In this document: in pieces, positions 1-64,000 of the stretch
How the letters are laid out: each line of letters opens with the position of its first letter
How positions within the stretch are numbered: the first letter of the stretch is position 1
Origin: a virus
DNA: 64,000 nucleotides
Strand: one strand, 5' to 3'
Virus record (IMG/VR): IMGVR_UViG_3300037258_000352
Coordinates: 40,287-104,286 of that record
Position numbers and translations under genes: made by a program
The notes under the pieces: generated by a model
What the model was told of the DNA's origin: nothing
Databases searched by the model: none
The model's input: only the letters and a program-made list of their open reading frames with translations

Positions 1-12
1 CACCGCAGTCAC

Positions 13-234
13 TCACTGGGGAAACGAGAGTGTTTCGCTGATAACGGTCATCGTGCCCCGCGCCCACCGGGGTAGCCGGTCGTCGGCCGCGATGTATCCG
101 GTTGCGCGTGCGGCGATCTCACCGTCGTCAGTGGGATCCACTTCCCCGGGTGCGATCCATTCGGCTTCGAGTGCGGCTGCGTGCCAAGCTTCGGGGTCGA
201 CGTCGATCTCGATGACGATTCGCGCTCTGATCAC
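13..234 (-). CDS. Hypothetical protein
   Basis: ORF directly downstream of promoter/SD cassette. Confidence 0.65.
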   Translation of the reverse strand: MIRARIVIEIDVDPEAWHAAALEAEWIAPGEVDPTDDGEIAARATGYIAADDRLPRWARGTMTVISETLSFPQ

Positions 235-243
235 TGTGGTGTC

Positions 244-317
244 CCTCCGCGTCTACCGGCGTCCGCCACGCCAGTCTGTAATGTCACAAGACTACATCCG
301 TGGGTGGTGACCGTCAA
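244..317 (-). promoter_or_regulatory. Housekeeping-sigma promoter + hairpin + SD cassette
   Basis: TTGACG-N17-TAGTCT (317-289), hairpin CTGGCGT-GGCGG-ACGCCGG, GACGCGGAGG upstream of ORF 13..234. Confidence 0.7.
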
Positions 318-464
318 CGGTTACCGGGGAGGGTCCGAAGTCGATCGGACCGATCCGGATCCCCGACGGGTCCACCCCGTCCATCGCGGCGAGCTTGTCC
401 CGCATCGAGGTCAACACCTCAGCCAGGACCCGCTCCACACCCAACGAGACCTCACACCGGCACA

Positions 465-740
465 TCAGAGCAGCGCCAGCACGATCACCAAACAACCCAC
501 CACCATCAACGACACCGCGAACGTCGCCAGCATCGCCCGGTACTCCGCGCGCTTCACCGCGATCATCAGGTCCTCATCCGCTAACACCGTCGCCAACGCT
601 GCGGGGCCCTGCTCCACGACACCAACCGATCCACCCATGGTCAGGAACTTGGCCATCAACTCCGCTGCCTCCCGAGCAGTCCCACACCCCACAGTGAGGG
701 AGTCGGCCCCGTTTTTCGTTTCGACTGTGTAGCTCTTCAT
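465..740 (-). CDS. Hypothetical protein with C-terminal TM helix
   Basis: GACACGGAGG at 761-752; hydrophobic C-terminus; start could also be the TTG at 749. Confidence 0.6.
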   Translation of the reverse strand: MKSYTVETKNGADSLTVGCGTAREAAELMAKFLTMGGSVGVVEQGPAALATVLADEDLMIAVKRAEYRAMLATFAVSLMVVGCLVIVLALL

Positions 741-751
741 GCTGATCAATC

Positions 752-817
752 CCTCCGTGTCCTCGTTCCGCTGTGCCTTACATCCCGTATAATCGCGAGG
801 GCCGGCCCGGGTGTTAC
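752..817 (-). promoter_or_regulatory. ECF (SigD/ShbA-type) promoter + extended SD
   Basis: GTAAC(817-813)-N17-CGAT(795-792); GACACGGAGG 761-752. Confidence 0.75.
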
Positions 818-845
818 ACCCTGACCGGCCCTGGATTCCCGACGC

Positions 846-1352
846 TCACACCGCTTCGGAGGGTAACCCCGGGCCAGCGTGTTCGGTGAGGTATTCCCGC
901 CACGTCCAATCCAGTCGCCCGTTCCACAGACCGTCCTCGACGGTGGCGGTGGAGAACAACGCCGCCCGGCTCGCTGCGACCCGCCCGACCCGGAAGTAGG
1001 CGCCCTGCGGGTCGAACCCTTCCACTCGCAACGCCCGCCCCGCCGCTTCGAGCGCTAGCCACGCGTCCCGCAGCTCCGGGTACGCGATGGCGACCACCTC
1101 CCGCCGGCGGTCGAGCTCGACACTGCGGCGCGCGGACCGGAGGGCCTGCTCGGCTTGGGCGTAGGTCAGGGTCCATCCGGTAGCGGCTTTGACGTGGGAC
1201 CGCCCGAGGGTCATCACCCGACCGTCGGGGTTGACGACGTCGTAGAGGTGTTTCAGTGGCCGGCCGCAGTGGTCACACGACCCCTCGGTGTGCCGGATCC
1301 CCGTCAAATACCAAGCGCTGGACCCGATCTGCGCTGCTGCGGTGGGGCTCAT
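846..1352 (-). CDS. Hypothetical protein, CxxC/His putative Zn-binding N-terminus
   Basis: CDHCGRPLKH...GRSH; preceded by cassette. Confidence 0.7.
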   Translation of the reverse strand: MSPTAAAQIGSSAWYLTGIRHTEGSCDHCGRPLKHLYDVVNPDGRVMTLGRSHVKAATGWTLTYAQAEQALRSARRSVELDRRREVVAIAYPELRDAWLALEAAGRALRVEGFDPQGAYFRVGRVAASRAALFSTATVEDGLWNGRLDWTWREYLTEHAGPGLPSEAV

Positions 1353-1357
1353 GTCGT

Positions 1358-1428
1358 CCTCCGTGTCTCCGGGCCGGTCCGCTCCGGCCCTCTGACCTGT
1401 CTATCGCCGCCCGGGCGCGGTTCGTTAC
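1358..1428 (-). promoter_or_regulatory. ECF promoter + hairpin + extended SD cassette
   Basis: GTAAC(1428-1424)-N17-CGAT(1406-1403); GGGCCGG-AGCGGA-CCGGCCC; GACACGGAGG 1367-1358. Confidence 0.8.
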
Positions 1429-1775
1429 CGGTGCCTAAACCCCCGCTTCACCAGCGCGCTGGTAATCACCTGGTCCGTCTGGACGGCTTTCCGGGCCGCC
1501 GCCAGCGTCGGGTAAGGGCCCTGCTCAGGGTCGGTGGACCAGCAGATCCCCACCCACCACTGACCCTTACCTCCGGTCGCTACTCCGTCGGCGTCGCGTT
1601 TGGTGACGTACCCGCCGGTAGTGGACTCCGTCCCGGCCTGTAGCAACACCACCTCGTACAAGGGGTAGTCGGCCCGGGACACGCTGAACTCCCTCACCCG
1701 CAACCGCAGCGCGACAGTGCGCGCCTTGCGGGTTTTCGTGGTGGACATGGCCTCTCCCTGGTCGTTGGTGGTCAC
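1425..1775 (-). CDS. Hypothetical protein
   Basis: ORF in leftward operon; TAA stop lies within the next GTAAC box. Confidence 0.6.
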   Translation of the reverse strand: MTTNDQGEAMSTTKTRKARTVALRLRVREFSVSRADYPLYEVVLLQAGTESTTGGYVTKRDADGVATGGKGQWWVGICWSTDPEQGPYPTLAAARKAVQTDQVITSALVKRGFRHR

Positions 1776-1924
1776 GAGTTGCCGACGATGGTCACAGCGC
1801 CGGTGATGATCAGGGCCGCGACCACGACGAGTACCGCACCGGTCACACCGACGAAAGCGGCACCACCGACAGCAACCGTGACCGTGAGCCCAAGCAGGAT
1901 CAAAATCACGGCCATCGCGTGCCT

Positions 1925-1994
1925 CCTCCGTGTCTGGAGCGGGTCCGCACCCGCCCTACACACCTTGTATCGCTACCCGCCCCGCCGGTGTTAC
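1925..1994 (-). promoter_or_regulatory. ECF promoter + hairpin + extended SD cassette
   Basis: GTAAC(1994-1990)-N17-CGAT(1972-1969); GGGCGGGT-GCGG-ACCCGCTC; GACACGGAGG 1934-1925. Confidence 0.8.
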
Positions 1995-2224
1995 AGCGCG
2001 CACTCCGCGACGATGGTCCGCATCGCCACCGTGACCGCGAGCCTGAACGCGTCGAGCTCGAACCTCGATCCCTCGATGACAACGTCGCATCCACCGGGAC
2101 CGATGAGGACCAGACCCCACCCATCGTTGGCGATCCGCGACCCGTCGGGCAGCACCTCCCCCGGGTAAGCGACCCGCACCGGCGCCGTCGCCGGCAGCGA
2201 CTCCACACGCTCAGCCATCACCAA
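1991..2224 (-). CDS. Hypothetical protein
   Basis: ORF in leftward operon; TAA stop within GTAAC box. Confidence 0.55.
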   Translation of the reverse strand: MVMAERVESLPATAPVRVAYPGEVLPDGSRIANDGWGLVLIGPGGCDVVIEGSRFELDAFRLAVTVAMRTIVAECAL

Positions 2225-3388
2225 TCACTCCGATCCGGTTAGGGGCAGCACACCAGGCACGGTGGGTGCGAGGTCGCGCCGCAGTAGCACTCCGTTGGTG
2301 CGTCGTACTCGGGGGCGGGCCCGTGGTCGGGTGCCACTGGGCCGTGGCCCTTGCGGATCACGTTGCCCCGCCCGGGGTCCTCCCCGTCGCACAACTCCCG
2401 GTCACCACCGACGCCAGCGACGACCGCCCGCCATGGGGCCTGGGTCGCGATCCGTTCCACCCCGACCCGGCACCGTTGGCAAGACCCGAGCAGCGCGTCC
2501 CCCGCTGGGTCCGGTGCTGGCGTCGGTCGTTGCCGTGGGCGAGGTCTGCTAGCGACAACCGCCCGGGCGAGACCGATCACGCCGGCGTAGAACTCATCGG
2601 CCGGGCCCATCACGCGGTCGGATCACTGATCAGGCAGAGCGGGCAGTAATCCACACCGACCGGCACCGGTGTACCGCACCCGACGCAGTCGGCCAGCTTC
2701 ACCCACAATCGACATAGGTATCTCACGCCCTGCTCCCTCCTTTGTTGGGTCGGATCTCGAAACCGGACATGGCTAGCGCGTGGTGCAGTGCGACGACGTC
2801 CTCATCGAACATCACCGGCCACGGGCACCCACCGAGATTGCACACCGTCATCCCGTATCGGCAGGCTCGGTGACCCGACCGGATTTGCTCCACAACCTGT
2901 CGCAGCGCGGTCAGGCCAGCGTCCCCGGACATCAGAGCCACCCGTTCGCGAATCCGACCAGGGCCAGTTCGCGGTGCATCTTCACGATGGGCTCGGCTGC
3001 GTGGTCGGGGAGGATCCACTCCAAACCGGTGGGATCTACGGTCCGCCAGGATTCGGGGATCGCGTCGGCGACCTGCTCGAAATTGCGTAACCACACCTCG
3101 TGAGTGGTCATTTGCTTCCGTCCTCCGTGTCCCAGCCGGGTCCGTCGCCCGGCGCTCGCTACCTGCGTCATCCCCTGGGGAGGATCCGTGTCCTCTCGCG
3201 GTACTCATTGCAAATCCCGATGATCTGAGCGTCGCTGAGGTGTTGGACCACGCCGTGATCGGTGACCAATCGCCCCGCCGACTGCAAGATCTGTCGCATG
3301 ACAGCCGGGACCACAACCCGAGCTTTCTTCCCTTCCAGCGTGCGGTAGGTGACGAGGTGCTCAACCTCAGTGTCCGTGGACATGGGGG

Positions 3389-3458
3389 CCTCCCTTGTCT
3401 CGGTGGCCCGGGTGGGGCCGCTCACTATCTGTATCGCCGCCCGGTGTGCGGGTGTTAC
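3389..3458 (-). promoter_or_regulatory. ECF promoter + variant SD
   Basis: GTAAC(3458-3454)-N17-CGAT(3436-3433); GACAAGGGAGG. Confidence 0.75.
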
Positions 3459-3689
3459 GCCGCCCACGCGAGCAGTCCCGCATACACTGCTTCCTCGACC
3501 AGTTCCGGGTCCGGGATGTGGCGGATGAACTCCCGCTTCGCGCCGTCGTCGTGTTTCCCACCCGACTCGACCCGGATCGACCCGTACCCCAACAGGCGTT
3601 GCACGTAGGTCTGCTCCACCGTCAAATCGGTGTGCTCGCCCCCTGCATCTCCAGCCAACTAGTCCACGTCGTCGTGCACACAACCTCAC
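3455..3689 (-). pseudogene. Truncated or frameshifted bacterial PH-domain (bPH_2-like) protein
   Basis: DLTVEQTYVQRLLGYGSIRVESGG...IRHIPDP resembles the C-terminal half of bPH_2; upstream RRGLVG is in another frame; in-frame TAG at 3661-3659. Confidence 0.45.
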
Positions 3690-4138
3690 CTCCACCTGTT
3701 AGCGCGGTCGATGGACGCACCAACAGCCTCATCAACCGTGGGGTAGATATGGATCCCACGACGGGTGGCCAGTTCCCGGAGATAGGCGCGGGCACGGTTT
3801 AAGTCCTTCAACTCGCGCCCTGTGATGGTCTGGCCGTCGATCACAGTTCCGTCGGTGATGTTGTGGATGACGAGCAGGGCGTCGTACGAGTTGACGGTGG
3901 CCACGAACTCGGTCGCCTCCAGCATCGACGCGATGGCCCGGGTCTGGTGGTCGATGACGAACAGCACCTCAACGGACGCGATCTTCGCGTCGGCTTCGGC
4001 CTTCACGAGTTCTGGGGACCAGTCCTCAACTTGAGGGTTGTAGTAGGACACCCCCGCTGCCTCTAGCAGGGGGATGGCGATGTCCGCGCGCCACGTGGTC
4101 GGGTTGCAGCTTCCGCCTAGGAACAGGTGTGGCCTCAT
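3686..4138 (-). CDS. Nucleoside 2-deoxyribosyltransferase-like (Raw-like) protein
   Basis: LFLGGSCNPTTWR...YYNPQVEDW...LFVID...SMLE; start set by SD at 4157-4148. Confidence 0.8.
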   Translation of the reverse strand: MRPHLFLGGSCNPTTWRADIAIPLLEAAGVSYYNPQVEDWSPELVKAEADAKIASVEVLFVIDHQTRAIASMLEATEFVATVNSYDALLVIHNITDGTVIDGQTITGRELKDLNRARAYLRELATRRGIHIYPTVDEAVGASIDRANRWR

Positions 4139-4147
4139 TCGTTTACT

Positions 4148-4254
4148 CCTCCGTGTCTGTGCTGGCCCGCACCAGCAACCCCCAGGGTAAACCTGGGTGG
4201 TCCCAGCGTCAACGCTTACAACCTGTGTATCGGCCGGGACCACCACCGCGTTAC
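4148..4254 (-). promoter_or_regulatory. Tandem ECF + housekeeping promoter, hairpin, extended SD
   Basis: GTAAC(4254-4250)-N17-CGAT; TTGACG(4212-4207)-N17-TACCCT; TGCTGG-TGCGGG-CCAGCA; GACACGGAGG. Confidence 0.8.
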
Positions 4255-4981
4255 ACCCGCAGGTCCTCCCCAGGACACCGAGCCCGGAGACCCACCGGGT
4301 AATACCACCGGATCGTCGCGAAATCCTCCCCGGGAGCCAACAGTCCCAGGCGGGGTGTGTGACACCGGGCGCACCGCTGCTCGTACTCGGCGTGGTCACC
4401 CAACACCCCACGCGCCCCGGGTTCCCACACATGCCCACACATGCCCACCCAGGTCCGAGACAGCGACCGGGGTCGCCGGGGCCGAGGGTGGAGCGCCCAC
4501 CGGCACGATCACATAATCCGGATCGAGGGTCACCCCGTGGGTGTCGTAGGCACCGCACCGCAACGGCCGGCGGATCACGACGCCACCCGCCGGATCCGCA
4601 CCACCACCGGCACGCCACCCGCACCGACCCGCCCTGCTCGTGGTGGACCTCGAAACTGTCATCCGGGAGCCGGCTCCACGCCCGCGCGGTGCTCCACCAT
4701 CAACACATCCACCACATGCCGAGTCAACCGCGGCGCGTACGGGTGCCCGTCATGCGGCGCGTCCCACGTCATCCACGGGATCCCCTGCTGCGCCTTCCCC
4801 AGGTCCGGGCGCAGCACGTGGGGGGCACCGCAAGTTCGGCATCCTGCGAGCCATTCCCACGGCACGTCCCCACCCAGCGTGAGGATCCCCACCTGGTGGG
4901 CGCTGCTTACCCCACTCGCGGCGGCCGGGCCCACCGCAGGTTCTGGGGTTCCGTCACCCACCGGGTGACTACCACCTGTCG

Positions 4982-5476
4982 TCACGATCCCGGCGGCGTC
5001 CCCAAGAGCCGCAACCCATCGACGTCGACGACGACCCGGACCCCCGGCGCCAACACCCCACCATTACGCGCGGCAGTCGCCGCCCCAGACGGCTCCAACC
5101 CCGCAGACACCAAGACGTGCATCAACTGCGCCACCTCCACCTCACCAGCCGGCCACGACCGTCGACGACCCGACCCGCAACCAGGGTTCGCGGCCTGCAG
5201 GTAACCGCTCCGCGTCCAGTAGTCCAACGTCCGGTACGTCAACCCCGGGACCGCCTCCTGAATCTCCCGGTACGACACCGGGGCCTCCGTCACGACGGAG
5301 ATGCACTTCTCGCACCGCCGGCCGCGCCCGGTGTCCCGCCACGGCACCACCCGAGCTGGTTCCCCGCACAGGGTTTTCGCGCCGTCCACCGCGTGCGCGA
5401 CAACGAATTCCGGGTCAGCGTGGCGACCTACCGTCTCCCGCCACACGACTGGTGTGTCCTCCCCTGGCCCGGGCAT
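4982..5476 (-). CDS. MerR-type HTH DNA-binding protein with N-terminal Zn-finger-like region
   Basis: GLTYRTLDYWTRSGYL...GSGRRRSW; H..C..CxxC upstream. Confidence 0.7.
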   Translation of the reverse strand: MPGPGEDTPVVWRETVGRHADPEFVVAHAVDGAKTLCGEPARVVPWRDTGRGRRCEKCISVVTEAPVSYREIQEAVPGLTYRTLDYWTRSGYLQAANPGCGSGRRRSWPAGEVEVAQLMHVLVSAGLEPSGAATAARNGGVLAPGVRVVVDVDGLRLLGTPPGS

Positions 5477-5965
5477 CAGCGGGACCCCGCGAGGAGGTCC
5501 CCCGAGTCACCGGAATGAGCTGGCCCACGCACCGGGGCGACTGGCTCATCCTTGGGTGGGTTCGGGCAGAACCCCGGCGTCGACCCACACGCCACCACCG
5601 GGCCCTCCCGCATCACCGCCCCCGCAGCGCCACCCACAACCCCCACCGCGAACGCCAACACCAGCGACACCACAAACACCACAACCTGCCGGTTCACCGC
5701 CACCGCGGACCTCCTAACCGACTGAGCAAATCCACGAGGGGACCCACCTCAGTCACCGGTACCGATATTTGCCTCGTCGGATCCGAGTCAAGGTAAAACG
5801 ACCAAGCGTCTCGTTCCGGGCTCCGGATCACGATCAGCGTCGATGGTGCCCCATCATGCCGCCGACCGGGTATCGCCACCCGAAGCTGCTCATTCTGCGG
5901 GACCTCCGCGTGCGGGCCAGGCAGGTCAACCAACTGCACGACACCTCCCCTATCGGAACGGACTG

Positions 5966-6208
5966 TCACCATCGGTGGGTGTCCGCTGTCCACCCGAAGA
6001 ACCGGGATAAACGACGCGGGTACCAACCTCGCCCACCACATTTACGGCACGCCCCCCGCACCACCACCCGGAAGATCAACGAAACCGCTTTCCGCCACCC
6101 AGCACCGTTGCACCGCAGGCACGCCTTTTCGGGACTTCGCCACGCGTTGTAGAGCATCGCCCCGGACCCACCGACAACGGCGACACCGGCCGCCTCAATC
6201 ACGATCAT
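5966..6208 (-). CDS. Small membrane protein with DnaJ-like CxxCxGxG zinc finger
   Basis: TM segment then CLRCNGAG / CRKCGGRG. Confidence 0.7.
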   Translation of the reverse strand: MIVIEAAGVAVVGGSGAMLYNAWRSPEKACLRCNGAGWRKAVSLIFRVVVRGACRKCGGRGWYPRRLSRFFGWTADTHRW

Positions 6209-6239
6209 GTCCACCGTGGACCTCCCGGGTCCCTCGTGT

Positions 6240-6405
6240 GTCACGGGCACCTCCCGTGACACCGTCACGGCTAGTCACGGGCCGTGTCACGGCGTCGTCA
6301 CGCGGGTTTGTCACGGGCTGTCACGCGTGACAAACCCGGTGACCTCACACCCACCGCCCGCACCGTCCCCCCCGACTGTCACGGCTGTCACAGGGCCCGT
6401 GTCAT
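6240..6405. repeat. GTCACG(G) direct-repeat array, candidate clt / TraB recognition locus
   Basis: Direct copies at 6240, 6264, 6274, 6286, 6297, 6310, 6320, 6378, 6387 and inverted copies at 6254, 6326, 6339; intergenic, downstream of traB. Confidence 0.75.
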
Positions 6406-6851
6406 ACCTTGCTCGCGGCCATACTCCTTCGCTGGTGCAACATCCGCGCACCGCGCTCCAGCCTATGGAAATTGCGCATCAACAGCGGGGTCACTTCCCG
6501 CCGAGCGGTACGTAAATCGCCCACACCGAACAGTCGCCTAAATTCGGACAGGTCATCACACCCGGAGTCGTCTCCCCATGACTGGGAGTACCTGACGTCG
6601 TAGCCGTGGACTTTGTGGAGCCACAGGGCGATGGCTTGGACCCCAGCGACGAGGACGAGCCCGTATTCGTGGGGTTTCGCGTCGCAGTCGTTCCCGGAGA
6701 GTTCCACTTTCCCTTCCGCGCCGCCGCGGATGGGTTGGACATGCGCTTTCCGGGTTCGGATTTTCAGTTCCGTCGCGGTCAACGCATGCCCAGCTTCGTG
6801 GATAGCGACACCCATGAGCAGATCAATCTCACGGGGTGGGGTGGGGGTCAT
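6402..6851 (-). CDS. Zinc metallopeptidase-like protein (HExxH; M41/M50-like)
   Basis: AIHEAGHA, LVAG, GCDDL motifs. Confidence 0.75.
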   Translation of the reverse strand: MTPTPPREIDLLMGVAIHEAGHALTATELKIRTRKAHVQPIRGGAEGKVELSGNDCDAKPHEYGLVLVAGVQAIALWLHKVHGYDVRYSQSWGDDSGCDDLSEFRRLFGVGDLRTARREVTPLLMRNFHRLERGARMLHQRRSMAASKV

Positions 6852-8293
6852 GCTGCTGCCTCATTCCCCCCGACCTGCGGGTTCCGCACCGGAATCCACC
6901 CACGGTCAGACTTCTCGATCCGACCGTCCTTGGCCATGTACTTATAGAGACTGGCCCTTGACCACCCGCAATCAGCGAGGAGGTTGATAAACGAGTTCGC
7001 TTCCAACCGGTCCGTGCCGCTGGCCAGGAACTCGGTGACTACTTCGGCGAGGACCTCCGCGAACTCCTCCGGGGTCAGACCGTCTTTCGGGGGGTCCCCG
7101 ATCATCCGGGCGACTGTGGGGTGGGTGGGGGCGTCCGGGTCAGCGAGTTCCGTGTCATCGTCAAGGTCGGATGCGTCGAGCTCGAAATCAACGTCTCCGT
7201 CGTCGTTGGTGACGATGATCCGGTCTCCGACCAGGGCCAGTTCCGACTCCTCAAGCTCGGGGTCGTCGTCGTAGAGCTCCTCGAGCGCGGCGAGGTACTC
7301 CGCGTCGTCGGGATCGAACCCATCGATTTCGTCGTCATCAGCGTCGACGTCTATGGGGGTCGGTGCGACGGCTTGCGCCGCAGCGACCAACGCCGACCCA
7401 GTCACAGGACCGGGGACGATCATCCCGTTCTGCTTGACTAGGTCCAACGGGGTGATGTGAGTGGTCCACAAGTCCCCCAGCGAATCTGCGGTGACCTGGC
7501 ACATGTCCCCGAGGTTCGCGGCGACATACGCGGCAGCCGACGCGAACGTGTGCTCACCGACCCCATCGGACCACGACCGGTGGGTCATCAACTTCTCCCG
7601 GACCGTCATCCCGGGACCGACGAGGTAGTGCATCCCGGGGTCGTCGGCGCCCCACTGCGACGGTTTCGCGCCGGCGTTGACGACTTCCTCTGGGAGGGAG
7701 TACTGGTCGTATTCGGAGTCGGTGATGCCGTACGCGCGGTAGGACCCCATCTGGTTCCGGACGGTGGTGGGGATGTTGTCCCAGGTTGGTTGCTGGATGC
7801 TGTACGTGAGTTGCCCACCAGCGGACCGCAACGCGACCGCGAGCCCGACGATCTCCTTGGACTCGGCCAGTCTCCACGCCTCTTCGATGTGGATCCGCAG
7901 GAACCGCAGGCTCGATGACGGGGCCCACTGCTTGAGACCTTCCCTCGAGAGGTGGCTGGTCCGCTCCGGCAGGGTGCGGTTGAGGAGTTGCCGCAGGAGC
8001 CGCTTCGCGCGACCGGGGTCGATCTCGTACATCTGCAGGCACCCAGCGACGTCTTGGTAGGACTGGATGCCTTTGACGGTGTCAATCAAAATCTGGTCGA
8101 TGCGCATCGCACCGCAGGTCAGCAGGACCGGGAGTTCCCCCCACGTCTTCCCGGAGCCGGTGGTCCCGGAGATCAGGCAGTGGACCCCACCCTCGGGTCG
8201 AGCGATTCTGAACAGGCCGGTTTCCCCGTCGGAGCGGCGGCTGACGGGGATCCCGGAGAACGGGTTCGCGCCCTTGAGGAGCTTGATCTTCAT
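6848..8293 (-). CDS. traB: FtsK/SpoIIIE-family TraB DNA translocase, motor plus C-terminal wHTH part
   Basis: Walker A GTTGSGKT, Walker B LRIHIEEA, RSAG..SIQQP, acidic linker, C-terminal SRASLYKYM; AGGAG SD before ATG 8293. Confidence 0.8.
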   Translation of the reverse strand: MKIKLLKGANPFSGIPVSRRSDGETGLFRIARPEGGVHCLISGTTGSGKTWGELPVLLTCGAMRIDQILIDTVKGIQSYQDVAGCLQMYEIDPGRAKRLLRQLLNRTLPERTSHLSREGLKQWAPSSSLRFLRIHIEEAWRLAESKEIVGLAVALRSAGGQLTYSIQQPTWDNIPTTVRNQMGSYRAYGITDSEYDQYSLPEEVVNAGAKPSQWGADDPGMHYLVGPGMTVREKLMTHRSWSDGVGEHTFASAAAYVAANLGDMCQVTADSLGDLWTTHITPLDLVKQNGMIVPGPVTGSALVAAAQAVAPTPIDVDADDDEIDGFDPDDAEYLAALEELYDDDPELEESELALVGDRIIVTNDDGDVDFELDASDLDDDTELADPDAPTHPTVARMIGDPPKDGLTPEEFAEVLAEVVTEFLASGTDRLEANSFINLLADCGWSRASLYKYMAKDGRIEKSDRGWIPVRNPQVGGNEAAA

Positions 8294-8295
8294 GA

Positions 8296-9123
8296 CTACT
8301 TCACTCCTACGAGCAGACCGGGCCACGGTTGGGCATCTTCGATGGGGTTGAGGTGCATGACGGTGACGTCACAGATTTGGGCGTTGCGGGACTTCGGGCG
8401 GGCGTAGACCTTCATTGATCCGGGGGGGAACCCGTGCGCGGACTCCACCGAAGCGATGTCCCGCTGGAACTCCAGCATCGTGTCCCCCGGGGCGAGCCGG
8501 AGTGTGCCTTCGCTGCGGAACTCCGACACCCGCCGCAACGCGAGGGACGCCCCGTCGTGGCCGGCCATCTTCATGGGGGTGTCGGGTGGGTTCTGGGCGG
8601 CGAGGATCTCCGCGAGCTCCGCGACCCGATGCCTAGCGTTGATCCTGGTGTTCCAGATCGCGGCCAACGCGGACCCACCAGCGAAGAACGTCGCGATGGT
8701 GAACCCGTGGGTGGAGAACACCCACCCCGGGTTACCGGTGGTGAAGGTGATGAACCCGGTGATGGTGCACAGCGACAGCCACGCCCCCCCGAACGCGGTG
8801 GTGGCTACCCCGTGCCAGCGGGCGGTCCCGGTGTGGGACCGTTGGGTTTGCCACACCGAGTACGTCATCCCGATCGTCGCGACCATGATCAGCGCCACGG
8901 TCCCCGCCCGGCTCCACGCGGTTTCAACGAACGCGTGGAGCACGGTCCCCGCTAGCCAGAACAAGCCGAGGACGACCCACGGGATGAAGTGGACGGCGTG
9001 GTCGTGCAACGCGTGCCCGACCACGCCTCCGGATCCGGTGCGGGCACCCGTCCCAGCGCTGGGACCGCGCGGAGGAGCCGGCGGGCGTGTCTGCCGGGTG
9101 CTCGACCTGAATCCCTTACCCAT
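8296..9123 (-). CDS. Membrane protein equivalent to the N-terminal membrane domain of TraB
   Basis: About 4 TM helices; ends NPIEDAQPWPG, resembling the motif that precedes the motor in actinomycete TraB. Confidence 0.7.
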   Translation of the reverse strand: MGKGFRSSTRQTRPPAPPRGPSAGTGARTGSGGVVGHALHDHAVHFIPWVVLGLFWLAGTVLHAFVETAWSRAGTVALIMVATIGMTYSVWQTQRSHTGTARWHGVATTAFGGAWLSLCTITGFITFTTGNPGWVFSTHGFTIATFFAGGSALAAIWNTRINARHRVAELAEILAAQNPPDTPMKMAGHDGASLALRRVSEFRSEGTLRLAPGDTMLEFQRDIASVESAHGFPPGSMKVYARPKSRNAQICDVTVMHLNPIEDAQPWPGLLVGVK

Positions 9124-9138
9124 TTCCGTTCCCCTGTC

Positions 9139-9531
9139 TTACGCGGCGTTACGCCGACGGTTGCCGCCGTTGTTCTGATTATTGTTCTGTCCACCCTGAC
9201 CGTTGTTCTGGCCCTTCCGGGAACGGCTCGGGACGAACACGGCGCTGAGGATCCCTTCCGCGTTGCCCATCATTTTCGAGCAATGCGACATCAGCAACGC
9301 GGACCGGTGAAGGTCCCGAGCGATTCGAGCTGCCGCTTGCTCCTTCTCTTTCTGCGACATCAACGCCCCCCGCGACGGGGAATGAGCGAGACGCTTTTTA
9401 GCGACCCGGGAAATGATTTGCATCTCCATTCCAGCGTTGAGGAACAAGTTAGCCATGTCGTGGATCCATGCGCGCATCGCACCGGGGTCACGCAATACTG
9501 CTTCGTCCGCTGTGCGCCTCGTGATACCCAT
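9139..9531 (-). CDS. Putative TraA-like plasmid transfer protein
   Basis: Helical basic protein immediately upstream of traB; position typical of AICE traA. Confidence 0.55.
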   Translation of the reverse strand: MGITRRTADEAVLRDPGAMRAWIHDMANLFLNAGMEMQIISRVAKKRLAHSPSRGALMSQKEKEQAAARIARDLHRSALLMSHCSKMMGNAEGILSAVFVPSRSRKGQNNGQGGQNNNQNNGGNRRRNAA

Positions 9532-9575
9532 TGCCTTTTACCCTCTCTCGATTTCCTTGGTGTGCCTGACTTCGA

Positions 9576-10079
9576 TCAGCCGTTGCAGCCGGCGCAATGG
9601 ACGGGGATCCCCGCGCAACCCTTCCCGCTGCGGGACATGGCCAGCAGCATCACCAGCGCGAGGACAATCCCTAACCCGACTGTCCCCTCAGCGACCGCGG
9701 CGCCGTGGACCCCGAACCACGTTCCGATCCCGTGGATGATCCGGTAGAGCCCGTACATTCCCAGCGACGCGCTGCCGGCGATCAGGGCGTATTTCACGAT
9801 CGGGCCGGCGGCGATGACGTAGTCGATGGCTTCGACTTGGGATCCGTCGGGGATCCCGATGGGGATGGTGGGTGCGCCTGGGGTGACGAACACCCGGTAG
9901 GTGACCTGCCCCGGGGTGACCGGGGTGAGTTGCTCCGGGGTGCGGACCGCGACACCCATCTCCTGGTACCGGCCCGCCGTGTACATCACGTCAGCGAGGT
10001 AGCCGTTCAGGACCCGTTCCTCGATCTGGGTGATCGTGGTGGTCGGGTGGGTGGTGGGGATGAGCTGGGTGGGTGACAT
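9576..10079 (-). CDS. Spd-like membrane protein of transfer module
   Basis: 2 TM helices and C-terminal CAGIPVHCAGC. Confidence 0.55.
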   Translation of the reverse strand: MSPTQLIPTTHPTTTITQIEERVLNGYLADVMYTAGRYQEMGVAVRTPEQLTPVTPGQVTYRVFVTPGAPTIPIGIPDGSQVEAIDYVIAAGPIVKYALIAGSASLGMYGLYRIIHGIGTWFGVHGAAVAEGTVGLGIVLALVMLLAMSRSGKGCAGIPVHCAGCNG

Positions 10080-10103
10080 GGCGGGGTCTCCGGGGTGGGT
10101 GGG

Positions 10104-10970
10104 TTACGCCGCGAGGACGCGGGCGAGTTGGCGGGCGGTGGTGTCGGTGACCCGGTACCCCACCGGGAGGCGGGTGGGGAGCTCAGTCATGAGGACCCGA
10201 CGGCCGGTGGTGAGGCCCCGCTGCCCCCGCTCGTCCCGGAGTTCCCGGGCGGCGGCGTAGATGGTGGGGTCCACCCCGGGGGGTGGGGTGGTGGCGTTCG
10301 GTGTGGGGACGAGTTCCAGCTCCACCCCGGGGTGCGGAGTCCCGGGGTGGGCTGGCTCGTCCCCCGCGGGGGTGTGGGTGGGGGGCACCGTCACCCGGGG
10401 GAAGTCCCCCGCGGGGTCGAGGTCTGGGGTGGGGTCACCCGTGGTGCGGTCCGAGAGGCCCCGGAGGTCGGCCAGGAGGGATTCGAGTTCCGCGTCGACG
10501 TCGTCGAGTTCACCCGTGGGGGAGGTGTCCAGCTCGGTGCGGATCTCCGCGAAGTGTCGACGGACCCGGGGGGCGGCTTCCGCTAGGAGCAGGATCAGGC
10601 CGGGGGCTACGGAGTGCAGCAGGATCCCCGACGGGACCGCTGCGGCGGCGGACACCCAAATGTTCATCGCCCAGGTCGCGATGCCGGCGAACCACATGGT
10701 CCCGGTGAGCCAGGGTTCTTTCCGGCCGTAGTCGGCGAGGATGCTCCCGAACACGATCGCGGTCCCGAGGGTGATGGAGGCCATTGGGTCGAGGAGCCAC
10801 GCGATCCACCACTCGAAGCTGTGCCAAGGGTGGCCTGCGGATGCGAATCGTTGGACGTTGACCATCGTGAACACGAGGGCCAGCACAGCGACGGCGGTCA
10901 GGGCGTAGGCACCCCAGCGGCCCATGCGGGTCAACCATTCCGCCTCGTCGCGCTGGTTGGTGGTGTCCAT
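10104..10970 (-). CDS. SpdA/DUF2637-like spread membrane protein
   Basis: 4 TM helices (IAWLLDPM, WAMNIW, LHSVAP) followed by Pro-rich linker and HTH-like tail. Confidence 0.65.
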   Translation of the reverse strand: MDTTNQRDEAEWLTRMGRWGAYALTAVAVLALVFTMVNVQRFASAGHPWHSFEWWIAWLLDPMASITLGTAIVFGSILADYGRKEPWLTGTMWFAGIATWAMNIWVSAAAAVPSGILLHSVAPGLILLLAEAAPRVRRHFAEIRTELDTSPTGELDDVDAELESLLADLRGLSDRTTGDPTPDLDPAGDFPRVTVPPTHTPAGDEPAHPGTPHPGVELELVPTPNATTPPPGVDPTIYAAARELRDERGQRGLTTGRRVLMTELPTRLPVGYRVTDTTARQLARVLAA

Positions 10971-11137
10971 CGGTGCTGGTCCTTTCCCCGTAGGTTGTTT
11001 GGTGGTGCCGTCCGGTCGAGGTCTGTAATCGGCGCCCGACCGGACAGCACCTTGTGATGTTACATCCCTACGTGTTAGCACATGCGACACCCGGTCACGT
11101 TACATACTGAATACCCAGTATAGGTAGACTCCGTGAC

Positions 11138-11974
11138 ATGACGGGATCAATCGGGGCCGGGCTACGCCGGCGACAACTCGCGGAGATACTCACCGAGCTC
11201 CGCAAGACCAGCGGTAAAGACCAGGTCGCCGCTGCTGCGGCGTGTGACTGCTCCCGACCTCAGATCAGCAATTTCGAGTCCGGGAGATACGTCCCGAGCC
11301 GGTTGGAGCTCCCCGCCCTGCTGGAGTGCTACGGCGCGCTGGACCGGCTCCCTGAGCTGGAGGAACTCCGGGCCGCGGCGAACGAACCAGGCTGGTACTC
11401 GACGTATGGCCTGCCGGTGTGGTTGCAGTCCTATGTGCGGCTTGAGGACGACGCGATCCAGGTTCGGTGTTTCGCGTCTGGTCTGGTCCCGGGGCTGCTG
11501 CAAACCCAGGACTACGCCCGGACGGTTCAGCAGGAACACGGGGCCAGCACCCCGGAGGTTCAGCGGCGGCTCGCGGTCCTCGCGGGACGGCAGAAGCGGC
11601 TAGGGATAGGGATGACCCTGTCCGTGGTGGTGTCGGAGGCGTTGCTGCACCTGACCGTGTGTATGGGTGAGGTGGGGGTGGAACAGCTCGCGAGTCTCGC
11701 GGCGACGAGGGTCGCGGAGGTCCTGGTCCTGCCGTACTCGGCGGCCCTGACGCGGGGGATCGGTCACTGGACGGTCCTCGACTTCCCGATGGGGGTGTCC
11801 CCGGTCGCGTATGAGGAACATGCGATCGGTGGGCACCTAGCGGATGATCGGGGACTGGTAGGGAAGTTGGCCTCGCTGTATCAGGAGCTGCACTCCGCGG
11901 CTCTATCAGTGGAGGACAGTGCAACGAAGATCAGGCAGGTCATGGGTCTAACCAAGGAAGGGACAAGGCGATGA
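11138..11974 (+). CDS. XRE HTH + DUF5753 regulator (WhiJ/Scr1-like)
   Basis: RRRQLAEILTELR...ISNFESGR, GWYSTY, LVPGLLQTQDYAR; probably leaderless (TAGACT 7 nt before ATG). Confidence 0.9.
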   Translation: MTGSIGAGLRRRQLAEILTELRKTSGKDQVAAAAACDCSRPQISNFESGRYVPSRLELPALLECYGALDRLPELEELRAAANEPGWYSTYGLPVWLQSYVRLEDDAIQVRCFASGLVPGLLQTQDYARTVQQEHGASTPEVQRRLAVLAGRQKRLGIGMTLSVVVSEALLHLTVCMGEVGVEQLASLAATRVAEVLVLPYSAALTRGIGHWTVLDFPMGVSPVAYEEHAIGGHLADDRGLVGKLASLYQELHSAALSVEDSATKIRQVMGLTKEGTRR

Positions 11975-12192
11975 AGATCGAAGGCGTCGACGTTGGGCAG
12001 GTTGGGGAGTTCGTGAAGGCGACCGCGAGCGAGTCGGTGGACAAGTGTGTGTCCGTCGCGGTGACGAGCACGGGGCATCGGGTGGTGCGGCATTCCACGC
12101 GGGTCGGTGGTGCGGAGATCCCGTTCGATCGGGATGAGTGGTCCGCGTTCCTCGTCGGGGTCCATGCGGGTGAGTTCGACATCGCCGACTGA
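11971..12192 (+). CDS. DUF397 protein (BldB/Scr2-like)
   Basis: FVKATAS...CVSVA...VRHS...EWSAFLVGVHAGEFD; ATGA-coupled to the XRE gene. Confidence 0.9.
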   Translation: MKIEGVDVGQVGEFVKATASESVDKCVSVAVTSTGHRVVRHSTRVGGAEIPFDRDEWSAFLVGVHAGEFDIAD

Positions 12193-12257
12193 CCGGTGTG
12201 GTGTGGGGCGGTCCCTTCGCGAGACGCGGGCGAGGGGACCGTCGCCGTTTCCGGGGT

Positions 12258-12361
12258 GTAACGCCGGCTGGGGTGTGGCCGATACAGGGGTGTAAGCGTT
12301 GACACCCGCACACCACAGGTTTACTCTTGAGAGGTCGGTGCGGACCGACGGGACACGGAGG
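12258..12361 (+). promoter_or_regulatory. Tandem ECF + housekeeping promoter, hairpin, extended SD
   Basis: GTAAC(12258)-N17-CGAT; TTGACA(12299)-N17-TACTCT; GTCGG-TGCGGA-CCGAC; GACACGGAGG 12352. Confidence 0.85.
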
Positions 12362-12371
12362 AATCAAGGCG

Positions 12372-12794
12372 ATGGGCAAGTACAACCTCGGCGACATCAG
12401 GGTCAGCTACCACGCCACCGCCTACGCGGTGAACGGCAAAGCCATCAACCATGGTCACTTCTACGCTGACTTCGACTCGATCGAGGCTGCCCGTGAATGG
12501 GCTGGCCGGTTGTTCCGCGACCAGCACACGCGCTACGGACAGTCTCAGGTCGGCTCGGTCCAGATCCACGGCCGGGAGATGACGCTGGGGATCGAGGGTT
12601 GGAACGAGACCAGCGATTTCAGCAAGTCGCACTACGAGACGGTCCTGACCGACCAACCCATCGTGCTGGGCGCTGCTGATCTAGCGCTGCGCTGCTACGA
12701 CACGACCGTGATGGACTACTTCGAGACGGTCCACCCCCGCCGCGTTGACGGCACCTGCCACTGCGGGGACCCAACCCGCAACGTGAGCCTCTGA
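12372..12794 (+). CDS. Hypothetical protein
   Basis: ATG 10 nt after the cassette SD. Confidence 0.75.
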   Translation: MGKYNLGDIRVSYHATAYAVNGKAINHGHFYADFDSIEAAREWAGRLFRDQHTRYGQSQVGSVQIHGREMTLGIEGWNETSDFSKSHYETVLTDQPIVLGAADLALRCYDTTVMDYFETVHPRRVDGTCHCGDPTRNVSL

Positions 12795-12885
12795 TCGTTT
12801 CCTCTACCCCCGGCTGGGATGACCTGCACCTGAGCGTCAGGCCGCTAATCCCCCCGGGGGACTCCCCCGACACGGAGGGCAAGCC

Positions 12886-13098
12886 ATGTTCACCATAGGG
12901 ATCGTGTTGATCCTCCTGAAACTCGTGGGGGTGCTCTCCTGCTCGTGGACGGTCCTGCTGGTCCTCGTCGCGGTGATGGAGATCGCCCGGTGGGTGTGGG
13001 CAGTGATCCAGTTCGGGACCCTCGTCACCGCTGTTCGGCGGTCGCCGGTCCGGAGGACACGGCGGTCTCGCCCCCGGTCCCGCCAGCGGTTGTTCTGA
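12886..13098 (+). CDS. Small membrane protein
   Basis: LFTI..ILLKL.G...SW pattern common in phages; GACACGGAGG at 12869. Confidence 0.7.
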   Translation: MFTIGIVLILLKLVGVLSCSWTVLLVLVAVMEIARWVWAVIQFGTLVTAVRRSPVRRTRRSRPRSRQRLF

Positions 13099-13264
13099 AC
13101 ACGGGAGAGGAGGACGGAGGCCATGACTGACCGTCTGTTGGGTGACGAGTTCTACGCCGAGCTGGACGCGATCGACGCCCTGCTCGATGAGGCTGAGGCG
13201 GCGTTACCCATCGAAGCCGACAAGTAGCGGGATCCGAGCACCACCGACACGGAGGACAGAGCGG

Positions 13265-13332
<68 letters not shown>

Positions 13333-13336
<4 letters not shown>

Positions 13337-13722
13337 ACCGTAAACCGTTCACCACCGACACCACTTTCCTGTTCGTTGACGGCCCCCCTGACGGCCGGAG
13401 GTTCCCGATCACCCTGGCGTGGTCACCGGAAGCACCGTTGGAGGTTTGGTTCCTGTTCCCCCACCCGCACCCGTGGTGGATGGTGTCCCGGGACCTCCTC
13501 GCGGGGGGCCTGACCACCGACGCTGGTCAGGGGGATGTGAGAGTCAGCCCGCACCGCCCGGCCGGTGTCAATATCGTGCTCCACGGTCGGCAGTTCAGTG
13601 TGGCGGTGAGGGTATCCCGCCGGATGTTGCGGGTGTTCCTGAACAAGACGTTTCAGCGGATCCCCGCCGGGCAGGAGGTGATCCCGGAGCTAGACCGCGA
13701 GTTACAGGAGCTGACTGGCTGA
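13333..13722 (+). CDS. SsgA-family sporulation/cell-division regulator
   Basis: PITLAWSPEAPLEV.F.F...W.VSRDLLAGGL...GQGDVRVSP...FLNKT...PAGQE. Confidence 0.9.
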
Positions 13723-13769
13723 CTAGTACGGAGTGACCACCGTAAATCAACGAACACGGAGGAGTCATC

Positions 13770-13961
13770 ATGGCATGGCGGCGTAGGCGCAGGCACAACG
13801 AGGGCATCTTCTACATGGACACGAGCCGGTTCCGGCCGTCGTCGTGGGGTGTGCACATCGCGGCGTTGACGTACAACGTCACCCGGCATATCGGGAGTAT
13901 CCGGTTGCCGTTTGGGTTCGGGTCGTTGACCTTCGGGTCTGGGCGGCGGGGGCGTCGGTGA
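13770..13961 (+). CDS. Small basic protein (DUF4236-like)
   Basis: AACACGGAGG SD; Arg-rich start, SSWG...TYN...SIRLP.G. Confidence 0.55.
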   Translation: MAWRRRRRHNEGIFYMDTSRFRPSSWGVHIAALTYNVTRHIGSIRLPFGFGSLTFGSGRRGRR

Positions 13962-14256
13962 TGCGCACGCTCACGGATCTCGTTCCGTTCCCGTTGGTGA
14001 CGTCGGGCCGGCACGGGTACTGGGGTGCGAGTCCCATGCTCAAAGTCCTGACCTACGCCCTGCGTGGCGCGCTCGAGACCGGGGAACCGACCGGGTCGAT
14101 CGTGTTGCAGATCGGTGGGGAACTCCTCAACGAGCGGGCCCCGACACCGGATGAGATGGACTTCAACGAGGACGCGTACTGGGAGCGGCAGCGTGAGCTC
14201 CAGCAGGGCGTTGTGGGAGTCCGAGGTCGAGCCGCACTCGGAGGGTGTGTTCTCCC

Positions 14257-15219
14257 ATGAGTGAGTTCCTGCCGTCGGACTACCTGACCCACGACACCCC
14301 CGCCGGACCGAGGTTCGCTTACCCGCGACCGCAGTTAGAGGACTACCCCTCTCATTGGCAAGACAAGCCAGCGGTGACGTGGGCGACCCCAGACGAGTCG
14401 TGGGTCACGATCGTTGAGGTCGGGTCGTGGCTTGTCGCGGACACCCCGGTTCGGGTGGTCACCGCGTCGTGGCTGCCGCCGACCCGACCGGGCCCATGGC
14501 GGAAGACAACGGACCCACCGCTGGATCCGTACGCCCGGCCAGCGTGGGACGCGGCACCAGAGGTGCCTCCTGCGGAGGAGGTGGAGCATCACGACACCCA
14601 CTTGGTGGAGACCTGTCTGCGGTGTGAACTCTTCCGGGTTCTGCACGACCGGCCCAGGGTTCAGTCACCACCAGAGACCCGGACCGTGGATTTCACGTCA
14701 TGGGTCCCGCTGCCTGGTGCACCGGACCCCGACCCGGACAAGCAGTGGGTCCTCAACGATTCGAGCGCGGTCGCGGTCTACGGCGCGCACACCGCGCACC
14801 TGTGGCCCGGGTACCTCCCCGGGTTCCGGGACCGGGTGTACGAGCTGCTGCAGGCCGACCCGCGGGTTCAGTACGTGTTCGACGCGAAGAACCACCGTGA
14901 CCAGACACCCGGGTCGCTACAAACAACCGTGCCGATTAGGTGGGACACCCCGAAGACATCGATCCGGTCGAGGACCGGTGCCCGGGGTCAGAAGCTGCGG
15001 GGTCGGGAGGAGATCCCGCAGCCGATCGCGCACTCCGCCCGGACAACGCTCGTGGTTCCCACCGGGGTATCCGGCGCGACCAAGGCGGAAGCGTTGGCCC
15101 GGTGGGACTCCGAGATCGCCCGTTACGTGGGGCTGCTGGTCCCAGTCGATGTGGTCACCTGCAACCGGTGTGACGGGCACGGTCACCTGCTGGCCCGCGA
15201 CGTCGAGGAGGAGACATGA
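14257..15219 (+). CDS. Hypothetical protein, C-terminal CxxCxGxG
   Basis: Long ORF in operon with coupled ends. Confidence 0.65.
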   Translation: MSEFLPSDYLTHDTPAGPRFAYPRPQLEDYPSHWQDKPAVTWATPDESWVTIVEVGSWLVADTPVRVVTASWLPPTRPGPWRKTTDPPLDPYARPAWDAAPEVPPAEEVEHHDTHLVETCLRCELFRVLHDRPRVQSPPETRTVDFTSWVPLPGAPDPDPDKQWVLNDSSAVAVYGAHTAHLWPGYLPGFRDRVYELLQADPRVQYVFDAKNHRDQTPGSLQTTVPIRWDTPKTSIRSRTGARGQKLRGREEIPQPIAHSARTTLVVPTGVSGATKAEALARWDSEIARYVGLLVPVDVVTCNRCDGHGHLLARDVEEET

Positions 15220-15403
15220 CGGCGACCACCGTGGTCGTGTTGCCGTTGCTGTGCGGGACCGGTCTGGTCCTAGCCCTGGTCGGGCTCGCGCTCGTCGTGC
15301 AGCTACGCCGACTACCCGAGGACGGGACGTCGTGGTTCGTGGTGGGTGTGGGGATCGTGGTGTTCCTCGCGATCCTGGGCTTGATGACCGCAGGAGGGGC
15401 GTG

Positions 15404-15628
15404 ATGGCCGTCCCTCCCGATTGGACCTGCCTGCTCTCCGCGTTGAAACTCATCAGCCGGGGTGGCTACAACGACATCTCCCCGTTCCATTGCGAGACCG
15501 ACGTGTTGACGGTCATGGCCGACCCCGAGATGTTCACCAGCACCGAGCTAGATCAGCTCGCCGAGTGGGGTTTCGATGCCGGGCCGGATGCTGGCACGTT
15601 CACCTCTCGCCGTTTCGGGAGCGCGTGA
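15404..15628 (+). CDS. Phage hypothetical protein
   Basis: SPFHCETDVL...LAEWGF...SRRFGS; AGGAGG SD. Confidence 0.7.
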   Translation: MAVPPDWTCLLSALKLISRGGYNDISPFHCETDVLTVMADPEMFTSTELDQLAEWGFDAGPDAGTFTSRRFGSA

Positions 15629-15975
15629 TGAGCCGGTTCGATTACAACGTCGCCCGGACCCTACGGATCGCGGACACCCCATTCGGCGGGCTGGTCATGG
15701 CCGCGATCCTCAAGTCCGACCCGCACAACCGGGCGCTGCTCCGCGCGGTGTTCCCCGACGTGTGGGACGAGCTCAACGCCCGGGAGAACGCTCCCGGTGG
15801 GCACCTGGACAGTGATGACGTCCCGGTCCGGTTGGTCGTGACCGAGGTGGGTCCGGGCGAACCCCTGTTGCGGCCGGTGTGCCCGCGCTGCGAGCGACCG
15901 TGGACCGAGCCAGCGTGTGGGGTCATCCACCAGATCATCGGCGCGGACGGGCGCCTCCACATCTACCCGCTATGA
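15628..15975 (+). CDS. Phage hypothetical protein
   Basis: F.GLVMAAI.K.D..N...L...FP..W.EL.AR.NAPGG. Confidence 0.7.
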   Translation: MSRFDYNVARTLRIADTPFGGLVMAAILKSDPHNRALLRAVFPDVWDELNARENAPGGHLDSDDVPVRLVVTEVGPGEPLLRPVCPRCERPWTEPACGVIHQIIGADGRLHIYPL

Positions 15976-16268
15976 CGACGCCTTCCGGGCCGTGAAGGGT
16001 CGTCGGCTCAACGTTCATCACACGTTCGTCCTCGTCGGAGGAGAGAGGTGGTACGCCGTGATCGACGGTGAGATCGTCAGTGTCCGGCCGGTGGAGCTCG
16101 CGGAGTCCCGGGGTACCGGTACGTGTGTGCATTGCCAGGGGGAGTGCCGGTCCTATTGCAAGTCGTGTCGTAAGCCGGTGTGCTCGGGTGACTTCGACGT
16201 TCACCGGGGGGATCACGACCCGGAGGACCGGACCGCGACGTGGACCCGAACCGCCTCCCTAGCCAACA

Positions 16269-16331
16269 TTGACGGTATGTAGGTTGAAGTGTAGCCTTGA
16301 GGGAGTCGGTGCGGACCGGCAGACACGGAGG
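16269..16331 (+). promoter_or_regulatory. Housekeeping promoter + hairpin + extended SD cassette
   Basis: TTGACG-N17-TAGCCT; GTCGG-TGCGGA-CCGGC; GACACGGAGG 16322. Confidence 0.85.
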
Positions 16332-16345
16332 GACCAAAGATCACG

Positions 16346-16486
16346 ATGGACAGGAAAGAGATCAGCCGGGCGCTGGCCAAGGCGATCGCCTACAAGAACT
16401 GCGGCAAAGAAGACGAAGCCCGAGAGTGGGCCCGGAAGCTGATCGAACTCCTAGAGCTCGCTGAAATCCTGACCAAGGAAAGCTGA
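16346..16486 (+). CDS. 46-aa helical protein, not in ORF track
   Basis: MDRKEISRALAKAIAYKNCGKEDEAREWARKLIELLELAEILTKES; follows cassette. Confidence 0.8.
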   Translation: MDRKEISRALAKAIAYKNCGKEDEAREWARKLIELLELAEILTKES

Positions 16487-16527
16487 GCGCGGGTCTGACG
16501 GGGACCTGGGACACGGAGGACACGATC

Positions 16528-17070
16528 ATGTTCCGCACCAAGAAAAGCATGCAGCAGGAGTGGGACGCATGCATCATCAGCTACGGTCGTGAATGCAACG
16601 ACCAGCTCAACACTGCGCGGAGAATCGCGCGCTGGTCAGCGCGGATCCCTTGGTGGGAACTGCGGCTCCCCCTGAACCGGTGGGAGACCACCTGCCGAGC
16701 AGCAGCTGCTGACGCCACCGTTGAAGCTGACCGAATGGTCCTCGACCCAGACAACCCCCGCAACGGCGGTGACGGTGGCGATGAGTGGAAACCCGGCCCT
16801 GGGTTCTGGGAGGTGTTCACCGTTCGGGAGGTCGCGTCGACGCTGCTGTGGCTCGCGTACTCCCTGCTCGTCGGGATCGCTGTCATGGCCGGGGTCCTGA
16901 TCCTCATCATCGGCCGCAACCGCGGGGTGTCCGACTCCCCCATGGACGTCCTCTACACGCTGGCCGCGATCGCGGCGGGGGTTTGGTCGGTGCTGGTGTT
17001 CCAGTGGGCCTGCCACGCCCTTGCGGCCGGTGCTGGTCTCGCTCTGCGGTACGTGTGGGGTCCGCGATGA
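16528..17070 (+). CDS. Membrane protein
   Basis: GACACGGAGG at 16510; C-terminal TM helices. Confidence 0.7.
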   Translation: MFRTKKSMQQEWDACIISYGRECNDQLNTARRIARWSARIPWWELRLPLNRWETTCRAAAADATVEADRMVLDPDNPRNGGDGGDEWKPGPGFWEVFTVREVASTLLWLAYSLLVGIAVMAGVLILIIGRNRGVSDSPMDVLYTLAAIAAGVWSVLVFQWACHALAAGAGLALRYVWGPR

Positions 17071-17677
17071 AACCGACACCCGACGTTGAGATCACCGGGA
17101 CCGCGACCCGGATGAACGTCGAACCCGACCCGGTGACCGGGGGGATCGTCCTGGTCACCTACGCGGAAATGGACGACGGTCGAGTCGGTCGGGTGTGGCT
17201 GAGGATCCCCGCGGACGCGCTCGCCTACTTCACGGACCGGCTCCCGCCGGCCCCGTCGGACCCGACGGTCGACCCGCCCTCGCCGGCCCACTGCACGGGC
17301 CGGCGTGTTGTTGGGCGGTGGTGACCAGGTGAGCGACCTCCGTCGGTTCCATCTGGACCCGGGCCGCATGCCGATCTGGCTGATGCTGGCTATCGTCGCG
17401 CTGTTCACGGTGGCTTCCGCGTTCCCGGCCATCGACACCGAGTGCGCATTAGTGGCCCTCGGGCTCACGGTGGGGACGTTCACCGTCCGGGTCATCATCA
17501 GGAGACCCCGGTGAAAACGTGGCCGTGGCCAGTGTGGGTCGTCGTGCTGGTCGCGGGCCTGATCCTGACTGGGGTCGTGTTCCCCTATATCGGGGACTCG
17601 GTCACCGCCCGCGCTGCCGCGTTCCTCGGTGGGGTCTTCATCGGGTGGTCGGCGAACATCGCTGCGCGGAGGTTCTA

Positions 17678-18457
17678 ATGGCTCGCCGTCGCCGGTTCCG
17701 GTGCGGGACGGTGTACTGCCTGCGGGTGATGCGCCGGTCCCGCTGGACTGGGCGACTGCGGTTGTCCCGTGGGTACATCGGTCAAACCAGGTACCGGGAC
17801 TACCGCAAGAGAGTAGATCAACATCTTTACGGGGCTTGGTTCAATAATGAGTGGACCCCCCCGAAGTACTGGGCCCATGAGGTCGTTGACTACTACCCCC
17901 TGTGGCAGTCCGACCGGTGGTGCGACTGGGGCCTCGACACCCGGGAGTTCCTGTGCATCCGGGTGTTGTTCCCACTGCACAACATCATTTGGAATCTTGG
18001 CAACCCGCGGCGGATCATCCCCCCACCCATCGACCAGCGGTTGTACCCCACCCCGGATCAGATCACTGCCGTAGAGCGGTACCCCGGGAAACCTCGCCGC
18101 CCCGTGATCCCCGCATGGCCCGCTGACATGCAACACGCATCCCGGGTCGCTGACCACTATCAGGCACCCACCACCCCGCGGGTGTTCAGTGGGTCGTTCC
18201 TGGTCAAGTGGGTTGTGTTGGCTGCGGTCCTGCTGATGTTCATCCCTGGATTGCCCGGGTGGGATGTGACCGCGGGGACCGTGGGGTGGGTAGCCAACGG
18301 AGTGGGGTGGGGTGTCACCCACGGGCGGGAGCTGGGTGGGTTACTGGCCCTCGGTGTGGTGGCGTGGCTGCTGTCCCGTCACCAACTCCGCCGGCGGGGG
18401 ACCACCCGCACACGGACTCGGCGCCCGGCGCGTCGTCGTAAGACACCACTGTTCTGA
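17678..18457 (+). CDS. GIY-YIG-like domain protein with C-terminal TM helices
   Basis: GTVY...GYIGQT...R..QH...E...I...PLHN followed by 2 hydrophobic segments. Confidence 0.65.
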   Translation: MARRRRFRCGTVYCLRVMRRSRWTGRLRLSRGYIGQTRYRDYRKRVDQHLYGAWFNNEWTPPKYWAHEVVDYYPLWQSDRWCDWGLDTREFLCIRVLFPLHNIIWNLGNPRRIIPPPIDQRLYPTPDQITAVERYPGKPRRPVIPAWPADMQHASRVADHYQAPTTPRVFSGSFLVKWVVLAAVLLMFIPGLPGWDVTAGTVGWVANGVGWGVTHGRELGGLLALGVVAWLLSRHQLRRRGTTRTRTRRPARRRKTPLF

Positions 18458-19104
18458 TCACAGAGAAAAGGGAGGACACGTCATGGTTTGGCCGCTGACC
18501 CCATGGGGTGCAGGACGATCACCGGACCGCCCTGCAGAGCCCACGCTCACCGAGTACGACGCCGCAAAGAACTCACCAGGAGTCACCTACGGTCGGGTTC
18601 GGGGCAACATTTTCACCGGGTACTGGTTGGAGCCGTCCGGACCGACCGGCGATTGAAATCGCCAGCAAGCAGCGACTGATTCAGACACGGAGGAAGAGAT
18701 GACACCGCTCGTAGTTCCCCCCGAAACCTGGGTGCGTATCCCCGGGTCCAACTTCGAGGTGTGGCACCGGCAGTACCGGAACGTGGTCATCACCGACCAC
18801 TACAAAGGAGCCCACGGTCTCGGTCTTCGGATCGTTCCCACGACAGGAGAACCAACCGATGCCTAGGAACCCGAGCCCTGACGAGGTCCACAACCAAATC
18901 CAGGAACTGGAAGGCCGGACGATGGAAGACCTCCGGGACAACTGGACACTGCAACCCGTCAACGACGAGGACTGACCCGATGCCGGGCGGGAGAAGCGAC
19001 GATGACGTCCACCCCGAACGGGAAGAAGGCAACGGGAAAACCGACAGAGGACCCGACCCCGACACCCAGGACGACCGGAAAACCAGCGACAACGGGAAAG
19101 GGAA

Positions 19105-20193
19105 GTGATGAGCCGTAGACGGCATTTCGTGGGGACGGTCCCCTGCCCCCACCCGGAGGAAGGCCTACAAACCGTCCTGCGGGGCTCCGACGACATCACC
19201 AGCATGAGCGACACCGAAAGCACCGACGGGCGCGCCGACTGGATCATCCCGATCCTCCAAGCCCGTACCCAACACGCCAACATCGTCGCGCTTAAGGGCC
19301 TGCACTACTACGACCGGGACACGTTCCACCTGTGGAACACGTGCGTGTGTATGCGCCGGCCGCGGCGGGACCTCACCTACTCGGCTATGGCGCTGCCGTA
19401 CGCGCGGCACGCTGAGGCGTGGTTCCCCACCTTCGAGCGGGTCACCGCCGCCCTCGGGCTCGGTGACGTCCTCTATCAGGTCGACGTCGCCGCACCGTTC
19501 ACGATGGCCGCGTTCACGTGGGGTCCCGGGGTGTTCGCGCATTACGACGACGAGGTCGCCGCCGCGGTCAAACAGATCGAGCAGGTCCTCCGGATCACCG
19601 GTGGGCGGGTCGTGTTCCAAATCAGCGCGCCCGTCGAAACGGTCCTGACCGCGTGGGCCCCGACAGCGGTCCGGGAAATGCAAGCCGAGGTGATGGCCGA
19701 CCGGATCGTGGGTCTCGCTGCCGCGTCCCCGGCGGGGACCGAGTTCATCGTCCACGAGTGCGTGGGCCGACCGAGGGGGAAACCGGTGACAGTGTTGAAG
19801 GACCTCGGTCCGGTCGCGGACCTCACCTCGGCGATCGTCCGTCGGTGGCCAGCGGGGCGGGTCCTCAACGCGATCCACCTACCCATCGGGGACGTCACCC
19901 ACCCAGCGCCGCTGGACCCGAACTATTACGCCCCGCTGCGGTGGCGGAACGTCCCCGCCCGGGTGGCTCTGATCGCGGGTCTAGCGAACCTCCACGTGCA
20001 GGACTCCCAGCAGCGCAGCGCGTTGCGGATCGCGGAGCTCGCCGCCGGCCGCGAGTTGGGGGTGTCCACCCCGTGCGGGTTGGGTGGTGATGAGGACCTG
20101 CTGGCCTCGATGATCCGCCGGACCCGGGACCTCGCCGTGATGCCGACCACGGTCGGGTCGTGGGACACGCTGATCGGTGACCGTGATGAGTGA
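19105..20193 (+). CDS. MetE/URO-D-like TIM-barrel protein
   Basis: HFVGTVP, VHECVG, IHLP, STPCGLG. Confidence 0.65.
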   Translation: MMSRRRHFVGTVPCPHPEEGLQTVLRGSDDITSMSDTESTDGRADWIIPILQARTQHANIVALKGLHYYDRDTFHLWNTCVCMRRPRRDLTYSAMALPYARHAEAWFPTFERVTAALGLGDVLYQVDVAAPFTMAAFTWGPGVFAHYDDEVAAAVKQIEQVLRITGGRVVFQISAPVETVLTAWAPTAVREMQAEVMADRIVGLAAASPAGTEFIVHECVGRPRGKPVTVLKDLGPVADLTSAIVRRWPAGRVLNAIHLPIGDVTHPAPLDPNYYAPLRWRNVPARVALIAGLANLHVQDSQQRSALRIAELAAGRELGVSTPCGLGGDEDLLASMIRRTRDLAVMPTTVGSWDTLIGDRDE

Positions 20194-20974
20194 CCGCGCG
20201 CTGCTGCACATCGTCCACATGGACGACTCCTTTACCGAAGTCGAGGTGGGCGTCGAGGGTGCGCAGCACTGGTTACACACCCCGATGGGTCTGGTCATCG
20301 ACGCCGGTGACGACACGGGCATGTGGACCCGGTGGCCGTTCGCGACGGTCAAGAGCTACACCGTGACCCCCATCGATGGCACCAACGACGTCGCCGCCCT
20401 GGACCCGGGCACCACCACAGCCGGGTCTGACGCCGGCGTCATAGACCCGGACGACGTGACCGAGCCCGGGACCCGATGGTCGACGCTGTGCGTCCGAGAC
20501 GGCCGGCAGGACGGGGCAGTGACCGTCGGGGACTCCCGGCTCCCCGCCGCGGTGGTCCTCGACTCAATCCGGGTCCGTGGCGTAGCAGAAGCCGCGCGGA
20601 TGTGGCCGGCGCTGACTGACGACGACCTCAGGGTGTTGACGACTCTGGTGGTGGACCTCGACATGCGGGCCGCCACCACCGAACGGCCCGGGCCGTCGAC
20701 GGTGACCAACCCGCACCGGGTCCAGCTGTGCTGGGTCGACGACCAGAACCACGGGCGGGTCAGTGTGTTCCCGAACCGGGCCCCGGTCCACTCGATGGTC
20801 GCCCGGGTCCTGGCCGGGGAGGACCTCGGGGCCGTCGCCCGGGACTACGACATCCCCCGCCACGAGCTGGCGGTCGTGGTCCGGCTCGCGGAGGAACTGA
20901 TCACCAACGTCGACGGACCCGAGCACCTCGGGGCACCCGACCGGGCCACCTACGAGCAGCAGGGAGGGTTCTGA
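20186..20974 (+). CDS. Protein with two DUF433-like HTH domains
   Basis: GAVTVGDSRLPA..V; GRVSV..NRAPV..MV....AGEDL..VARDYDI. Confidence 0.65.
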   Translation: MSDRALLHIVHMDDSFTEVEVGVEGAQHWLHTPMGLVIDAGDDTGMWTRWPFATVKSYTVTPIDGTNDVAALDPGTTTAGSDAGVIDPDDVTEPGTRWSTLCVRDGRQDGAVTVGDSRLPAAVVLDSIRVRGVAEAARMWPALTDDDLRVLTTLVVDLDMRAATTERPGPSTVTNPHRVQLCWVDDQNHGRVSVFPNRAPVHSMVARVLAGEDLGAVARDYDIPRHELAVVVRLAEELITNVDGPEHLGAPDRATYEQQGGF

Positions 20975-21582
20975 TGTCCCGGGGCGCCCGGTGGGTCACC
21001 GCGGTCCTCGTCGCGGCTGGTGTCGCTGTGGCGGGGTGTCAGAGCACCACCGCGACCCGGTCCCCGATCGTGATCTCGGCGGTGGACCCGGGGACGGTCG
21101 CGCCACCGTATGACCGGGACAAGGATTTCGGTCGGGGGTGGGCCACCGTCCACGGGCACTGCGACACCCGCGAAGCCGTCCTCGAGCGTGACGCTGCGCT
21201 CAACGCGGTCGACACCGACGGTGACGGCTGCAAAGACGACGGCCCGATCGTCGATTTGTACACCGGGAACACGATCCTGCCGGCGCAGGCGCAGATCGAC
21301 CACGTGTACTCCCTGCGGCAGGCGTGGGTGGGGGGTGCGTGGAAGTGGAGCGCGGTGCAGCGCCGGATATTCGCGTTGGACATGGGGAACCTGCGGGCGG
21401 TGACCAGCGCGGTGAACGACCGCAAGGGGGACCTCGGACCAAGCCAGTGGCGCCCGCCGGCGCGGTCCGGGTGGTGCGGTTACCAGATGATTTTCAGGGC
21501 GACAGCGGTCCGGTGGAACCTGCCGATCACCCCCGCCGACGACACCGCTCTGCGGGACATGGCCGGGACCTGCCCCAAATAG
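20974..21582 (+). CDS. Secreted lipoprotein HNH nuclease (DUF1524-like)
   Basis: Lipobox VAGC; YDR..FG..W, CDTREAVL.RD, QIDHV, NL.AV....N..KGD. Confidence 0.85.
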   Translation: MSRGARWVTAVLVAAGVAVAGCQSTTATRSPIVISAVDPGTVAPPYDRDKDFGRGWATVHGHCDTREAVLERDAALNAVDTDGDGCKDDGPIVDLYTGNTILPAQAQIDHVYSLRQAWVGGAWKWSAVQRRIFALDMGNLRAVTSAVNDRKGDLGPSQWRPPARSGWCGYQMIFRATAVRWNLPITPADDTALRDMAGTCPK

Positions 21583-21584
21583 CA

Positions 21585-21626
21585 ACCGGCCCCGGCAGGT
21601 GATCTGGGGGGCCTGCCAGGGCCGGT
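21585..21626. terminator. Hairpin between convergent blocks
   Basis: ACCGGCCCCGGCAGG...CCTGCCAGGGCCGGT. Confidence 0.65.
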
Positions 21627-21670
21627 GGGGGTGGGACGGAGGATCCCTTGGGGCCCTCAGATTACCTCAT

Positions 21671-21988
21671 TCAGCGGCGGTGGCCACGGTCGTCGCCGCC
21701 ACGATCATTCCAATGGCCGCGACCGTCGTTCTGCCAGTGATCCCACGACCCGTGGCCGTAGCGGTCACCGTGCCAGTACCAGCGGGTGTTCTGGTAGCAG
21801 GCCTGGTTCCACCGGTTACGCCAGTCATCACAATCGACCCACCAGTACGGCTGAGCGACGGACACAGCGGGGGCAGACGACGCGGCGGGGGTCACAGTGG
21901 CAGCGGACGCGCTACCGGCACCGAGTACAGCGGTCGCGGCTCCAGCAACGAGCAGAGCGATGGTCCCACGTGTGGCATGTCCAACCAT
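21671..21988 (-). CDS. Small secreted protein, W/H/D/G/R-rich tail
   Basis: Signal peptide ending ASA-A; low-complexity C-terminus. Confidence 0.65.
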   Translation of the reverse strand: MVGHATRGTIALLVAGAATAVLGAGSASAATVTPAASSAPAVSVAQPYWWVDCDDWRNRWNQACYQNTRWYWHGDRYGHGSWDHWQNDGRGHWNDRGGDDRGHRR

Positions 21989-22428
21989 TCGGGATCTCCC
22001 TTGCATCGAATCGGGTAGTACCCCATTGAGGACGCTGGGTGTCGTGTAGTCGTTGCCCGACTGGGCGGTAATCTAGACTGAGGGTGTAGCCGGTGGGGTG
22101 ATGTACGTCGTTAGACGTAGTTACCGTCGCCCGGGTCGATTTCTAGTTGCTCAGGTGGGATGTCTTCCCAGCCGGCGCTGTCTGCTGCGATCGCGCGGCA
22201 GTCCACGCACAGCAGGTGCGGTTCCCCCATGTACGCCGCCGGCATGACAGCGACCCCACCGCATTCCTCGACCTTCGGCACCGCACCCGTTACGAGGGAA
22301 TGCGCGGTGTAAGCCCACCGCTGCCGGCAGACCCCGTCTCCACCGGTGACCCACCCGTTGATCGGATCAACCACGGGGGGTTCATCACTGGTCATCGCGC
22401 TCATGCACCTCCAACACCGCCGACCGGT

Positions 22429-23037
22429 CTAGTACGTCGATCGCACTTCTAGGTAGAGGGCTGACGGTGCAGGTGGAGGGTCGATGCGGCACGACTTACT
22501 CATATGGCGGGAATCGTCGTCAGCGACCAGCCGCAACCCAGGAAGGTCCCGGCGCGGACCACGGGCGAGGGCATCGCAGCACGCTTTAAGTAAGGGCCAC
22601 CGGTTGTCTTCGTCCGCTCCCCGATTGTGGCCCGGTGCCCACACGAGGACGACGTCCATATGCCGGCAGGGCTGTAAACCAGATCTGGTGGCGACGACCG
22701 TGACGGCGTCGATGACTTCTTTCACTGCATGATGACGCTTCGTCCAGTGCGCCCGGGAGTTCGCTTGCAGCGGGTCCCAGATGGGTCGGTGGGTGACCAC
22801 CTTGCGTGTTTTCTGGTTGATCTTCGGCCAGCCACCCCGACCTGTTTTGACCTCGAAAGCGGTATCCCACCTCGGTAGCGGGAGGATCACCCACCCGTCT
22901 GGCGGAGGATCATCGAGGACAATGAGGTCCGCGATTGGTCCTCGGGTAGCCCGGTCCACGGGAAGTTCGAGCCCGTCGAGGGGGATCTGCCCGAAGTTAT
23001 GACGGACGGTCACTGTGGATCCCCCGGCATCCGCCAC
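22429..23037 (-). CDS. RusA-like Holliday junction resolvase
   Basis: N...HW..R; DEDN....KACCDAL...DDD. Confidence 0.75.
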   Translation of the reverse strand: MADAGGSTVTVRHNFGQIPLDGLELPVDRATRGPIADLIVLDDPPPDGWVILPLPRWDTAFEVKTGRGGWPKINQKTRKVVTHRPIWDPLQANSRAHWTKRHHAVKEVIDAVTVVATRSGLQPCRHMDVVLVWAPGHNRGADEDNRWPLLKACCDALARGPRRDLPGLRLVADDDSRHMSKSCRIDPPPAPSALYLEVRSTY

Positions 23038-23932
23038 TGCCCGTCCGCGGTGAGCGCGTCCTCAACCCCACCCGCTGCTGCTGTGTACCCCCCGGAGCGG
23101 GTGAAGTGGTCACCCCTGGCGCGTTGCCGCCACTCCGCGACCAGGACCCGCAGTTGCCCTCTCAGAGCGCCGTGGCGCAACGCGGCCTGTCGGGAGTACT
23201 CCGCGCACGCGCACCGGCACGACCCGTGGTCATCCATGATCTGGTTCCGTCGGGCGGGCGCGGGTGTTCGCGGCGATGATGTGAGTCAGGAGCGTTTTCG
23301 TGTCCGTCGTTAGCGCGTCCTCAACGTCGCCGGCGGCCACGTCGTACGCCACCCCGACCGCGATGTTCCCGGTGGTGCCCCGCACGCGCAGAGTCCGTGC
23401 CAGGGCCCGCCACCCCACCGCCGCAGTGGTCAAGGTGTCCCGGAACGCGGCGTGAGCGAGCGCGATTTGGGAACACAGTTCCCCGTCGGGGTTGTCGACC
23501 GCGCGGGTCAGGTACTCCGTATCAGTGGGCAAGTCGGGACCGTATTCGAGCCCGGACTCGACGTTGACCCACGTAGCACCTTCCCTCCTGACTAGGAGGT
23601 GACTGGTCAGGCCGTAGGGGATCACCGCGACCTCAGGGAAATTAACCACCGTTAACCACCCCTGACCTGGATGTTTGTGGGGTTCGCTGCCCACCGCAGC
23701 AGCGCGCGGCCGGTGGGTGTCAACCGGTGGCGTTCCCCGGGGTCGACTAGGCCACGGCGGGTGAGCGCGGCCAGGAGACGGGGGGTGCCGATCACGAGTT
23801 GCGCCGCGTCGGGGCCGTGGGTGGCCAGGGTGACCCGGAACGACGTCCGCATGTTCTCCGTCAATAGTCCCCAGGTGTGGTCGGCGTACCCACCGCCGGG
23901 GAGCTCCACCCGCGACACGGGGACCGTCCTAG

Positions 23933-24394
23933 TCATCGCCGGACCGTCCCGTCGGGGCGGGTGACTACACCCGTCGCGTGGGCGTTCAGGGTGATCCCGT
24001 CCCCGAGGGACTCGGCCAACTCCGGGCCGGTCGCGGTCCCCGCGCTGGGCGTGTTGGCCGGCGGGGCGGTAGCGAAGTGGGTACCGAGGACGACCCACGT
24101 GATCGTGCCGGTGATCTCCGCGCGGTCGGTGTAGTTGTCGGGGTCGCCAGCGACGGCTTGGGTGATGGTGAGGTCCCCGCTGTGCGGGCCGCGGCGTTCC
24201 TGGTGGATCAGCCACACCTCGTCGACGAGGGTGATGCTCAGAACGGTCCCGTCGCTGAACGCGAGGAGCCCACCGACGCTGTCGTGGGAGTCGCATGGGC
24301 TTTCGCCCTCAGTGTTGAGGGCGAAGAACTCTTCGCAGATGTCGCCGTCGATTTCGATGAGGTCGTCGCTGGCGCCGGTGATGATCACACTCAT
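23933..24394 (-). CDS. Phage hypothetical protein
   Basis: ITGASDDLIEIDGDI.EEF...FSDGT. Confidence 0.75.
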   Translation of the reverse strand: MSVIITGASDDLIEIDGDICEEFFALNTEGESPCDSHDSVGGLLAFSDGTVLSITLVDEVWLIHQERRGPHSGDLTITQAVAGDPDNYTDRAEITGTITWVVLGTHFATAPPANTPSAGTATGPELAESLGDGITLNAHATGVVTRPDGTVRR

Positions 24395-24810
24395 GGTGTC
24401 CTCCGTGGTGGTTGGTGGTGGAGCAGTGGGAGCAGCCCCGCTGCTTCGAGTTCCGCTTTCTTCGCTGCGATGACCTCCGCGAGGTCCCGTTGCACCGGCC
24501 CGGGTGGTGGCGTGAGCACCGCGGACGGTGTGGCGTGTTTGTGGGGTCGCTGCGTCGCCCACGCGTGGATCAACGCGACGAGCCGGGCGGTTTTAGCGTC
24601 CACGGTGGTTTCCTCCTCCATAGGTGTTCGCGAGGAGATCCTCGACCTCCCGGGGGACGACGCCGGCGACGTGGTTGACGACGAACCGTGATAGCGCGAC
24701 CAGGACCCGTTGGGTCCGCGCGGCTTGCCGGGTCATCCCGATCACGAGGACCAGGTTCACGCCACCTACTAGGACCGTGACACCGACCACGAACAACGCC
24801 ATGTGCTGAC

Positions 24811-25125
24811 TCATGGCGCGGGGGTGTGGTTAGCCATCCGGTCGATGACCCGCAGGGCCTCAATGAAATCGTCCTGGGTGGGTTCCGCGTCAGCGTCGGC
24901 GTACCGGACCACCGCGGTCGCGAGGGTCTCAGCGGCGTACTGGGACCCGACGGTGAGCATCACGAGCCGTTGCTCACCGGTCGCGACGGCCGCGTCAACG
25001 AACTGTGCCGCTTTCACGTGGAGAGCCTCGTCGTCGGCGGGTCCGATGGTGGTGTTCCACCGGTGGTGCAGGAGCAGGTGCAGTGCTTTCACCGCATCCT
25101 CCCGGTGTTGATCATCGGTTTGCAT
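24811..25125 (-). CDS. Hypothetical protein
   Basis: GACACGGAGG at 25140-25131. Confidence 0.65.
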   Translation of the reverse strand: MQTDDQHREDAVKALHLLLHHRWNTTIGPADDEALHVKAAQFVDAAVATGEQRLVMLTVGSQYAAETLATAVVRYADADAEPTQDDFIEALRVIDRMANHTPAP

Positions 25126-26020
25126 GGTGTCCTCCGTGTCATTCCCCGGTTTCGATGGTGATCATTCGAGGGCCGGATCCCCGCGTGATCCGGCCTTTCG
25201 TCACGAGCTCTTGGAGTTGGTAGGCGACGCTCGACGGGGAACTCCACCCGCCGGGCGTCGTCGTTACGGCCGGCGACCGCTGTCGCGTGGTGACAAGCCG
25301 CGTCTCTCGGTAAGCCGATCAGGTCGGGGTGCTCGATGTACTCGGCAGGGTAGTTCTCCCGGGCGTACACCCCACCCTCACGGTTCCGTTTCCACACGTG
25401 CATCAGCGCGGCGCCCTTGTCGAGGTCGCTCATCTGGTCCCACGGTGGCAGTCTGGACGCCTCTAGCCACTGCTTGGGGTGAGTTCCCCCACCGAGGCAC
25501 CGGTTCAGGCGGGGGCCGTGACCCAACAGGACCGGCATGCCGCGATTCTGCCGTTTCGCCCACGGCACGACCTGGTCGCACACGATGCACGCCCCGAACC
25601 CGAACTTGATCTCCCGATATGGCATTGCCGTCCTCCGTGTCTGCTGGTGAGCCGCTGCTACTCCTGGTCGCTTCCTCCGGTGGGGTCTGGTGAGTCGCCG
25701 AACGTTTCCTCGTACGTCCCGCCGCATCCTTCGCAACCCATGGTCACCTCCCCTCGGTCGGTTGGTCCCGTTCTGGTGAGTTACGCGTCGGTGTGGTGGG
25801 TGTCAGTCCTGGGTGGCCTCCTGGGGGTAGGCGATCGCGTCGGGTTGGTGGCCCTCGTCGAGGGACCGCTCAATGAACTCCTCGGGGGTTTCCCCGACGT
25901 GGCGGTGACCCGCGCCGTACTGGCCGCGACCCTCCGAACTCGTGCTGCGCATCAGCGTGATCTCCGTTCTGTGATAGTGGCCGGGCCGTGGGGCAGGCCG
26001 GGCCCGGCACGTGTAACCCG

Positions 26021-26248
26021 TTATGCGGCCCAGTAAGCGCTGCGGCGCGCCACCAACGCCCGACCTAGCTGAGGGTGGTTCGCGGTGTGCACGACACCGT
26101 GTACCGCTGCCCTCGACAACCGACCGGACTTGCTGAGCGTCGCGATCCCGGACTGAGTGATCTCGGCTGCGAGGACTGGTTTCCCTATGCGGGTCGCGTT
26201 CACGGTGCACACCTTGCAGGTGCACTCAACGCGGGTGGTCTCATCCAT
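26021..26248 (-). CDS. Small CxCxxC protein
   Basis: ECTCKVC; preceded by cassette. Confidence 0.7.
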   Translation of the reverse strand: MDETTRVECTCKVCTVNATRIGKPVLAAEITQSGIATLSKSGRLSRAAVHGVVHTANHPQLGRALVARRSAYWAA

Positions 26249-26253
26249 GTCAG

Positions 26254-26321
26254 CCTCCGTGTCTCGCGGGGTCCCGTTGACCCTCACACCTATGTATCGC
26301 CGGGTCGGGCCCGGGTGTTAC
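26254..26321 (-). promoter_or_regulatory. ECF promoter + hairpin + extended SD cassette
   Basis: GTAAC(26321-26317)-N17-CGAT; GGGTC-AACGG-GACCC; GACACGGAGG. Confidence 0.8.
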
Positions 26322-26635
26322 AGCTGACCCCCGATCATTTCCGTCATGACAGCCCGCATTACCTGACCGTCATCAACAGACCCCCGCGAGCGTCCCCGTC
26401 GTTTCGGGCAGGGCTTTCTCCGTGCGTCGATCGGTCCGTTGGATGAGCTGTACGACGGGCCCGCGACCGCAGTCGCGCCGCAACGCTGGCAGGTCCCAAT
26501 TTTGTGGTAGGAGTGGCCAGCGCGGTGGGAGTTGGGTCCGACGACCCATTTCAGTTCGTGGCCGTGGCCGGCTGCGCGTCGTGTGAGGGTCCGCACGGTG
26601 TGCTCGGTCTCTTCGATTTCGAGTTGAGTGGCCAC
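26318..26635 (-). CDS. Putative Zn-binding hypothetical protein
   Basis: GH.L.W...CQRCG...C; TAA stop inside GTAAC box. Confidence 0.7.
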   Translation of the reverse strand: MATQLEIEETEHTVRTLTRRAAGHGHELKWVVGPNSHRAGHSYHKIGTCQRCGATAVAGPSYSSSNGPIDARRKPCPKRRGRSRGSVDDGQVMRAVMTEMIGGQL

Positions 26636-26644
26636 GATCGTTGC

Positions 26645-26708
26645 CCTCCGTGTCTGGTTGGTCCGCACCAACACCCACAACACTACATGCGAGGGTACCA
26701 ACCGTCAA
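26645..26708 (-). promoter_or_regulatory. Housekeeping promoter + hairpin + extended SD cassette
   Basis: TTGACG-N17-TAGTGT; GTTGG-TGCGGA-CCAAC; GACACGGAGG. Confidence 0.8.
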
Positions 26709-27145
26709 TGGTGGGTTCCTGCGACTCGTGGTCGGGAACGGGGACGCTCCGGACCGGTCTCCCCCGCGTCATCCACAACCGGCCACTCCCCCAACACCAC
26801 AAGCTCAACCTCAGTCACCCCGACCCGCAGATGCCCGACCCCCGTGACCGTGTTCCACCACCACCACTCCCGATCGTTCCCGACACCAACTAGCGCGCGG
26901 ACAGCTTCCCGCTCCACTACACCAGCCGATCGGATCCGGGTCGTTAGCCCAGGGTCAGACAGTGAAACGCTCGCATGCCAAACTGGCTTGCCGTCGGATA
27001 AGCGCGCTCAACGGTCAACCGCGAGAATGATCGTGATCAGGTTCCCCCCTGGGATAATCCTGCGCTGGGTCAGCGGAGGTAGATCTTCTGGGTTGTTCGC
27101 CCGGTTCAGAGGATGCTCAAGGGCATATCTCTGCTGGTCATCCAT
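26705..27145 (-). pseudogene. Hypothetical gene interrupted by a single in-frame TGA
   Basis: 146-codon frame from ATG 27145 with TGA at codon 46 (27010-27008); continues ARLSDGKPVWHASVS... Confidence 0.55.
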
Positions 27146-27166
27146 TACACACTCACTTTCTGGTTA

Positions 27167-27191
27167 ATCGCCGAGTCGAACTTCCGGTTAC
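27167..27191 (-). promoter_or_regulatory. ECF promoter, 16-nt spacer variant
   Basis: GTAAC-N16-CGAT, intergenic. Confidence 0.5.
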
Positions 27192-27209
27192 CTTGCCGGT
27201 CCGGGCGGA

Positions 27210-27731
27210 TCACAGGACCGCCGTGAGGACCGCAGCAGCACCCAACCACGCGCAGTGCCACGACTGATCCAGCGCGTACGCACCGGTACCGAGTGTTGAG
27301 TTGTCCCACTCAACTGGATCATCCTTTCCGGCCTCGTACAAATCCACTACGACGGTGTCGTTGGAGTCCCACGCAGCAAGATGTCGTGGCTGTCCGAGCT
27401 GGTAGAACCCACTCTTCCCGAGCCTGTCGCAGAGCCGTTGCAGCGTGAATCGGCGGTCGGCCCAGTAGTGCGTCACCCCAGACACGACCTGGCCGACGGC
27501 GAACCCCCACCACGTGATGGGTAGGTCGAACCCCCACCACACCGCACCCACCGCCGCTGCAGTGGTCAGGGTGTAGGTCAGGACATGCACACCGCACGCA
27601 CGGCGACCTGGCCACCCAGGGAGCTCCTTATCCCGTTCCTGGTCCCCGGTCTGAATCCAATGGTCGGCCACCGAGTGCGCGATCAGCAGCGTCACCGCGA
27701 CCACCGCGAACGTCGGACCAGATGGCGTCAC
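27210..27731 (-). CDS. DUF3307-like membrane protein
   Basis: AHSVADHWIQT, HV..Y, THYWADRR, LDQSWH. Confidence 0.85.
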   Translation of the reverse strand: MTPSGPTFAVVAVTLLIAHSVADHWIQTGDQERDKELPGWPGRRACGVHVLTYTLTTAAAVGAVWWGFDLPITWWGFAVGQVVSGVTHYWADRRFTLQRLCDRLGKSGFYQLGQPRHLAAWDSNDTVVVDLYEAGKDDPVEWDNSTLGTGAYALDQSWHCAWLGAAAVLTAVL

Positions 27732-28515
27732 GCCGGGACCTCCCCATCGGTGCCGGCGCGTTCCACCGCGGTGTAGTACACCGACAACTTGACCGGGGTC
27801 AGGTTCGGGCACGGTGGGTGCTCAACACCCCACGTCAGGAAGTAGCCGTCGGGGGTGTCGTGGAGCCCGAGGTGGTAGTACCGACCGTGGTCGACCCGGA
27901 CGATGACCGGCTGGACGTCGTAGGCGTCGAGGACCGGACCCAGCTTCGGGCGTTGACTGAGCAGCTCAAGGTCCGTACGCCACTGGGCACCCTTGCGACC
28001 CCGTTTCGGGATCAACCATTCCCGTTCCAGGTTAGCTGACAGCCCTTCCGGGGCCTCCTGGCCGTCCGCGACGACGAACCCGAGACACTCCAGCTCGTAG
28101 CCCGCGCGGCGGTGCCACGTCGAGTCGACGCCCGGGTGGGCTTGTTTCCACGGGGTCATCACCTCGTCGTGGAACTGTTTGATCCGCGCGGACAGGGCCC
28201 GCAATGCCCCCGCGAGCTCGTCGCTCGCGCGGTAGGCGTACTTACTATTCGTGGTCATCGCTTCCTCGTTTCTGCGCTGCGGGAACTCGTCCCAGGGCCG
28301 GCTACGTGAACTCAAACAGGAGGGGGTGCCGTGACTTCGGTGGATCCACGACTCACCCTGGGACCGCACGATCACCGCGTCGGTGCAGTTCCGGCACACA
28401 CCGACCAGCGCGTACCCCACCCGCTCAGCCACGCGCGGGACCACACGCGCCACTGAAACGGGGATCGGATCAGCGGTGGTCCCGGCGATGGCGTGGGCGA
28501 CTAGATCGCGGGTGC

Positions 28516-29895
28516 TCATCGGGGGAACTCGTCCCAGGTTCGGCCGTCGAGGTCCCGGCCGCCGGCTTTAGGGGTCCGCCCGCCCCATTGTTTGAACAGG
28601 AACGGGACCCGCGCTGTCGTGGCCTGGTCCCGTAGCGCCCGGACCCAGTCCGGGTTCATCGGGCGGGTCACGGCACCCGACTCGCCCCCGACGATGACCC
28701 AGTCGATCCGGTGGCCGTAGGTGCCGGCGTGGGAGGACTTGCACTTGCAGTCGTCGACGCGGTCCACGAACCGGTTAGCGATCGAGCACCAGCCCTTATC
28801 GAGTCGCGGCGCGAGGGTCATGAACCGGTCGAGGTCCACCGCGGTCAGCAGCGGCTCACACGACAGGAAATGCACCGCGGCGGGGGTGTCCAGCAACGCG
28901 GGGATCCGAAGCTCGGCGCGCTGCTGGTCTTCGACGCTGACCCCCAACCAGACGCAGTCAAGTACCCGACGCTCACCCGGAGACGTAGGTCGGCCATGGA
29001 TCGGCGTTGACCATTGCCGTCCAGTGAGCACGTTGCGTACCTGCGTGTCGCTAACCGGGTAGTCCTTCGCGATCGAATAAGCCGATTCGCCGGCCTCGCC
29101 GCGTGATCGAATCGTCCCGACGTCGCGTTGAGTCAGCTTGGACCACGACTGCCCCGACCCGTGTTCGATGCGGTCCCCCCAGTTTGCGACCTGCGTCCCC
29201 CACTGCAAGTTCGACCACCGGTTGTCGGCCGCGTCGCCATTGAGGTGCCGAGCCTGCTCATCTGCTCGGGGCGCCCGCGAGAACGCGTGAAGGACGGCCC
29301 GGTGCACGAGCACAGACTCACCTCTCCGCGGCGATCCCTCGCGGTGAAGACGGACCCGCATGTGCCCTTGTTCGCCTTCCTCCAGCCGCATCCCGGATCT
29401 CGTGTCGGCCCGCTTGCCGAGGATCTGGCCGCTGGTGGTGACGACGTATCCAGGGAAGCCGGGCACGGGCGCCTCCAGGTAAGGCTCCTCGATCTCCCCT
29501 GAGTACCAGCGGCGAACCCACGAACGCATCCGGCCGTGCCGTTTAGTTAGGATCTGATACCTGTGCTGCGGGGCGGCCCCCATTGACTGCCAGACACGGG
29601 CGATGAACTCGTCAGGAACGTCCTTATGAAACAAATCCGACATCGAATTGACGAATATCAGGCGGGGTTTTTTCCACCGCAACGGTATCGACAGGGCGTC
29701 GTCGTGGATCGTGAGCCCGAACCCGGGGCCGCTGGTCCGCGGGTCCCCATCGGTTTGGTATTTCGCCTGGCCCATCCCTTTGAGCCGGCCGGCCATGGTC
29801 AGGGCGTAGCAGTTGTCGCAACCGGGGGTCACGCGGTCGCATCCGGTGGTGGGGTTCCAGACCTTGTCGGCCCACTCGATCGCGGTGTCAGCCAC
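28516..29895 (-). CDS. DUF5131 (phage Gp37/Gp68, radical-SAM-like) protein with inserted HNH domain
   Basis: IEW...WNP..GC..V.PGC.NCYA, FVNSMSDLFH, LTKR, WLGVSVEDQ, SCEPLL, WVIVGGESG, FKQWGG. Confidence 0.9.
   Translation of the reverse strand: MADTAIEWADKVWNPTTGCDRVTPGCDNCYALTMAGRLKGMGQAKYQTDGDPRTSGPGFGLTIHDDALSIPLRWKKPRLIFVNSMSDLFHKDVPDEFIARVWQSMGAAPQHRYQILTKRHGRMRSWVRRWYSGEIEEPYLEAPVPGFPGYVVTTSGQILGKRADTRSGMRLEEGEQGHMRVRLHREGSPRRGESVLVHRAVLHAFSRAPRADEQARHLNGDAADNRWSNLQWGTQVANWGDRIEHGSGQSWSKLTQRDVGTIRSRGEAGESAYSIAKDYPVSDTQVRNVLTGRQWSTPIHGRPTSPGERRVLDCVWLGVSVEDQQRAELRIPALLDTPAAVHFLSCEPLLTAVDLDRFMTLAPRLDKGWCSIANRFVDRVDDCKCKSSHAGTYGHRIDWVIVGGESGAVTRPMNPDWVRALRDQATTARVPFLFKQWGGRTPKAGGRDLDGRTWDEFPR
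29008..29478 (-). mobile_element. In-frame NUMOD4-HNH-HTH endonuclease-like insertion
   Basis: PVPGFPGYVVTTSG, VHRAVLHAF, RHLNGDAADNRWSNLQWGT..AN, SKLT...IR; boundaries approximate. Confidence 0.8.
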
Positions 29896-30062
29896 CAGTG
29901 GTCTCCACTTCGGTCATGGCGTACAGCCGCCAGTCGGTGTACCCGGCTGCCTGGCACTCCGCTAGCGATTTGCGGCCAGCGTCGAGGGTGGGGTGGACCT
30001 CCGCGTCCCAGTTCTCCACCAGCCGCCCACCTTCCGGGCCGGCGACGATGTACCCGGCGACC

Positions 30063-31100
30063 TCACGCATGGTCATCGGTGCCCGTCCCCGTCATCTCCT
30101 GCAGCATTGTGGAGCTCTTCGCGAGCTTCCGGGCGTTGTCCTCGGCGGTCCGGCACATCTCGGCGGTGATCCGCGGCTTGCCGTCTCTGTAGGTGTTCGC
30201 GATCCGGTACAGAGCAGCGGATGCGTAGTCGAGAATGGGGAACAGGTCCCGGTACACCGCGCGGTCGGCGTCGTTTCCACCAGCGACCGAGAGGGCGATG
30301 TCGCTACCGGGGTACCAGTACCGATCCCGCGTCCGGTCGCGGTGCCACGTCGACGGGTCATCCCCGGTCACGTCGTGAACGTCGCGGTCGCAATACCAGT
30401 CGTACTGGTCGTGTTTCGTTCCACACTTCGGCGGGTCGGCGAGCTCGGTGTCGTCCTCGCACGGGGGCAGCGTGTGATACCGGCCTCGCTGGTCATCGGT
30501 GCGCTGAGCCAGCGGTGAGTCACCGTCTGTCCAGCGAATCCTGTAGGTAGAAGATGCGTGTTGCAGTGTGTGACGTTCCCCGCTCAACGGATGATGCAGC
30601 GTGTCGCAGTACACGTCCCATTCTGGGTGCCTCGCTCGGCACCACGACGATGGACGTGATTCCGGCCCGTTCCATTCGTGGCCGCAATGCGCGCAGCGCA
30701 GCCACCCACCGATCAAGCGATCGTGGTATCGGCCGTCTTGGCGGCTCCACCGACACTCGGGACACGGCACTTCCTGTGGTTCCGCTGATGCCTGTGGTTG
30801 ACCGAGATGGATGGGTCCGAGGGCGTCGTGGACGGTATGGGTGGCGTCGTCGCTGACCCACCATTCGAGCCCGAGCCCTGAGTTGCGGTGGTAGAGGTGA
30901 CCGGTGCCGTGGGGGAGTTGGGTGCACCGGACGGTGTCCCGGTCGGGGTGTGGTTCTCCGCATTGCAGCGCCTCTACCGCTTGGCGCGCTAAGACCTGTC
31001 GCGTCTCCTCACTCAGAAGGACACCTGCGTAGTTGGCTTCGTCTGTGCTGTCATCCCACGCGTTTAGCACGCGTTGCACCTGATCGTCGGTGCTATCCAT
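30063..31100 (-). CDS. Protein with repeated C-x3-H...C...H...H putative Zn-binding modules
   Basis: CGEPH..C..H..H, CRARH..C..H..H, CGTKH..C..H..H plus a CxxC pair. Confidence 0.7.
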   Translation of the reverse strand: MDSTDDQVQRVLNAWDDSTDEANYAGVLLSEETRQVLARQAVEALQCGEPHPDRDTVRCTQLPHGTGHLYHRNSGLGLEWWVSDDATHTVHDALGPIHLGQPQASAEPQEVPCPECRWSRQDGRYHDRLIGGWLRCAHCGHEWNGPESRPSSWCRARHPEWDVYCDTLHHPLSGERHTLQHASSTYRIRWTDGDSPLAQRTDDQRGRYHTLPPCEDDTELADPPKCGTKHDQYDWYCDRDVHDVTGDDPSTWHRDRTRDRYWYPGSDIALSVAGGNDADRAVYRDLFPILDYASAALYRIANTYRDGKPRITAEMCRTAEDNARKLAKSSTMLQEMTGTGTDDHA

Positions 31101-31106
31101 CACTTG

Positions 31107-31170
31107 CCTCCGTGTCGTTTGGGTCCCGCAACCCACCCATAAACCTACACCTACAGGTACTAGTGGGCAA
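31107..31170 (-). promoter_or_regulatory. Housekeeping promoter + hairpin + extended SD cassette
   Basis: TTGCCC-N17-TAGGTT; TGGGT-TGCGGG-ACCCA; GACACGGAGG. Confidence 0.75.
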
Positions 31171-31173
31171 CCG

Positions 31174-31440
31174 TCACCGGTGTCGCCACCGGATGATGTT
31201 CCGCATCCACTGCCGAAACCGGCGACGCCTACCCCGACCACCCGACCGGATCGCAGCCAGCGCCGTGTTGACGTCAACGAACTCCAGTATCGGTTCACGG
31301 TCCGCTGCTTCACGCCACCGCGCGAGGACCTCCACGACCTCCTCCGTGCCGGGATGACCACCCCGCGCGATCTCGTCGAGGAGCCGGTCGTCGGCGTGAA
31401 CCGCAGTGAGGTCCACCGGTGGCTCGTGCTCGTCATCCAT
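31174..31440 (-). CDS. Stand-alone anti-sigma-D (RsdA) sigma-binding-domain-like protein
   Basis: PVDLTAVHADDRLLD...LARWR...D.EPI.E.VD..TA.A.I resembles the RsdA N-terminus; no TM helix. Confidence 0.75.
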   Translation of the reverse strand: MDDEHEPPVDLTAVHADDRLLDEIARGGHPGTEEVVEVLARWREAADREPILEFVDVNTALAAIRSGGRGRRRRFRQWMRNIIRWRHR

Positions 31441-31651
31441 CGCTGCCCCGCTTGGACTGGACCACCGTGAGCTGAAACTCCGCGCCGTCGTCGCAGCGGA
31501 TCACCAGGCCCGTGTTCGTCGTCATCATCAACTCGTGCTCGAAGGTGTTGACCTCTTTCAACTGGTCCAGGAACTCCTCATCGTCGTCGGTGACCCCGGT
31601 CCCGTTGGTGAGGAGCCCGATTAGGGTCCGCACCACCCCTTGCTCATTCAT
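31433..31651 (-). CDS. Phage hypothetical protein
   Basis: V.TFE...MTTN.GLVIR..DG.EFQLTVVQS. Confidence 0.8.
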   Translation of the reverse strand: MNEQGVVRTLIGLLTNGTGVTDDDEEFLDQLKEVNTFEHELMMTTNTGLVIRCDDGAEFQLTVVQSKRGSDG

Positions 31652-31656
31652 GTCGT

Positions 31657-31727
31657 CCTCCGTGTCGTCGAGGGCCCACCGCTGGGGCCGTACACCCATG
31701 TATCGAGATCCTGGTCCTGAGCGTTAC
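31657..31727 (-). promoter_or_regulatory. ECF promoter + hairpin + extended SD cassette, heads the operon with the RsdA-like gene
   Basis: GTAAC(31727-31723)-N17-CGAT(31705-31702); GGCCC-CAGCGGT-GGGCC; GACACGGAGG. Confidence 0.8.
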
Positions 31728-31966
31728 CCGGCTCCGGTGACGGGCACGTCGACGCACACCCGCCCGTCAGGTTTCGGTGGGGGCCAGGACCCGGAGCCAT
31801 TCGCTGACGCCTACGGTTTCCTGGCATCCACCGGACACCCGGACCACCGACGCGGCGATCTGCGCGAGCTGTGCGTGAACCGCAGCCAACGGTACATAAT
31901 GTTGAGTATCTGTTCTCACTGATAGGTCTAGGAGACGTTCCGCCTCGAGGAAATGTTCAGGTCCGT

Positions 31967-32761
31967 TCATTTCGTGGCCTCCACGATCAGGGTGTGGATA
32001 TCGGTCCCGACCGATCGAAACGCCCCGACCGGTGCTTGCCGGAACGTGCCCCCGACCTCCTCGATCAGCGCCCGGGTCGCGGCGATGGGGCGTTGCCGCC
32101 CGTACCCCAGTGAGGGCGGCACGATCGCCCGTAGCTGCCCACCGGGGAGGAGCCGGTCCCACGCGAGGGCCAGGTGCTGCGCCCACGCGTACCGCTGCCC
32201 CGGCAGGGTAAACGGGGGGTTCATGACGACCGCGTCGAACCGGATCCCCGCCGGGCCCGCGAACTCCGCGTAGTCCTCCAGGGTGCCGTCCCACACGTGC
32301 ATCCCCACCGGCCCGTTACGCCGTAGATAGGTCCTACGGACGGGGTCCGGTTCCACCGCAGTGATGTGGACCGCGAGGTACCGGTCCCGGATGGCGCGGA
32401 CCAAGGCCCCGTCACCAGCTGACGGTTCCAGCACCCGCGCCCCGGCGGGCAGGTCCAACCCGTCGACGAGCTCCGTAGCTAGTTCGGGTGGGGTCGGCCA
32501 GTAGGACATTTCCTTATCCCGGTACGCCGACGGGGGTGGTAGGACCGTGACCCCCGTCAGCGTCTGCAGGTCCGGGCGAGGGTCCCGCTGGTACACGAAC
32601 GCTCGCTCCCGGGTGTCCCAGTGACCACCGCCGGCGAGCCGGGGCAGGACCTGGTGGACCTCGATGTAGGTGGTGCGGTCGGTGATGATGGGGGTGCGGA
32701 TCGTGTTGTGGTCCGCGACCGCGCCGCACAGGACATCGTGCGCGGCCTGTGACAAAGTCAT
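31967..32761 (-). CDS. N6-adenine DNA methyltransferase (gamma-type motif order)
   Basis: YWPTP, VLEPSAGDG, VMNPPF. Confidence 0.85.
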   Translation of the reverse strand: MTLSQAAHDVLCGAVADHNTIRTPIITDRTTYIEVHQVLPRLAGGGHWDTRERAFVYQRDPRPDLQTLTGVTVLPPPSAYRDKEMSYWPTPPELATELVDGLDLPAGARVLEPSAGDGALVRAIRDRYLAVHITAVEPDPVRRTYLRRNGPVGMHVWDGTLEDYAEFAGPAGIRFDAVVMNPPFTLPGQRYAWAQHLALAWDRLLPGGQLRAIVPPSLGYGRQRPIAATRALIEEVGGTFRQAPVGAFRSVGTDIHTLIVEATK

Positions 32762-33795
32762 CACGGAGTCACCTCCTGCGGGGTGTCGGTGAGCTCGTCG
32801 AGGTCGAGGGTGTCTTCGGGTGGTGTCGCCGGCTCGTGAGCGGTGATCTTGTCGACGGGGACCTTGTCGTTCCACGAGTAGTCCGTTTTGACGCTCACAG
32901 TCACTTTGTTGACCTTGACGACCTCACGCCATCCACCCCAGTACTTGATCAGGTCACCGGGTTTGATCACCGACAGGTCCACCGGGTTGAAACGCCCCGC
33001 CGCGATCTCACCGGCGAGGAACTCCTGCCAGTACCGGATCTGCTCATCCAAATACGCGACCCGGATCAGGACCTGCTCCCGGTGCGTTCCCGTCGCTGGG
33101 CCGTGCTCGAACACGTACACCGGCTGGCGCTTACCGTCCAGTGAGCGGTTGGTGTACCCGTCGAGGGTCCGTTGGTCCCGCCGCCGGTCCGCTTCCAACG
33201 TCTTGAGCCGGCGCATCACGGTCCCGTGGTTCTCCCGGTGCCGCATGTGGTTCGCTGCGGACTCCGCACCCTGCGCGGCGCGCGCTGCTTCCTCCCCGGC
33301 CTCGATCGACTTCCGTTGGTGACCGTCCATGCGCTTGAGGTCCCGGCGGTGACCCCGCTCGGAGTGGTGGCCCCGCAGGATCGGTTGACCCATGGGGATC
33401 CCGTCCGCGATTTCCTGCGCCGCAGCCCACCGCGAGTCGGCCTCACTCTGCTTCCGGGCGGCTTTCGCGGCGAGCGCGTCGGCCCGGTCATCCATGTGTT
33501 CGGCGCGGTCGGCTTCGGATTCCTCCATTGAACGGGGTGGGGCCTCGACCTCGATTTCCACCTCGAACCCAGCTTCGCGGAGCACGTCGGCGGTGGCCTC
33601 GAATAAACCAAGGTTCGGGGCCCGGTCGCGGGAGTGTGAGACGCCGATCATGCGGATCGACGGCATGTACCTCCATCCCCGGATCCGGAACGTGGCCTGA
33701 GCTGCTTTGATCGCTTCCCACGCCCCGTCGCCCTTACAGGTCCCGTCTAGCAGGGTGCCGTCGGCGGCGGTGTGCACGATCCGTAGCGCGCTCAC
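32761..33795 (-). CDS. DUF3560-domain protein
   Basis: IADGIPMGQPILRGHHSERGHRRD. Confidence 0.85.
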   Translation of the reverse strand: MSALRIVHTAADGTLLDGTCKGDGAWEAIKAAQATFRIRGWRYMPSIRMIGVSHSRDRAPNLGLFEATADVLREAGFEVEIEVEAPPRSMEESEADRAEHMDDRADALAAKAARKQSEADSRWAAAQEIADGIPMGQPILRGHHSERGHRRDLKRMDGHQRKSIEAGEEAARAAQGAESAANHMRHRENHGTVMRRLKTLEADRRRDQRTLDGYTNRSLDGKRQPVYVFEHGPATGTHREQVLIRVAYLDEQIRYWQEFLAGEIAAGRFNPVDLSVIKPGDLIKYWGGWREVVKVNKVTVSVKTDYSWNDKVPVDKITAHEPATPPEDTLDLDELTDTPQEVTP

Positions 33796-34115
33796 AGTAG
33801 GACTGCCACATCGAACCGTGCGTCCACGACGAGTTCCTTCGCGATGACGTTGACCGCGCAACCGGGGCACAGCAGCTCATAACCGGGGATCGACACGGTT
33901 CCGAGCCCGTGGGCGGTGTCGTCGGAGCACCGGACGTATGTCCGGACCTGGGTGCCGTTGGGGGCGGTGAGGGCCTCCGCGTTGACGACCCAGTCCAACC
34001 CGGACAGGGCGTTGAGGCTGTCGATGGTGTTCTGCTGGTCGTTTCCTGCGCGGGTGGCCATCCCGATCGCTGACTCGACTATGGGGTCGAGGCCGGTTGT
34101 GAATCCCGTGTCCAT
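33792..34115 (-). CDS. Hypothetical protein
   Basis: Follows cassette 34126-34193. Confidence 0.65.
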   Translation of the reverse strand: MDTGFTTGLDPIVESAIGMATRAGNDQQNTIDSLNALSGLDWVVNAEALTAPNGTQVRTYVRCSDDTAHGLGTVSIPGYELLCPGCAVNVIAKELVVDARFDVAVLL

Positions 34116-34125
34116 TGCTAGTGTC

Positions 34126-34193
34126 CCTCCGTGTCGTCCGGGTCCGTCACCCGGTGTCTACCTGTGTATCGCTGACCACCGACGGGGTGTTAC
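34126..34193 (-). promoter_or_regulatory. ECF promoter + hairpin + extended SD cassette
   Basis: GTAAC(34193-34189)-N17-CGAT; CCGGGT-GACGG-ACCCGG; GACACGGAGG. Confidence 0.8.
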
Positions 34194-34195
34194 AC

Positions 34196-34606
34196 CTAGC
34201 TTCGACGGTCCCGTAGGGCGAGGAGTTGCCCGATCTTTCGGCGCGCAGCGGGACCGGGGTTGTGGATGTCTCGTCTCCCGTGCTCCGCTGCGGCCGCGCC
34301 GCTGCCGAACAGTGCCACCGGGGACACGTAGTCCAGGACCGCGTCGAGGTCGATGGGGTCGGGGTGGACCCGGATCGCGAGGTTCTCCCGCATGTCGTGG
34401 CAGCCGACCCACCCGGCGCACAGGTGCCCGTCCTGTTGGTGGCAGAAGAACGCACCGGTCGCGCCGTCGATGGCCTGCTCCGCGATCGAGCCGTCGAAGC
34501 GGGGCAGCTTGTCGTACTCCTCCGCAGTCCACAGGCCGGAGGGGACGTCCCGCCGGTAGGGGCACGACGCGCACGGCCGTTGCCTGGGTGTGACCTGGTC
34601 AGCCAC
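34196..34606 (-). CDS. DUF6283-like protein
   Basis: PCASCPYRRDVPSG.W...FFCH...CAGW. Confidence 0.8.
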   Translation of the reverse strand: MADQVTPRQRPCASCPYRRDVPSGLWTAEEYDKLPRFDGSIAEQAIDGATGAFFCHQQDGHLCAGWVGCHDMRENLAIRVHPDPIDLDAVLDYVSPVALFGSGAAAAEHGRRDIHNPGPAARRKIGQLLALRDRRS

Positions 34607-35190
34607 CGTCGGTCACCCGCGTCGCGGTCCCTCCGGACAAGCCGGTCCCGGGCCCACCGACCGAGTAGGTGGAGCCCACGGGGTGGGCGTCGTAGTCGGG
34701 TTTGGGGACGCAGGTCCGCATGAACGCCCCACCATCCATCCCCGCCGCCGGCGGCAGCGTCATCCCCAGGGACCAGCAGTCCCCGTCGGGGTGATAGGCG
34801 CCGTGGTCGGTGACGGTCCACATCATCACCGGGGGTGCGGGGATGTCGCAGGGGTGGGACTGGCCGTCCGCGGGGACGTGGAAGCAGTCCGGGGCCGCGG
34901 TGTCCTGCGCTGGTGGGGTCGCGGGCGCGGCCGGTGTGGCGGGCGGCTGGTTGTAGGTCGCGGCCCAGAACAGGGCCGCGGCGATGATCAGGGCCTTAAC
35001 CCACCAGGGGATTCGCTTGAGCATGTGGATCACGTCCCGAGGATCTGTTGGGCGGTGACCGCTGCTGCGTCGCTTCCTTCGTTGTCGAGCTGGTCAAACA
35101 ACCTAGTGGCGATTTCGGGCCGGCCAGTCGCTTGGGCGTGTTCGTAAGCGATTTGGATCGTGTCTAGCTTGCTGTCGCCCCACATAGCTA

Positions 35191-35253
35191 CCTCCGTGTC
35201 TGCGGGTTCCGCAACCCGCCCTTGACGTTACACGTGGGAGGGGCCCGCGACAA
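35191..35253 (-). promoter_or_regulatory. Housekeeping promoter + hairpin + extended SD cassette
   Basis: TTGTCG-N17-TAACGT; GCGGGTT-GCGG-AACCCGC; GACACGGAGG. Confidence 0.75.
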
Positions 35254-35283
35254 CCTTCCGGCTGCGGCGGGCCCCCCGGGTGT

Positions 35284-35311
35284 TACTTGAGTAGCGGTAC
35301 TTGAGTAGCGG
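35284..35311. repeat. Perfect 14-bp tandem duplication TACTTGAGTAGCGG x2
   Basis: Read directly; abuts the stop codon of 35312..35932. Confidence 0.9.
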
Positions 35312-35932
35312 TCAGCCGACCTTCGTCCACGGAGCGCAACCCGAAGTGGTGAATCCAGCATCGCCGGCCGCGATAGTGACCGTCGCCTGACCCTTCGTCA
35401 GATCACTCGCCTTAATAGCCGACAGATCACCTGACAGATTCGACAGTCGGGCGTGGTAGCACATTGGGATCGCAGCCTCAGCCGGTCCCGCGGACTGCCA
35501 CGTCCCCGGGGTCATCTGGGCGGGCACGGTGTACGTGCCGTCCCCACCGATCGGGGAGCTCGGGTCGGTGCGGTCCGCGACCGGCGCGGACACACTCGGC
35601 AGAGCGGACATGCTCGGCAGGTCACCGTTGTGGATCGCGGTCGCGGTGTGCCCGGCGACGGCGATTGTCGCGGCGGTGACGACGATCCCGACCAGCGCGG
35701 CGATCGCACCGAGGACGATCCCGGCGATGCTGTGGCCCTTGTTCGTGGCCTGGCCGGCTTCGGCGCGGCGCATACCGAGCCACCCGAACACCAACGCGAG
35801 ACCAGCCAGGATGATCCCGAACACGGGGACCCAGCAGAACACGAGACCCACGATCCCCAGGACCAGGGCAGCGGTGCCGTACCCGTTACGTGGTGCTGTT
35901 GCGGGTGCGGGTGAAGCAGTTACAGTTTCCAT
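35312..35932 (-). CDS. DUF4190-like membrane protein with extracytoplasmic domain
   Basis: NGYGTAALVLGI...G.SIAGIVLG; GDGTY.V...PGTW..C...GC. Confidence 0.8.
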   Translation of the reverse strand: METVTASPAPATAPRNGYGTAALVLGIVGLVFCWVPVFGIILAGLALVFGWLGMRRAEAGQATNKGHSIAGIVLGAIAALVGIVVTAATIAVAGHTATAIHNGDLPSMSALPSVSAPVADRTDPSSPIGGDGTYTVPAQMTPGTWQSAGPAEAAIPMCYHARLSNLSGDLSAIKASDLTKGQATVTIAAGDAGFTTSGCAPWTKVG

Positions 35933-35938
35933 TGCAGT

Positions 35939-36039
35939 TCCTCCTTGGTGTGACGGGCCAGCCGGTCCGTTCTAGTGGGTTCCGGCTGGTCACCGTCCGT
36001 TGACATCCCCTGTATCGGCGCTCACTCTCTGGGCGTTAC
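35939..36039 (-). promoter_or_regulatory. ECF promoter + long hairpin + SD
   Basis: GTAAC(36039-36035)-N17-CGAT; CCAGCCGG...CCGGCTGG; AAGGAGG. Confidence 0.75.
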
Positions 36040-36836
36040 ACCGGGAGCTGGGGAGCGTCTTCTTTCTTCTTCACTGGCAGCGCGGGCTCGAACACCCGGA
36101 CCTGGGTGCCATGGTGCTGACCGTTGTCCTCGTCGAGCTTCGCCGCGCCGAACGCCGCGTGCCACATTGACCCGACCTCCACGACCACCGGTCGCCGTTG
36201 GTGGTTCTGGTACAGCGCGGGGGTCATCTTCCGGCGGTTCGCGACCTTCGCGATGATCTCCAGTGACCCCGCGTCGAGCCCATACCCAGCACTGGCCGGG
36301 ATCGGGTTCCGATGGTCGTCCTGGGGGACGATCGACGGGTCCGGCTCCAGCATCCGCGTAATACCGGTGGGGTAGTCGTCGAGGTCCTGCAGCGGGACGA
36401 CCATCGAAATCCCCCGAGCTCGGGTGGTGCGGTCCTCGGACACCGTCAACGTGTCCCCGGTGATCTCGATCCGGGTTTGGTGGGGAACACCCTTCGGGGC
36501 GGTTTTCCCTTTCGCGGTGAACGTTTTGATCAGAGACTGCGCGTCCTGCACCGTGACCAAAACCGGTTTGTGGAGCCGACCATCGCAGGGGCAGTGCCCT
36601 TGGGAGGCTACGGTGAATCCGTTGGTGCTCGTGGCGATCAACACATCCGACGGGACCGTGTCGATCAGGGTCGCCCCGTCGTCCTCATCTTCGGACGTGA
36701 ACACGACGTCGGTGTAATCAGTGCTCAGCAACACCGTCGCCAGGGTCGGGAACTCATCCGGTGTGTCACACGCGGTCAACACCGCGTCCGTGAGTAGACC
36801 CGTGAACTCCCGAGTCGATAACGATAAACCACTCAT
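36036..36836 (-). CDS. Divergent beta-clamp-like protein
   Basis: P.L..V.L...LIATSTNGF, DDYP motif; weak similarity only. Confidence 0.5.
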   Translation of the reverse strand: MSGLSLSTREFTGLLTDAVLTACDTPDEFPTLATVLLSTDYTDVVFTSEDEDDGATLIDTVPSDVLIATSTNGFTVASQGHCPCDGRLHKPVLVTVQDAQSLIKTFTAKGKTAPKGVPHQTRIEITGDTLTVSEDRTTRARGISMVVPLQDLDDYPTGITRMLEPDPSIVPQDDHRNPIPASAGYGLDAGSLEIIAKVANRRKMTPALYQNHQRRPVVVEVGSMWHAAFGAAKLDEDNGQHHGTQVRVFEPALPVKKKEDAPQLPV

Positions 36837-37327
36837 AACATGCTCCTATCTGGGTTGCCATCCGCGAATATTCGGCAGTGTCGCCCGACGACGATCCCGT
36901 CGGCGAGCCATTCCGCGTGGCCCTCATCAGCGAGCCACCGAACCTGGTCGGGGTCAAGCCACCCCGGGTCAACCAGCAGAAGATGATCGGTTTTCTGCTG
37001 GTGATGCACCCGACAGAACGGGGTCCCGTTCTCCACGATCGACGGGCCACCCTGTCCCCGGGCGATCAGGTGGTCCATCTGCACCGGCATCGGGTGGGGG
37101 CAGTCGGGTACTCGGCACCACTCACCACGGAGCTCCACACAGTCCGCGCGCCACTGTGAGTCGTTGCGCCGCGGCGACCGGCGGGTGGGTCGCGGTTTGG
37201 GTTCCCGGGGTGTCGGCACCGTCCGGCGGGTGAACGCGGCCAGCCGGGACCGGTCCTGCCACGCCCGGTGGGTTTCCATGTTCGCGGTGAGCCCCGTCAA
37301 CCGGGTCAGCGGGCCGGAGCGTTTCAC
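36833..37327 (-). CDS. HNH endonuclease
   Basis: MKRSGPL.R; C..C...DHLIARGQGG...N...C..HH. Confidence 0.8.
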   Translation of the reverse strand: MKRSGPLTRLTGLTANMETHRAWQDRSRLAAFTRRTVPTPREPKPRPTRRSPRRNDSQWRADCVELRGEWCRVPDCPHPMPVQMDHLIARGQGGPSIVENGTPFCRVHHQQKTDHLLLVDPGWLDPDQVRWLADEGHAEWLADGIVVGRHCRIFADGNPDRSML

Positions 37328-38358
37328 GCTGCACCGACCAGCAGCAGGAACCCGCACCCCACGATGACCCACAGGGCAACGGTCGGGGTGAACCACTCCG
37401 GGAGCTTCGCCGTCAGCCACGCATCGAACCGGCCGGTCATTCCGGAGTCACCACCCCGAATGGTGACCCCTCAGCGTGTGGTTCCAACGCCAACAGCGCC
37501 CGCCCAAGCTCGTGGGCCTCTGTGAGGGTCATCGACACCGCCGCCGCGCACCGCGGGGCCACGATCCCCACCCCCACGGTCCCGTCGCCGCGCATCACGA
37601 TCCCCAACGACCGCTGATCCGAGGTGACGCAATCCTCGGTGAGGGACGCCATCGACCACCGGTAGTGCCGGCCGTCGAGGAGCCAGTACGCGTCCGCGAT
37701 CCGGATCCCGGTGGGCTCGGTCATGACGAACCACCGGTGACCGGGTCCACCGTGACGGGTCTGGTCGTGAGCGTCACCGACCGGATCCGCCGGGACGGAA
37801 CGAGGACCTCCACGGAGTCCCCGGTCCGGATCGACACCACCCCGTCCGGGTCCCCGACACCGGTGAGGAGGTCCCCCCGCAGACCTTCGTACGCCGACGC
37901 GGTGTACGCATCCCACGGTGAGGTCAGGGCCCGGTCTCCCCACGTCCGTTCGATGACGATCTGGACTTCAACTGGTGGCAGCATCGGTCGCGGGGTCGTC
38001 ATCCCCGCGAACATTCTTGTGGTCATCAGTACTCCCTTCGTAGTGACGTGTTGCGGGTGTCGGCTTGATTCGCCGCGCGTGCTTGGAGATCCAGCAACAC
38101 CGGCGGGACCATTAGTGGAGCAACGAGCCCCGGTGCTGGCCCGTGGTGGCACCGGAACGGGGCGTGTTCTACTCTGATCACTGAGCGGGTCGGGTGTCCG
38201 CTCACGTGGCCCCACCGGGCCTGCCGCCTCCGCAGCGGATAGTGAACCGACACCCCCTGCTCAGGGCCTCCGGGTCGGTTTGGTGTTGGAAGATTGAGCA
38301 GCCCCCGAGGCGGCTCCTCCTCCGTGTCGCACCAAACCACCGGAGGCCCATCCCCGTT

Positions 38359-39489
38359 TCAGTCCCCCGCGGCGTCCTCCGGTGCCGAGGGTGGTTCCTG
38401 CGCCAGTTCCTCGAGCGTGACCATCAGATCACCAACCAAGCGGTGCTGACGCATCAACGACACCATGTATCCGACCTGGTCGGAGGTCAGGTCCGTGACC
38501 GCCTTGAGTGGTTCAGGTAAGTCCAGGGCCCGGGTGAGGATCCGGAGCCGCTTCTCCCGCTGCTTACCCTCGGTCCCGATCCCCGCAGCGAGGAACAGGT
38601 CGTACATCATCTGGACCCGCTCCGTAGCGTCGTCCGGGATCGGCGCCAGATCCGCCGAGTCCACCACCTCGTTCTCCCCGGCCGGCGGCTCCACCGACGA
38701 GATCTGCACCGGGCCCACTGCCGCGACGGTGGCGGGGAACTCCTCGTCGATGGTGGACGCCCCGTCCCGGATCTGGGAGTAGGCCTCCAACAGTTCCGCG
38801 AGGTCCAACGCGTCCCATTCGTTGGTGGGTCGGCCACCGAGCCGCGCGACGAGCCGTTCCTTCCGGACCCCGAGCTCCTCCCACTTCCCGACCGCGTTAC
38901 GGATCTTCTGGGGCATCGGGACGGTGCCACCACCAGTCAACGTCTGGTGACACAACTCGACGGCGCGGTCCACGAACCACAGGGGCAGGATCGTCGCGAT
39001 CGTTTCCCGCAGGTGCCGCGACGCGATACTCGTGTTGTTCGTCATGATCGACCCCATGTCGGTGAGGTCCTCCGGACCGGTATCAGACTTGTCCCGTTTG
39101 TGTTCCACGACCACGATCCGCGACGACCGGGAGTTTTTCTGCGCGTCCCACGCGTAAGCCAGCAACTCCGACTTACCTGGGGTGCGGGACAGCTCAGCCA
39201 TGCCCCATTGCGTGTTACCCCAAATCCGGGCCAACTCTTTCATGAGGTGGATCGTGGGACCGGTGATCTGCTTCCCACCCTTAGGGACTTTGTAGATCGC
39301 TTTCCGGGCCATCGCCGGCAGGCGGCACAGTTGCTCCATCTCCTCCTGCACCGCCACCAAATCCCGGGGGACTTGCTGCGCGACGAGGATCGCGGCGTAC
39401 ACCTCCGCGGCGACCCGGTTCCCCTCGATCATCGTGCTCTGGCTCGCTGCCCCGTGCGCACCGTGGGGAAGAGCAACGCTCGTTGTCAT
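38359..39489 (-). CDS. Putative single-strand annealing / recombination partner protein
   Basis: A.Q.PRD...Y..P.GG..ITGP.I...ELAR.WGN; adjacent to RecE-like gene. Confidence 0.6.
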   Translation of the reverse strand: MTTSVALPHGAHGAASQSTMIEGNRVAAEVYAAILVAQQVPRDLVAVQEEMEQLCRLPAMARKAIYKVPKGGKQITGPTIHLMKELARIWGNTQWGMAELSRTPGKSELLAYAWDAQKNSRSSRIVVVEHKRDKSDTGPEDLTDMGSIMTNNTSIASRHLRETIATILPLWFVDRAVELCHQTLTGGGTVPMPQKIRNAVGKWEELGVRKERLVARLGGRPTNEWDALDLAELLEAYSQIRDGASTIDEEFPATVAAVGPVQISSVEPPAGENEVVDSADLAPIPDDATERVQMMYDLFLAAGIGTEGKQREKRLRILTRALDLPEPLKAVTDLTSDQVGYMVSLMRQHRLVGDLMVTLEELAQEPPSAPEDAAGD

Positions 39490-39490
39490 G

Positions 39491-40405
39491 TCAGTTTCCC
39501 TCCGTGTCGTTACTGGTATCGAGTGCTCCGCTTTCCCACGCGTTCTCTAACCGCTTCTCCGTCCACCTCGGCAACGCTAGGGACACCACCCCCGCCGGGT
39601 ACCCGGGCCATACTCCGGTGCGGGTGCATTCCCGGTAGGTGTCGATCGCTTTCCGGTTCAGAACTCTCCCCCACTGGATCGCTTCCGGCTCGGGTTGCGC
39701 GACCCGTACTAAATAGGGGGGGTCCGACATTTGGAACACCAGCAGGAACACCACCCCCGCCGGTCCGACCAGACCGAGGGCCTCCGCGGCGTCGATGTAC
39801 CACGCGCCCTGCTGGGCGTAGCCGTAGGTCGCCATCGTTTTTTCCATCGCGGTGACGTCGACACCTACCGTAGTTTTATAGTCGCAGATGATCATCGGGT
39901 CGGTGTCATCACCGGGGATGACCAGGTCCAACCGGGCCCGCCGCCACACCTCGAACTCGTAGTCCACCCAGAACATCGACTGCTCCACCGCACCCCGACC
40001 TGGGTGGAACAGGGCACGGGCGTCGGGGTTCGCGCGGAGCACCGACTCCATTTCCCGGGTCCGGGCGTAGTCCCGGAGCAGCATCGGGACCCGGCCTGCG
40101 GCGTGCGCGAAGGCCTTCTGCTGCTGCGCGGCTTTGGTTTTCCAGTCGTCCGCGTCGACGACGACGATGGGGGACCCGACGCCGAGCATCCGCCAGTGCG
40201 CGGCGGTCCCGAAGTCCATCGCCTTGGTCCGAGGGCCGGTGCGGTGCCGCCAGTGATGGAACAACGCGGGGCACGACGGGGGCAGCAACCGGCGCGCACC
40301 TGATGACGACAGGGACCCACCCGGGACCAAGTCCCGGTGGTAGTCCTCATCGGTCATGTCGTACACACCGGGGGTGTCGATGATGACCTGCTCGACAGTG
40401 GTCAC
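39491..40405 (-). CDS. RecE/exonuclease VIII-like PD-(D/E)XK nuclease (DUF3799-like)
   Basis: LSSSG, FGTAAH, EQS.FW, RARLD, DYKT, YGY..Q.AWY. Confidence 0.9.
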   Translation of the reverse strand: MTTVEQVIIDTPGVYDMTDEDYHRDLVPGGSLSSSGARRLLPPSCPALFHHWRHRTGPRTKAMDFGTAAHWRMLGVGSPIVVVDADDWKTKAAQQQKAFAHAAGRVPMLLRDYARTREMESVLRANPDARALFHPGRGAVEQSMFWVDYEFEVWRRARLDLVIPGDDTDPMIICDYKTTVGVDVTAMEKTMATYGYAQQGAWYIDAAEALGLVGPAGVVFLLVFQMSDPPYLVRVAQPEPEAIQWGRVLNRKAIDTYRECTRTGVWPGYPAGVVSLALPRWTEKRLENAWESGALDTSNDTEGN

Positions 40406-41133
40406 CTGGGGTCCGCGTGGCTGAATGGGACCTCGATAACGGTGGGTCGCGGGGTGGGGACAGACAGGTCCATCACCGAGTCCACCGCGAGGACCGCGGC
40501 GATGCACTCCGTCAAATCCCGGCGCAACTCCGGGGACAACCGCAGCCGGTACTTCGGAGCGGGCCGGGACTCGAACTCAAATACGGTCTGGGTCTCATGC
40601 CACCGCTGCCGTAACCGCGCGGGGAACGCCCAACTCTGGGCGTCGGCGTCACCTTCTACGTCGCGGACGCACCACACCAGCATCTGGTCCGGGCGGGCCA
40701 GCGACGGCCGGACCCCGTCGGCGCGGAGAACGGGGATCCCTTGGAACGTCCACCCACCCGGTTCCCACCGCACCAAACGGATCGGGGGAACTGTTTTATC
40801 GGATCGGGAATCGGTTGCGTACCTGGCCCGTAGTTCAGCGTCGGGGGGTAACGCTGGCATGTATCGAACGTCGAGCCCATCCGCGACTACCCACGGGTAC
40901 GCGGATGCGTAACTCAACGGCACCCCAGGTCGGCGGCTGATCACACCCTTATCCCGGAGGGAGTCGATGATGTTCCCCACGTTCTGTCGGGATGTCCCCC
41001 ATTCTTGGGCGATCTCTCCGGAACTTTTCCCGGCGCGCATAGCGTCGAGGAGTTGCCATTCCCGGGTGGACAGGTCTATGGGCACAGACGCCTCCTGCGT
41101 GTCAGATGGTTGGAGCGCGACAAGCCCCATCAT
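40402..41133 (-). CDS. HTH DNA-binding protein
   Basis: LSTRE..LL....GKSSGEIA...GTSRQNV. Confidence 0.7.
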   Translation of the reverse strand: MMGLVALQPSDTQEASVPIDLSTREWQLLDAMRAGKSSGEIAQEWGTSRQNVGNIIDSLRDKGVISRRPGVPLSYASAYPWVVADGLDVRYMPALPPDAELRARYATDSRSDKTVPPIRLVRWEPGGWTFQGIPVLRADGVRPSLARPDQMLVWCVRDVEGDADAQSWAFPARLRQRWHETQTVFEFESRPAPKYRLRLSPELRRDLTECIAAVLAVDSVMDLSVPTPRPTVIEVPFSHADPR

Positions 41134-41139
41134 TTGGTC

Positions 41140-41208
41140 CCTCCGTGTCTGCCGGTCCGCTACCGACGCTTACCGCATGATCCTACACCTGCACCCACTA
41201 CCTGACTA
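41140..41208 (-). promoter_or_regulatory. Promoter (weak -35) + hairpin + extended SD cassette
   Basis: TAGTCA-N17-TAGGAT; GTCGGT-AGCGG-ACCGGC; GACACGGAGG. Confidence 0.65.
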
Positions 41209-41468
41209 TGTGTTGGGGGTGTCGGTGAGGTAGTAACCGACACCCGTCCCGCGCTTGCACAGGGCCTCGTACCAACCCCACCCGGCGCGCCGGGCGACCG
41301 GATGCTCGTGACGCTGCGTGCAATACGGGCACAGGACGACCCCAACCATCCACCGCCCCAACCCCGGATCCCCGGGGTCCCGGTCCTCGATCTCCGAGGA
41401 GTAGGTGTTCACCCGACGCCCGGGGTCCTCATCGAAACCGACCGTCGGGTGATCACCCATGTACCGGA

Positions 41469-42227
41469 TCACCCGACGCCACCGAACGTGAGGACACCCT
41501 GCGACAGTCGGGCTGTCACCGCCCGTTCACACTGCGCTTCCCGCTTCTCGAACCCGATCGCACGCCGGCCCGTCGCTCGAGCTGCGACCAGCGTGGAGCA
41601 GCTACCAGCGAAGCAATCAAGGATCAGACCACCCAGTGGACAGCCGTATTCAATCAGAGGCTCAAGGATCCCCCGTGGCTTCTCAGTCTCGTTAATAGCG
41701 GTGCCGTGCATGGATCGTGAGTAGATGACCGAGCCCATCATGCGAGGACCACCGTTGTGACTCACATAGGAACCAGAGTCGATGTGCCCGGTGTGGGCCG
41801 GTTGTGCCTTGCGACGGACCTGCTTCTTGACTGCATCCTGCGTCGTTGGGGCGAGATGGTGAACGTCCGACCACGGACCTCGGTACCAGTGCGTTGCGTG
41901 CTCATGCATTCGCCGGAATCGGTCAGCGTGGAACGTTGACCCGTTGTGCTTCTCCCACACCACGTCCTGCGAGAACTTCCAGCCCGTGAACTCATCCCGC
42001 CTATCGAGGAACATCCGCATCGACCCGAAACACCACATCGAGTTCCCCGGGATCAGCGACGGCCACCCAGCGGGCCACCGGTCCCAATCCAGACTCGTCT
42101 CCCCGTACGGGGGATCACACACGGTGAGGTCCGGGACGATCCCCAACTCGGGGAGGATGTCCCGGAAGTCCCCGCAGTACAACGTGACCTCGTCGTCGGC
42201 GTAGTAGGGCTCCGGGCGGGTCACCAT
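41469..42227 (-). CDS. DNA N6-adenine/N4-cytosine methyltransferase (beta-type)
   Basis: DPPY, TEKP, LDCFAGSCST. Confidence 0.9.
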   Translation of the reverse strand: MVTRPEPYYADDEVTLYCGDFRDILPELGIVPDLTVCDPPYGETSLDWDRWPAGWPSLIPGNSMWCFGSMRMFLDRRDEFTGWKFSQDVVWEKHNGSTFHADRFRRMHEHATHWYRGPWSDVHHLAPTTQDAVKKQVRRKAQPAHTGHIDSGSYVSHNGGPRMMGSVIYSRSMHGTAINETEKPRGILEPLIEYGCPLGGLILDCFAGSCSTLVAARATGRRAIGFEKREAQCERAVTARLSQGVLTFGGVG

Positions 42228-44614
42228 GGTTGCCCGATCCCTATCCGGGCGTACTTCCCCACGAACGACAGCCGCACGTCCCCCGTCGGCCCGTTCCTAT
42301 GTTTGTCGACGATCACCGTGATGTCCTGCGGTTCGTCATCACGACGCCACAGCAACAGGATCTTCGACGCGTTGTGACCCACCGCGCGGGACTCCCGCAG
42401 GTCCTCCTTCGTTGGCCGGCCACCGATCCGTTTCGTCGGCTCCGAGTTGAGCTGATGCAACACCACGATCGGGCACCCGAGCTGCTTCGCGAGCTCCTTA
42501 AGCTCCCACGACAACCGCGACAACTGCTCCTGCCGGGACACCTTCGGATCCGCCGGCGACATCAACGACAACTGATCCACCACCACCAACCCCGGGTGCC
42601 CCAACTGCTGACACCGCGCCCGGATCTGCGCCACAGACAACCCGGGGGTGTCATCCACCCACAAGGGCCACTCCTGAATCCGCTCCGCAGCTTTCTTCGC
42701 CCGGTACTGATCTTCCGGTCCGAGCTGGTGTTCCATCAGATCCGACAGGGGGACGGTGCCAACGTCCGCGACCCACCGGGCCATGACCTCATCCGTCGTC
42801 ATTTCCAGGGTGAACATCACCGTCCGGACCCCGTCTTGGGCCGCGGCCCGCGCGATCGACCCCCCGAACAGGGAGTTGTGCGTAGGGATCATCGTCGGCC
42901 CTGCGAGGTAGAGGTGATCACTGTTGTCGACCTCGATACACCGCACGGGGACGCTTGCCACTGGCCGGACCGCGCGAATCATCCTGCGGGATGACCGCTG
43001 TGGGGCTCTCTGCCGCTCTACTTTCCTGGTTAGTTTGAAGACTTTGTCTCCGGGCGTAAAATTGATCATGTAGCAGGTTGAGGACTTCTCCGTCCTGCCT
43101 TTGACCCGTTTGGTTCGCATGGTGGCTCGGTACCCAAGACTCAGGATCAGTTCTAGAGTTCCCTCGGCCAGCACCTTGCTGGTGACAGCGAACTGGACCT
43201 TTCCTAGTTTGCAGACATACCCGTCGGTGTCTAGTAGCCCGGCTAGTAGCTCCCGGCGTTGTCCTACAGACGCCCGCAGGTAGGCGACCGGAATGTGTTT
43301 GTTCATCACTAAACCGGCGCGCCTTAGATCTGTGATCAGTCCATAGACTGTCCTATGGGGACACGTCCTCACTGCTTTCCCGATGGGTGGCCCTACTTCA
43401 TAACCGCAGAACGAGATGTTGTCGAACACTTCTGGATCAGCGCCGCACATCGTCCCATGCAAGGAATCACCGTCTCCGAGCCAGCAACCCAACACATAAG
43501 GATCTATCGGGAGATCTTCCGACTCGGGTAACTCCAACGGAGCTGCCAGCTTGACCGAGTGGTTGACGTATGTCCCGAATCGGAGCGTCGCCATGATCTG
43601 CTCCGTCGTCACCACTGAGGGATGGATCTGCTTCCACCGCTGGTCGATGGAATAAGGGGAGGTCCTGGCCAGGGTGTTATCAACGTGGGTGCATCGTGAA
43701 GATCGTGTCTCCGTCAGCCACTGGTGATCTGCGTCCGCTACGAGCACTGATCCGTCAGAGAACTCCACCTCATAGCAGGGACGACCCGTCATCACCGGGG
43801 TCGCGTTCGTGACCGTGGTCGGTTTGCCGTCCGCTCCGAACACTTGGTCGCCTACCTGAACCGTGCCCATGGTCGTCCAACCTGTCGGCGTGGCCAGGGG
43901 CGTATCCAGAGCGAGAGCCTTCCCGACGCTGGTGTTGGCTGCGACGACGATCAGCTCACCGATCCGCAACCCCCCGGAGAGTTGCTCATCGAGCGCTGGC
44001 CACGACGTTTTCACGACCCCCACCGGAGGCCGGTCCAACGACTCAATGAACGACCACACCGCCGGCTCCGCATGCACCAGCGTCTGCGACTGGTCCCGGG
44101 ACGTGGTGGCGTCGGTGAACTCCCGGCGCGCGAAGTCCAACACCTCATCCAGCGACGCGCCTTTCGACCCGTGCTCCGCGAGTTGAGTGATCCGCAAACC
44201 GGCCTCCCGGACCCGCCGCAGCACAGCTTTCGCGGCGACGATCTCCGCGTAGTAGGTGACGTTCGCGGCGGTGGGAGTGGCTTGCATCAGGGTGTGCAGG
44301 TACGGGCCGCCCCCCACCCGCAGGAGCTCACCACGCCGGTCCAACTCCTCCGACACGGTCACAGGGTCCGCGGGTTCCCCGCCCGCCCACAACGCCGTCA
44401 CAGCAGCCCAGATTTGGCTGTGACCGGGCCGGTAGAAGTCTTCCGGGGTCAACACCCCGGCGACGTCGTCCAACGCCCTAAACGACACCAGAACCGACCC
44501 GAGGACCGCTTGCTCCGCGTGGAGGTCCTGCGGTGGCTGGTTGTCCAGCTCGGGTTCGCCCTCCTCGCTCGGGGCGTCGTCCCATCCGGAGGTGTCAGCG
44601 GACACCGGGAACAC
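42221..44614 (-). CDS. dnaB: Replicative DNA helicase DnaB with intein
   Basis: PPQDLHAEQAVLG, AANTSVGK|S, FTLEM, VVDQL, QLN, DLRES, KHRNGP. Confidence 0.95.
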   Translation of the reverse strand: MFPVSADTSGWDDAPSEEGEPELDNQPPQDLHAEQAVLGSVLVSFRALDDVAGVLTPEDFYRPGHSQIWAAVTALWAGGEPADPVTVSEELDRRGELLRVGGGPYLHTLMQATPTAANVTYYAEIVAAKAVLRRVREAGLRITQLAEHGSKGASLDEVLDFARREFTDATTSRDQSQTLVHAEPAVWSFIESLDRPPVGVVKTSWPALDEQLSGGLRIGELIVVAANTSVGKALALDTPLATPTGWTTMGTVQVGDQVFGADGKPTTVTNATPVMTGRPCYEVEFSDGSVLVADADHQWLTETRSSRCTHVDNTLARTSPYSIDQRWKQIHPSVVTTEQIMATLRFGTYVNHSVKLAAPLELPESEDLPIDPYVLGCWLGDGDSLHGTMCGADPEVFDNISFCGYEVGPPIGKAVRTCPHRTVYGLITDLRRAGLVMNKHIPVAYLRASVGQRRELLAGLLDTDGYVCKLGKVQFAVTSKVLAEGTLELILSLGYRATMRTKRVKGRTEKSSTCYMINFTPGDKVFKLTRKVERQRAPQRSSRRMIRAVRPVASVPVRCIEVDNSDHLYLAGPTMIPTHNSLFGGSIARAAAQDGVRTVMFTLEMTTDEVMARWVADVGTVPLSDLMEHQLGPEDQYRAKKAAERIQEWPLWVDDTPGLSVAQIRARCQQLGHPGLVVVDQLSLMSPADPKVSRQEQLSRLSWELKELAKQLGCPIVVLHQLNSEPTKRIGGRPTKEDLRESRAVGHNASKILLLWRRDDEPQDITVIVDKHRNGPTGDVRLSFVGKYARIGIGQPW
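42875..43918 (-). mobile_element. Class 3 intein (348 aa) with LAGLIDADG homing endonuclease in the DnaB P-loop
   Basis: Starts ALALDTP, HQW (block B), VRC (block F), PTHN|S; LGCWLGDG and LAGLLDTDG motifs. Confidence 0.92.
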
Positions 44615-45248
44615 CCCGACGCAAATCCGGGCCCCTGAACGGGACCACCGTGGCCGACTCCATCAGCCGGGACGTCACCCGCTCACCGAACTTCTCACCG
44701 AACTCACTAGGCGGAACATTCGTGGTGATCAAAGTCGGGCGCATCCACTCATACCGGGCATTAATCAACCGGTCGAACACCTCATCAGTCCACGCCGAAT
44801 CCTTCGTTGCGCCCACGTCGTCGATGACCAGGACCGACGCCCCAGCGAGGCCCTCGAACACCTCTTCCGAGTCCACCCCCTGCCGCGGCCGTAACGACGC
44901 GAACAACCCCGTCGCCGTCACAAACTGCCACCGGCAATACACCCCCGACACCGACAAGGCCCGCAACGCCCCCCACGCCTGCCAAGACTTCCCACGACCG
45001 GCCTTACCCGCCAACACCAACGACGGTCCCGACCGGATCACCGGGTACTGGTTCCGCATCCCATCGACCGCTTCCGCGATGACATCCCGGACCCACCGGT
45101 CAACCTGCGGATCGGTCACGGTCGCGTCCCGGTGCCGGGCCGGTAAGTGTTCCTGCAGCCGGGTTCGTCCTTCCTTGTCGGCTTCCTCGATGGCGTAATC
45201 CGCTGCCCCATCGTCGGTGGTGACCCGCACTATCACCGCATCACTCAT
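44595..45248 (-). CDS. DnaC/IstB-like helicase loader ATPase
   Basis: GKAGRGKS, LVIDDVG, INARY, ITTN, RVTSRL. Confidence 0.9.
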   Translation of the reverse strand: MSDAVIVRVTTDDGAADYAIEEADKEGRTRLQEHLPARHRDATVTDPQVDRWVRDVIAEAVDGMRNQYPVIRSGPSLVLAGKAGRGKSWQAWGALRALSVSGVYCRWQFVTATGLFASLRPRQGVDSEEVFEGLAGASVLVIDDVGATKDSAWTDEVFDRLINARYEWMRPTLITTNVPPSEFGEKFGERVTSRLMESATVVPFRGPDLRRGVPGVR

Positions 45249-45265
45249 GATCGTTGTCCTCCGTG

Positions 45266-46204
45266 TCAGTAGTTCATCGGCGCGTCATACGCGTCGTCCG
45301 CGAGGTGCTCGAAATGCCGCGCGTAACCTCCGCTACCCCGCCTATCGCTGCCCGAGCGCCCAGCGTTACCGACCGTGGCCGGCTCGTCCTCCCACCGCTG
45401 CCCGTTGAGCCACGTCGTCGCGTGCGCCACGTAGGACCCCGTCCGGTGCAGCTCCACGACGTACCGATCCAACCCAGCCATGATCACATCCGGGTCGGCT
45501 GCCTTGATCGCTTTCGGCCACGCCTTCCACGCGTCCTTCTTGGCCGTCTTTCGGGGGTAAACCGCCCAGAACTTGGCGAAGGTTTCCTCGGCTTTGCGGT
45601 TGATCGGGACAACCGGCCTAGACGAGGTCGGTGAGGGCATCCCGTCCAGCGTTCCCTGTCCGTCCTGGCTGGGGTTGGCCTGCGCCGCGCGCGCGGGTGC
45701 GCCTACGCGTGTGTGCGCCCGCGCCCGTGGAGAGATGATCTCTTCGTTAGAAGAGATCAAGGGGTTAGTGGTCGGTTCCACTGGTCGGTTAACTTCAAAA
45801 GAGTCTTTGGCCGGCTCAGCAGGTGAGCCGGGGGGGGCCTGCAGGTGAGCCGGGGGGGGCTCAGGGATGGACCGGGGGGGGCTCACCTTTGGTGGGAGCG
45901 TCGAAATGTGGAAGTTCCACCCGGCGAGCCCCCCGTCACTTCTGGTCCGGGCGGTCTTCGCGACGACGTTGATCTCTTCCAGTTTCACCATCGCTCGTTT
46001 GTAGGAGGAGACGCTGAGGCCGGCTCGTTCAGCGACCGCTTCTCGGCTGGGGAAGCAGTCACCGCCGCTGTCGGCGAAGCTGCGGAGCGCGATGTAGACG
46101 CGGAGACTGGCGCCGTCGAGGTCGTATTGGAGTAGCCAGATCGGGATGATCGAGTACGGGCCGATGTCTGTGGTGACCCGGGAGTTCTCTTGCTGTTCGC
46201 TCAT
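45266..46204 (-). CDS. Phage replication initiator (N-terminal wHTH)
   Basis: CFPSREAVAERAGLS; F..FW.VYPRK..K; WLN..RWED. Confidence 0.85.
   Translation of the reverse strand: MSEQQENSRVTTDIGPYSIIPIWLLQYDLDGASLRVYIALRSFADSGGDCFPSREAVAERAGLSVSSYKRAMVKLEEINVVAKTARTRSDGGLAGWNFHISTLPPKVSPPRSIPEPPPAHLQAPPGSPAEPAKDSFEVNRPVEPTTNPLISSNEEIISPRARAHTRVGAPARAAQANPSQDGQGTLDGMPSPTSSRPVVPINRKAEETFAKFWAVYPRKTAKKDAWKAWPKAIKAADPDVIMAGLDRYVVELHRTGSYVAHATTWLNGQRWEDEPATVGNAGRSGSDRRGSGGYARHFEHLADDAYDAPMNY
45740..45886. repeat. Iteron-like repeats plus AT-richer tract, probable replication origin
   Basis: CCGGGGGGGGC at 45828, 45850, 45872 (22-bp period); GCAGGTGAGCCGGGGGGGGC twice; TTAACTTCAAAAGAGTCTTT adjacent. 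Confidence 0.75.
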
Positions 46205-46884
46205 CGGGAGCCACCGCCGACGACGTTGGTCCATTCGTGATCGAACTCGATGCGGATCCCGGACCCGTGTTGATTTCTAGGCGCGTTCACTCCGTGGTGG
46301 TATGCGCTGACGGCAGGACCGATCAGTTCGAGTGGATCTTCGGACCCGAAGTCGAACCACTCACCGTGTGCTCGATAGCGAGCCAGAGTGCAATGCAGGT
46401 GCGCCTCCAGGGCGTATCCCCCGGGTGTAGTCCACTGAACTTCTAGCGGAGCCGGCGACATGTTTCGGATCGAACGGAGCCGCGCCGACACGTTCTTGGT
46501 GCGTCCGATCTTCACAAGGCGGCTGGTTGATGAACCGATTAGGTAGACGACCTCTCCGGCCACGGGAGAGCGGGGGGCGGTCACCTTCTGCGCCCCTCGC
46601 GTCCCGGTCAGTGCGCTAGCTAGTAGCGATGGGATCGTCCACGAGATGTGTCCCGCAGGATGCTCGTCTACTTCGAGTTCTCCCAGCGTGACGAGGTTGT
46701 TCACGGATTGTCGAGTTGTGGCGAGATCTAGCCGGGCTAGGTCAGCTACTTGCTGGTAGCTGCCTGCGACTCCGGAGTGGTCGTCGCCACCTCCGCTGCA
46801 CTCGGTCAAGCAGAGGAAGACGAAAACGTCGGTGCTGGTGGCAGCAGAGTTCCGCCAGACCCATGCGGTGGTGCGGGCGCTCAT
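46201..46884 (-). CDS. wHTH + GIY-YIG (T5orf172-like) protein
   Basis: WVWRNS N-terminus; VYLIG...VKIGRT...RL...E..LH...GEWF. Confidence 0.85.
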   Translation of the reverse strand: MSARTTAWVWRNSAATSTDVFVFLCLTECSGGGDDHSGVAGSYQQVADLARLDLATTRQSVNNLVTLGELEVDEHPAGHISWTIPSLLASALTGTRGAQKVTAPRSPVAGEVVYLIGSSTSRLVKIGRTKNVSARLRSIRNMSPAPLEVQWTTPGGYALEAHLHCTLARYRAHGEWFDFGSEDPLELIGPAVSAYHHGVNAPRNQHGSGIRIEFDHEWTNVVGGGSR

Positions 46885-46975
46885 GACGCCACCGTCAGCG
46901 AGGAGGCGTTGGATGGGATGGTCGTGGACATGTGGTACGTTTCCTTTACTCAGTTCTCATTGATTGGCATGGATG

Positions 46976-47001
46976 GAAGCGGCCCCGTGGCAGGGCCGCT
47001 T
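46976..47001 (-). terminator. Hairpin downstream of sigma gene
   Basis: AAGCGGCCC-TGCCACG-GGGCCGCTT. Confidence 0.6.
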
Positions 47002-47017
47002 TCGTCGTTTCAGGGGC

Positions 47018-47668
47018 TCACGCCACCACCCCCACGTCCTCGTGGAGCCATGACGCAGCGTCGTCGGGGAGTAGCTGAGCGAGACGCCTGATCGCCCTGT
47101 GCTGCAGCGCTTTCACGGCACCGTCGTTGCGGTTCAATGCCGCTGCGGTCTCCGTGACGGACAGGCCAGCGTAGAACCGTAGGCCGATGCAATCCCGCTG
47201 GTCTCTGGGTAGTTTCCGGAGACACGTCGTGAGGTGCTGGGCGTAGAACTTGGTCATGATCCGGCTGATGGCTTCGCCGGCGGTGTTTTCTTCCGCGTAC
47301 CGTTCGGGGACTTTGTCGACGGTCCGGTCCCAGCGGTGTCTCGCTGATCGGACGTGGTCGAGGAGGAGGTTCCGGGCGATGGTGACGACCCACGCACCGA
47401 ACTCTTTCCCGTTGCCACGGTCAGCGACGGATTGGATCCTCCGCAGTGCGCGGCACCACACTTCACCGGCCATTTGCTCGACGGTGGAGCGGTCGCGGTC
47501 GTCGAGCCGGTAGAGGAGGTACCGGTAGATCATCAGGTGGTGTCGTTCGTACAGGACGCTGAAAGCGTCGCGGCCTGTGTCGCCGCCCTGCTGGGCGAGG
47601 GTGACGAGTTCCCAGTCCCCGAGTGGGGCGTTGTCCAGTACGTTTACTGTCGATGGCTGAGCGGTCAT
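47018..47668 (-). CDS. ECF sigma factor, BldN-like
   Basis: RALRRI...FGAWVVTIARNL..DH..S.R.R; LRFYAGLSVTETA...NDGAVKALQHRAIRRLAQLLPDD closely matches BldN as recalled. Confidence 0.9.
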   Translation of the reverse strand: MTAQPSTVNVLDNAPLGDWELVTLAQQGGDTGRDAFSVLYERHHLMIYRYLLYRLDDRDRSTVEQMAGEVWCRALRRIQSVADRGNGKEFGAWVVTIARNLLLDHVRSARHRWDRTVDKVPERYAEENTAGEAISRIMTKFYAQHLTTCLRKLPRDQRDCIGLRFYAGLSVTETAAALNRNDGAVKALQHRAIRRLAQLLPDDAASWLHEDVGVVA

Positions 47669-48207
47669 CGAACGATGCTCCTTCTGTGTCGGTTCTCCCC
47701 GCGGGCAGCGGGCCGGTATCGGTTAGGGGTTTCGAGGGGGACCAGTCGCGAGCTGGTCCCCCTCGCATGTGTCGGGATGGTTACCGCCCGTGGTTGGGAC
47801 GGTGAGCCCGGTCATGGAGTGGTGGGCCCGGGCGGTGTGGTGCCGGCCGTAGATGCACGTGGACCCGTCGGGGAGTTTGAAGTCGCAGTACTCCCCGCGC
47901 ATGGTGGGGGTGCCGTGCCCGAGTCGGGCCAGCAGCACGGTGATCACGGTCGCGGCGCGTTCGGCGTTCCATGCGGGGGTGGTTTTGTCGTCGGGTGAGT
48001 CCCACGCGTTGTCGAGGTCGTACAGCCACGAGGAGATGTCCTCGGCGAGGTCCGCTCGGGTAGCGGGGTCGATGAACGGGCTGAACGCGGCGGTGGCCAC
48101 TTCCTGCCCGGTCGGGCATTCCCACGCGTCGCCGTGGACGCGTGACTTGACGTGACCGAGCGCGCGGCACACCGCGGCGGTGGCCTGCTGGTGGATGTGC
48201 CGGGGCC

Positions 48208-48879
48208 TCACCATGCCACCTCGTGCTCAACGGTCCACCGCTGGTAGGTGGGCAGGGTGTAGGTCACGTCGGGGCAGGAGCGGGACAGGTCCACTGTGCT
48301 CGGGAACACGGCGACGTTGTCGGGGAAATCGGTGGCCACGGGGACAGGGTCCTCGCTGGGGTTGATCAATAGCAGCTCACCTAACGCGATGAGTTCCACC
48401 ACGGCGTCGGCGATGGGTTCAAGGTCGGCTTCGGTGTGCTGTTGGCCGCGTGCGACGTTGTCGCTGGTGTTGTTCCACAGGTACGTGTATCCGGGCCACG
48501 GCGCTGGTTCGAGGTCGGCCGCTTCGTCCCACGCGAGGTTCAACAACACTTGGCGGGCCAGGCCAGTCGCGCGGGAGTAGGCGAACACCCACTCGAACAC
48601 GTTCAGCGGCAGCCCAGTGCGGGCCTCGATCTGACGGTCGGCGAGGGTTTCCGCAGTGCACAGGATCGTGCCGTGGTGTTCGTCGTGGCGGTAGCAGTCG
48701 AGGCCCGGGTCCCACACCCAGTACCGCTGGAGGTGGTCGGTGTGTGTTTGGGGCCAGATAGCCGTAACCCCGGACTGGTCGGGGGACTGGTCCGGGGTTC
48801 GTGCTGATGCGGTGGCCCCAACGACGGGACGACAACCGTCGCTCAGCGTACCGGATGGTGGGGGGGTCGTGTGGGGCAT
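48208..48879 (-). CDS. Protein with initiator-type wHTH domain
   Basis: WVFAYSRATGLARQVLLNLA...ELIALGEL. Confidence 0.65.
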   Translation of the reverse strand: MPHTTPPPSGTLSDGCRPVVGATASARTPDQSPDQSGVTAIWPQTHTDHLQRYWVWDPGLDCYRHDEHHGTILCTAETLADRQIEARTGLPLNVFEWVFAYSRATGLARQVLLNLAWDEAADLEPAPWPGYTYLWNNTSDNVARGQQHTEADLEPIADAVVELIALGELLLINPSEDPVPVATDFPDNVAVFPSTVDLSRSCPDVTYTLPTYQRWTVEHEVAW

Positions 48880-49003
48880 GTGTGCCTCCTGGTTGTCGTG
48901 TTGTTCGGCCCTGCGGTCGAATTGCGTCGTTGGGTGGTTCCCCCCGGCGGGCATCACTCCGCAGGTTTGGTCACGTTACACCGTGAAGTCTTCCGCTGGG
49001 TAT

Positions 49004-49029
49004 ATCGCCCGCGAAGTTTTGGACGTTAC
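49004..49029 (-). promoter_or_regulatory. ECF promoter heading the leftward sigma/replication block
   Basis: GTAAC(49029-49025)-N17-CGATA in the divergent intergenic region. Confidence 0.7.
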
Positions 49030-49112
49030 TCCCCGCAGTCGATCACCACGCGCCGTGACATCACGCGCGCTGCGGAACCTCAGGTCACCGGGGACCCACA
49101 GCCGCCGGATCG

Positions 49113-49179
49113 TTGACGGGTGACCCGTTGGGTGTACGGTGGTGGGGTTGGTAGCGGACCAACACCCCTGACACGGAGG
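49113..49179 (+). promoter_or_regulatory. Housekeeping promoter + hairpin + extended SD cassette
   Basis: TTGACG-N16-TACGGT; GTTGGT-AGCGG-ACCAAC; GACACGGAGG 49170. Confidence 0.75.
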
Positions 49180-49248
49180 ACCAGCAATGCCCGATATCCG
49201 GACTCGTATCCACGGCGAGCCACCCATGGCTGAAAGCGAAGGTGGACG

Positions 49249-50214
49249 GTGAGCGCACCTGAACGGTTAACCAGCGGAAACAACCCAGTAGCGGTGCAGG
49301 TCGAGGAACCGAAACCAATCTGGTGGAGGTCGTTCATCGCGCAGCTCACCGGCCGGACACTGGACCGCGCTGTCGAGGTCGACGAGGTCGATCAGGATGA
49401 GGCGGTCGACCCCGAGTCCACGGAACCCGACACCACAAACACCATCGCTGGTGACGATGCCCCGGTTGGTGAACCGCTAGAAGCGGAACTCGTCGACGAG
49501 ATCCCCGCGCCAGCCGAGCCCGAGGTGCGGCCGGCGGACGAGACCGAACTCGAAGTCCTCGACGCGGAATTGGTTGAAGACCCACCGACCGTCGCCGCGG
49601 TCCCCGAGATAGCCGAGGTGGCCGACACACCGGTGGTGGAGATCCCCGACGTCGTTCACGTTCCCGAGGTCGAGGAGGTGGAACCGGAACCCGCTGCCGA
49701 GGTGGTTGAGGTCCCCGAGCTGGACGTTGCCCCCGCCACCGTGGTGTCGGAGCCCGAAGTTGAGGAGCCGGTCACTGTTGTTGAGGCACCGACACCCGAG
49801 TTGGAGGCCACCGACCCGGAGGTCGCAGACCCAGAGCCCAACGCAACCGTCTACGTGGAGGTCGAGGTAATTCCGTGTGACGACACCCGGGCCCCGTCTG
49901 GGCCGGTCAAAGATCGTGATGATCTGACGGAACGGTGGGTAGACGAACTCCGCAACGGAGGCCACCGCCAAGCACACGGGACGTGGGAAGACCGGGGCGT
50001 ATTCGGCGGCAAGAGTGAGTGCACCCTGCAGGTCGCCATCAACACCTATGACATCCCACTCGGTGAGCTGCGGGACAAGTACGGGGATCGGTTCATCGGG
50101 GAGGTACTCACCCGCAACGACATCGAGAGGCAGTCATTCGATCAGATCGCCGACTACATCGAGCGGACGCAACTGTCCCGGTCACGCCGGAAAGAAATGG
50201 AGATGGAGCGATGA
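49249..50214 (+). CDS. Acidic E/P/V-rich protein with a phage-type C-terminal domain
   Basis: WV.ELR.G...Q...C.L.V...ND...SF.QIADYIE. Confidence 0.7.
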   Translation: MSAPERLTSGNNPVAVQVEEPKPIWWRSFIAQLTGRTLDRAVEVDEVDQDEAVDPESTEPDTTNTIAGDDAPVGEPLEAELVDEIPAPAEPEVRPADETELEVLDAELVEDPPTVAAVPEIAEVADTPVVEIPDVVHVPEVEEVEPEPAAEVVEVPELDVAPATVVSEPEVEEPVTVVEAPTPELEATDPEVADPEPNATVYVEVEVIPCDDTRAPSGPVKDRDDLTERWVDELRNGGHRQAHGTWEDRGVFGGKSECTLQVAINTYDIPLGELRDKYGDRFIGEVLTRNDIERQSFDQIADYIERTQLSRSRRKEMEMER

Positions 50215-51878
50215 CCGGCAAAACCGCAGGGTTCGCCGCTGCCGCCGTCGGTGCCGTCGCGCTCGTCGGGTGGTTCACCCACCCCGTCATCACCGTCGTT
50301 ACCTGCGTCGCACTGGCGTTGCTGGTCGGGTGGGGATCGGTGTGGCGCTACCAGCACGCTGGGTCCGCGACCCTGATGAGCCGGTGGACAGAACGGTCCC
50401 AGAAGCATCACGGGGTCGCGTCCGCCTGGTCGATCCTGCGGGTCTCCTCGACCTGGGCGGCCCGCCGGAAAGCGAAGGTCCTCCTCCCCGGCGTCACCGG
50501 ACGGGTCCACCACAGTCATCTCGCTACCCGATTGATCCGAGTCGGGTGGGTGTGGGTGGTGTCCACCGTTGAGCAACACACTCTGCGGTTCGGTGGGCCT
50601 CGACAGGGCAAGTCCGGGGAGTTGGGGACCCGGATCCTCGGCCCTGGGGCGGTCCTGGTCACCAGCACGGGCGGGGACCTGATCCGCAACACTGCGGCAC
50701 TCCGCGCCCGGGTCGGGCCGGTGTACGTCTTCAACCCCTGCAACATCGGTGGGATCAAGTCAACGGTCAGCTTCGGTCTCCTCGACGGGTGTGAGGAGCC
50801 ACCGGTCGCGGTGGCCCGCGCTACTGATCTCATTTCGGGGACACCGATGGGGCAGTCACATCGGAACGAGGAATGGGTCGAGCAGGCTAATTCGGCGCTC
50901 GCGTCGCTGATGCATGCCGCAGCGCTCGCCGGGAAAACGATGCACCACGTCCAACGGTGGGTCGCGGACCCCGACGGGGCCACCGCCGAAGTGCTGCGGT
51001 ACCTGAAAGCTTCCCCGGAACCGGCTATGGGATTTCAGGCGTTGCAGTTTTTCAATTCCGGTCGACCGCAGGCCTCGATCTGTATGACGATCATGCCGGC
51101 GTTGCGGTGGCTCGCTGATCCGGTGGCTACGAGATGCGCGGAGGCAGGGTCGTTCGACGTGGAGAAGTTCCTCAACGAGCAGGGCACGATCTATCTCCTC
51201 GCCGAGAAGGATGGGCTCGTGGCACCGTTGGTGACGGTATTCGCTGGTCACATTCTCCGCTCCGCACGCCGCATCGCTGATCGGCGCCCGCACGAACGGT
51301 TGACCCCCGGGTTCCGGGTGGTGCTCGATGAGGCCCCGTCGATCTGCCCCCTGCCGCTGCCGTCGTGGACCTCGGACATGGGTAAGCGGAACATCTCCAT
51401 GCACATCGGGGCGCAGTCCCTGTCACAACTGAAAGCCAGGTGGGGGGAGAACGGTGCGGGGGCGATCCTCACCAACTGTGGGACGGTGATGGTGTTCGGT
51501 GGAACGAAAGACACCGCCGGGCTGAGTACGTTCTCTACCCTGGCGGGGGAGCGGCATGAGGGCGGGAACCGGGCTCCTCTGTTGACGCCGGCGCAGTTCC
51601 AGCAGCTCTTGCCGTTGCATGCGGTGGTGTTCGCTAACGGGATTCTCCCGGTGATCGGGAAACCGGCGATGGTGTGGGATCGACGTGACTTCAAAATGGC
51701 GCGCCGGACCGCGGTGTGGTCCCCGAGGTTGGCTGCGGTGACCGGGCCGGTGAAGACGTGGCTGCGTCGTAAGCCAGTCCCAGTACCACCCCGGCGGATG
51801 GCTGCGCTGCCCGCTGGGTCGCCGGTGAAAGCGGAGTGGAAACCAGGCGTCACCGTTGGAGGCGACAGGAATGCCTAA
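50211..51878 (+). CDS. VirD4/TraG-like type IV coupling protein
   Basis: N-terminal TMs, GGPRQGKSG, VLVTST..D, VFNP, LDEAPSICPLP, QSLSQL..RWG. Confidence 0.88.
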   Translation: MTGKTAGFAAAAVGAVALVGWFTHPVITVVTCVALALLVGWGSVWRYQHAGSATLMSRWTERSQKHHGVASAWSILRVSSTWAARRKAKVLLPGVTGRVHHSHLATRLIRVGWVWVVSTVEQHTLRFGGPRQGKSGELGTRILGPGAVLVTSTGGDLIRNTAALRARVGPVYVFNPCNIGGIKSTVSFGLLDGCEEPPVAVARATDLISGTPMGQSHRNEEWVEQANSALASLMHAAALAGKTMHHVQRWVADPDGATAEVLRYLKASPEPAMGFQALQFFNSGRPQASICMTIMPALRWLADPVATRCAEAGSFDVEKFLNEQGTIYLLAEKDGLVAPLVTVFAGHILRSARRIADRRPHERLTPGFRVVLDEAPSICPLPLPSWTSDMGKRNISMHIGAQSLSQLKARWGENGAGAILTNCGTVMVFGGTKDTAGLSTFSTLAGERHEGGNRAPLLTPAQFQQLLPLHAVVFANGILPVIGKPAMVWDRRDFKMARRTAVWSPRLAAVTGPVKTWLRRKPVPVPPRRMAALPAGSPVKAEWKPGVTVGGDRNA

Positions 51879-51966
51879 GGGGTCGCGCCCTACGCGCGGC
51901 CGTCAGCGCACCGAGATAAGGATCAGACGGGACGCGGTGTCACCGCGTGCGGACGGAGGAACTGGC

Positions 51967-52500
51967 ATGTCTTATAAGCGGATCCTGACCGGGGAGTTCG
52001 CGATCACCCCACCGCTGTCGTGGGGGGTTTATCACCACCTTGACCAGATGGACGAGGAAAAGGACTGCGTCCTGCAATTCGTTGAGAACATCAAGACGGT
52101 GGACCGGGAGGACGGGCAGCTCACCCAACGGTCCGCGAGTGGGATCATCCCGTCCACCGGTGAAGCGTGGCGTGACCCTTCGATCGAGCTTGCGGACATC
52201 GTGAAGCTGTGCCAGAGCTTGTGTTCCAAGCTGGTCGGTGGGATGTACTCCGTCGGCGAGGACGGACCGCTTGACACCTGGCGGTACTACACCGACAACC
52301 GTGGCCAACTGGTGAAGGACCAGGCGATCCTGGTGTGGCCGGACGGCCGGCGCGCGTACCAGGCGATCCCACGGTCGGAACTGCCCGGGCAGGAGTCCCT
52401 CAGCGGGTATGCGTTGGTCCTGGGCAGTGACGGGCCGACGGCGTGGTCCTCGCCGATCGACCCGGCGCAGATCATCACGGGGGCACCGTGGCAACGCTGA
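51967..52500 (+). CDS. DUF6205-like hypothetical protein
   Basis: MSY....GEF.ITPPLSW...GED..D.WR...VWP. Confidence 0.65.
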   Translation: MSYKRILTGEFAITPPLSWGVYHHLDQMDEEKDCVLQFVENIKTVDREDGQLTQRSASGIIPSTGEAWRDPSIELADIVKLCQSLCSKLVGGMYSVGEDGPLDTWRYYTDNRGQLVKDQAILVWPDGRRAYQAIPRSELPGQESLSGYALVLGSDGPTAWSSPIDPAQIITGAPWQR

Positions 52501-52946
52501 ATTGGTCAACGAAGATCCCCGTCGCCCGGACGATGGGCGAGATCCAGCAGATGCTCGCAGAGCACGGCGCGGCCGGTGTCGCGACTCGCTACGTCGACAA
52601 AGAACCCGTCGGGGTCCAGTTCGCGCTGGACACCCCGCACGGACGGCGAACGTTCAACCTGCCCGTGGACATCGACGCGATGCACCAACTCCTGACCCGA
52701 CAGTCCCAGGCCGGGGAGATCCGGGGGACCTTGTCCGTCGGGGTGGTGCGCTCGAAGGAACACGCCGGTCGGGTGGCGTGGCGAGTCGTGAAGGACTGGC
52801 TCGCCGCGCAGCTCGCGTTGGTCGCTGCGGAGATGGCGTCCCTGGAGACGGTAATGCTCCCTTACCTGGTCGTGGACCACACCGGGACGACGCTGCACCA
52901 GCGGTACCTCGAACGTGGCCTGCCCGCATTGGAGGTCGGGTCATGA
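52488..52946 (+). CDS. Phage hypothetical protein
   Basis: N..T.I....T..EI..ML..HGA...RVAWR..KDW..AQLA. Confidence 0.8.
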   Translation: MATLNWSTKIPVARTMGEIQQMLAEHGAAGVATRYVDKEPVGVQFALDTPHGRRTFNLPVDIDAMHQLLTRQSQAGEIRGTLSVGVVRSKEHAGRVAWRVVKDWLAAQLALVAAEMASLETVMLPYLVVDHTGTTLHQRYLERGLPALEVGS

Positions 52947-53127
52947 CAGATCCGCAGATGGAGGAGCCCGTCTCGGTCTCTCCCGACCGTATCGGTGCAT
53001 GTCCGCACTGTTCATATCGTTGTGCGGTTCGGTGGATACGGACCGGGGAGGACAGTCGAGTACCGATTAACGATCCGTTATGCGGAGCCCGACCGGGGGA
53101 CGGATGTAGAACACATCCGGTCTCGTC

Positions 53128-53625
53128 ATGACTCGGCCCATGCTCGTGATTTACCGGGGCCTGCCAGGGTCGGGGAAGACGGTCCGTGCCAAAGCTGAGG
53201 TTGTCCAACATCCCCGCGGCGCGGTCGCCCGCGTCAACCGGGACGACATCCGGCAGCGGGTGTTCGCTACCGAATACCTCCCCGGTACGGGGGCGTTCGA
53301 GGGTCTGGTCACCGTCGCGCAGCACGCCCAGATCACGGCGCTGCTCCACGAAGGGGTGACCGTGATCTGCGACGACACGAACCTCTACCCGGAACACATC
53401 GCAGCTCTCATGCGCGTCGCGGTCGCGGCTGGCTGCGGATGGGAGATCCGGGACTTCACTCACGTCCCGGTGTCGACGTGCATCGCTCGGGACCGGACCC
53501 GGCTGCTGTCACCCCACGGTGGTTACGTCGGGGAGGAAATCATCCGCCGCATGTACGACAAACACTCCGTCGACGGGTGGGCTCCGATGCCCGTCCCTGA
53601 CCTGACCCTGGGGGTCACCGAATGA
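53128..53625 (+). CDS. P-loop kinase (polynucleotide-kinase-like, AAA_33)
   Basis: GLPGSGKT, VNRDDIR, DDTNL, CIARD. Confidence 0.88.
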   Translation: MTRPMLVIYRGLPGSGKTVRAKAEVVQHPRGAVARVNRDDIRQRVFATEYLPGTGAFEGLVTVAQHAQITALLHEGVTVICDDTNLYPEHIAALMRVAVAAGCGWEIRDFTHVPVSTCIARDRTRLLSPHGGYVGEEIIRRMYDKHSVDGWAPMPVPDLTLGVTE

Positions 53626-54383
53626 GCCCGACCCTGCTGTTCGCGGATCTCGAAACCACTGCTCTCACAGACGACGCGACCATCCTCGAAGCAGCGTGGG
53701 CGTTGACGGACGTCACCGGCCGGCTACTCGTGCCGCTGCGGTCCCGTTTCTGCGCGATCACCTCCGACCTACCGACCATTCCGTGGAAACGCAGCGCGAA
53801 CCGGGAACCGGTGTGGGTCGCGGACATCGCCCCCGGCCGCGACCCCGCCGCGCAGCAGATGGCCGTGGACTCCGGGCTGTTCGATGCGTGGCTCGCGTGC
53901 CCCGCGCACCGCCGGCTCCGGACCGGTGAGGAGCTGCAGCGGCTGATCCTCGACGACATCGACTCGGTGTGCGACCCGGACACCACAGTTCACCTCGCGG
54001 GGTCCGGGGTCGCGCAGTTCGACCATCCGCTGTTGCGGTTGCACTGCCCGGAGCTGGTGGTCCCGCGTGGGGAGTTCGGGGGCCCGGTCCATTACCGGAC
54101 CGTGGATCAGTCGGTGACGCTCACAACGTTGACGGGGGTCAGTAACGAGCCGATGACCACCGCGCTGATCGGGTGGTACTTCCGGCTCGATGGGTCCACT
54201 GACCCGGACATTCCACTCGCGATGCGCCCGCAGTACGCCTACAGCGACGACGTTGTGATGGCGTGGATGACGGGGGAACGTGGTAAGCACCGAGCCGCCC
54301 CGGACGTCGCTCGGGCGATCGTCGCGCACCGGGCCCTGTGGGCCTATGGGGCGTCGCTGCGAACCGATCTGGGGATCACATGA
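53622..54383 (+). CDS. DEDDh exonuclease, oligoribonuclease-like
   Basis: DLETT, LAGSGV..FD, HYR.VD, HRA..D. Confidence 0.82.
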   Translation: MSPTLLFADLETTALTDDATILEAAWALTDVTGRLLVPLRSRFCAITSDLPTIPWKRSANREPVWVADIAPGRDPAAQQMAVDSGLFDAWLACPAHRRLRTGEELQRLILDDIDSVCDPDTTVHLAGSGVAQFDHPLLRLHCPELVVPRGEFGGPVHYRTVDQSVTLTTLTGVSNEPMTTALIGWYFRLDGSTDPDIPLAMRPQYAYSDDVVMAWMTGERGKHRAAPDVARAIVAHRALWAYGASLRTDLGIT

Positions 54384-54933
54384 ACCGGCTCTTGTGGACG
54401 GCGGGGATCCTCACTGCGGTTCTGGCGTTCGTTTCGTTTCTGCTGTTGCTGCAGGCCGGGATCCGGCTTGGGGAGGTCACCGGTGGACGGTAACGACCCG
54501 CTCGGGGTCCGGAAGTCTAAGCCGTGGATGTGCCCGATCAAAGCGCACGAAGACCGGGCGTTGCTGCAGCATCTCCCGTTTGTTGAGGTCCGGGACGGGG
54601 TGTCGTACTGCACTTATTCGGGGTGTAAGCGGTCCAGCGTGGACGGCTTCTCCCGCAGATGATTCACGAAAGGACAGGGCTGATCATGAACGGTAATAGT
54701 GGGTTCCGGTCGGTGCTCAGTGAGTTGCTGATGCGGTTAGCGATGTGGACTGATCCGACGGGGCACCGCGCGGAGACCGCAGTCCCCCCTGGGATGGACC
54801 GGGACATGCCAAGGATGAGGTTGGAGCCGGTCGAACCGCCGTATTCCGACGCTGACCCGCTGCGCCCCGCGGTCCCCACGCAGCAGTCCCCCACCCGACG
54901 GCCGCGACCTGCGTCGCGTGGGAACGTGAAGCG

Positions 54934-55470
54934 GTGACCGCGGACCCAGTGGTCCCGGTCAACGACGCGGGGCAACTCAGGACCCGCCTGGCCGGGTCAG
55001 TAGCGGACGTGGCTCGACTGTTCACACTGCGGGAACACCTGATCACCGCCGCGTGGGACGCGGGGATCGGGATCAAGTCGATCCGGGACACCGCGCAGAT
55101 CCCGACAGCCCGGACTGTTGACGACATCGTCAAGGAATACGCAGAGGAGCAGCGGGAGGTCATGTTCGCGGCGACTGCGGAACTGTGGAAGACCGGGCAG
55201 GTCATTCAGGACCGGTACGGGTTGCGGTGGCGCGCGGACACCAACATTTCCAGTGGGGAACGTGGATGGTTCTGCCGGTCGGTGGGGTTGAAGGTGTTCC
55301 TCACGGGGACACGGATGGCTGAACGGGGACCGTTGACCCTGATCCGTCAGGACCGGGTGTTCGCCGGTGAGACCGGGTCAGCGGAACGCCTCGCTGCGGT
55401 CGCCGCGAGAAAAGCAGGAGAAGTGGAAGACCAAGCCGTCACCGTGACCCCAGCGGAGGACCCAGAATGA
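54934..55470 (+). CDS. Hypothetical protein
   Basis: GTGA/ATGA-coupled ORF. Confidence 0.6.
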   Translation: MTADPVVPVNDAGQLRTRLAGSVADVARLFTLREHLITAAWDAGIGIKSIRDTAQIPTARTVDDIVKEYAEEQREVMFAATAELWKTGQVIQDRYGLRWRADTNISSGERGWFCRSVGLKVFLTGTRMAERGPLTLIRQDRVFAGETGSAERLAAVAARKAGEVEDQAVTVTPAEDPE

Positions 55471-55928
55471 CACCGTCCAGGTGGACGGGGAAACGATCCC
55501 GGTGCGTGAACTGCCGGCCGTTCGCTGACACCCCCTCCACCCATGTCGTGAAGCTCCCACCGGCACGGTGGTCATCGTGGGACCCCAGCTCAGCCCACGC
55601 CGAGCAGATCGTGAGGTTCCACCTCAGCGTCGGTGTCCCCGCCCGCGCGTACCGGTACCGGAGGATCCGGGGGACCCAACCCCGCCCCATCCCGAAAGTT
55701 CTGATCAGCGGTTACTAACCCCCTGCGGCACCCTGGTTGACGGACCCGCCCCCGTGATGTCGTCCACCCCGACTCATCACGGTAGGCGGGTCGTTTCACG
55801 TTGTGTGACCATGTGGCGGATTATTCGGGTAGGCGCTGGCGTGGTCCTGCTCGTGGTGATCGCTGCGGCGATGGGTTTCGGCGTCCTGCTCGGGATCCTG
55901 TACCTACTGTCCGTTTGAGGAGGACACG

Positions 55929-56075
55929 TTGATCGCTCTGATCGTGCTGGGCTTGCTGGTTTGGGCCGCGCTCATCGTCGTGGGGTTCTTGGTTAAGAGC
56001 CTGTTCGTGCTCGGCATCGTGGGGATCGTGTTGTTCGTTGTCACCGCTGGTGTAGGTGTCGCGAAGCTGCTGTAA
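55929..56075 (+). CDS. 48-aa membrane protein, not in ORF track
   Basis: GGAGG SD, TTG start, two hydrophobic segments. Confidence 0.7.
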   Translation: MIALIVLGLLVWAALIVVGFLVKSLFVLGIVGIVLFVVTAGVGVAKLL

Positions 56076-56229
56076 CTGCGACCGTGCTGGGCCTACAGGT
56101 GATAGAGACCCACTGGTAGGCCGTTGATACGACACCACCCGCAACCCACCCGATCGGGTGGCGTGGGTGATAAAACTGAGGGTCGAACGTCCCTCAGGCA
56201 CCTATACAACCCGGAAAGAGGCCCCGCCG

Positions 56230-56385
56230 GTGATAGCTCTCGGTGTGATCCTGTTGATCCTCGGTTACGTCTTCGGGATCTCGATCGTCTGCGCTCTGGG
56301 GTTCATCCTGCTCATCACAGGTGTGATCCTGCTGCTCCTCGGGGGCTTCGGCCGGCCTGTCGGCGGCCGCACTTGGTACTACTGA
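56230..56385 (+). CDS. DUF6131-like small membrane protein
   Basis: MI.LG.ILLILG...GRPVGGR.WYY. Confidence 0.8.
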   Translation: MIALGVILLILGYVFGISIVCALGFILLITGVILLLLGGFGRPVGGRTWYY

Positions 56386-56477
56386 TCAGACCACGTGGAC
56401 GGCGGTACGACAACTCGTTGACCTGCTGAAAGTTACCCCCTCCACACCGGCGGGTAACAAACCCCCGGAGGGCCATC

Positions 56478-57002
56478 TTGCCGACCCATGACTTGACCGT
56501 GGAACACGTCCCAGTCGGTGACCTCCGCACCTATCACCGCAACCCCCGACGCGGGAACACCACCGTCATCGCCCAGTCCCTGACGATCAATGGGCAATAT
56601 CGGACGCTGGCGGTGAACCGCGGCACCCACACCGGCCGCCCGAATGAGGTCCTGGCTGGGAATCACACGCTCATCGCGGCACGTGACCTTGGGTGGGACA
56701 CCGTCGCGGTCACCTACGTCGACGTCGACGACGACGTAGGTGACCGGATAGTGGCAGCGGATAACAGAACCGCGGATTTGGGGGAGTACGACGACCAGCT
56801 TCTCCTGGAACTCCTCGCGGACCTCCCCGACCTCGACGGCACGGGGTACGACCCAGGAGCGATCGCGGATCTAGAGAAGGCCCTCACGGAGCCGCAATTC
56901 GATCCAGAAGGGGACGACGCTCGACTCGACCGGAAGTCGGTCACCGACTGCCCCAGCTGCGGACACACGTTCACCCCCACAACCAGATCCATCACCGAGT
57001 GA
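56478..57002 (+). CDS. ParB/Srx N-terminal domain protein with C-terminal Zn ribbon
   Basis: Y.RNPRRG, SL...GQ, LAGNH, ADNRT; CPSCG. Confidence 0.88.
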   Translation: MPTHDLTVEHVPVGDLRTYHRNPRRGNTTVIAQSLTINGQYRTLAVNRGTHTGRPNEVLAGNHTLIAARDLGWDTVAVTYVDVDDDVGDRIVAADNRTADLGEYDDQLLLELLADLPDLDGTGYDPGAIADLEKALTEPQFDPEGDDARLDRKSVTDCPSCGHTFTPTTRSITE

Positions 57003-57703
57003 GGCGTCCTGTGTCGACTATCGCCCCCTGCGGTCGAGACGCAGCCCTCTATGCCGTCACTCATTGGCACTACACCAAGAAACTCCCCGCCGGTCGCCTC
57101 GTGTACCACGGGGTATGGGAACTCGATCAGCGCTACACCGGGGCCGTCATCTACGGGCGCGGAGCGAACGACCGCATGTCCAAGATGGTCGGCCTCACCC
57201 AAGTCGAATGCGCGGAACTGGTCCGCGTAGCTCTCCGCGACCACACCGCGCCCGTGACACAGATCCTCGCTGAGTCGATCCGACTACTCCGGTCATCGAA
57301 CCCGGGACTCCGGGCGATCGTCTCTTACGCCGACCCGGGGCAAGGGCACCACGGAGGTATCTACCAAGCCGGGAACTGGTTGTACCTGGGACTCGGGACG
57401 CTGAACAAAGAGTTCGTCATCCACGGACGCCAGATGCATCTCCGATCAGTCCACGCAGCGGGATGGAAACAATCCCTCGCGTGGGTCCGCGCCAACGTCG
57501 ACCCACGCGCCTACGAGGTCACCCCGCCCAGGAAGCACCGCTACGTCTATCCCCTGGACAAGCCCACTCGCCGTAAGACGACCAAACTGTCCCTGCCGTA
57601 CCCCTCTGCGGTCGAAGCGTCGGAGGTGACGCGCCCCGGTTCCATCGGGGAGGGCCGGGTTCAACTCCCGGCGACCGCTCAGCCCTTCCCGGAGTCAACA
57701 TGA
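56999..57703 (+). CDS. Mom-family adenine modification enzyme
   Basis: WHY, ELVRVAL, VSYADP.QGH.GGIYQAGNW.Y.G, KHRY. Confidence 0.88.
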   Translation: MRRPVSTIAPCGRDAALYAVTHWHYTKKLPAGRLVYHGVWELDQRYTGAVIYGRGANDRMSKMVGLTQVECAELVRVALRDHTAPVTQILAESIRLLRSSNPGLRAIVSYADPGQGHHGGIYQAGNWLYLGLGTLNKEFVIHGRQMHLRSVHAAGWKQSLAWVRANVDPRAYEVTPPRKHRYVYPLDKPTRRKTTKLSLPYPSAVEASEVTRPGSIGEGRVQLPATAQPFPEST

Positions 57704-58197
57704 CGGAACCTAAGCCCGACCTCCCGCAAACCACGCGACGTCAAAACCGTGGGAACAAGGGCGCCACCGTCACCACTAGCCCTGAAGCCATCGCCCGTCG
57801 GGAACGGGACTTGAGATGTGTGGAGCTCCGCAAGGCTGGTGCGACGTGGCAAGCGATCGCGGACACGGTGGGTTACGCCGACCCCGGGCACGCCTACCGC
57901 GGGTTCCAAGCGGTGATGAAGGACTACCCCCGTGAGGATGTCGAGACGGCCCGGAACATCATCAGCGACCGGTATGACGCGATGATCCGCGCCCTGTGGC
58001 CGAAGGTGTTGAAGGGTAATGAGTGGGCGATTGACCGGGTCACCCGGATCTCGGAAGCGCAAGCGAAGCTGCTCGGGGCGAACCGACCGGAGCGGGTGGA
58101 GATCTCGGTGGGTGCGACGGAGCTCGACGCGGCGTTGCGGGAGTTGGAGACGGAGATGAAGGCCCGGGCCGGTGGCGCACCAGTCCCGGTGGAGTAG
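57700..58197 (+). CDS. Terminase small subunit (HTH)
   Basis: ELRKAGATWQAIA..GY; AKLLG; directly upstream of terL. Confidence 0.75.
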   Translation: MTEPKPDLPQTTRRQNRGNKGATVTTSPEAIARRERDLRCVELRKAGATWQAIADTVGYADPGHAYRGFQAVMKDYPREDVETARNIISDRYDAMIRALWPKVLKGNEWAIDRVTRISEAQAKLLGANRPERVEISVGATELDAALRELETEMKARAGGAPVPVE

Positions 58198-58203
58198 CAG
58201 GTA

Positions 58204-59967
58204 GTGCCGAGGGCGATCCACACGCTGGTCGCGGAGGCTGAGCAGGAGTTCGGTCCGGTTGGTGCTGCCCGGTTAGCGGAGAAGATTCGGTGCAAAGCCC
58301 GGCGGATGCGGATCCTGCGGGAGTGCCCGACGCCGGGGGCTCTTGCTCAGCGGTTGGTGCCGGACACGGTGCAGACCCCGATGCTGGATCGGGTCGACGC
58401 CGCGATCGTCGCTGCTGATGCTGGGACGCAACGTCGGTGGATCATCAACACGCCACCGCAGGAGGGGAAGTCCACCCGGATCTGTCGGGACGCTGCCCTG
58501 TGGTTGCTGCTGCGGAACCCGGACCGGCGGATCATCATCGCGTCGTATCAGCAGAACCTGGCGGAGGTATCGACCCTCGGGGTTCGTCGGCTAGTCGAAA
58601 CCTACGGGTCGCGGCCGGGGGATCCGGAGGAGAACAACCTCCTCGGTCTCGCTGTGGAGCGGACCCCGTCCGCGGCGGGGAACTGGCGCGTCGCCGGCCG
58701 TGAGGGCGGGATGATCGCTGTCGGGATCGGGTCGGGTACCACGGGACGGCCGGGTGACGTGATCGTCGTCGACGACCCCCTCGCGGACGCGGAAGCCGCG
58801 GACTCCCCGGTGCAGCGGCAGAAGGTCATCGACTGGTGGACAACGGTCGTCCAGTCCCGGCTGGTGGCCACGTCGATCGTGATCGTGGTCCAAACTCGTT
58901 GGAACGAGGCGGACCTGTCCGGGTGGTTGATCGACAACGATGGGACCGGTACTGGTCGCGACGCCCCACGGTATGAGGTCCTGTCCGTCCCCGCGCAAGC
59001 CGAGGCCAACGACCCGTTGGGGCGTGAGGTCGGGGAATGGCTCCGTTCCGCTCGGCAACGCACCGTCGAAGAATGGGAAGACACCCGCAAGGAAGTCATC
59101 AAGGGCGGTGTCCGGTGGTGGTTCGCGCTGTATCAGCAGCGACCGGCGCCACCTACTGGTGACACGTTCAAACTGGAATGGTTCGACCGGGACCGGGTGT
59201 GGGAACGCCCCCCCGGCCCACCACCGGTGGTGGTCATCGACCCCGCTGATAACACCGGGTCGGGGGATGAGGCGGGGATCATCGTCGCGTCCACCGACGT
59301 CCGTAACCAAATCTATTTAGGCCCGGACTACTCGGGGCATTACACCGTCGGCCGGTGGGTGCGTGTCGCTCTGCTCGCGGTGGCGCGACATAAAGCGGGG
59401 TCCCTGGTGTATGAGCAGTCCCTCGCTGGGCTCGCGCGGGACGTCGCGTACGGGTGGGACCAGCTCCACAAACAGGCCCGGATCCTGCGGCGGCTGAAAG
59501 CCACCGTGGTCCTCGACCCCGTCATCGTGGAGACCGCGGTCGGGGAGTTGTGCACCCTGGAGGACACCGATGACACCCGCGCGCAGTACCGCGCGGAGTT
59601 CATTGAGGTGTGGCCCCTGGTCGACGCGATCCTCGCTTACCCATCCACGGGCCCGTCGATCCGTCGGATCATCCCGAAGGGAACGAAAGCGTGGCGCGCG
59701 CAAGCCGCGTCACCCCGGTATGAGCATCGGGGTGTGTCGCACATCGGGGCGTTGGCTGAGTTGGAGCATCAGATGGTGACGTGGATGCCCGGCCAGAAGT
59801 CCCCGGACCGGATGGACACCGCGGTCCACGCTGTGCTGCTGCTGTCGGGTGCGTCGGTCGCGGTCCTGTCGTCGCCGAGTAAAACCCCGGAGCTCCCCAC
59901 CCGATCCACCCGTAACCCCAACCGGCGCGGTGGTGCGCTACCCCGTTCCACGATGACTCGCCGGTGA
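58204..59967 (+). CDS. terL: Terminase large subunit
   Basis: TPPQEGKST, IVVDDP, QTRW..DL.G, LYQQ.P, VIDP, DE.GI, SPDRMD. Confidence 0.95.
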   Translation: MPRAIHTLVAEAEQEFGPVGAARLAEKIRCKARRMRILRECPTPGALAQRLVPDTVQTPMLDRVDAAIVAADAGTQRRWIINTPPQEGKSTRICRDAALWLLLRNPDRRIIIASYQQNLAEVSTLGVRRLVETYGSRPGDPEENNLLGLAVERTPSAAGNWRVAGREGGMIAVGIGSGTTGRPGDVIVVDDPLADAEAADSPVQRQKVIDWWTTVVQSRLVATSIVIVVQTRWNEADLSGWLIDNDGTGTGRDAPRYEVLSVPAQAEANDPLGREVGEWLRSARQRTVEEWEDTRKEVIKGGVRWWFALYQQRPAPPTGDTFKLEWFDRDRVWERPPGPPPVVVIDPADNTGSGDEAGIIVASTDVRNQIYLGPDYSGHYTVGRWVRVALLAVARHKAGSLVYEQSLAGLARDVAYGWDQLHKQARILRRLKATVVLDPVIVETAVGELCTLEDTDDTRAQYRAEFIEVWPLVDAILAYPSTGPSIRRIIPKGTKAWRAQAASPRYEHRGVSHIGALAELEHQMVTWMPGQKSPDRMDTAVHAVLLLSGASVAVLSSPSKTPELPTRSTRNPNRRGGALPRSTMTRR

Positions 59968-60511
59968 AACCCCAACAGTTCGGCCAGCGGGCCGGTTCGG
60001 TGAAGAAAGGGCGGTGAACCCCAGTGACCATGCCGAGGTCCACCAACGCTGGCCGTGGTGAACTCGCCGGTCCAGCTCCGACGCGCCGGCAGGTCCGGTC
60101 GATCACCGTGATCGTTGACGCGGTCGGTCCGGGGGTGCTGCGGGTGTCTTCACCCTCGACACCGGGGTGGGCTGGTGAGGCCCGGACCCCGGCGCAGCTC
60201 GCGGCGCTGGTCGCGTCCGCGTTCGTCGAGTCCCAAGTCGCTGCGTATTCGATGTGGCGGGGTGTGCCCTACGAGCACGCCGACGGCACCACCTACCGCC
60301 GGCCGCGCCCGTCGCGACCTGGGCATCGGATGGATGTCCACGCCCCGCAGGAGTGGCGGATCTTGCCCGATGGGCGGTGGGTGGATCCGGGGTCCGGTCG
60401 GCGGTGGCGCCCTGATTCGCAGGTGGTCCAGAACGTTCAGCGGCGCCTAATCGCGTTAGGGCTCGACCCGACACCGGACACGGTAGATTCAGCCACCGAG
60501 GAGGACACCCA

Positions 60512-60850
60512 GTGACGACAGCGACACGGCAGGTAACGGTCCGGGGCCGGTGGTTCCCCGCTGATGTGGTCCTGCCTGGCCACCCGCATCCGTGGGGGCG
60601 TTGCTATGTGATCGCGACGGACACTGACCTGCACGTGTTCCGGAAGGTCGGGGAAGTCGCGGAGTGGGTGGCCCCGATCCGGTGGGACCAGACAGTGATC
60701 CCCATCGTGGAACGGAACGCCCGGAACGGGTTCAGTGTCTACACCGACGTGGGGCTCGCGGTGGTCACTCTCGGGTCGGGGTGCCGCTGCGGGTCGCTGG
60801 GTCGGTGGCGGGGCCCGTCGTGGGCGATGGTGGAACGGGCCCGCGGGTGA
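60512..60850 (+). CDS. Hypothetical protein
   Basis: GGAGG SD; GC.CG motif. Confidence 0.65.
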   Translation: MTTATRQVTVRGRWFPADVVLPGHPHPWGRCYVIATDTDLHVFRKVGEVAEWVAPIRWDQTVIPIVERNARNGFSVYTDVGLAVVTLGSGCRCGSLGRWRGPSWAMVERARG

Positions 60851-61163
60851 CCGCTCGCACCGGTCGGACCCTCGGTCGGACCATCTACCGTCAGATCGGT
60901 CCTGACCGCAGCAAAGACGACACCTACCTTGGCGTCGCTGATACCCAGGAGATCGCGACTATCGCCGTCAACGCCCTGAACGGTGTCGGTATCTCCGCTG
61001 ACGTCGGTGGCCTCGGTCCGGGACCGTGGTACGCGGCCGGGCGGCTGGTGTACGCCCCACCCGCGATCGACGTCCTCACCGACTGGATCATCGCGATGGA
61101 CACCTCCGACCTCGCGGTCGAAGTCGTCGCCGCAGTCAACGTTGTGATCGCCCGGAGCGGCGG

Positions 61164-61448
61164 GTGACCCGCGCGCTGGTCGTTGACGCGCTCGCTGCGT
61201 ACCGCATCACCCACCTGATCACCGAGGACACGATCCCGTTCGGTCGCGCCCGGACTTTCATCACCGACCGGTGGCCCGGGTCGCTGGCTGCGGAGTGGGT
61301 GGAATGCCCATGGTGCGCGGGGATGGCCGTCGCCGTCGGCGTCACCCTGGCGCGGGCCCTGATACCCAGGTGGTGGACACACCCGGCGACCGCGTTCGCC
61401 TGCAGCGCCATCACCGGTTTACTCGCCACCTGGGAACACCGGGACTGA
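61164..61448 (+). CDS. DUF1360-like membrane protein
   Basis: LAAYRIT.LI..D.I...R...CPWC. Confidence 0.8.
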   Translation: MTRALVVDALAAYRITHLITEDTIPFGRARTFITDRWPGSLAAEWVECPWCAGMAVAVGVTLARALIPRWWTHPATAFACSAITGLLATWEHRD

Positions 61449-61471
61449 CCCACGAAGGGGATACCCGACTG

Positions 61472-61978
61472 ATGAGTGACACCAGCAGCGAGCGGGCACT
61501 GTCCCTCGTCCAAACCACCGCCCTGTACGCCACACGGTTCACGGGCGGAACGGTGCACGACGAGCAGTTCCTCGCGACTGCGACCGCGCAGTACAGGTGG
61601 TTAACCGGCCCGGCCGCGTTGATCATCACTCTCGGACCCGCTGTCGACCAGGTAACGGGCCGAACCACCGGAAATGAAGGAGATACGTTGAAGGACTCCG
61701 AGAAGGCGCTACTGAACGCCAACGCGGTCGACGCGAAGGGCAACCCCACTAGCGCACCGACCAGCCTGACCTACACCTCAGCCGACACCACGATCGCGAC
61801 GATCGTGACCGATGATGCTGGTACCTGGGTCGTGGCCGGCAGCCCCGGTTCGACCGTGGTCACCGGTGACTGGCCCGACAGCCCGTCCGGTGACATTCAG
61901 GGCACCGTCGCTGTCGATGTCACCGCCGGCGACGCGGTGTCGCTGAACATCAGCCTGGGCGCGCCAGTAGCCCAGTAG
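61472..61978 (+). CDS. Ig-like domain virion protein
   Basis: DAKGN, TYTSADTTIATI, PGSTVVT, V.AGDA. Confidence 0.7.
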   Translation: MSDTSSERALSLVQTTALYATRFTGGTVHDEQFLATATAQYRWLTGPAALIITLGPAVDQVTGRTTGNEGDTLKDSEKALLNANAVDAKGNPTSAPTSLTYTSADTTIATIVTDDAGTWVVAGSPGSTVVTGDWPDSPSGDIQGTVAVDVTAGDAVSLNISLGAPVAQ

Positions 61979-62013
61979 GGTCGGGTACCTGCCCCGGGCT
62001 AGACCCCGGGGTC

Positions 62014-62062
62014 GAAGAGGGCCGTGGACCCATCCTGCACCGGGGGGTTCGCGGCCCTCTTC
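62014..62062 (+). terminator. Hairpin terminator
   Basis: GAAGAGGGCCG...CGGCCCTCTTC. Confidence 0.7.
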
Positions 62063-62159
62063 CTATGTGTGGGGGAATCGCGTGATCGCGTGGCTACTTG
62101 GGGTCACCCCGGTCGGGCGGTGATGATGACCCGATCAAGGTCGTGTGGAGGGCTCCCGA

Positions 62160-62558
62160 GTGCCGGAACCGTTGAGGATTAAGCAGGGCACCACGAGGGC
62201 TGTGCTCGTCACGGGGCTCCGCGACTCCCACGGCGCGCTGCTCGACCCGTCGGGGTGGGCGATCCACGGGGTAGCCAGGCCCGGGATTTGGGCGGATGTG
62301 GTCGCGGTGTGGCGCGACACCCCGGACACCGACCTGGGGGAGCTCCTCGCGGAAGTCGTCGACGCTGACCCGACCATTGATCCGACCGTGCAGGACGGGG
62401 AGAAGTGGATCGAACTCCACATTGATCCCGATGTGTCCCTGGCGTGGGTGACGTGGCGTGACGCGGACCTCGACGTCACCGTCACCGAATCCGGCACCGG
62501 TCGGACCGAAACGTTCCACACCGATCTCCATCTGATCCCCACCACAGTCCGAAGCTAG
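62160..62558 (+). CDS. Putative virion adaptor protein (BppU-N-like)
   Basis: L.IKQG.T...D.SGW...R pattern; structural context. Confidence 0.5.
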   Translation: MPEPLRIKQGTTRAVLVTGLRDSHGALLDPSGWAIHGVARPGIWADVVAVWRDTPDTDLGELLAEVVDADPTIDPTVQDGEKWIELHIDPDVSLAWVTWRDADLDVTVTESGTGRTETFHTDLHLIPTTVRS

Positions 62559-62569
62559 GGAGTACCAGC

Positions 62570-62938
62570 ATGGCCGACGGTCTTTCCGCCACTGCAGCGA
62601 ATGCGCTGATCACGTCCCTGATCGGGTCCTACACGTGGGTTCAGCTCCACACCGGCGCACCCGGCGCGGCCGGAACATCGAACGTCGCGGGGAACACCAC
62701 CCGCAAGCAGGTCACGTCGTGGGGCAGCGTGTCCGGTGGCGCGGTCGTCACCGCAGTCGACCTCGCGTGGACCGCGGTGTCGACGTCGGAGACCTACTCC
62801 CACTTCTCCGTGTTCACCGCATCAAGCGCGGGGACTTTCGGGTTCTCTGGGTCGCTGACCGCGAACCCCGTCACCGCCGGCGACAACTTCACCATCCTCA
62901 GCGGCAACTTGGGGACATCTTTAACAGTTGCGAGTTGA
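62570..62938 (+). CDS. Minor tail / virion protein
   Basis: VQLHTG.PG..GT.N...R..V..W; FTASSAGTF; V.AGD.F. Confidence 0.8.
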   Translation: MADGLSATAANALITSLIGSYTWVQLHTGAPGAAGTSNVAGNTTRKQVTSWGSVSGGAVVTAVDLAWTAVSTSETYSHFSVFTASSAGTFGFSGSLTANPVTAGDNFTILSGNLGTSLTVAS

Positions 62939-63058
62939 CCGAACGGGAGTGGTCATGGTCTGTAACTCGTGCGGGTCCCACGACGTTAAGGCGACGCAGA
63001 TCGCGGATCCTCCCTCCCTGACTGACCGTCGCGTCATAGATCAGATTAGGAGTAACGA

Positions 63059-63439
63059 ATGTCAGATCGTAGAGATCTCCTGATCGAACTAAATCGGTCT
63101 TTCCAACCGGACATAGATGGGTATTCGCAATACACCGACTGGGTCGGCACGGACGACGTCCTAGCCATCCGTGTTCGATGCGAGTACGACGCCTCTACCC
63201 TGCCGGGGACTTACGCGACCCTCATCCAAGAGGCGATGGACTTTGACCCGGATCACCCGAATGAGGCTTATTACTCTGACCTAACCGCGTCCACGCCCGT
63301 CGGATCGGACCTGTCGGCGCCGGCAACGGAGGTTCCTTTGACCTTGAGGTGGTTCCGGTTCGCGTTCGTCTACGACGCCGGACCGTCTCATGCTCCGCCT
63401 CCGGTCACTTTTAAGGTGACTGCGAGGAAGATCTCTTAA
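63059..63439 (+). CDS. Hypothetical, probable virion protein
   Basis: AGGAG SD; beta-rich, RWFRF. Confidence 0.6.
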   Translation: MSDRRDLLIELNRSFQPDIDGYSQYTDWVGTDDVLAIRVRCEYDASTLPGTYATLIQEAMDFDPDHPNEAYYSDLTASTPVGSDLSAPATEVPLTLRWFRFAFVYDAGPSHAPPPVTFKVTARKIS

Positions 63440-63461
63440 CGCCTAAAGCGAAGGGTGGAGC

Positions 63462-64000
63462 GTGGCCACTCGGCTATATGTCACCAACTCCACCACGCCG
63501 TTTACTCCGACAACCATCCGCGGCGGGTGGGAGTCGACCACGTCTGCGGTCATCAAATACCTGGGACCGGCCCCGGGTGGCACAGCAACGACCCGGGGCC
63601 AAGCGGAAACATCCACCAGCAACGTCTTCGACGTCCTCTTAGGCCGCTGGGTATCTGACGGAGCGGTCGCCGCCGGGAACCTGTCCGGCGTCATGAGCTG
63701 GGTCCTCGGGATGGCCGCGACCTCGTCGGTCTCGACCGACAACATGGGCCTCTACATCCACGCGTTCGTCACCGCTGGTAGCACCGACACCCTTCGGGGC
63801 ACCCTGCTCGCGAACTTCGTTGACACGGCCCTCATCCCCACTACGGGCACTGCGATGAGCAGCCTCGACCAAGCGATCACCACGGTCGCTATGTCGGTCG
63901 GGGACCGGGTCTGCGTCGAGATCGGATACCGGGCCCGGAACACCACCTCGTCGTCCCGCACCGGGACCATGAACTATGGCGGTGCGTTCGTCACCGACCT
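63462..64000 (+). CDS. Putative minor tail protein, runs off window
   Basis: Open frame from GTG 63462 (MATRLYVTN...GDRVCVEIGY...), S/T/G-rich. Confidence 0.7.
   Translation, partial: MATRLYVTNSTTPFTPTTIRGGWESTTSAVIKYLGPAPGGTATTRGQAETSTSNVFDVLLGRWVSDGAVAAGNLSGVMSWVLGMAATSSVSTDNMGLYIHAFVTAGSTDTLRGTLLANFVDTALIPTTGTAMSSLDQAITTVAMSVGDRVCVEIGYRARNTTSSSRTGTMNYGGAFVTD

What the first reader, a model, noticed from the sequence alone, without database searches (positions are those of the whole stretch)
31174..31727. Soluble, truncated RsdA (anti-sigma-D) mimic under a SigD-type promoter
Seen: the 88-aa protein contains PVDLTAVHADDRLLD...LARWR..ADREPILEFVDVNTALAAI and stops after an Arg-rich stretch. 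Known: cellular RsdA continues from such a stretch into a TM helix and an extracytoplasmic sensor, and is inactivated by regulated intramembrane proteolysis. No sigD gene is adjacent. Inference: a captured cytoplasmic domain would be a signal-blind inhibitor of host SigD. As the second gene after the promoter at 31702-31727, it would form a negative feedback loop.
Basis: partly seen in the sequence, partly recalled or inferred. Interest (0 to 1): 0.85.

Follow-up and report, generated by a model that had tools for sequence, protein, structure and literature searches.

The report
Phage anti-sigma copied from host RsdA
A 104-kb actinobacterial phage carries a small, membrane-span-less copy of the sigma-binding domain of the host anti-sigma factor RsdA, placed behind a SigD-type promoter, so the phage can probably switch off an envelope-stress sigma factor without listening to the cell's stress signal.

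Summary
ORF 31174-31440(-) encodes an 88-aa protein homologous to the cytoplasmic anti-sigma domain of RsdA. Pfam alone is sub-threshold (21 vs 26.7 bits). A profile of short relatives hits M. tuberculosis RsdA (3VEP) at 2e-9 and Pseudonocardiales RsdA at 1e-22. All five known sigma-contact residues, including the key Trp, are kept.

It has no TM helix, but it is not a bare truncation. It ends in a conserved cationic amphipathic helix and belongs to a large family of short forms, some viral.

The promoter at 31702-31727 is real: one of 18 GTAAC-N17-CGAT sites in the genome, the same core as host sigD-rsdA promoters.

The phage has its own ECF sigma (47018-47668), which is BldN-like, not SigD-like. 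It is also the likelier reader of these promoters, so the proposed negative feedback loop is unproven.

The target is unresolved:
- Host SigD is favoured, at about 50%, by family precedent and interface conservation.
- The phage sigma is the main rival, at about 28%.

This is a new variant of a known kind. First-stage notes of this scan had already flagged the promoter regulon.

The parts
31702..31727 (-). ECF (SigD-type) promoter: GTAACG (-35), 16-nt spacer, CGAT (-10), continuing ACA
   Evidence: It is one of 18 GTAAC-N16/17-CGAT sites in the 104-kb genome. The window holds 13 against 1.09 expected. This is the only strongly enriched two-box motif in the genome. It has the same core as the C. 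glutamicum/M. tuberculosis SigD consensus (PMC6338062; PMC12019637) and as the sites in front of Pseudonocardiales sigD-rsdA operons.
31433..31651 (-). First gene of the operon: small acidic protein of unknown function. It is 72 aa from ATG 31651; the longest ORF reaches 31699.
   Evidence: ORF. GACACGGAGG Shine-Dalgarno box at 31657-31666 read. No significant Pfam or PHROG match. Its stop overlaps the start of the next gene, which suggests translational coupling.
31174..31440 (-). 88-aa RsdA-family anti-sigma protein without a TM helix (P0001)
31240..31419 (-). Anti-sigma domain, residues 8-67: helix 12-25 (DDRLLD motif), helix 32-48 (with Trp42), helix 57-67
   Evidence: The alignment to RsdA 16-80 of 3VEP places the RsdA contact residues L24, L43, L46, L47 and W50 (PMC3597663) on L21, V35, V38, L39 and W42. 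Helices come from an AF2 model with mean pLDDT 66. These positions are as conserved in short forms as in long forms.
31177..31239 (-). C-terminal cationic amphipathic helix (residues 68-88, Arg/Trp/Phe/Ile pattern) standing where cellular RsdA has its TM helix
   Evidence: Net charge +11 and hydrophobic moment 0.86. Across 36 short forms the mean moment is 0.73 against 0.55 for shuffles, Wilcoxon p=1e-7. The tail is almost invariant in the four close homologues. AF2 predicts a helix at 71-87.
30063..31100 (-). Third gene of the operon, 345 aa, unknown function, with Cys-x2-Cys pairs. The 457-aa 'longest ORF' 30063..31436 overlaps the anti-sigma gene out of frame and is probably an over-extension.
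   Evidence: GACACGGAGG box at 31107-31116 in front of ATG 31100. Only weak zinc-ribbon hints.
47018..47668 (-). The phage's only ECF sigma factor (216 aa), BldN-like
   Evidence: Sigma70_r2 at 4.7e-12 and r4_2 at 3.1e-12. Best PDB match is BldN 6dxo_A at 2.6e-32; SigD region 4 scores only 1e-7. TIGR02952 (BldN family) at 1.4e-37. The tree puts it with cellular BldN-like sigmas and away from RsdA-partnered SigD. No anti-sigma-like gene lies next to it.
49004..49029 (-). Same-type promoter heading the leftward operon that contains the phage sigma gene

Best explanation
The gene encodes a phage-borne anti-sigma factor derived from the cytoplasmic domain of actinobacterial RsdA.

Mechanism. Its helices 1 and 3, with Leu21, Val35, Val38, Leu39 and Trp42, would clamp region 4 of an ECF sigma. 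The short third helix would reach region 2, as in the RsdA-SigD complex. Together they would keep that sigma off RNA polymerase.

Why it would be signal-blind. The protein has no membrane span, no outside domain and no C-terminal degron. The MarP/Rip1/ClpXP cascade that frees SigD from cellular RsdA cannot act on it, so inhibition would not respond to envelope stress.

The tail. In place of the TM helix it has a conserved cationic amphipathic helix. I infer that this helix lays the protein flat on the inner face of the membrane. A second contact with the sigma or with nucleic acid is not excluded.

The target. The most likely target is the host's SigD, the envelope-stress sigma of a Pseudonocardiales-type host.

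Expression. The gene is expressed as the second, translationally coupled gene behind one of the phage's 18 GTAAC-N17-CGAT promoters. If SigD itself fires that promoter, the arrangement is a negative feedback loop. If the phage's own BldN-like sigma fires it, the protein is instead a middle-phase shut-off of the host stress response.

Shown: homology, conserved interface residues, absence of a TM helix, the amphipathic tail, the promoter family, and operon position.

Inferred: binding, the identity of the target, the role of the tail, and the timing.
For: Homology to RsdA:
-.
- The short-form profile hits 3vep_X at 2.2e-9 and five sigD-adjacent Pseudonocardiales RsdA proteins at 1e-17 to 1e-22.
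- The single sequence scores 45.8 bits against one of them over residues 3-76.

Interface:
- The residues that contact SigD region 4 in M. tuberculosis (L24, L43, L46, L47, W50; W50A lowers affinity tenfold; PMC3597663) are L21, V35, V38, L39 and W42 here.
- They are as conserved in 53 short forms as in 70 long forms; for example Trp is 100% against 97%.

Partner precedent:
- In 5 of 5 Pseudonocardiales genomes the RsdA-family gene directly follows an ECF sigma gene.
- That sigma forms a clade apart from the phage sigma.
- None of 80 cellular loci of the phage-sigma-like (BldN-like) sigma has an RsdA-type gene within 4 kb. In about 11 of 15 inspected, a different membrane protein follows.
- A 50-kb viral contig (G149, 79% complete) has a short form of the same build but no detectable ECF sigma.

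Escape from proteolysis:
- There is no TM helix.
- The C-terminus is basic, not VAA. RsdA(1-94) lacking VAA resisted ClpXP in vitro (PMC3597663).
- The cascade is described in PMC11175481.

Promoter.
Against: - No binding test was possible.
- The phage has its own ECF sigma and only one enriched ECF-type promoter class, so the phage sigma probably reads these promoters. Standard ECF logic then makes the co-regulated anti-sigma its partner.
- Among 23 sigma-bearing viral records, RsdA-like genes were found only in G009, G023, G024 and G025 (G025 is a fragment whose sigma is identical to G024's). G009, G023 and G024 also carry several GTAAC-N17-CGAT sites.
- If both sigmas read the same promoters, the benefit of silencing only host SigD is unclear.
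- Phage promoters continue CGAT-A in 15 of 18 cases, while the five host sigD/rsdA promoters continue CGAT-G. This hints that they are tuned to another sigma.
- Pfam's own threshold is not reached by this sequence alone.
- The monomer model is of low confidence.
Confidence: 0.5

Rival explanations
1. The protein is the cognate anti-sigma of the phage's own ECF sigma (47018-47668). The phage sigma reads the 18 GTAAC-N17-CGAT promoters, including those of its own operon and of this gene. The anti-sigma accumulates and titrates it, giving a self-limiting pulse of middle-gene transcription.
For: - The genome holds one sigma and one enriched ECF-type promoter class.
- Both the sigma operon and this gene lie behind that promoter type.
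- No other anti-sigma-like gene lies near the sigma.
- Three further viral lineages combine a BldN-like sigma, several copies of the same motif and an RsdA-like gene: G009/G023 with 7-8 sites and G024 with 2 sites. 18 sigma-bearing records have 0-1 site; only one of them (G025, a 14%-complete fragment whose sigma is identical to G024's) has an RsdA-like gene.
- Five of the six motif-bearing lineages (all but G024) fall in one clade with cellular BldN-like sigmas. Five of six (all but G012) share the recognition-helix motif ALQHRA, which none of the 17 motif-less sigmas has.
- Phage promoters differ from host sigD promoters just after CGAT.
Against: - Cellular members of this sigma clade never pair with RsdA-type proteins (0 of 80).
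- The region-4.1 surface that RsdA would bind is very different among the RsdA-carrying phages, and none resembles SigD. Yet the anti-sigma interface residues keep the cellular consensus.
- G149 has a short form without a sigma.
- The co-occurrence may reflect shared ancestry or shared hosts of a few phage lineages. Two of the five motif-bearing records are fragments.
Confidence: 0.28
2. The RsdA-like fold is kept, but the protein does something other than sequester a sigma. For example, the Arg/Trp tail might bind nucleic acid or perturb the membrane, with the N-terminal domain serving only as a scaffold or as a decoy for the proteases that cut RsdA.
For: - The tail is the best-conserved part among close homologues, more than a generic membrane anchor would need.
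- The monomer model is weak.
- No fold match was found.
Against: The sigma-contact residues, including the invariant Trp, are under the same constraint as in cellular RsdA. That is hard to explain without sigma binding.
Confidence: 0.12
3. It is a decaying fragment of a captured rsdA gene with no function.
For: It is short, and Pfam is below threshold.
Against: - Four homologues on other contigs are 71-74% identical, with the same start, the same stop and an invariant tail.
- There are 53 short TM-less clusters among the 155 family sequences classified (the five query-family proteins plus the best 150 representatives).
- The frame is intact and the start is coupled to the upstream gene.
Confidence: 0.03

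Closest known systems
RsdA (Rv3413c of M. tuberculosis; RsdA of C. glutamicum), anti-sigma factor of the ECF40 sigma SigD; Pfam PF16751; structure 3VEP
   Same: The N-terminal anti-sigma domain is homologous over about 65 residues. It has the same hallmark motifs (DDxLLD, WRxxxDxEP, DTALAAI), the same hydrophobic contact residues and an Arg-rich stretch after the domain. Like cellular rsdA, it is expressed from a GTAAC-N17-CGAT promoter.
   Different: - It has no TM helix and no extracytoplasmic domain. Cellular forms are about 280-500 aa, against 88 aa here.
- It has no C-terminal or TM-embedded VAA degron.
- It is not next to sigD.
- It is phage-encoded.
- It has an amphipathic cationic tail instead of a membrane span.
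RsdA(1-94) constructs lacking the VAA degron, and RseA(1-108)-VDD
   Same: These are soluble cytoplasmic anti-sigma domains that still bind their sigma and resist ClpXP (PMC3597663). This is the laboratory equivalent of what the phage protein appears to be.
   Different: They are engineered fragments. The phage protein is a natural, conserved gene with an added tail.
RsbN, anti-sigma of Streptomyces BldN (6DXO)
   Same: It is the anti-sigma of the sigma family to which the phage sigma is closest. Like RsdA, it has a three-helix cytoplasmic domain that binds regions 4 and 2.
   Different: There is no detectable sequence similarity: 6dxo chain B did not appear at E<=10. RsbN is membrane-anchored.
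Phage anti-sigma factors against the primary sigma (T4 AsiA, S. aureus phage G1 ORF67)
   Same: They are small phage proteins that bind region 4 of a host sigma to redirect transcription.
   Different: They target the housekeeping sigma and are unrelated in sequence to host anti-sigmas. This one is a recognisable copy of a host ECF anti-sigma. The comparison with AsiA and ORF67 rests on my own knowledge and was not tested here.

Membership tests
RsdA family (Pfam PF16751 RsdA_SigD_bd) | Score above Pfam's gathering threshold | tested here: not met
   The score is 21.0 bits against 26.7, E=4e-4, over the full profile 1-46. Three of four close homologues carry a precomputed PF16751 hit. 58 of 66 relatives match at E<=1e-3.
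RsdA family (Pfam PF16751 RsdA_SigD_bd) | Significant homology to experimentally characterised RsdA and to sigD-adjacent RsdA genes | tested here: met
   The short-form profile hits 3vep_X at 2.2e-9 and five sigD-adjacent Pseudonocardiales proteins at 1e-17 to 1e-22. Single-sequence phmmer gives 45.8 bits.
RsdA family (Pfam PF16751 RsdA_SigD_bd) | Conserved sigma-region-4 contact residues (L24, L43, L46, L47, W50 of Rv3413c) | tested here: met
   The equivalents are L21, V35, V38, L39 and W42 by the alignments. The residue list comes from PMC3597663.
RsdA family (Pfam PF16751 RsdA_SigD_bd) | Single TM helix followed by an extracytoplasmic domain | tested here: not met
   The highest 19-residue hydropathy is 0.75. 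Long forms reach 2.0-2.7 near residue 100-130. The protein ends at residue 88.
RsdA family (Pfam PF16751 RsdA_SigD_bd) | Gene directly downstream of, and co-transcribed with, sigD | tested here: not met
   The neighbours are unrelated small genes. The only sigma gene is 15.6 kb away and is not SigD-like. In cells the two genes were adjacent in 5 of 5 genomes.
RsdA family (Pfam PF16751 RsdA_SigD_bd) | Binds SigD and blocks its activity | not testable with these tools
RsdA family (Pfam PF16751 RsdA_SigD_bd) | Released by regulated proteolysis (MarP, Rip1, ClpXP via a VAA-type degron) | tested here: not met
   The protein has no membrane span and a C-terminus of RWRHR. The mechanism is taken from PMC11175481 and PMC3597663.
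Class I anti-sigma domain fold | Helices H1 and H3 positioned to bind region 4, and a further helix for region 2 | tested here: inconclusive
   The AF2 monomer shows helices at 12-25, 32-48, 57-67 and 71-87, but mean pLDDT is 66 and pTM 0.30. Foldseek against the PDB found nothing.
RsbN-type anti-sigma (BldN partner) | Sequence similarity to RsbN | tested here: not met
   No 6dxo RsbN chain appeared at E<=10 with either profile.

The most novel reading that the evidence does not exclude
Some large actinophages run a 'sigma swap'. They carry a BldN-derived ECF sigma that reads SigD-type promoters but cannot be held by host RsdA. They also carry a membrane-free RsdA copy that permanently locks away the host's own SigD. 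The phage then owns the envelope-stress promoter class while the cell is made deaf to envelope damage. The short RsdA forms with an amphipathic tail would be a widespread phage counter-measure against ECF stress signalling, a class of phage anti-sigma not yet described.
Probability: 0.2. Interest if true: 0.8.

Novelty: new variant of a known kind. Interest (0 to 1): 0.6.

Why it matters
Phage anti-sigma factors known so far act on the housekeeping sigma and have no cellular relatives. This would be a phage protein visibly derived from a host ECF anti-sigma and stripped of the parts that make it signal-responsive.

If it blocks SigD, it shows that phages of mycolata and Pseudonocardiales manipulate the conserved SigD envelope-stress pathway. 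That pathway also governs envelope composition and drug tolerance in mycobacteria and corynebacteria. The protein would also be a ready-made, proteolysis-proof SigD inhibitor for research.

If it instead controls the phage's own sigma, it is a compact phage sigma/anti-sigma timer built from mismatched host parts.

Either way, the family of short forms with an amphipathic tail in place of a TM helix is an undescribed architecture of a known anti-sigma family.

Tried and rejected
The 107-kb and 103-kb contigs carrying relatives P0004 and P0013 could not be fetched.

Searches that found nothing:
- The search for related loci with A1, P0013 or A5 in viral contigs.
- The search for related loci with A1 or P0013 in metagenome contigs.
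- tblastn of P0001 and P0013 against 50,697 cultured phage records gave no match.
- The word-index search for longer relatives gave nothing. The exhaustive search then found them.
- PHROGs and NCBIfam had no family for the protein.
- Foldseek of the low-confidence monomer model against the PDB gave no match.
- A degenerate DNA pattern for ADDALLD in viral contigs gave 114 loci, of which only one (L185/G149) encodes a true relative.

Ideas tested and dropped:
- The leader RNA 31640-31700 is no more stable than shuffles, z=0.58, so no structured leader is claimed here.
- A second promoter class for the phage sigma was sought. BldN-type GTAAC-N15-18-CGTT is not enriched in this or the other sigma-bearing phages, and a genome-wide two-box search found no other motif.
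- Convergence of the phage sigmas' region 4.1 toward SigD in RsdA-carrying phages was sought and not seen.
- Pseudogene or frameshift origin was rejected.

Full report
**What is there.** The window is bases 40287-104286 of a 104,286-bp viral record with direct terminal repeats, judged complete. Its ATG overlaps the stop of the preceding small gene by 8 nt. Its TGA is followed by a 73-nt spacer, then the GACACGGAGG box and the ATG of the next gene at 31100. The 457-aa 'longest ORF' 30063..31436 overlaps it out of frame and is best read as an over-extension of that next gene.

**Is it RsdA-like?** Yes.
- Pfam RsdA_SigD_bd matches end to end, but at 21 bits it is under the curated 26.7.
- Four metagenomic homologues are 71-74% identical, have the same length and an almost invariant C-terminus. 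Three carry a stored PF16751 hit.
- A profile of these five, run against 1.84 billion representatives, found 293 proteins at E<=1e-3. Of the 66 best, 58 match PF16751.
- A profile made only of short forms hits the crystallised M. tuberculosis RsdA (3vep_X) at 2.2e-9 over its residues 16-80. It hits the RsdA proteins of five Pseudonocardiales genomes at 1e-17 to 1e-22.
- The single sequence aligns to one of those over residues 3-76 at 45.8 bits.
- The RsdA residues reported to contact SigD region 4 are L24, L43, L46, L47 and W50, and W50A costs tenfold in affinity (PMC3597663). They correspond to L21, V35, V38, L39 and W42 here.
- When the 155 family sequences (the five query-family proteins plus the best 150 representatives) are aligned to the profile, these positions are as conserved in TM-less short forms as in long forms. 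Trp is 100% against 97%.

**What it lacks and what it has instead.**
- There is no TM helix, no outside domain and no VAA-type C-terminus.
- The protein is not simply cut after the Arg-rich stretch. The last ~20 residues alternate Arg with Phe, Trp, Met and Ile in a helical pattern.
- Among those 155 sequences there are 53 short TM-less proteins, 24 short proteins ending in a TM helix and 70 long forms.
- In 36 short forms the tail has net charge +4 to +12. Its helical hydrophobic moment averages 0.73 against 0.55 for shuffles, p=1e-7.
- AF2 predicts four helices, the last at 71-87, but with low confidence: pLDDT 66, pTM 0.30. Foldseek found nothing.
- I read the tail as an in-plane membrane anchor that replaces the TM helix. 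This is an inference.
- A tail-anchored form with almost no outside part would be an unprotected substrate for the site-2 protease, and an in-plane helix would not. That gives a rationale for the architecture.

**Where short forms live.**
- In 121 genomes of the order containing Pseudonocardia, 45 have a match. Nearly all are single copies in long open frames, and only two are short partial frames. One of the 45, G035, is an unpublished genome; the claim does not depend on it.
- No cultured phage record has a relative.
- The nearest ESM Atlas cluster (score 0.93) consists of ~100-aa proteins. Most of its few members with a taxon are viral. This is a lead only.
- In IMG/VR I found relatives in five records:
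  - G009 and G023 are ~120-kb phages. Theirs is a long form with a TM helix and a ~210-aa C-terminal domain, and the key Trp is replaced by Leu.
  - G024 and G025 carry a 96-aa tail-anchored form.
  - G149 is a 50-kb contig, 79% complete, with an 86-aa form and a basic amphipathic tail.

**The promoter.**
- GTAAC-N17-CGAT occurs 13 times in the window against 1.09 expected. It occurs 18 times in the genome counting one N16 variant, nearly always at gene boundaries and co-oriented with the downstream genes.
- It is the only strongly enriched two-box motif in the genome.
- The core equals the SigD consensus of C. glutamicum (GTAAC A/G ... GAT; PMC6338062) and of ECF40 sigmas generally (GTAAC-N17-18-CGAT; PMC12019637).
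- In the Pseudonocardiales loci the same motif sits directly in front of sigD in four genomes. In the fifth it sits in front of a second, tandem rsdA copy.
- So 'SigD-type promoter' is a fair description.
- Two details differ. Phage sites continue CGAT-A in 15 of 18 cases (mostly CGATACA), while the host sites continue CGAT-G in 5 of 5.

The phage has one ECF sigma, at 47018-47668(-).
- It is closest to Streptomyces BldN (6dxo_A at 2.6e-32; TIGR02952 at 1.4e-37). It is only weakly like SigD region 4, at 1e-7.
- Its best cellular relatives, at 45-51% identity, are in Pseudonocardia, Amycolatopsis, Actinokineospora and kin. That points to a Pseudonocardiales-type host.
- A quick maximum-likelihood tree separates the RsdA-partnered cellular SigD proteins (support 100) from a group holding all phage sigmas and the cellular BldN-like ones. 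The careful tree search did not finish.
- None of 80 cellular loci of the BldN-like sigma has an RsdA-type gene within 4 kb. In about 11 of 15 inspected, the downstream gene is a different membrane protein with an (E/D)RFA motif. I did not test its homology to RsbN.
- Next to the phage sigma there is no anti-sigma-like gene.

**Who is the target?** For host SigD:
- Every characterised or genome-context-supported RsdA pairs with SigD.
- The interface residues of the short forms keep the cellular consensus, although the phage sigmas of RsdA-carrying phages differ widely in region 4.1 and none looks like SigD.
- G149 has a short form and no detectable sigma.

For the phage sigma:
- One sigma and one promoter class suggest that the phage sigma reads these promoters.
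- Among 23 sigma-bearing viral records, several copies of the motif occur only in G009, G023, G024, G012 and G013. The three larger of these also have an RsdA-like gene; G012 and G013 are fragments, 65% and 17% complete. Of the 18 records with 0-1 site, only G025, a 14%-complete fragment whose sigma is identical to G024's, has one.
- Five of the six motif-bearing lineages, counting this phage, lie in one clade with cellular BldN-like sigmas (all but G024). Five of six share the recognition-helix motif ALQHRA (all but G012), and none of the 17 motif-less sigmas has it.
- These associations may reflect common descent or common hosts.

I put host SigD at about 50%, the phage sigma at about 28%, another function at about 12%, and a dead fragment at about 3%. 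The remainder covers dual binding or something not considered. That is open.

**Comparison with what is known.**
- The cellular pathway is established: RsdA holds SigD at the membrane and is removed by MarP, Rip1 and ClpXP on envelope damage (PMC11175481).
- RsdA(1-94) without its VAA end resists ClpXP in vitro (PMC3597663). The phage protein looks like a natural version of that construct, with an added tail.
- Full-text searches for RsdA with bacteriophage, and for phage-encoded ECF anti-sigmas, returned no paper describing such a protein. That library is incomplete, so this is not proof of novelty.
- First-stage notes of this scan had already listed the promoter family and the sigma on this genome. 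I re-derived both independently.

**Verdict.** This is a real gene and a true but atypical member of the RsdA superfamily. It meets the sequence and interface criteria and fails the TM, sensor, sigD-adjacency and degron criteria. It is probably a signal-blind anti-sigma, and its target is unresolved. It is a new variant of a known kind, of moderate to high interest.

Noticed in passing
window 792-49029 (18 sites genome-wide; list): Most GTAAC-N17-CGAT promoters continue as CGATACA-N5-TGTA(G/A)G, so a TACA...TGTA inverted repeat overlaps the -10 and start region. This could be an operator for a dimeric regulator or part of the start-site context. It is absent from the host sigD promoters seen.
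   Followed up: partly
window 47018-47668 (-): The phage ECF sigma and its metagenomic close relatives share three features: an N-terminal DNAPLGDWELV segment, a C-terminal extension (DDAASWL...GV) and, in the closest ones, a two-residue insertion in the loop before GAW. That loop takes part in -10 recognition in other ECF sigmas. Cellular BldN-like sigmas lack all three.
   Followed up: partly
L114 (G009:118415-121538) and L115 (G023:88937-92164): Two ~120-kb phages encode a full-length RsdA-like protein with an anti-sigma domain, a TM helix and a ~210-aa Cys-containing C-terminal domain. The key Trp is replaced by Leu. It looks like a phage-encoded, possibly signal-responsive anti-sigma, about 11 kb from the phage's sigma gene.
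   Followed up: partly
L116/L117 (G025, G024): These carry a tail-anchored 96-aa RsdA-like protein: an anti-sigma domain followed directly by a C-terminal TM helix. The phage also has an ECF sigma and two motif sites.
   Followed up: partly
L088/L089 (Pseudonocardia eucalypti genome G001): sigD is followed by two tandem RsdA-family genes (504 and 480 aa), with a GTAAC-N17-CGAT site between them.
   Followed up: no
window 42221-44614 (-): A DnaB-type replicative helicase is interrupted by a LAGLIDADG/Hom_end homing-endonuclease segment at residues ~449-525, which suggests an intein.
   Followed up: no
window 28516-29895 (-): A DUF5131 protein is matched in two stretches with an HNH endonuclease domain inserted between them, around residues 134-297.
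   Followed up: no
window 49113-49140 (+): A housekeeping-type promoter candidate, TTGACG-N16-TACGGT, heads the rightward operon that starts at ATG 49188. It diverges from the ECF-type promoter of the leftward sigma operon.
   Followed up: no
window 31433-31651 (-): A small acidic protein of 72 aa with no family is translationally coupled to the anti-sigma gene. In relative P0004 the anti-sigma ORF itself appears to follow the GACACGGAGG leader directly, so this upstream gene may be absent there.
   Followed up: no
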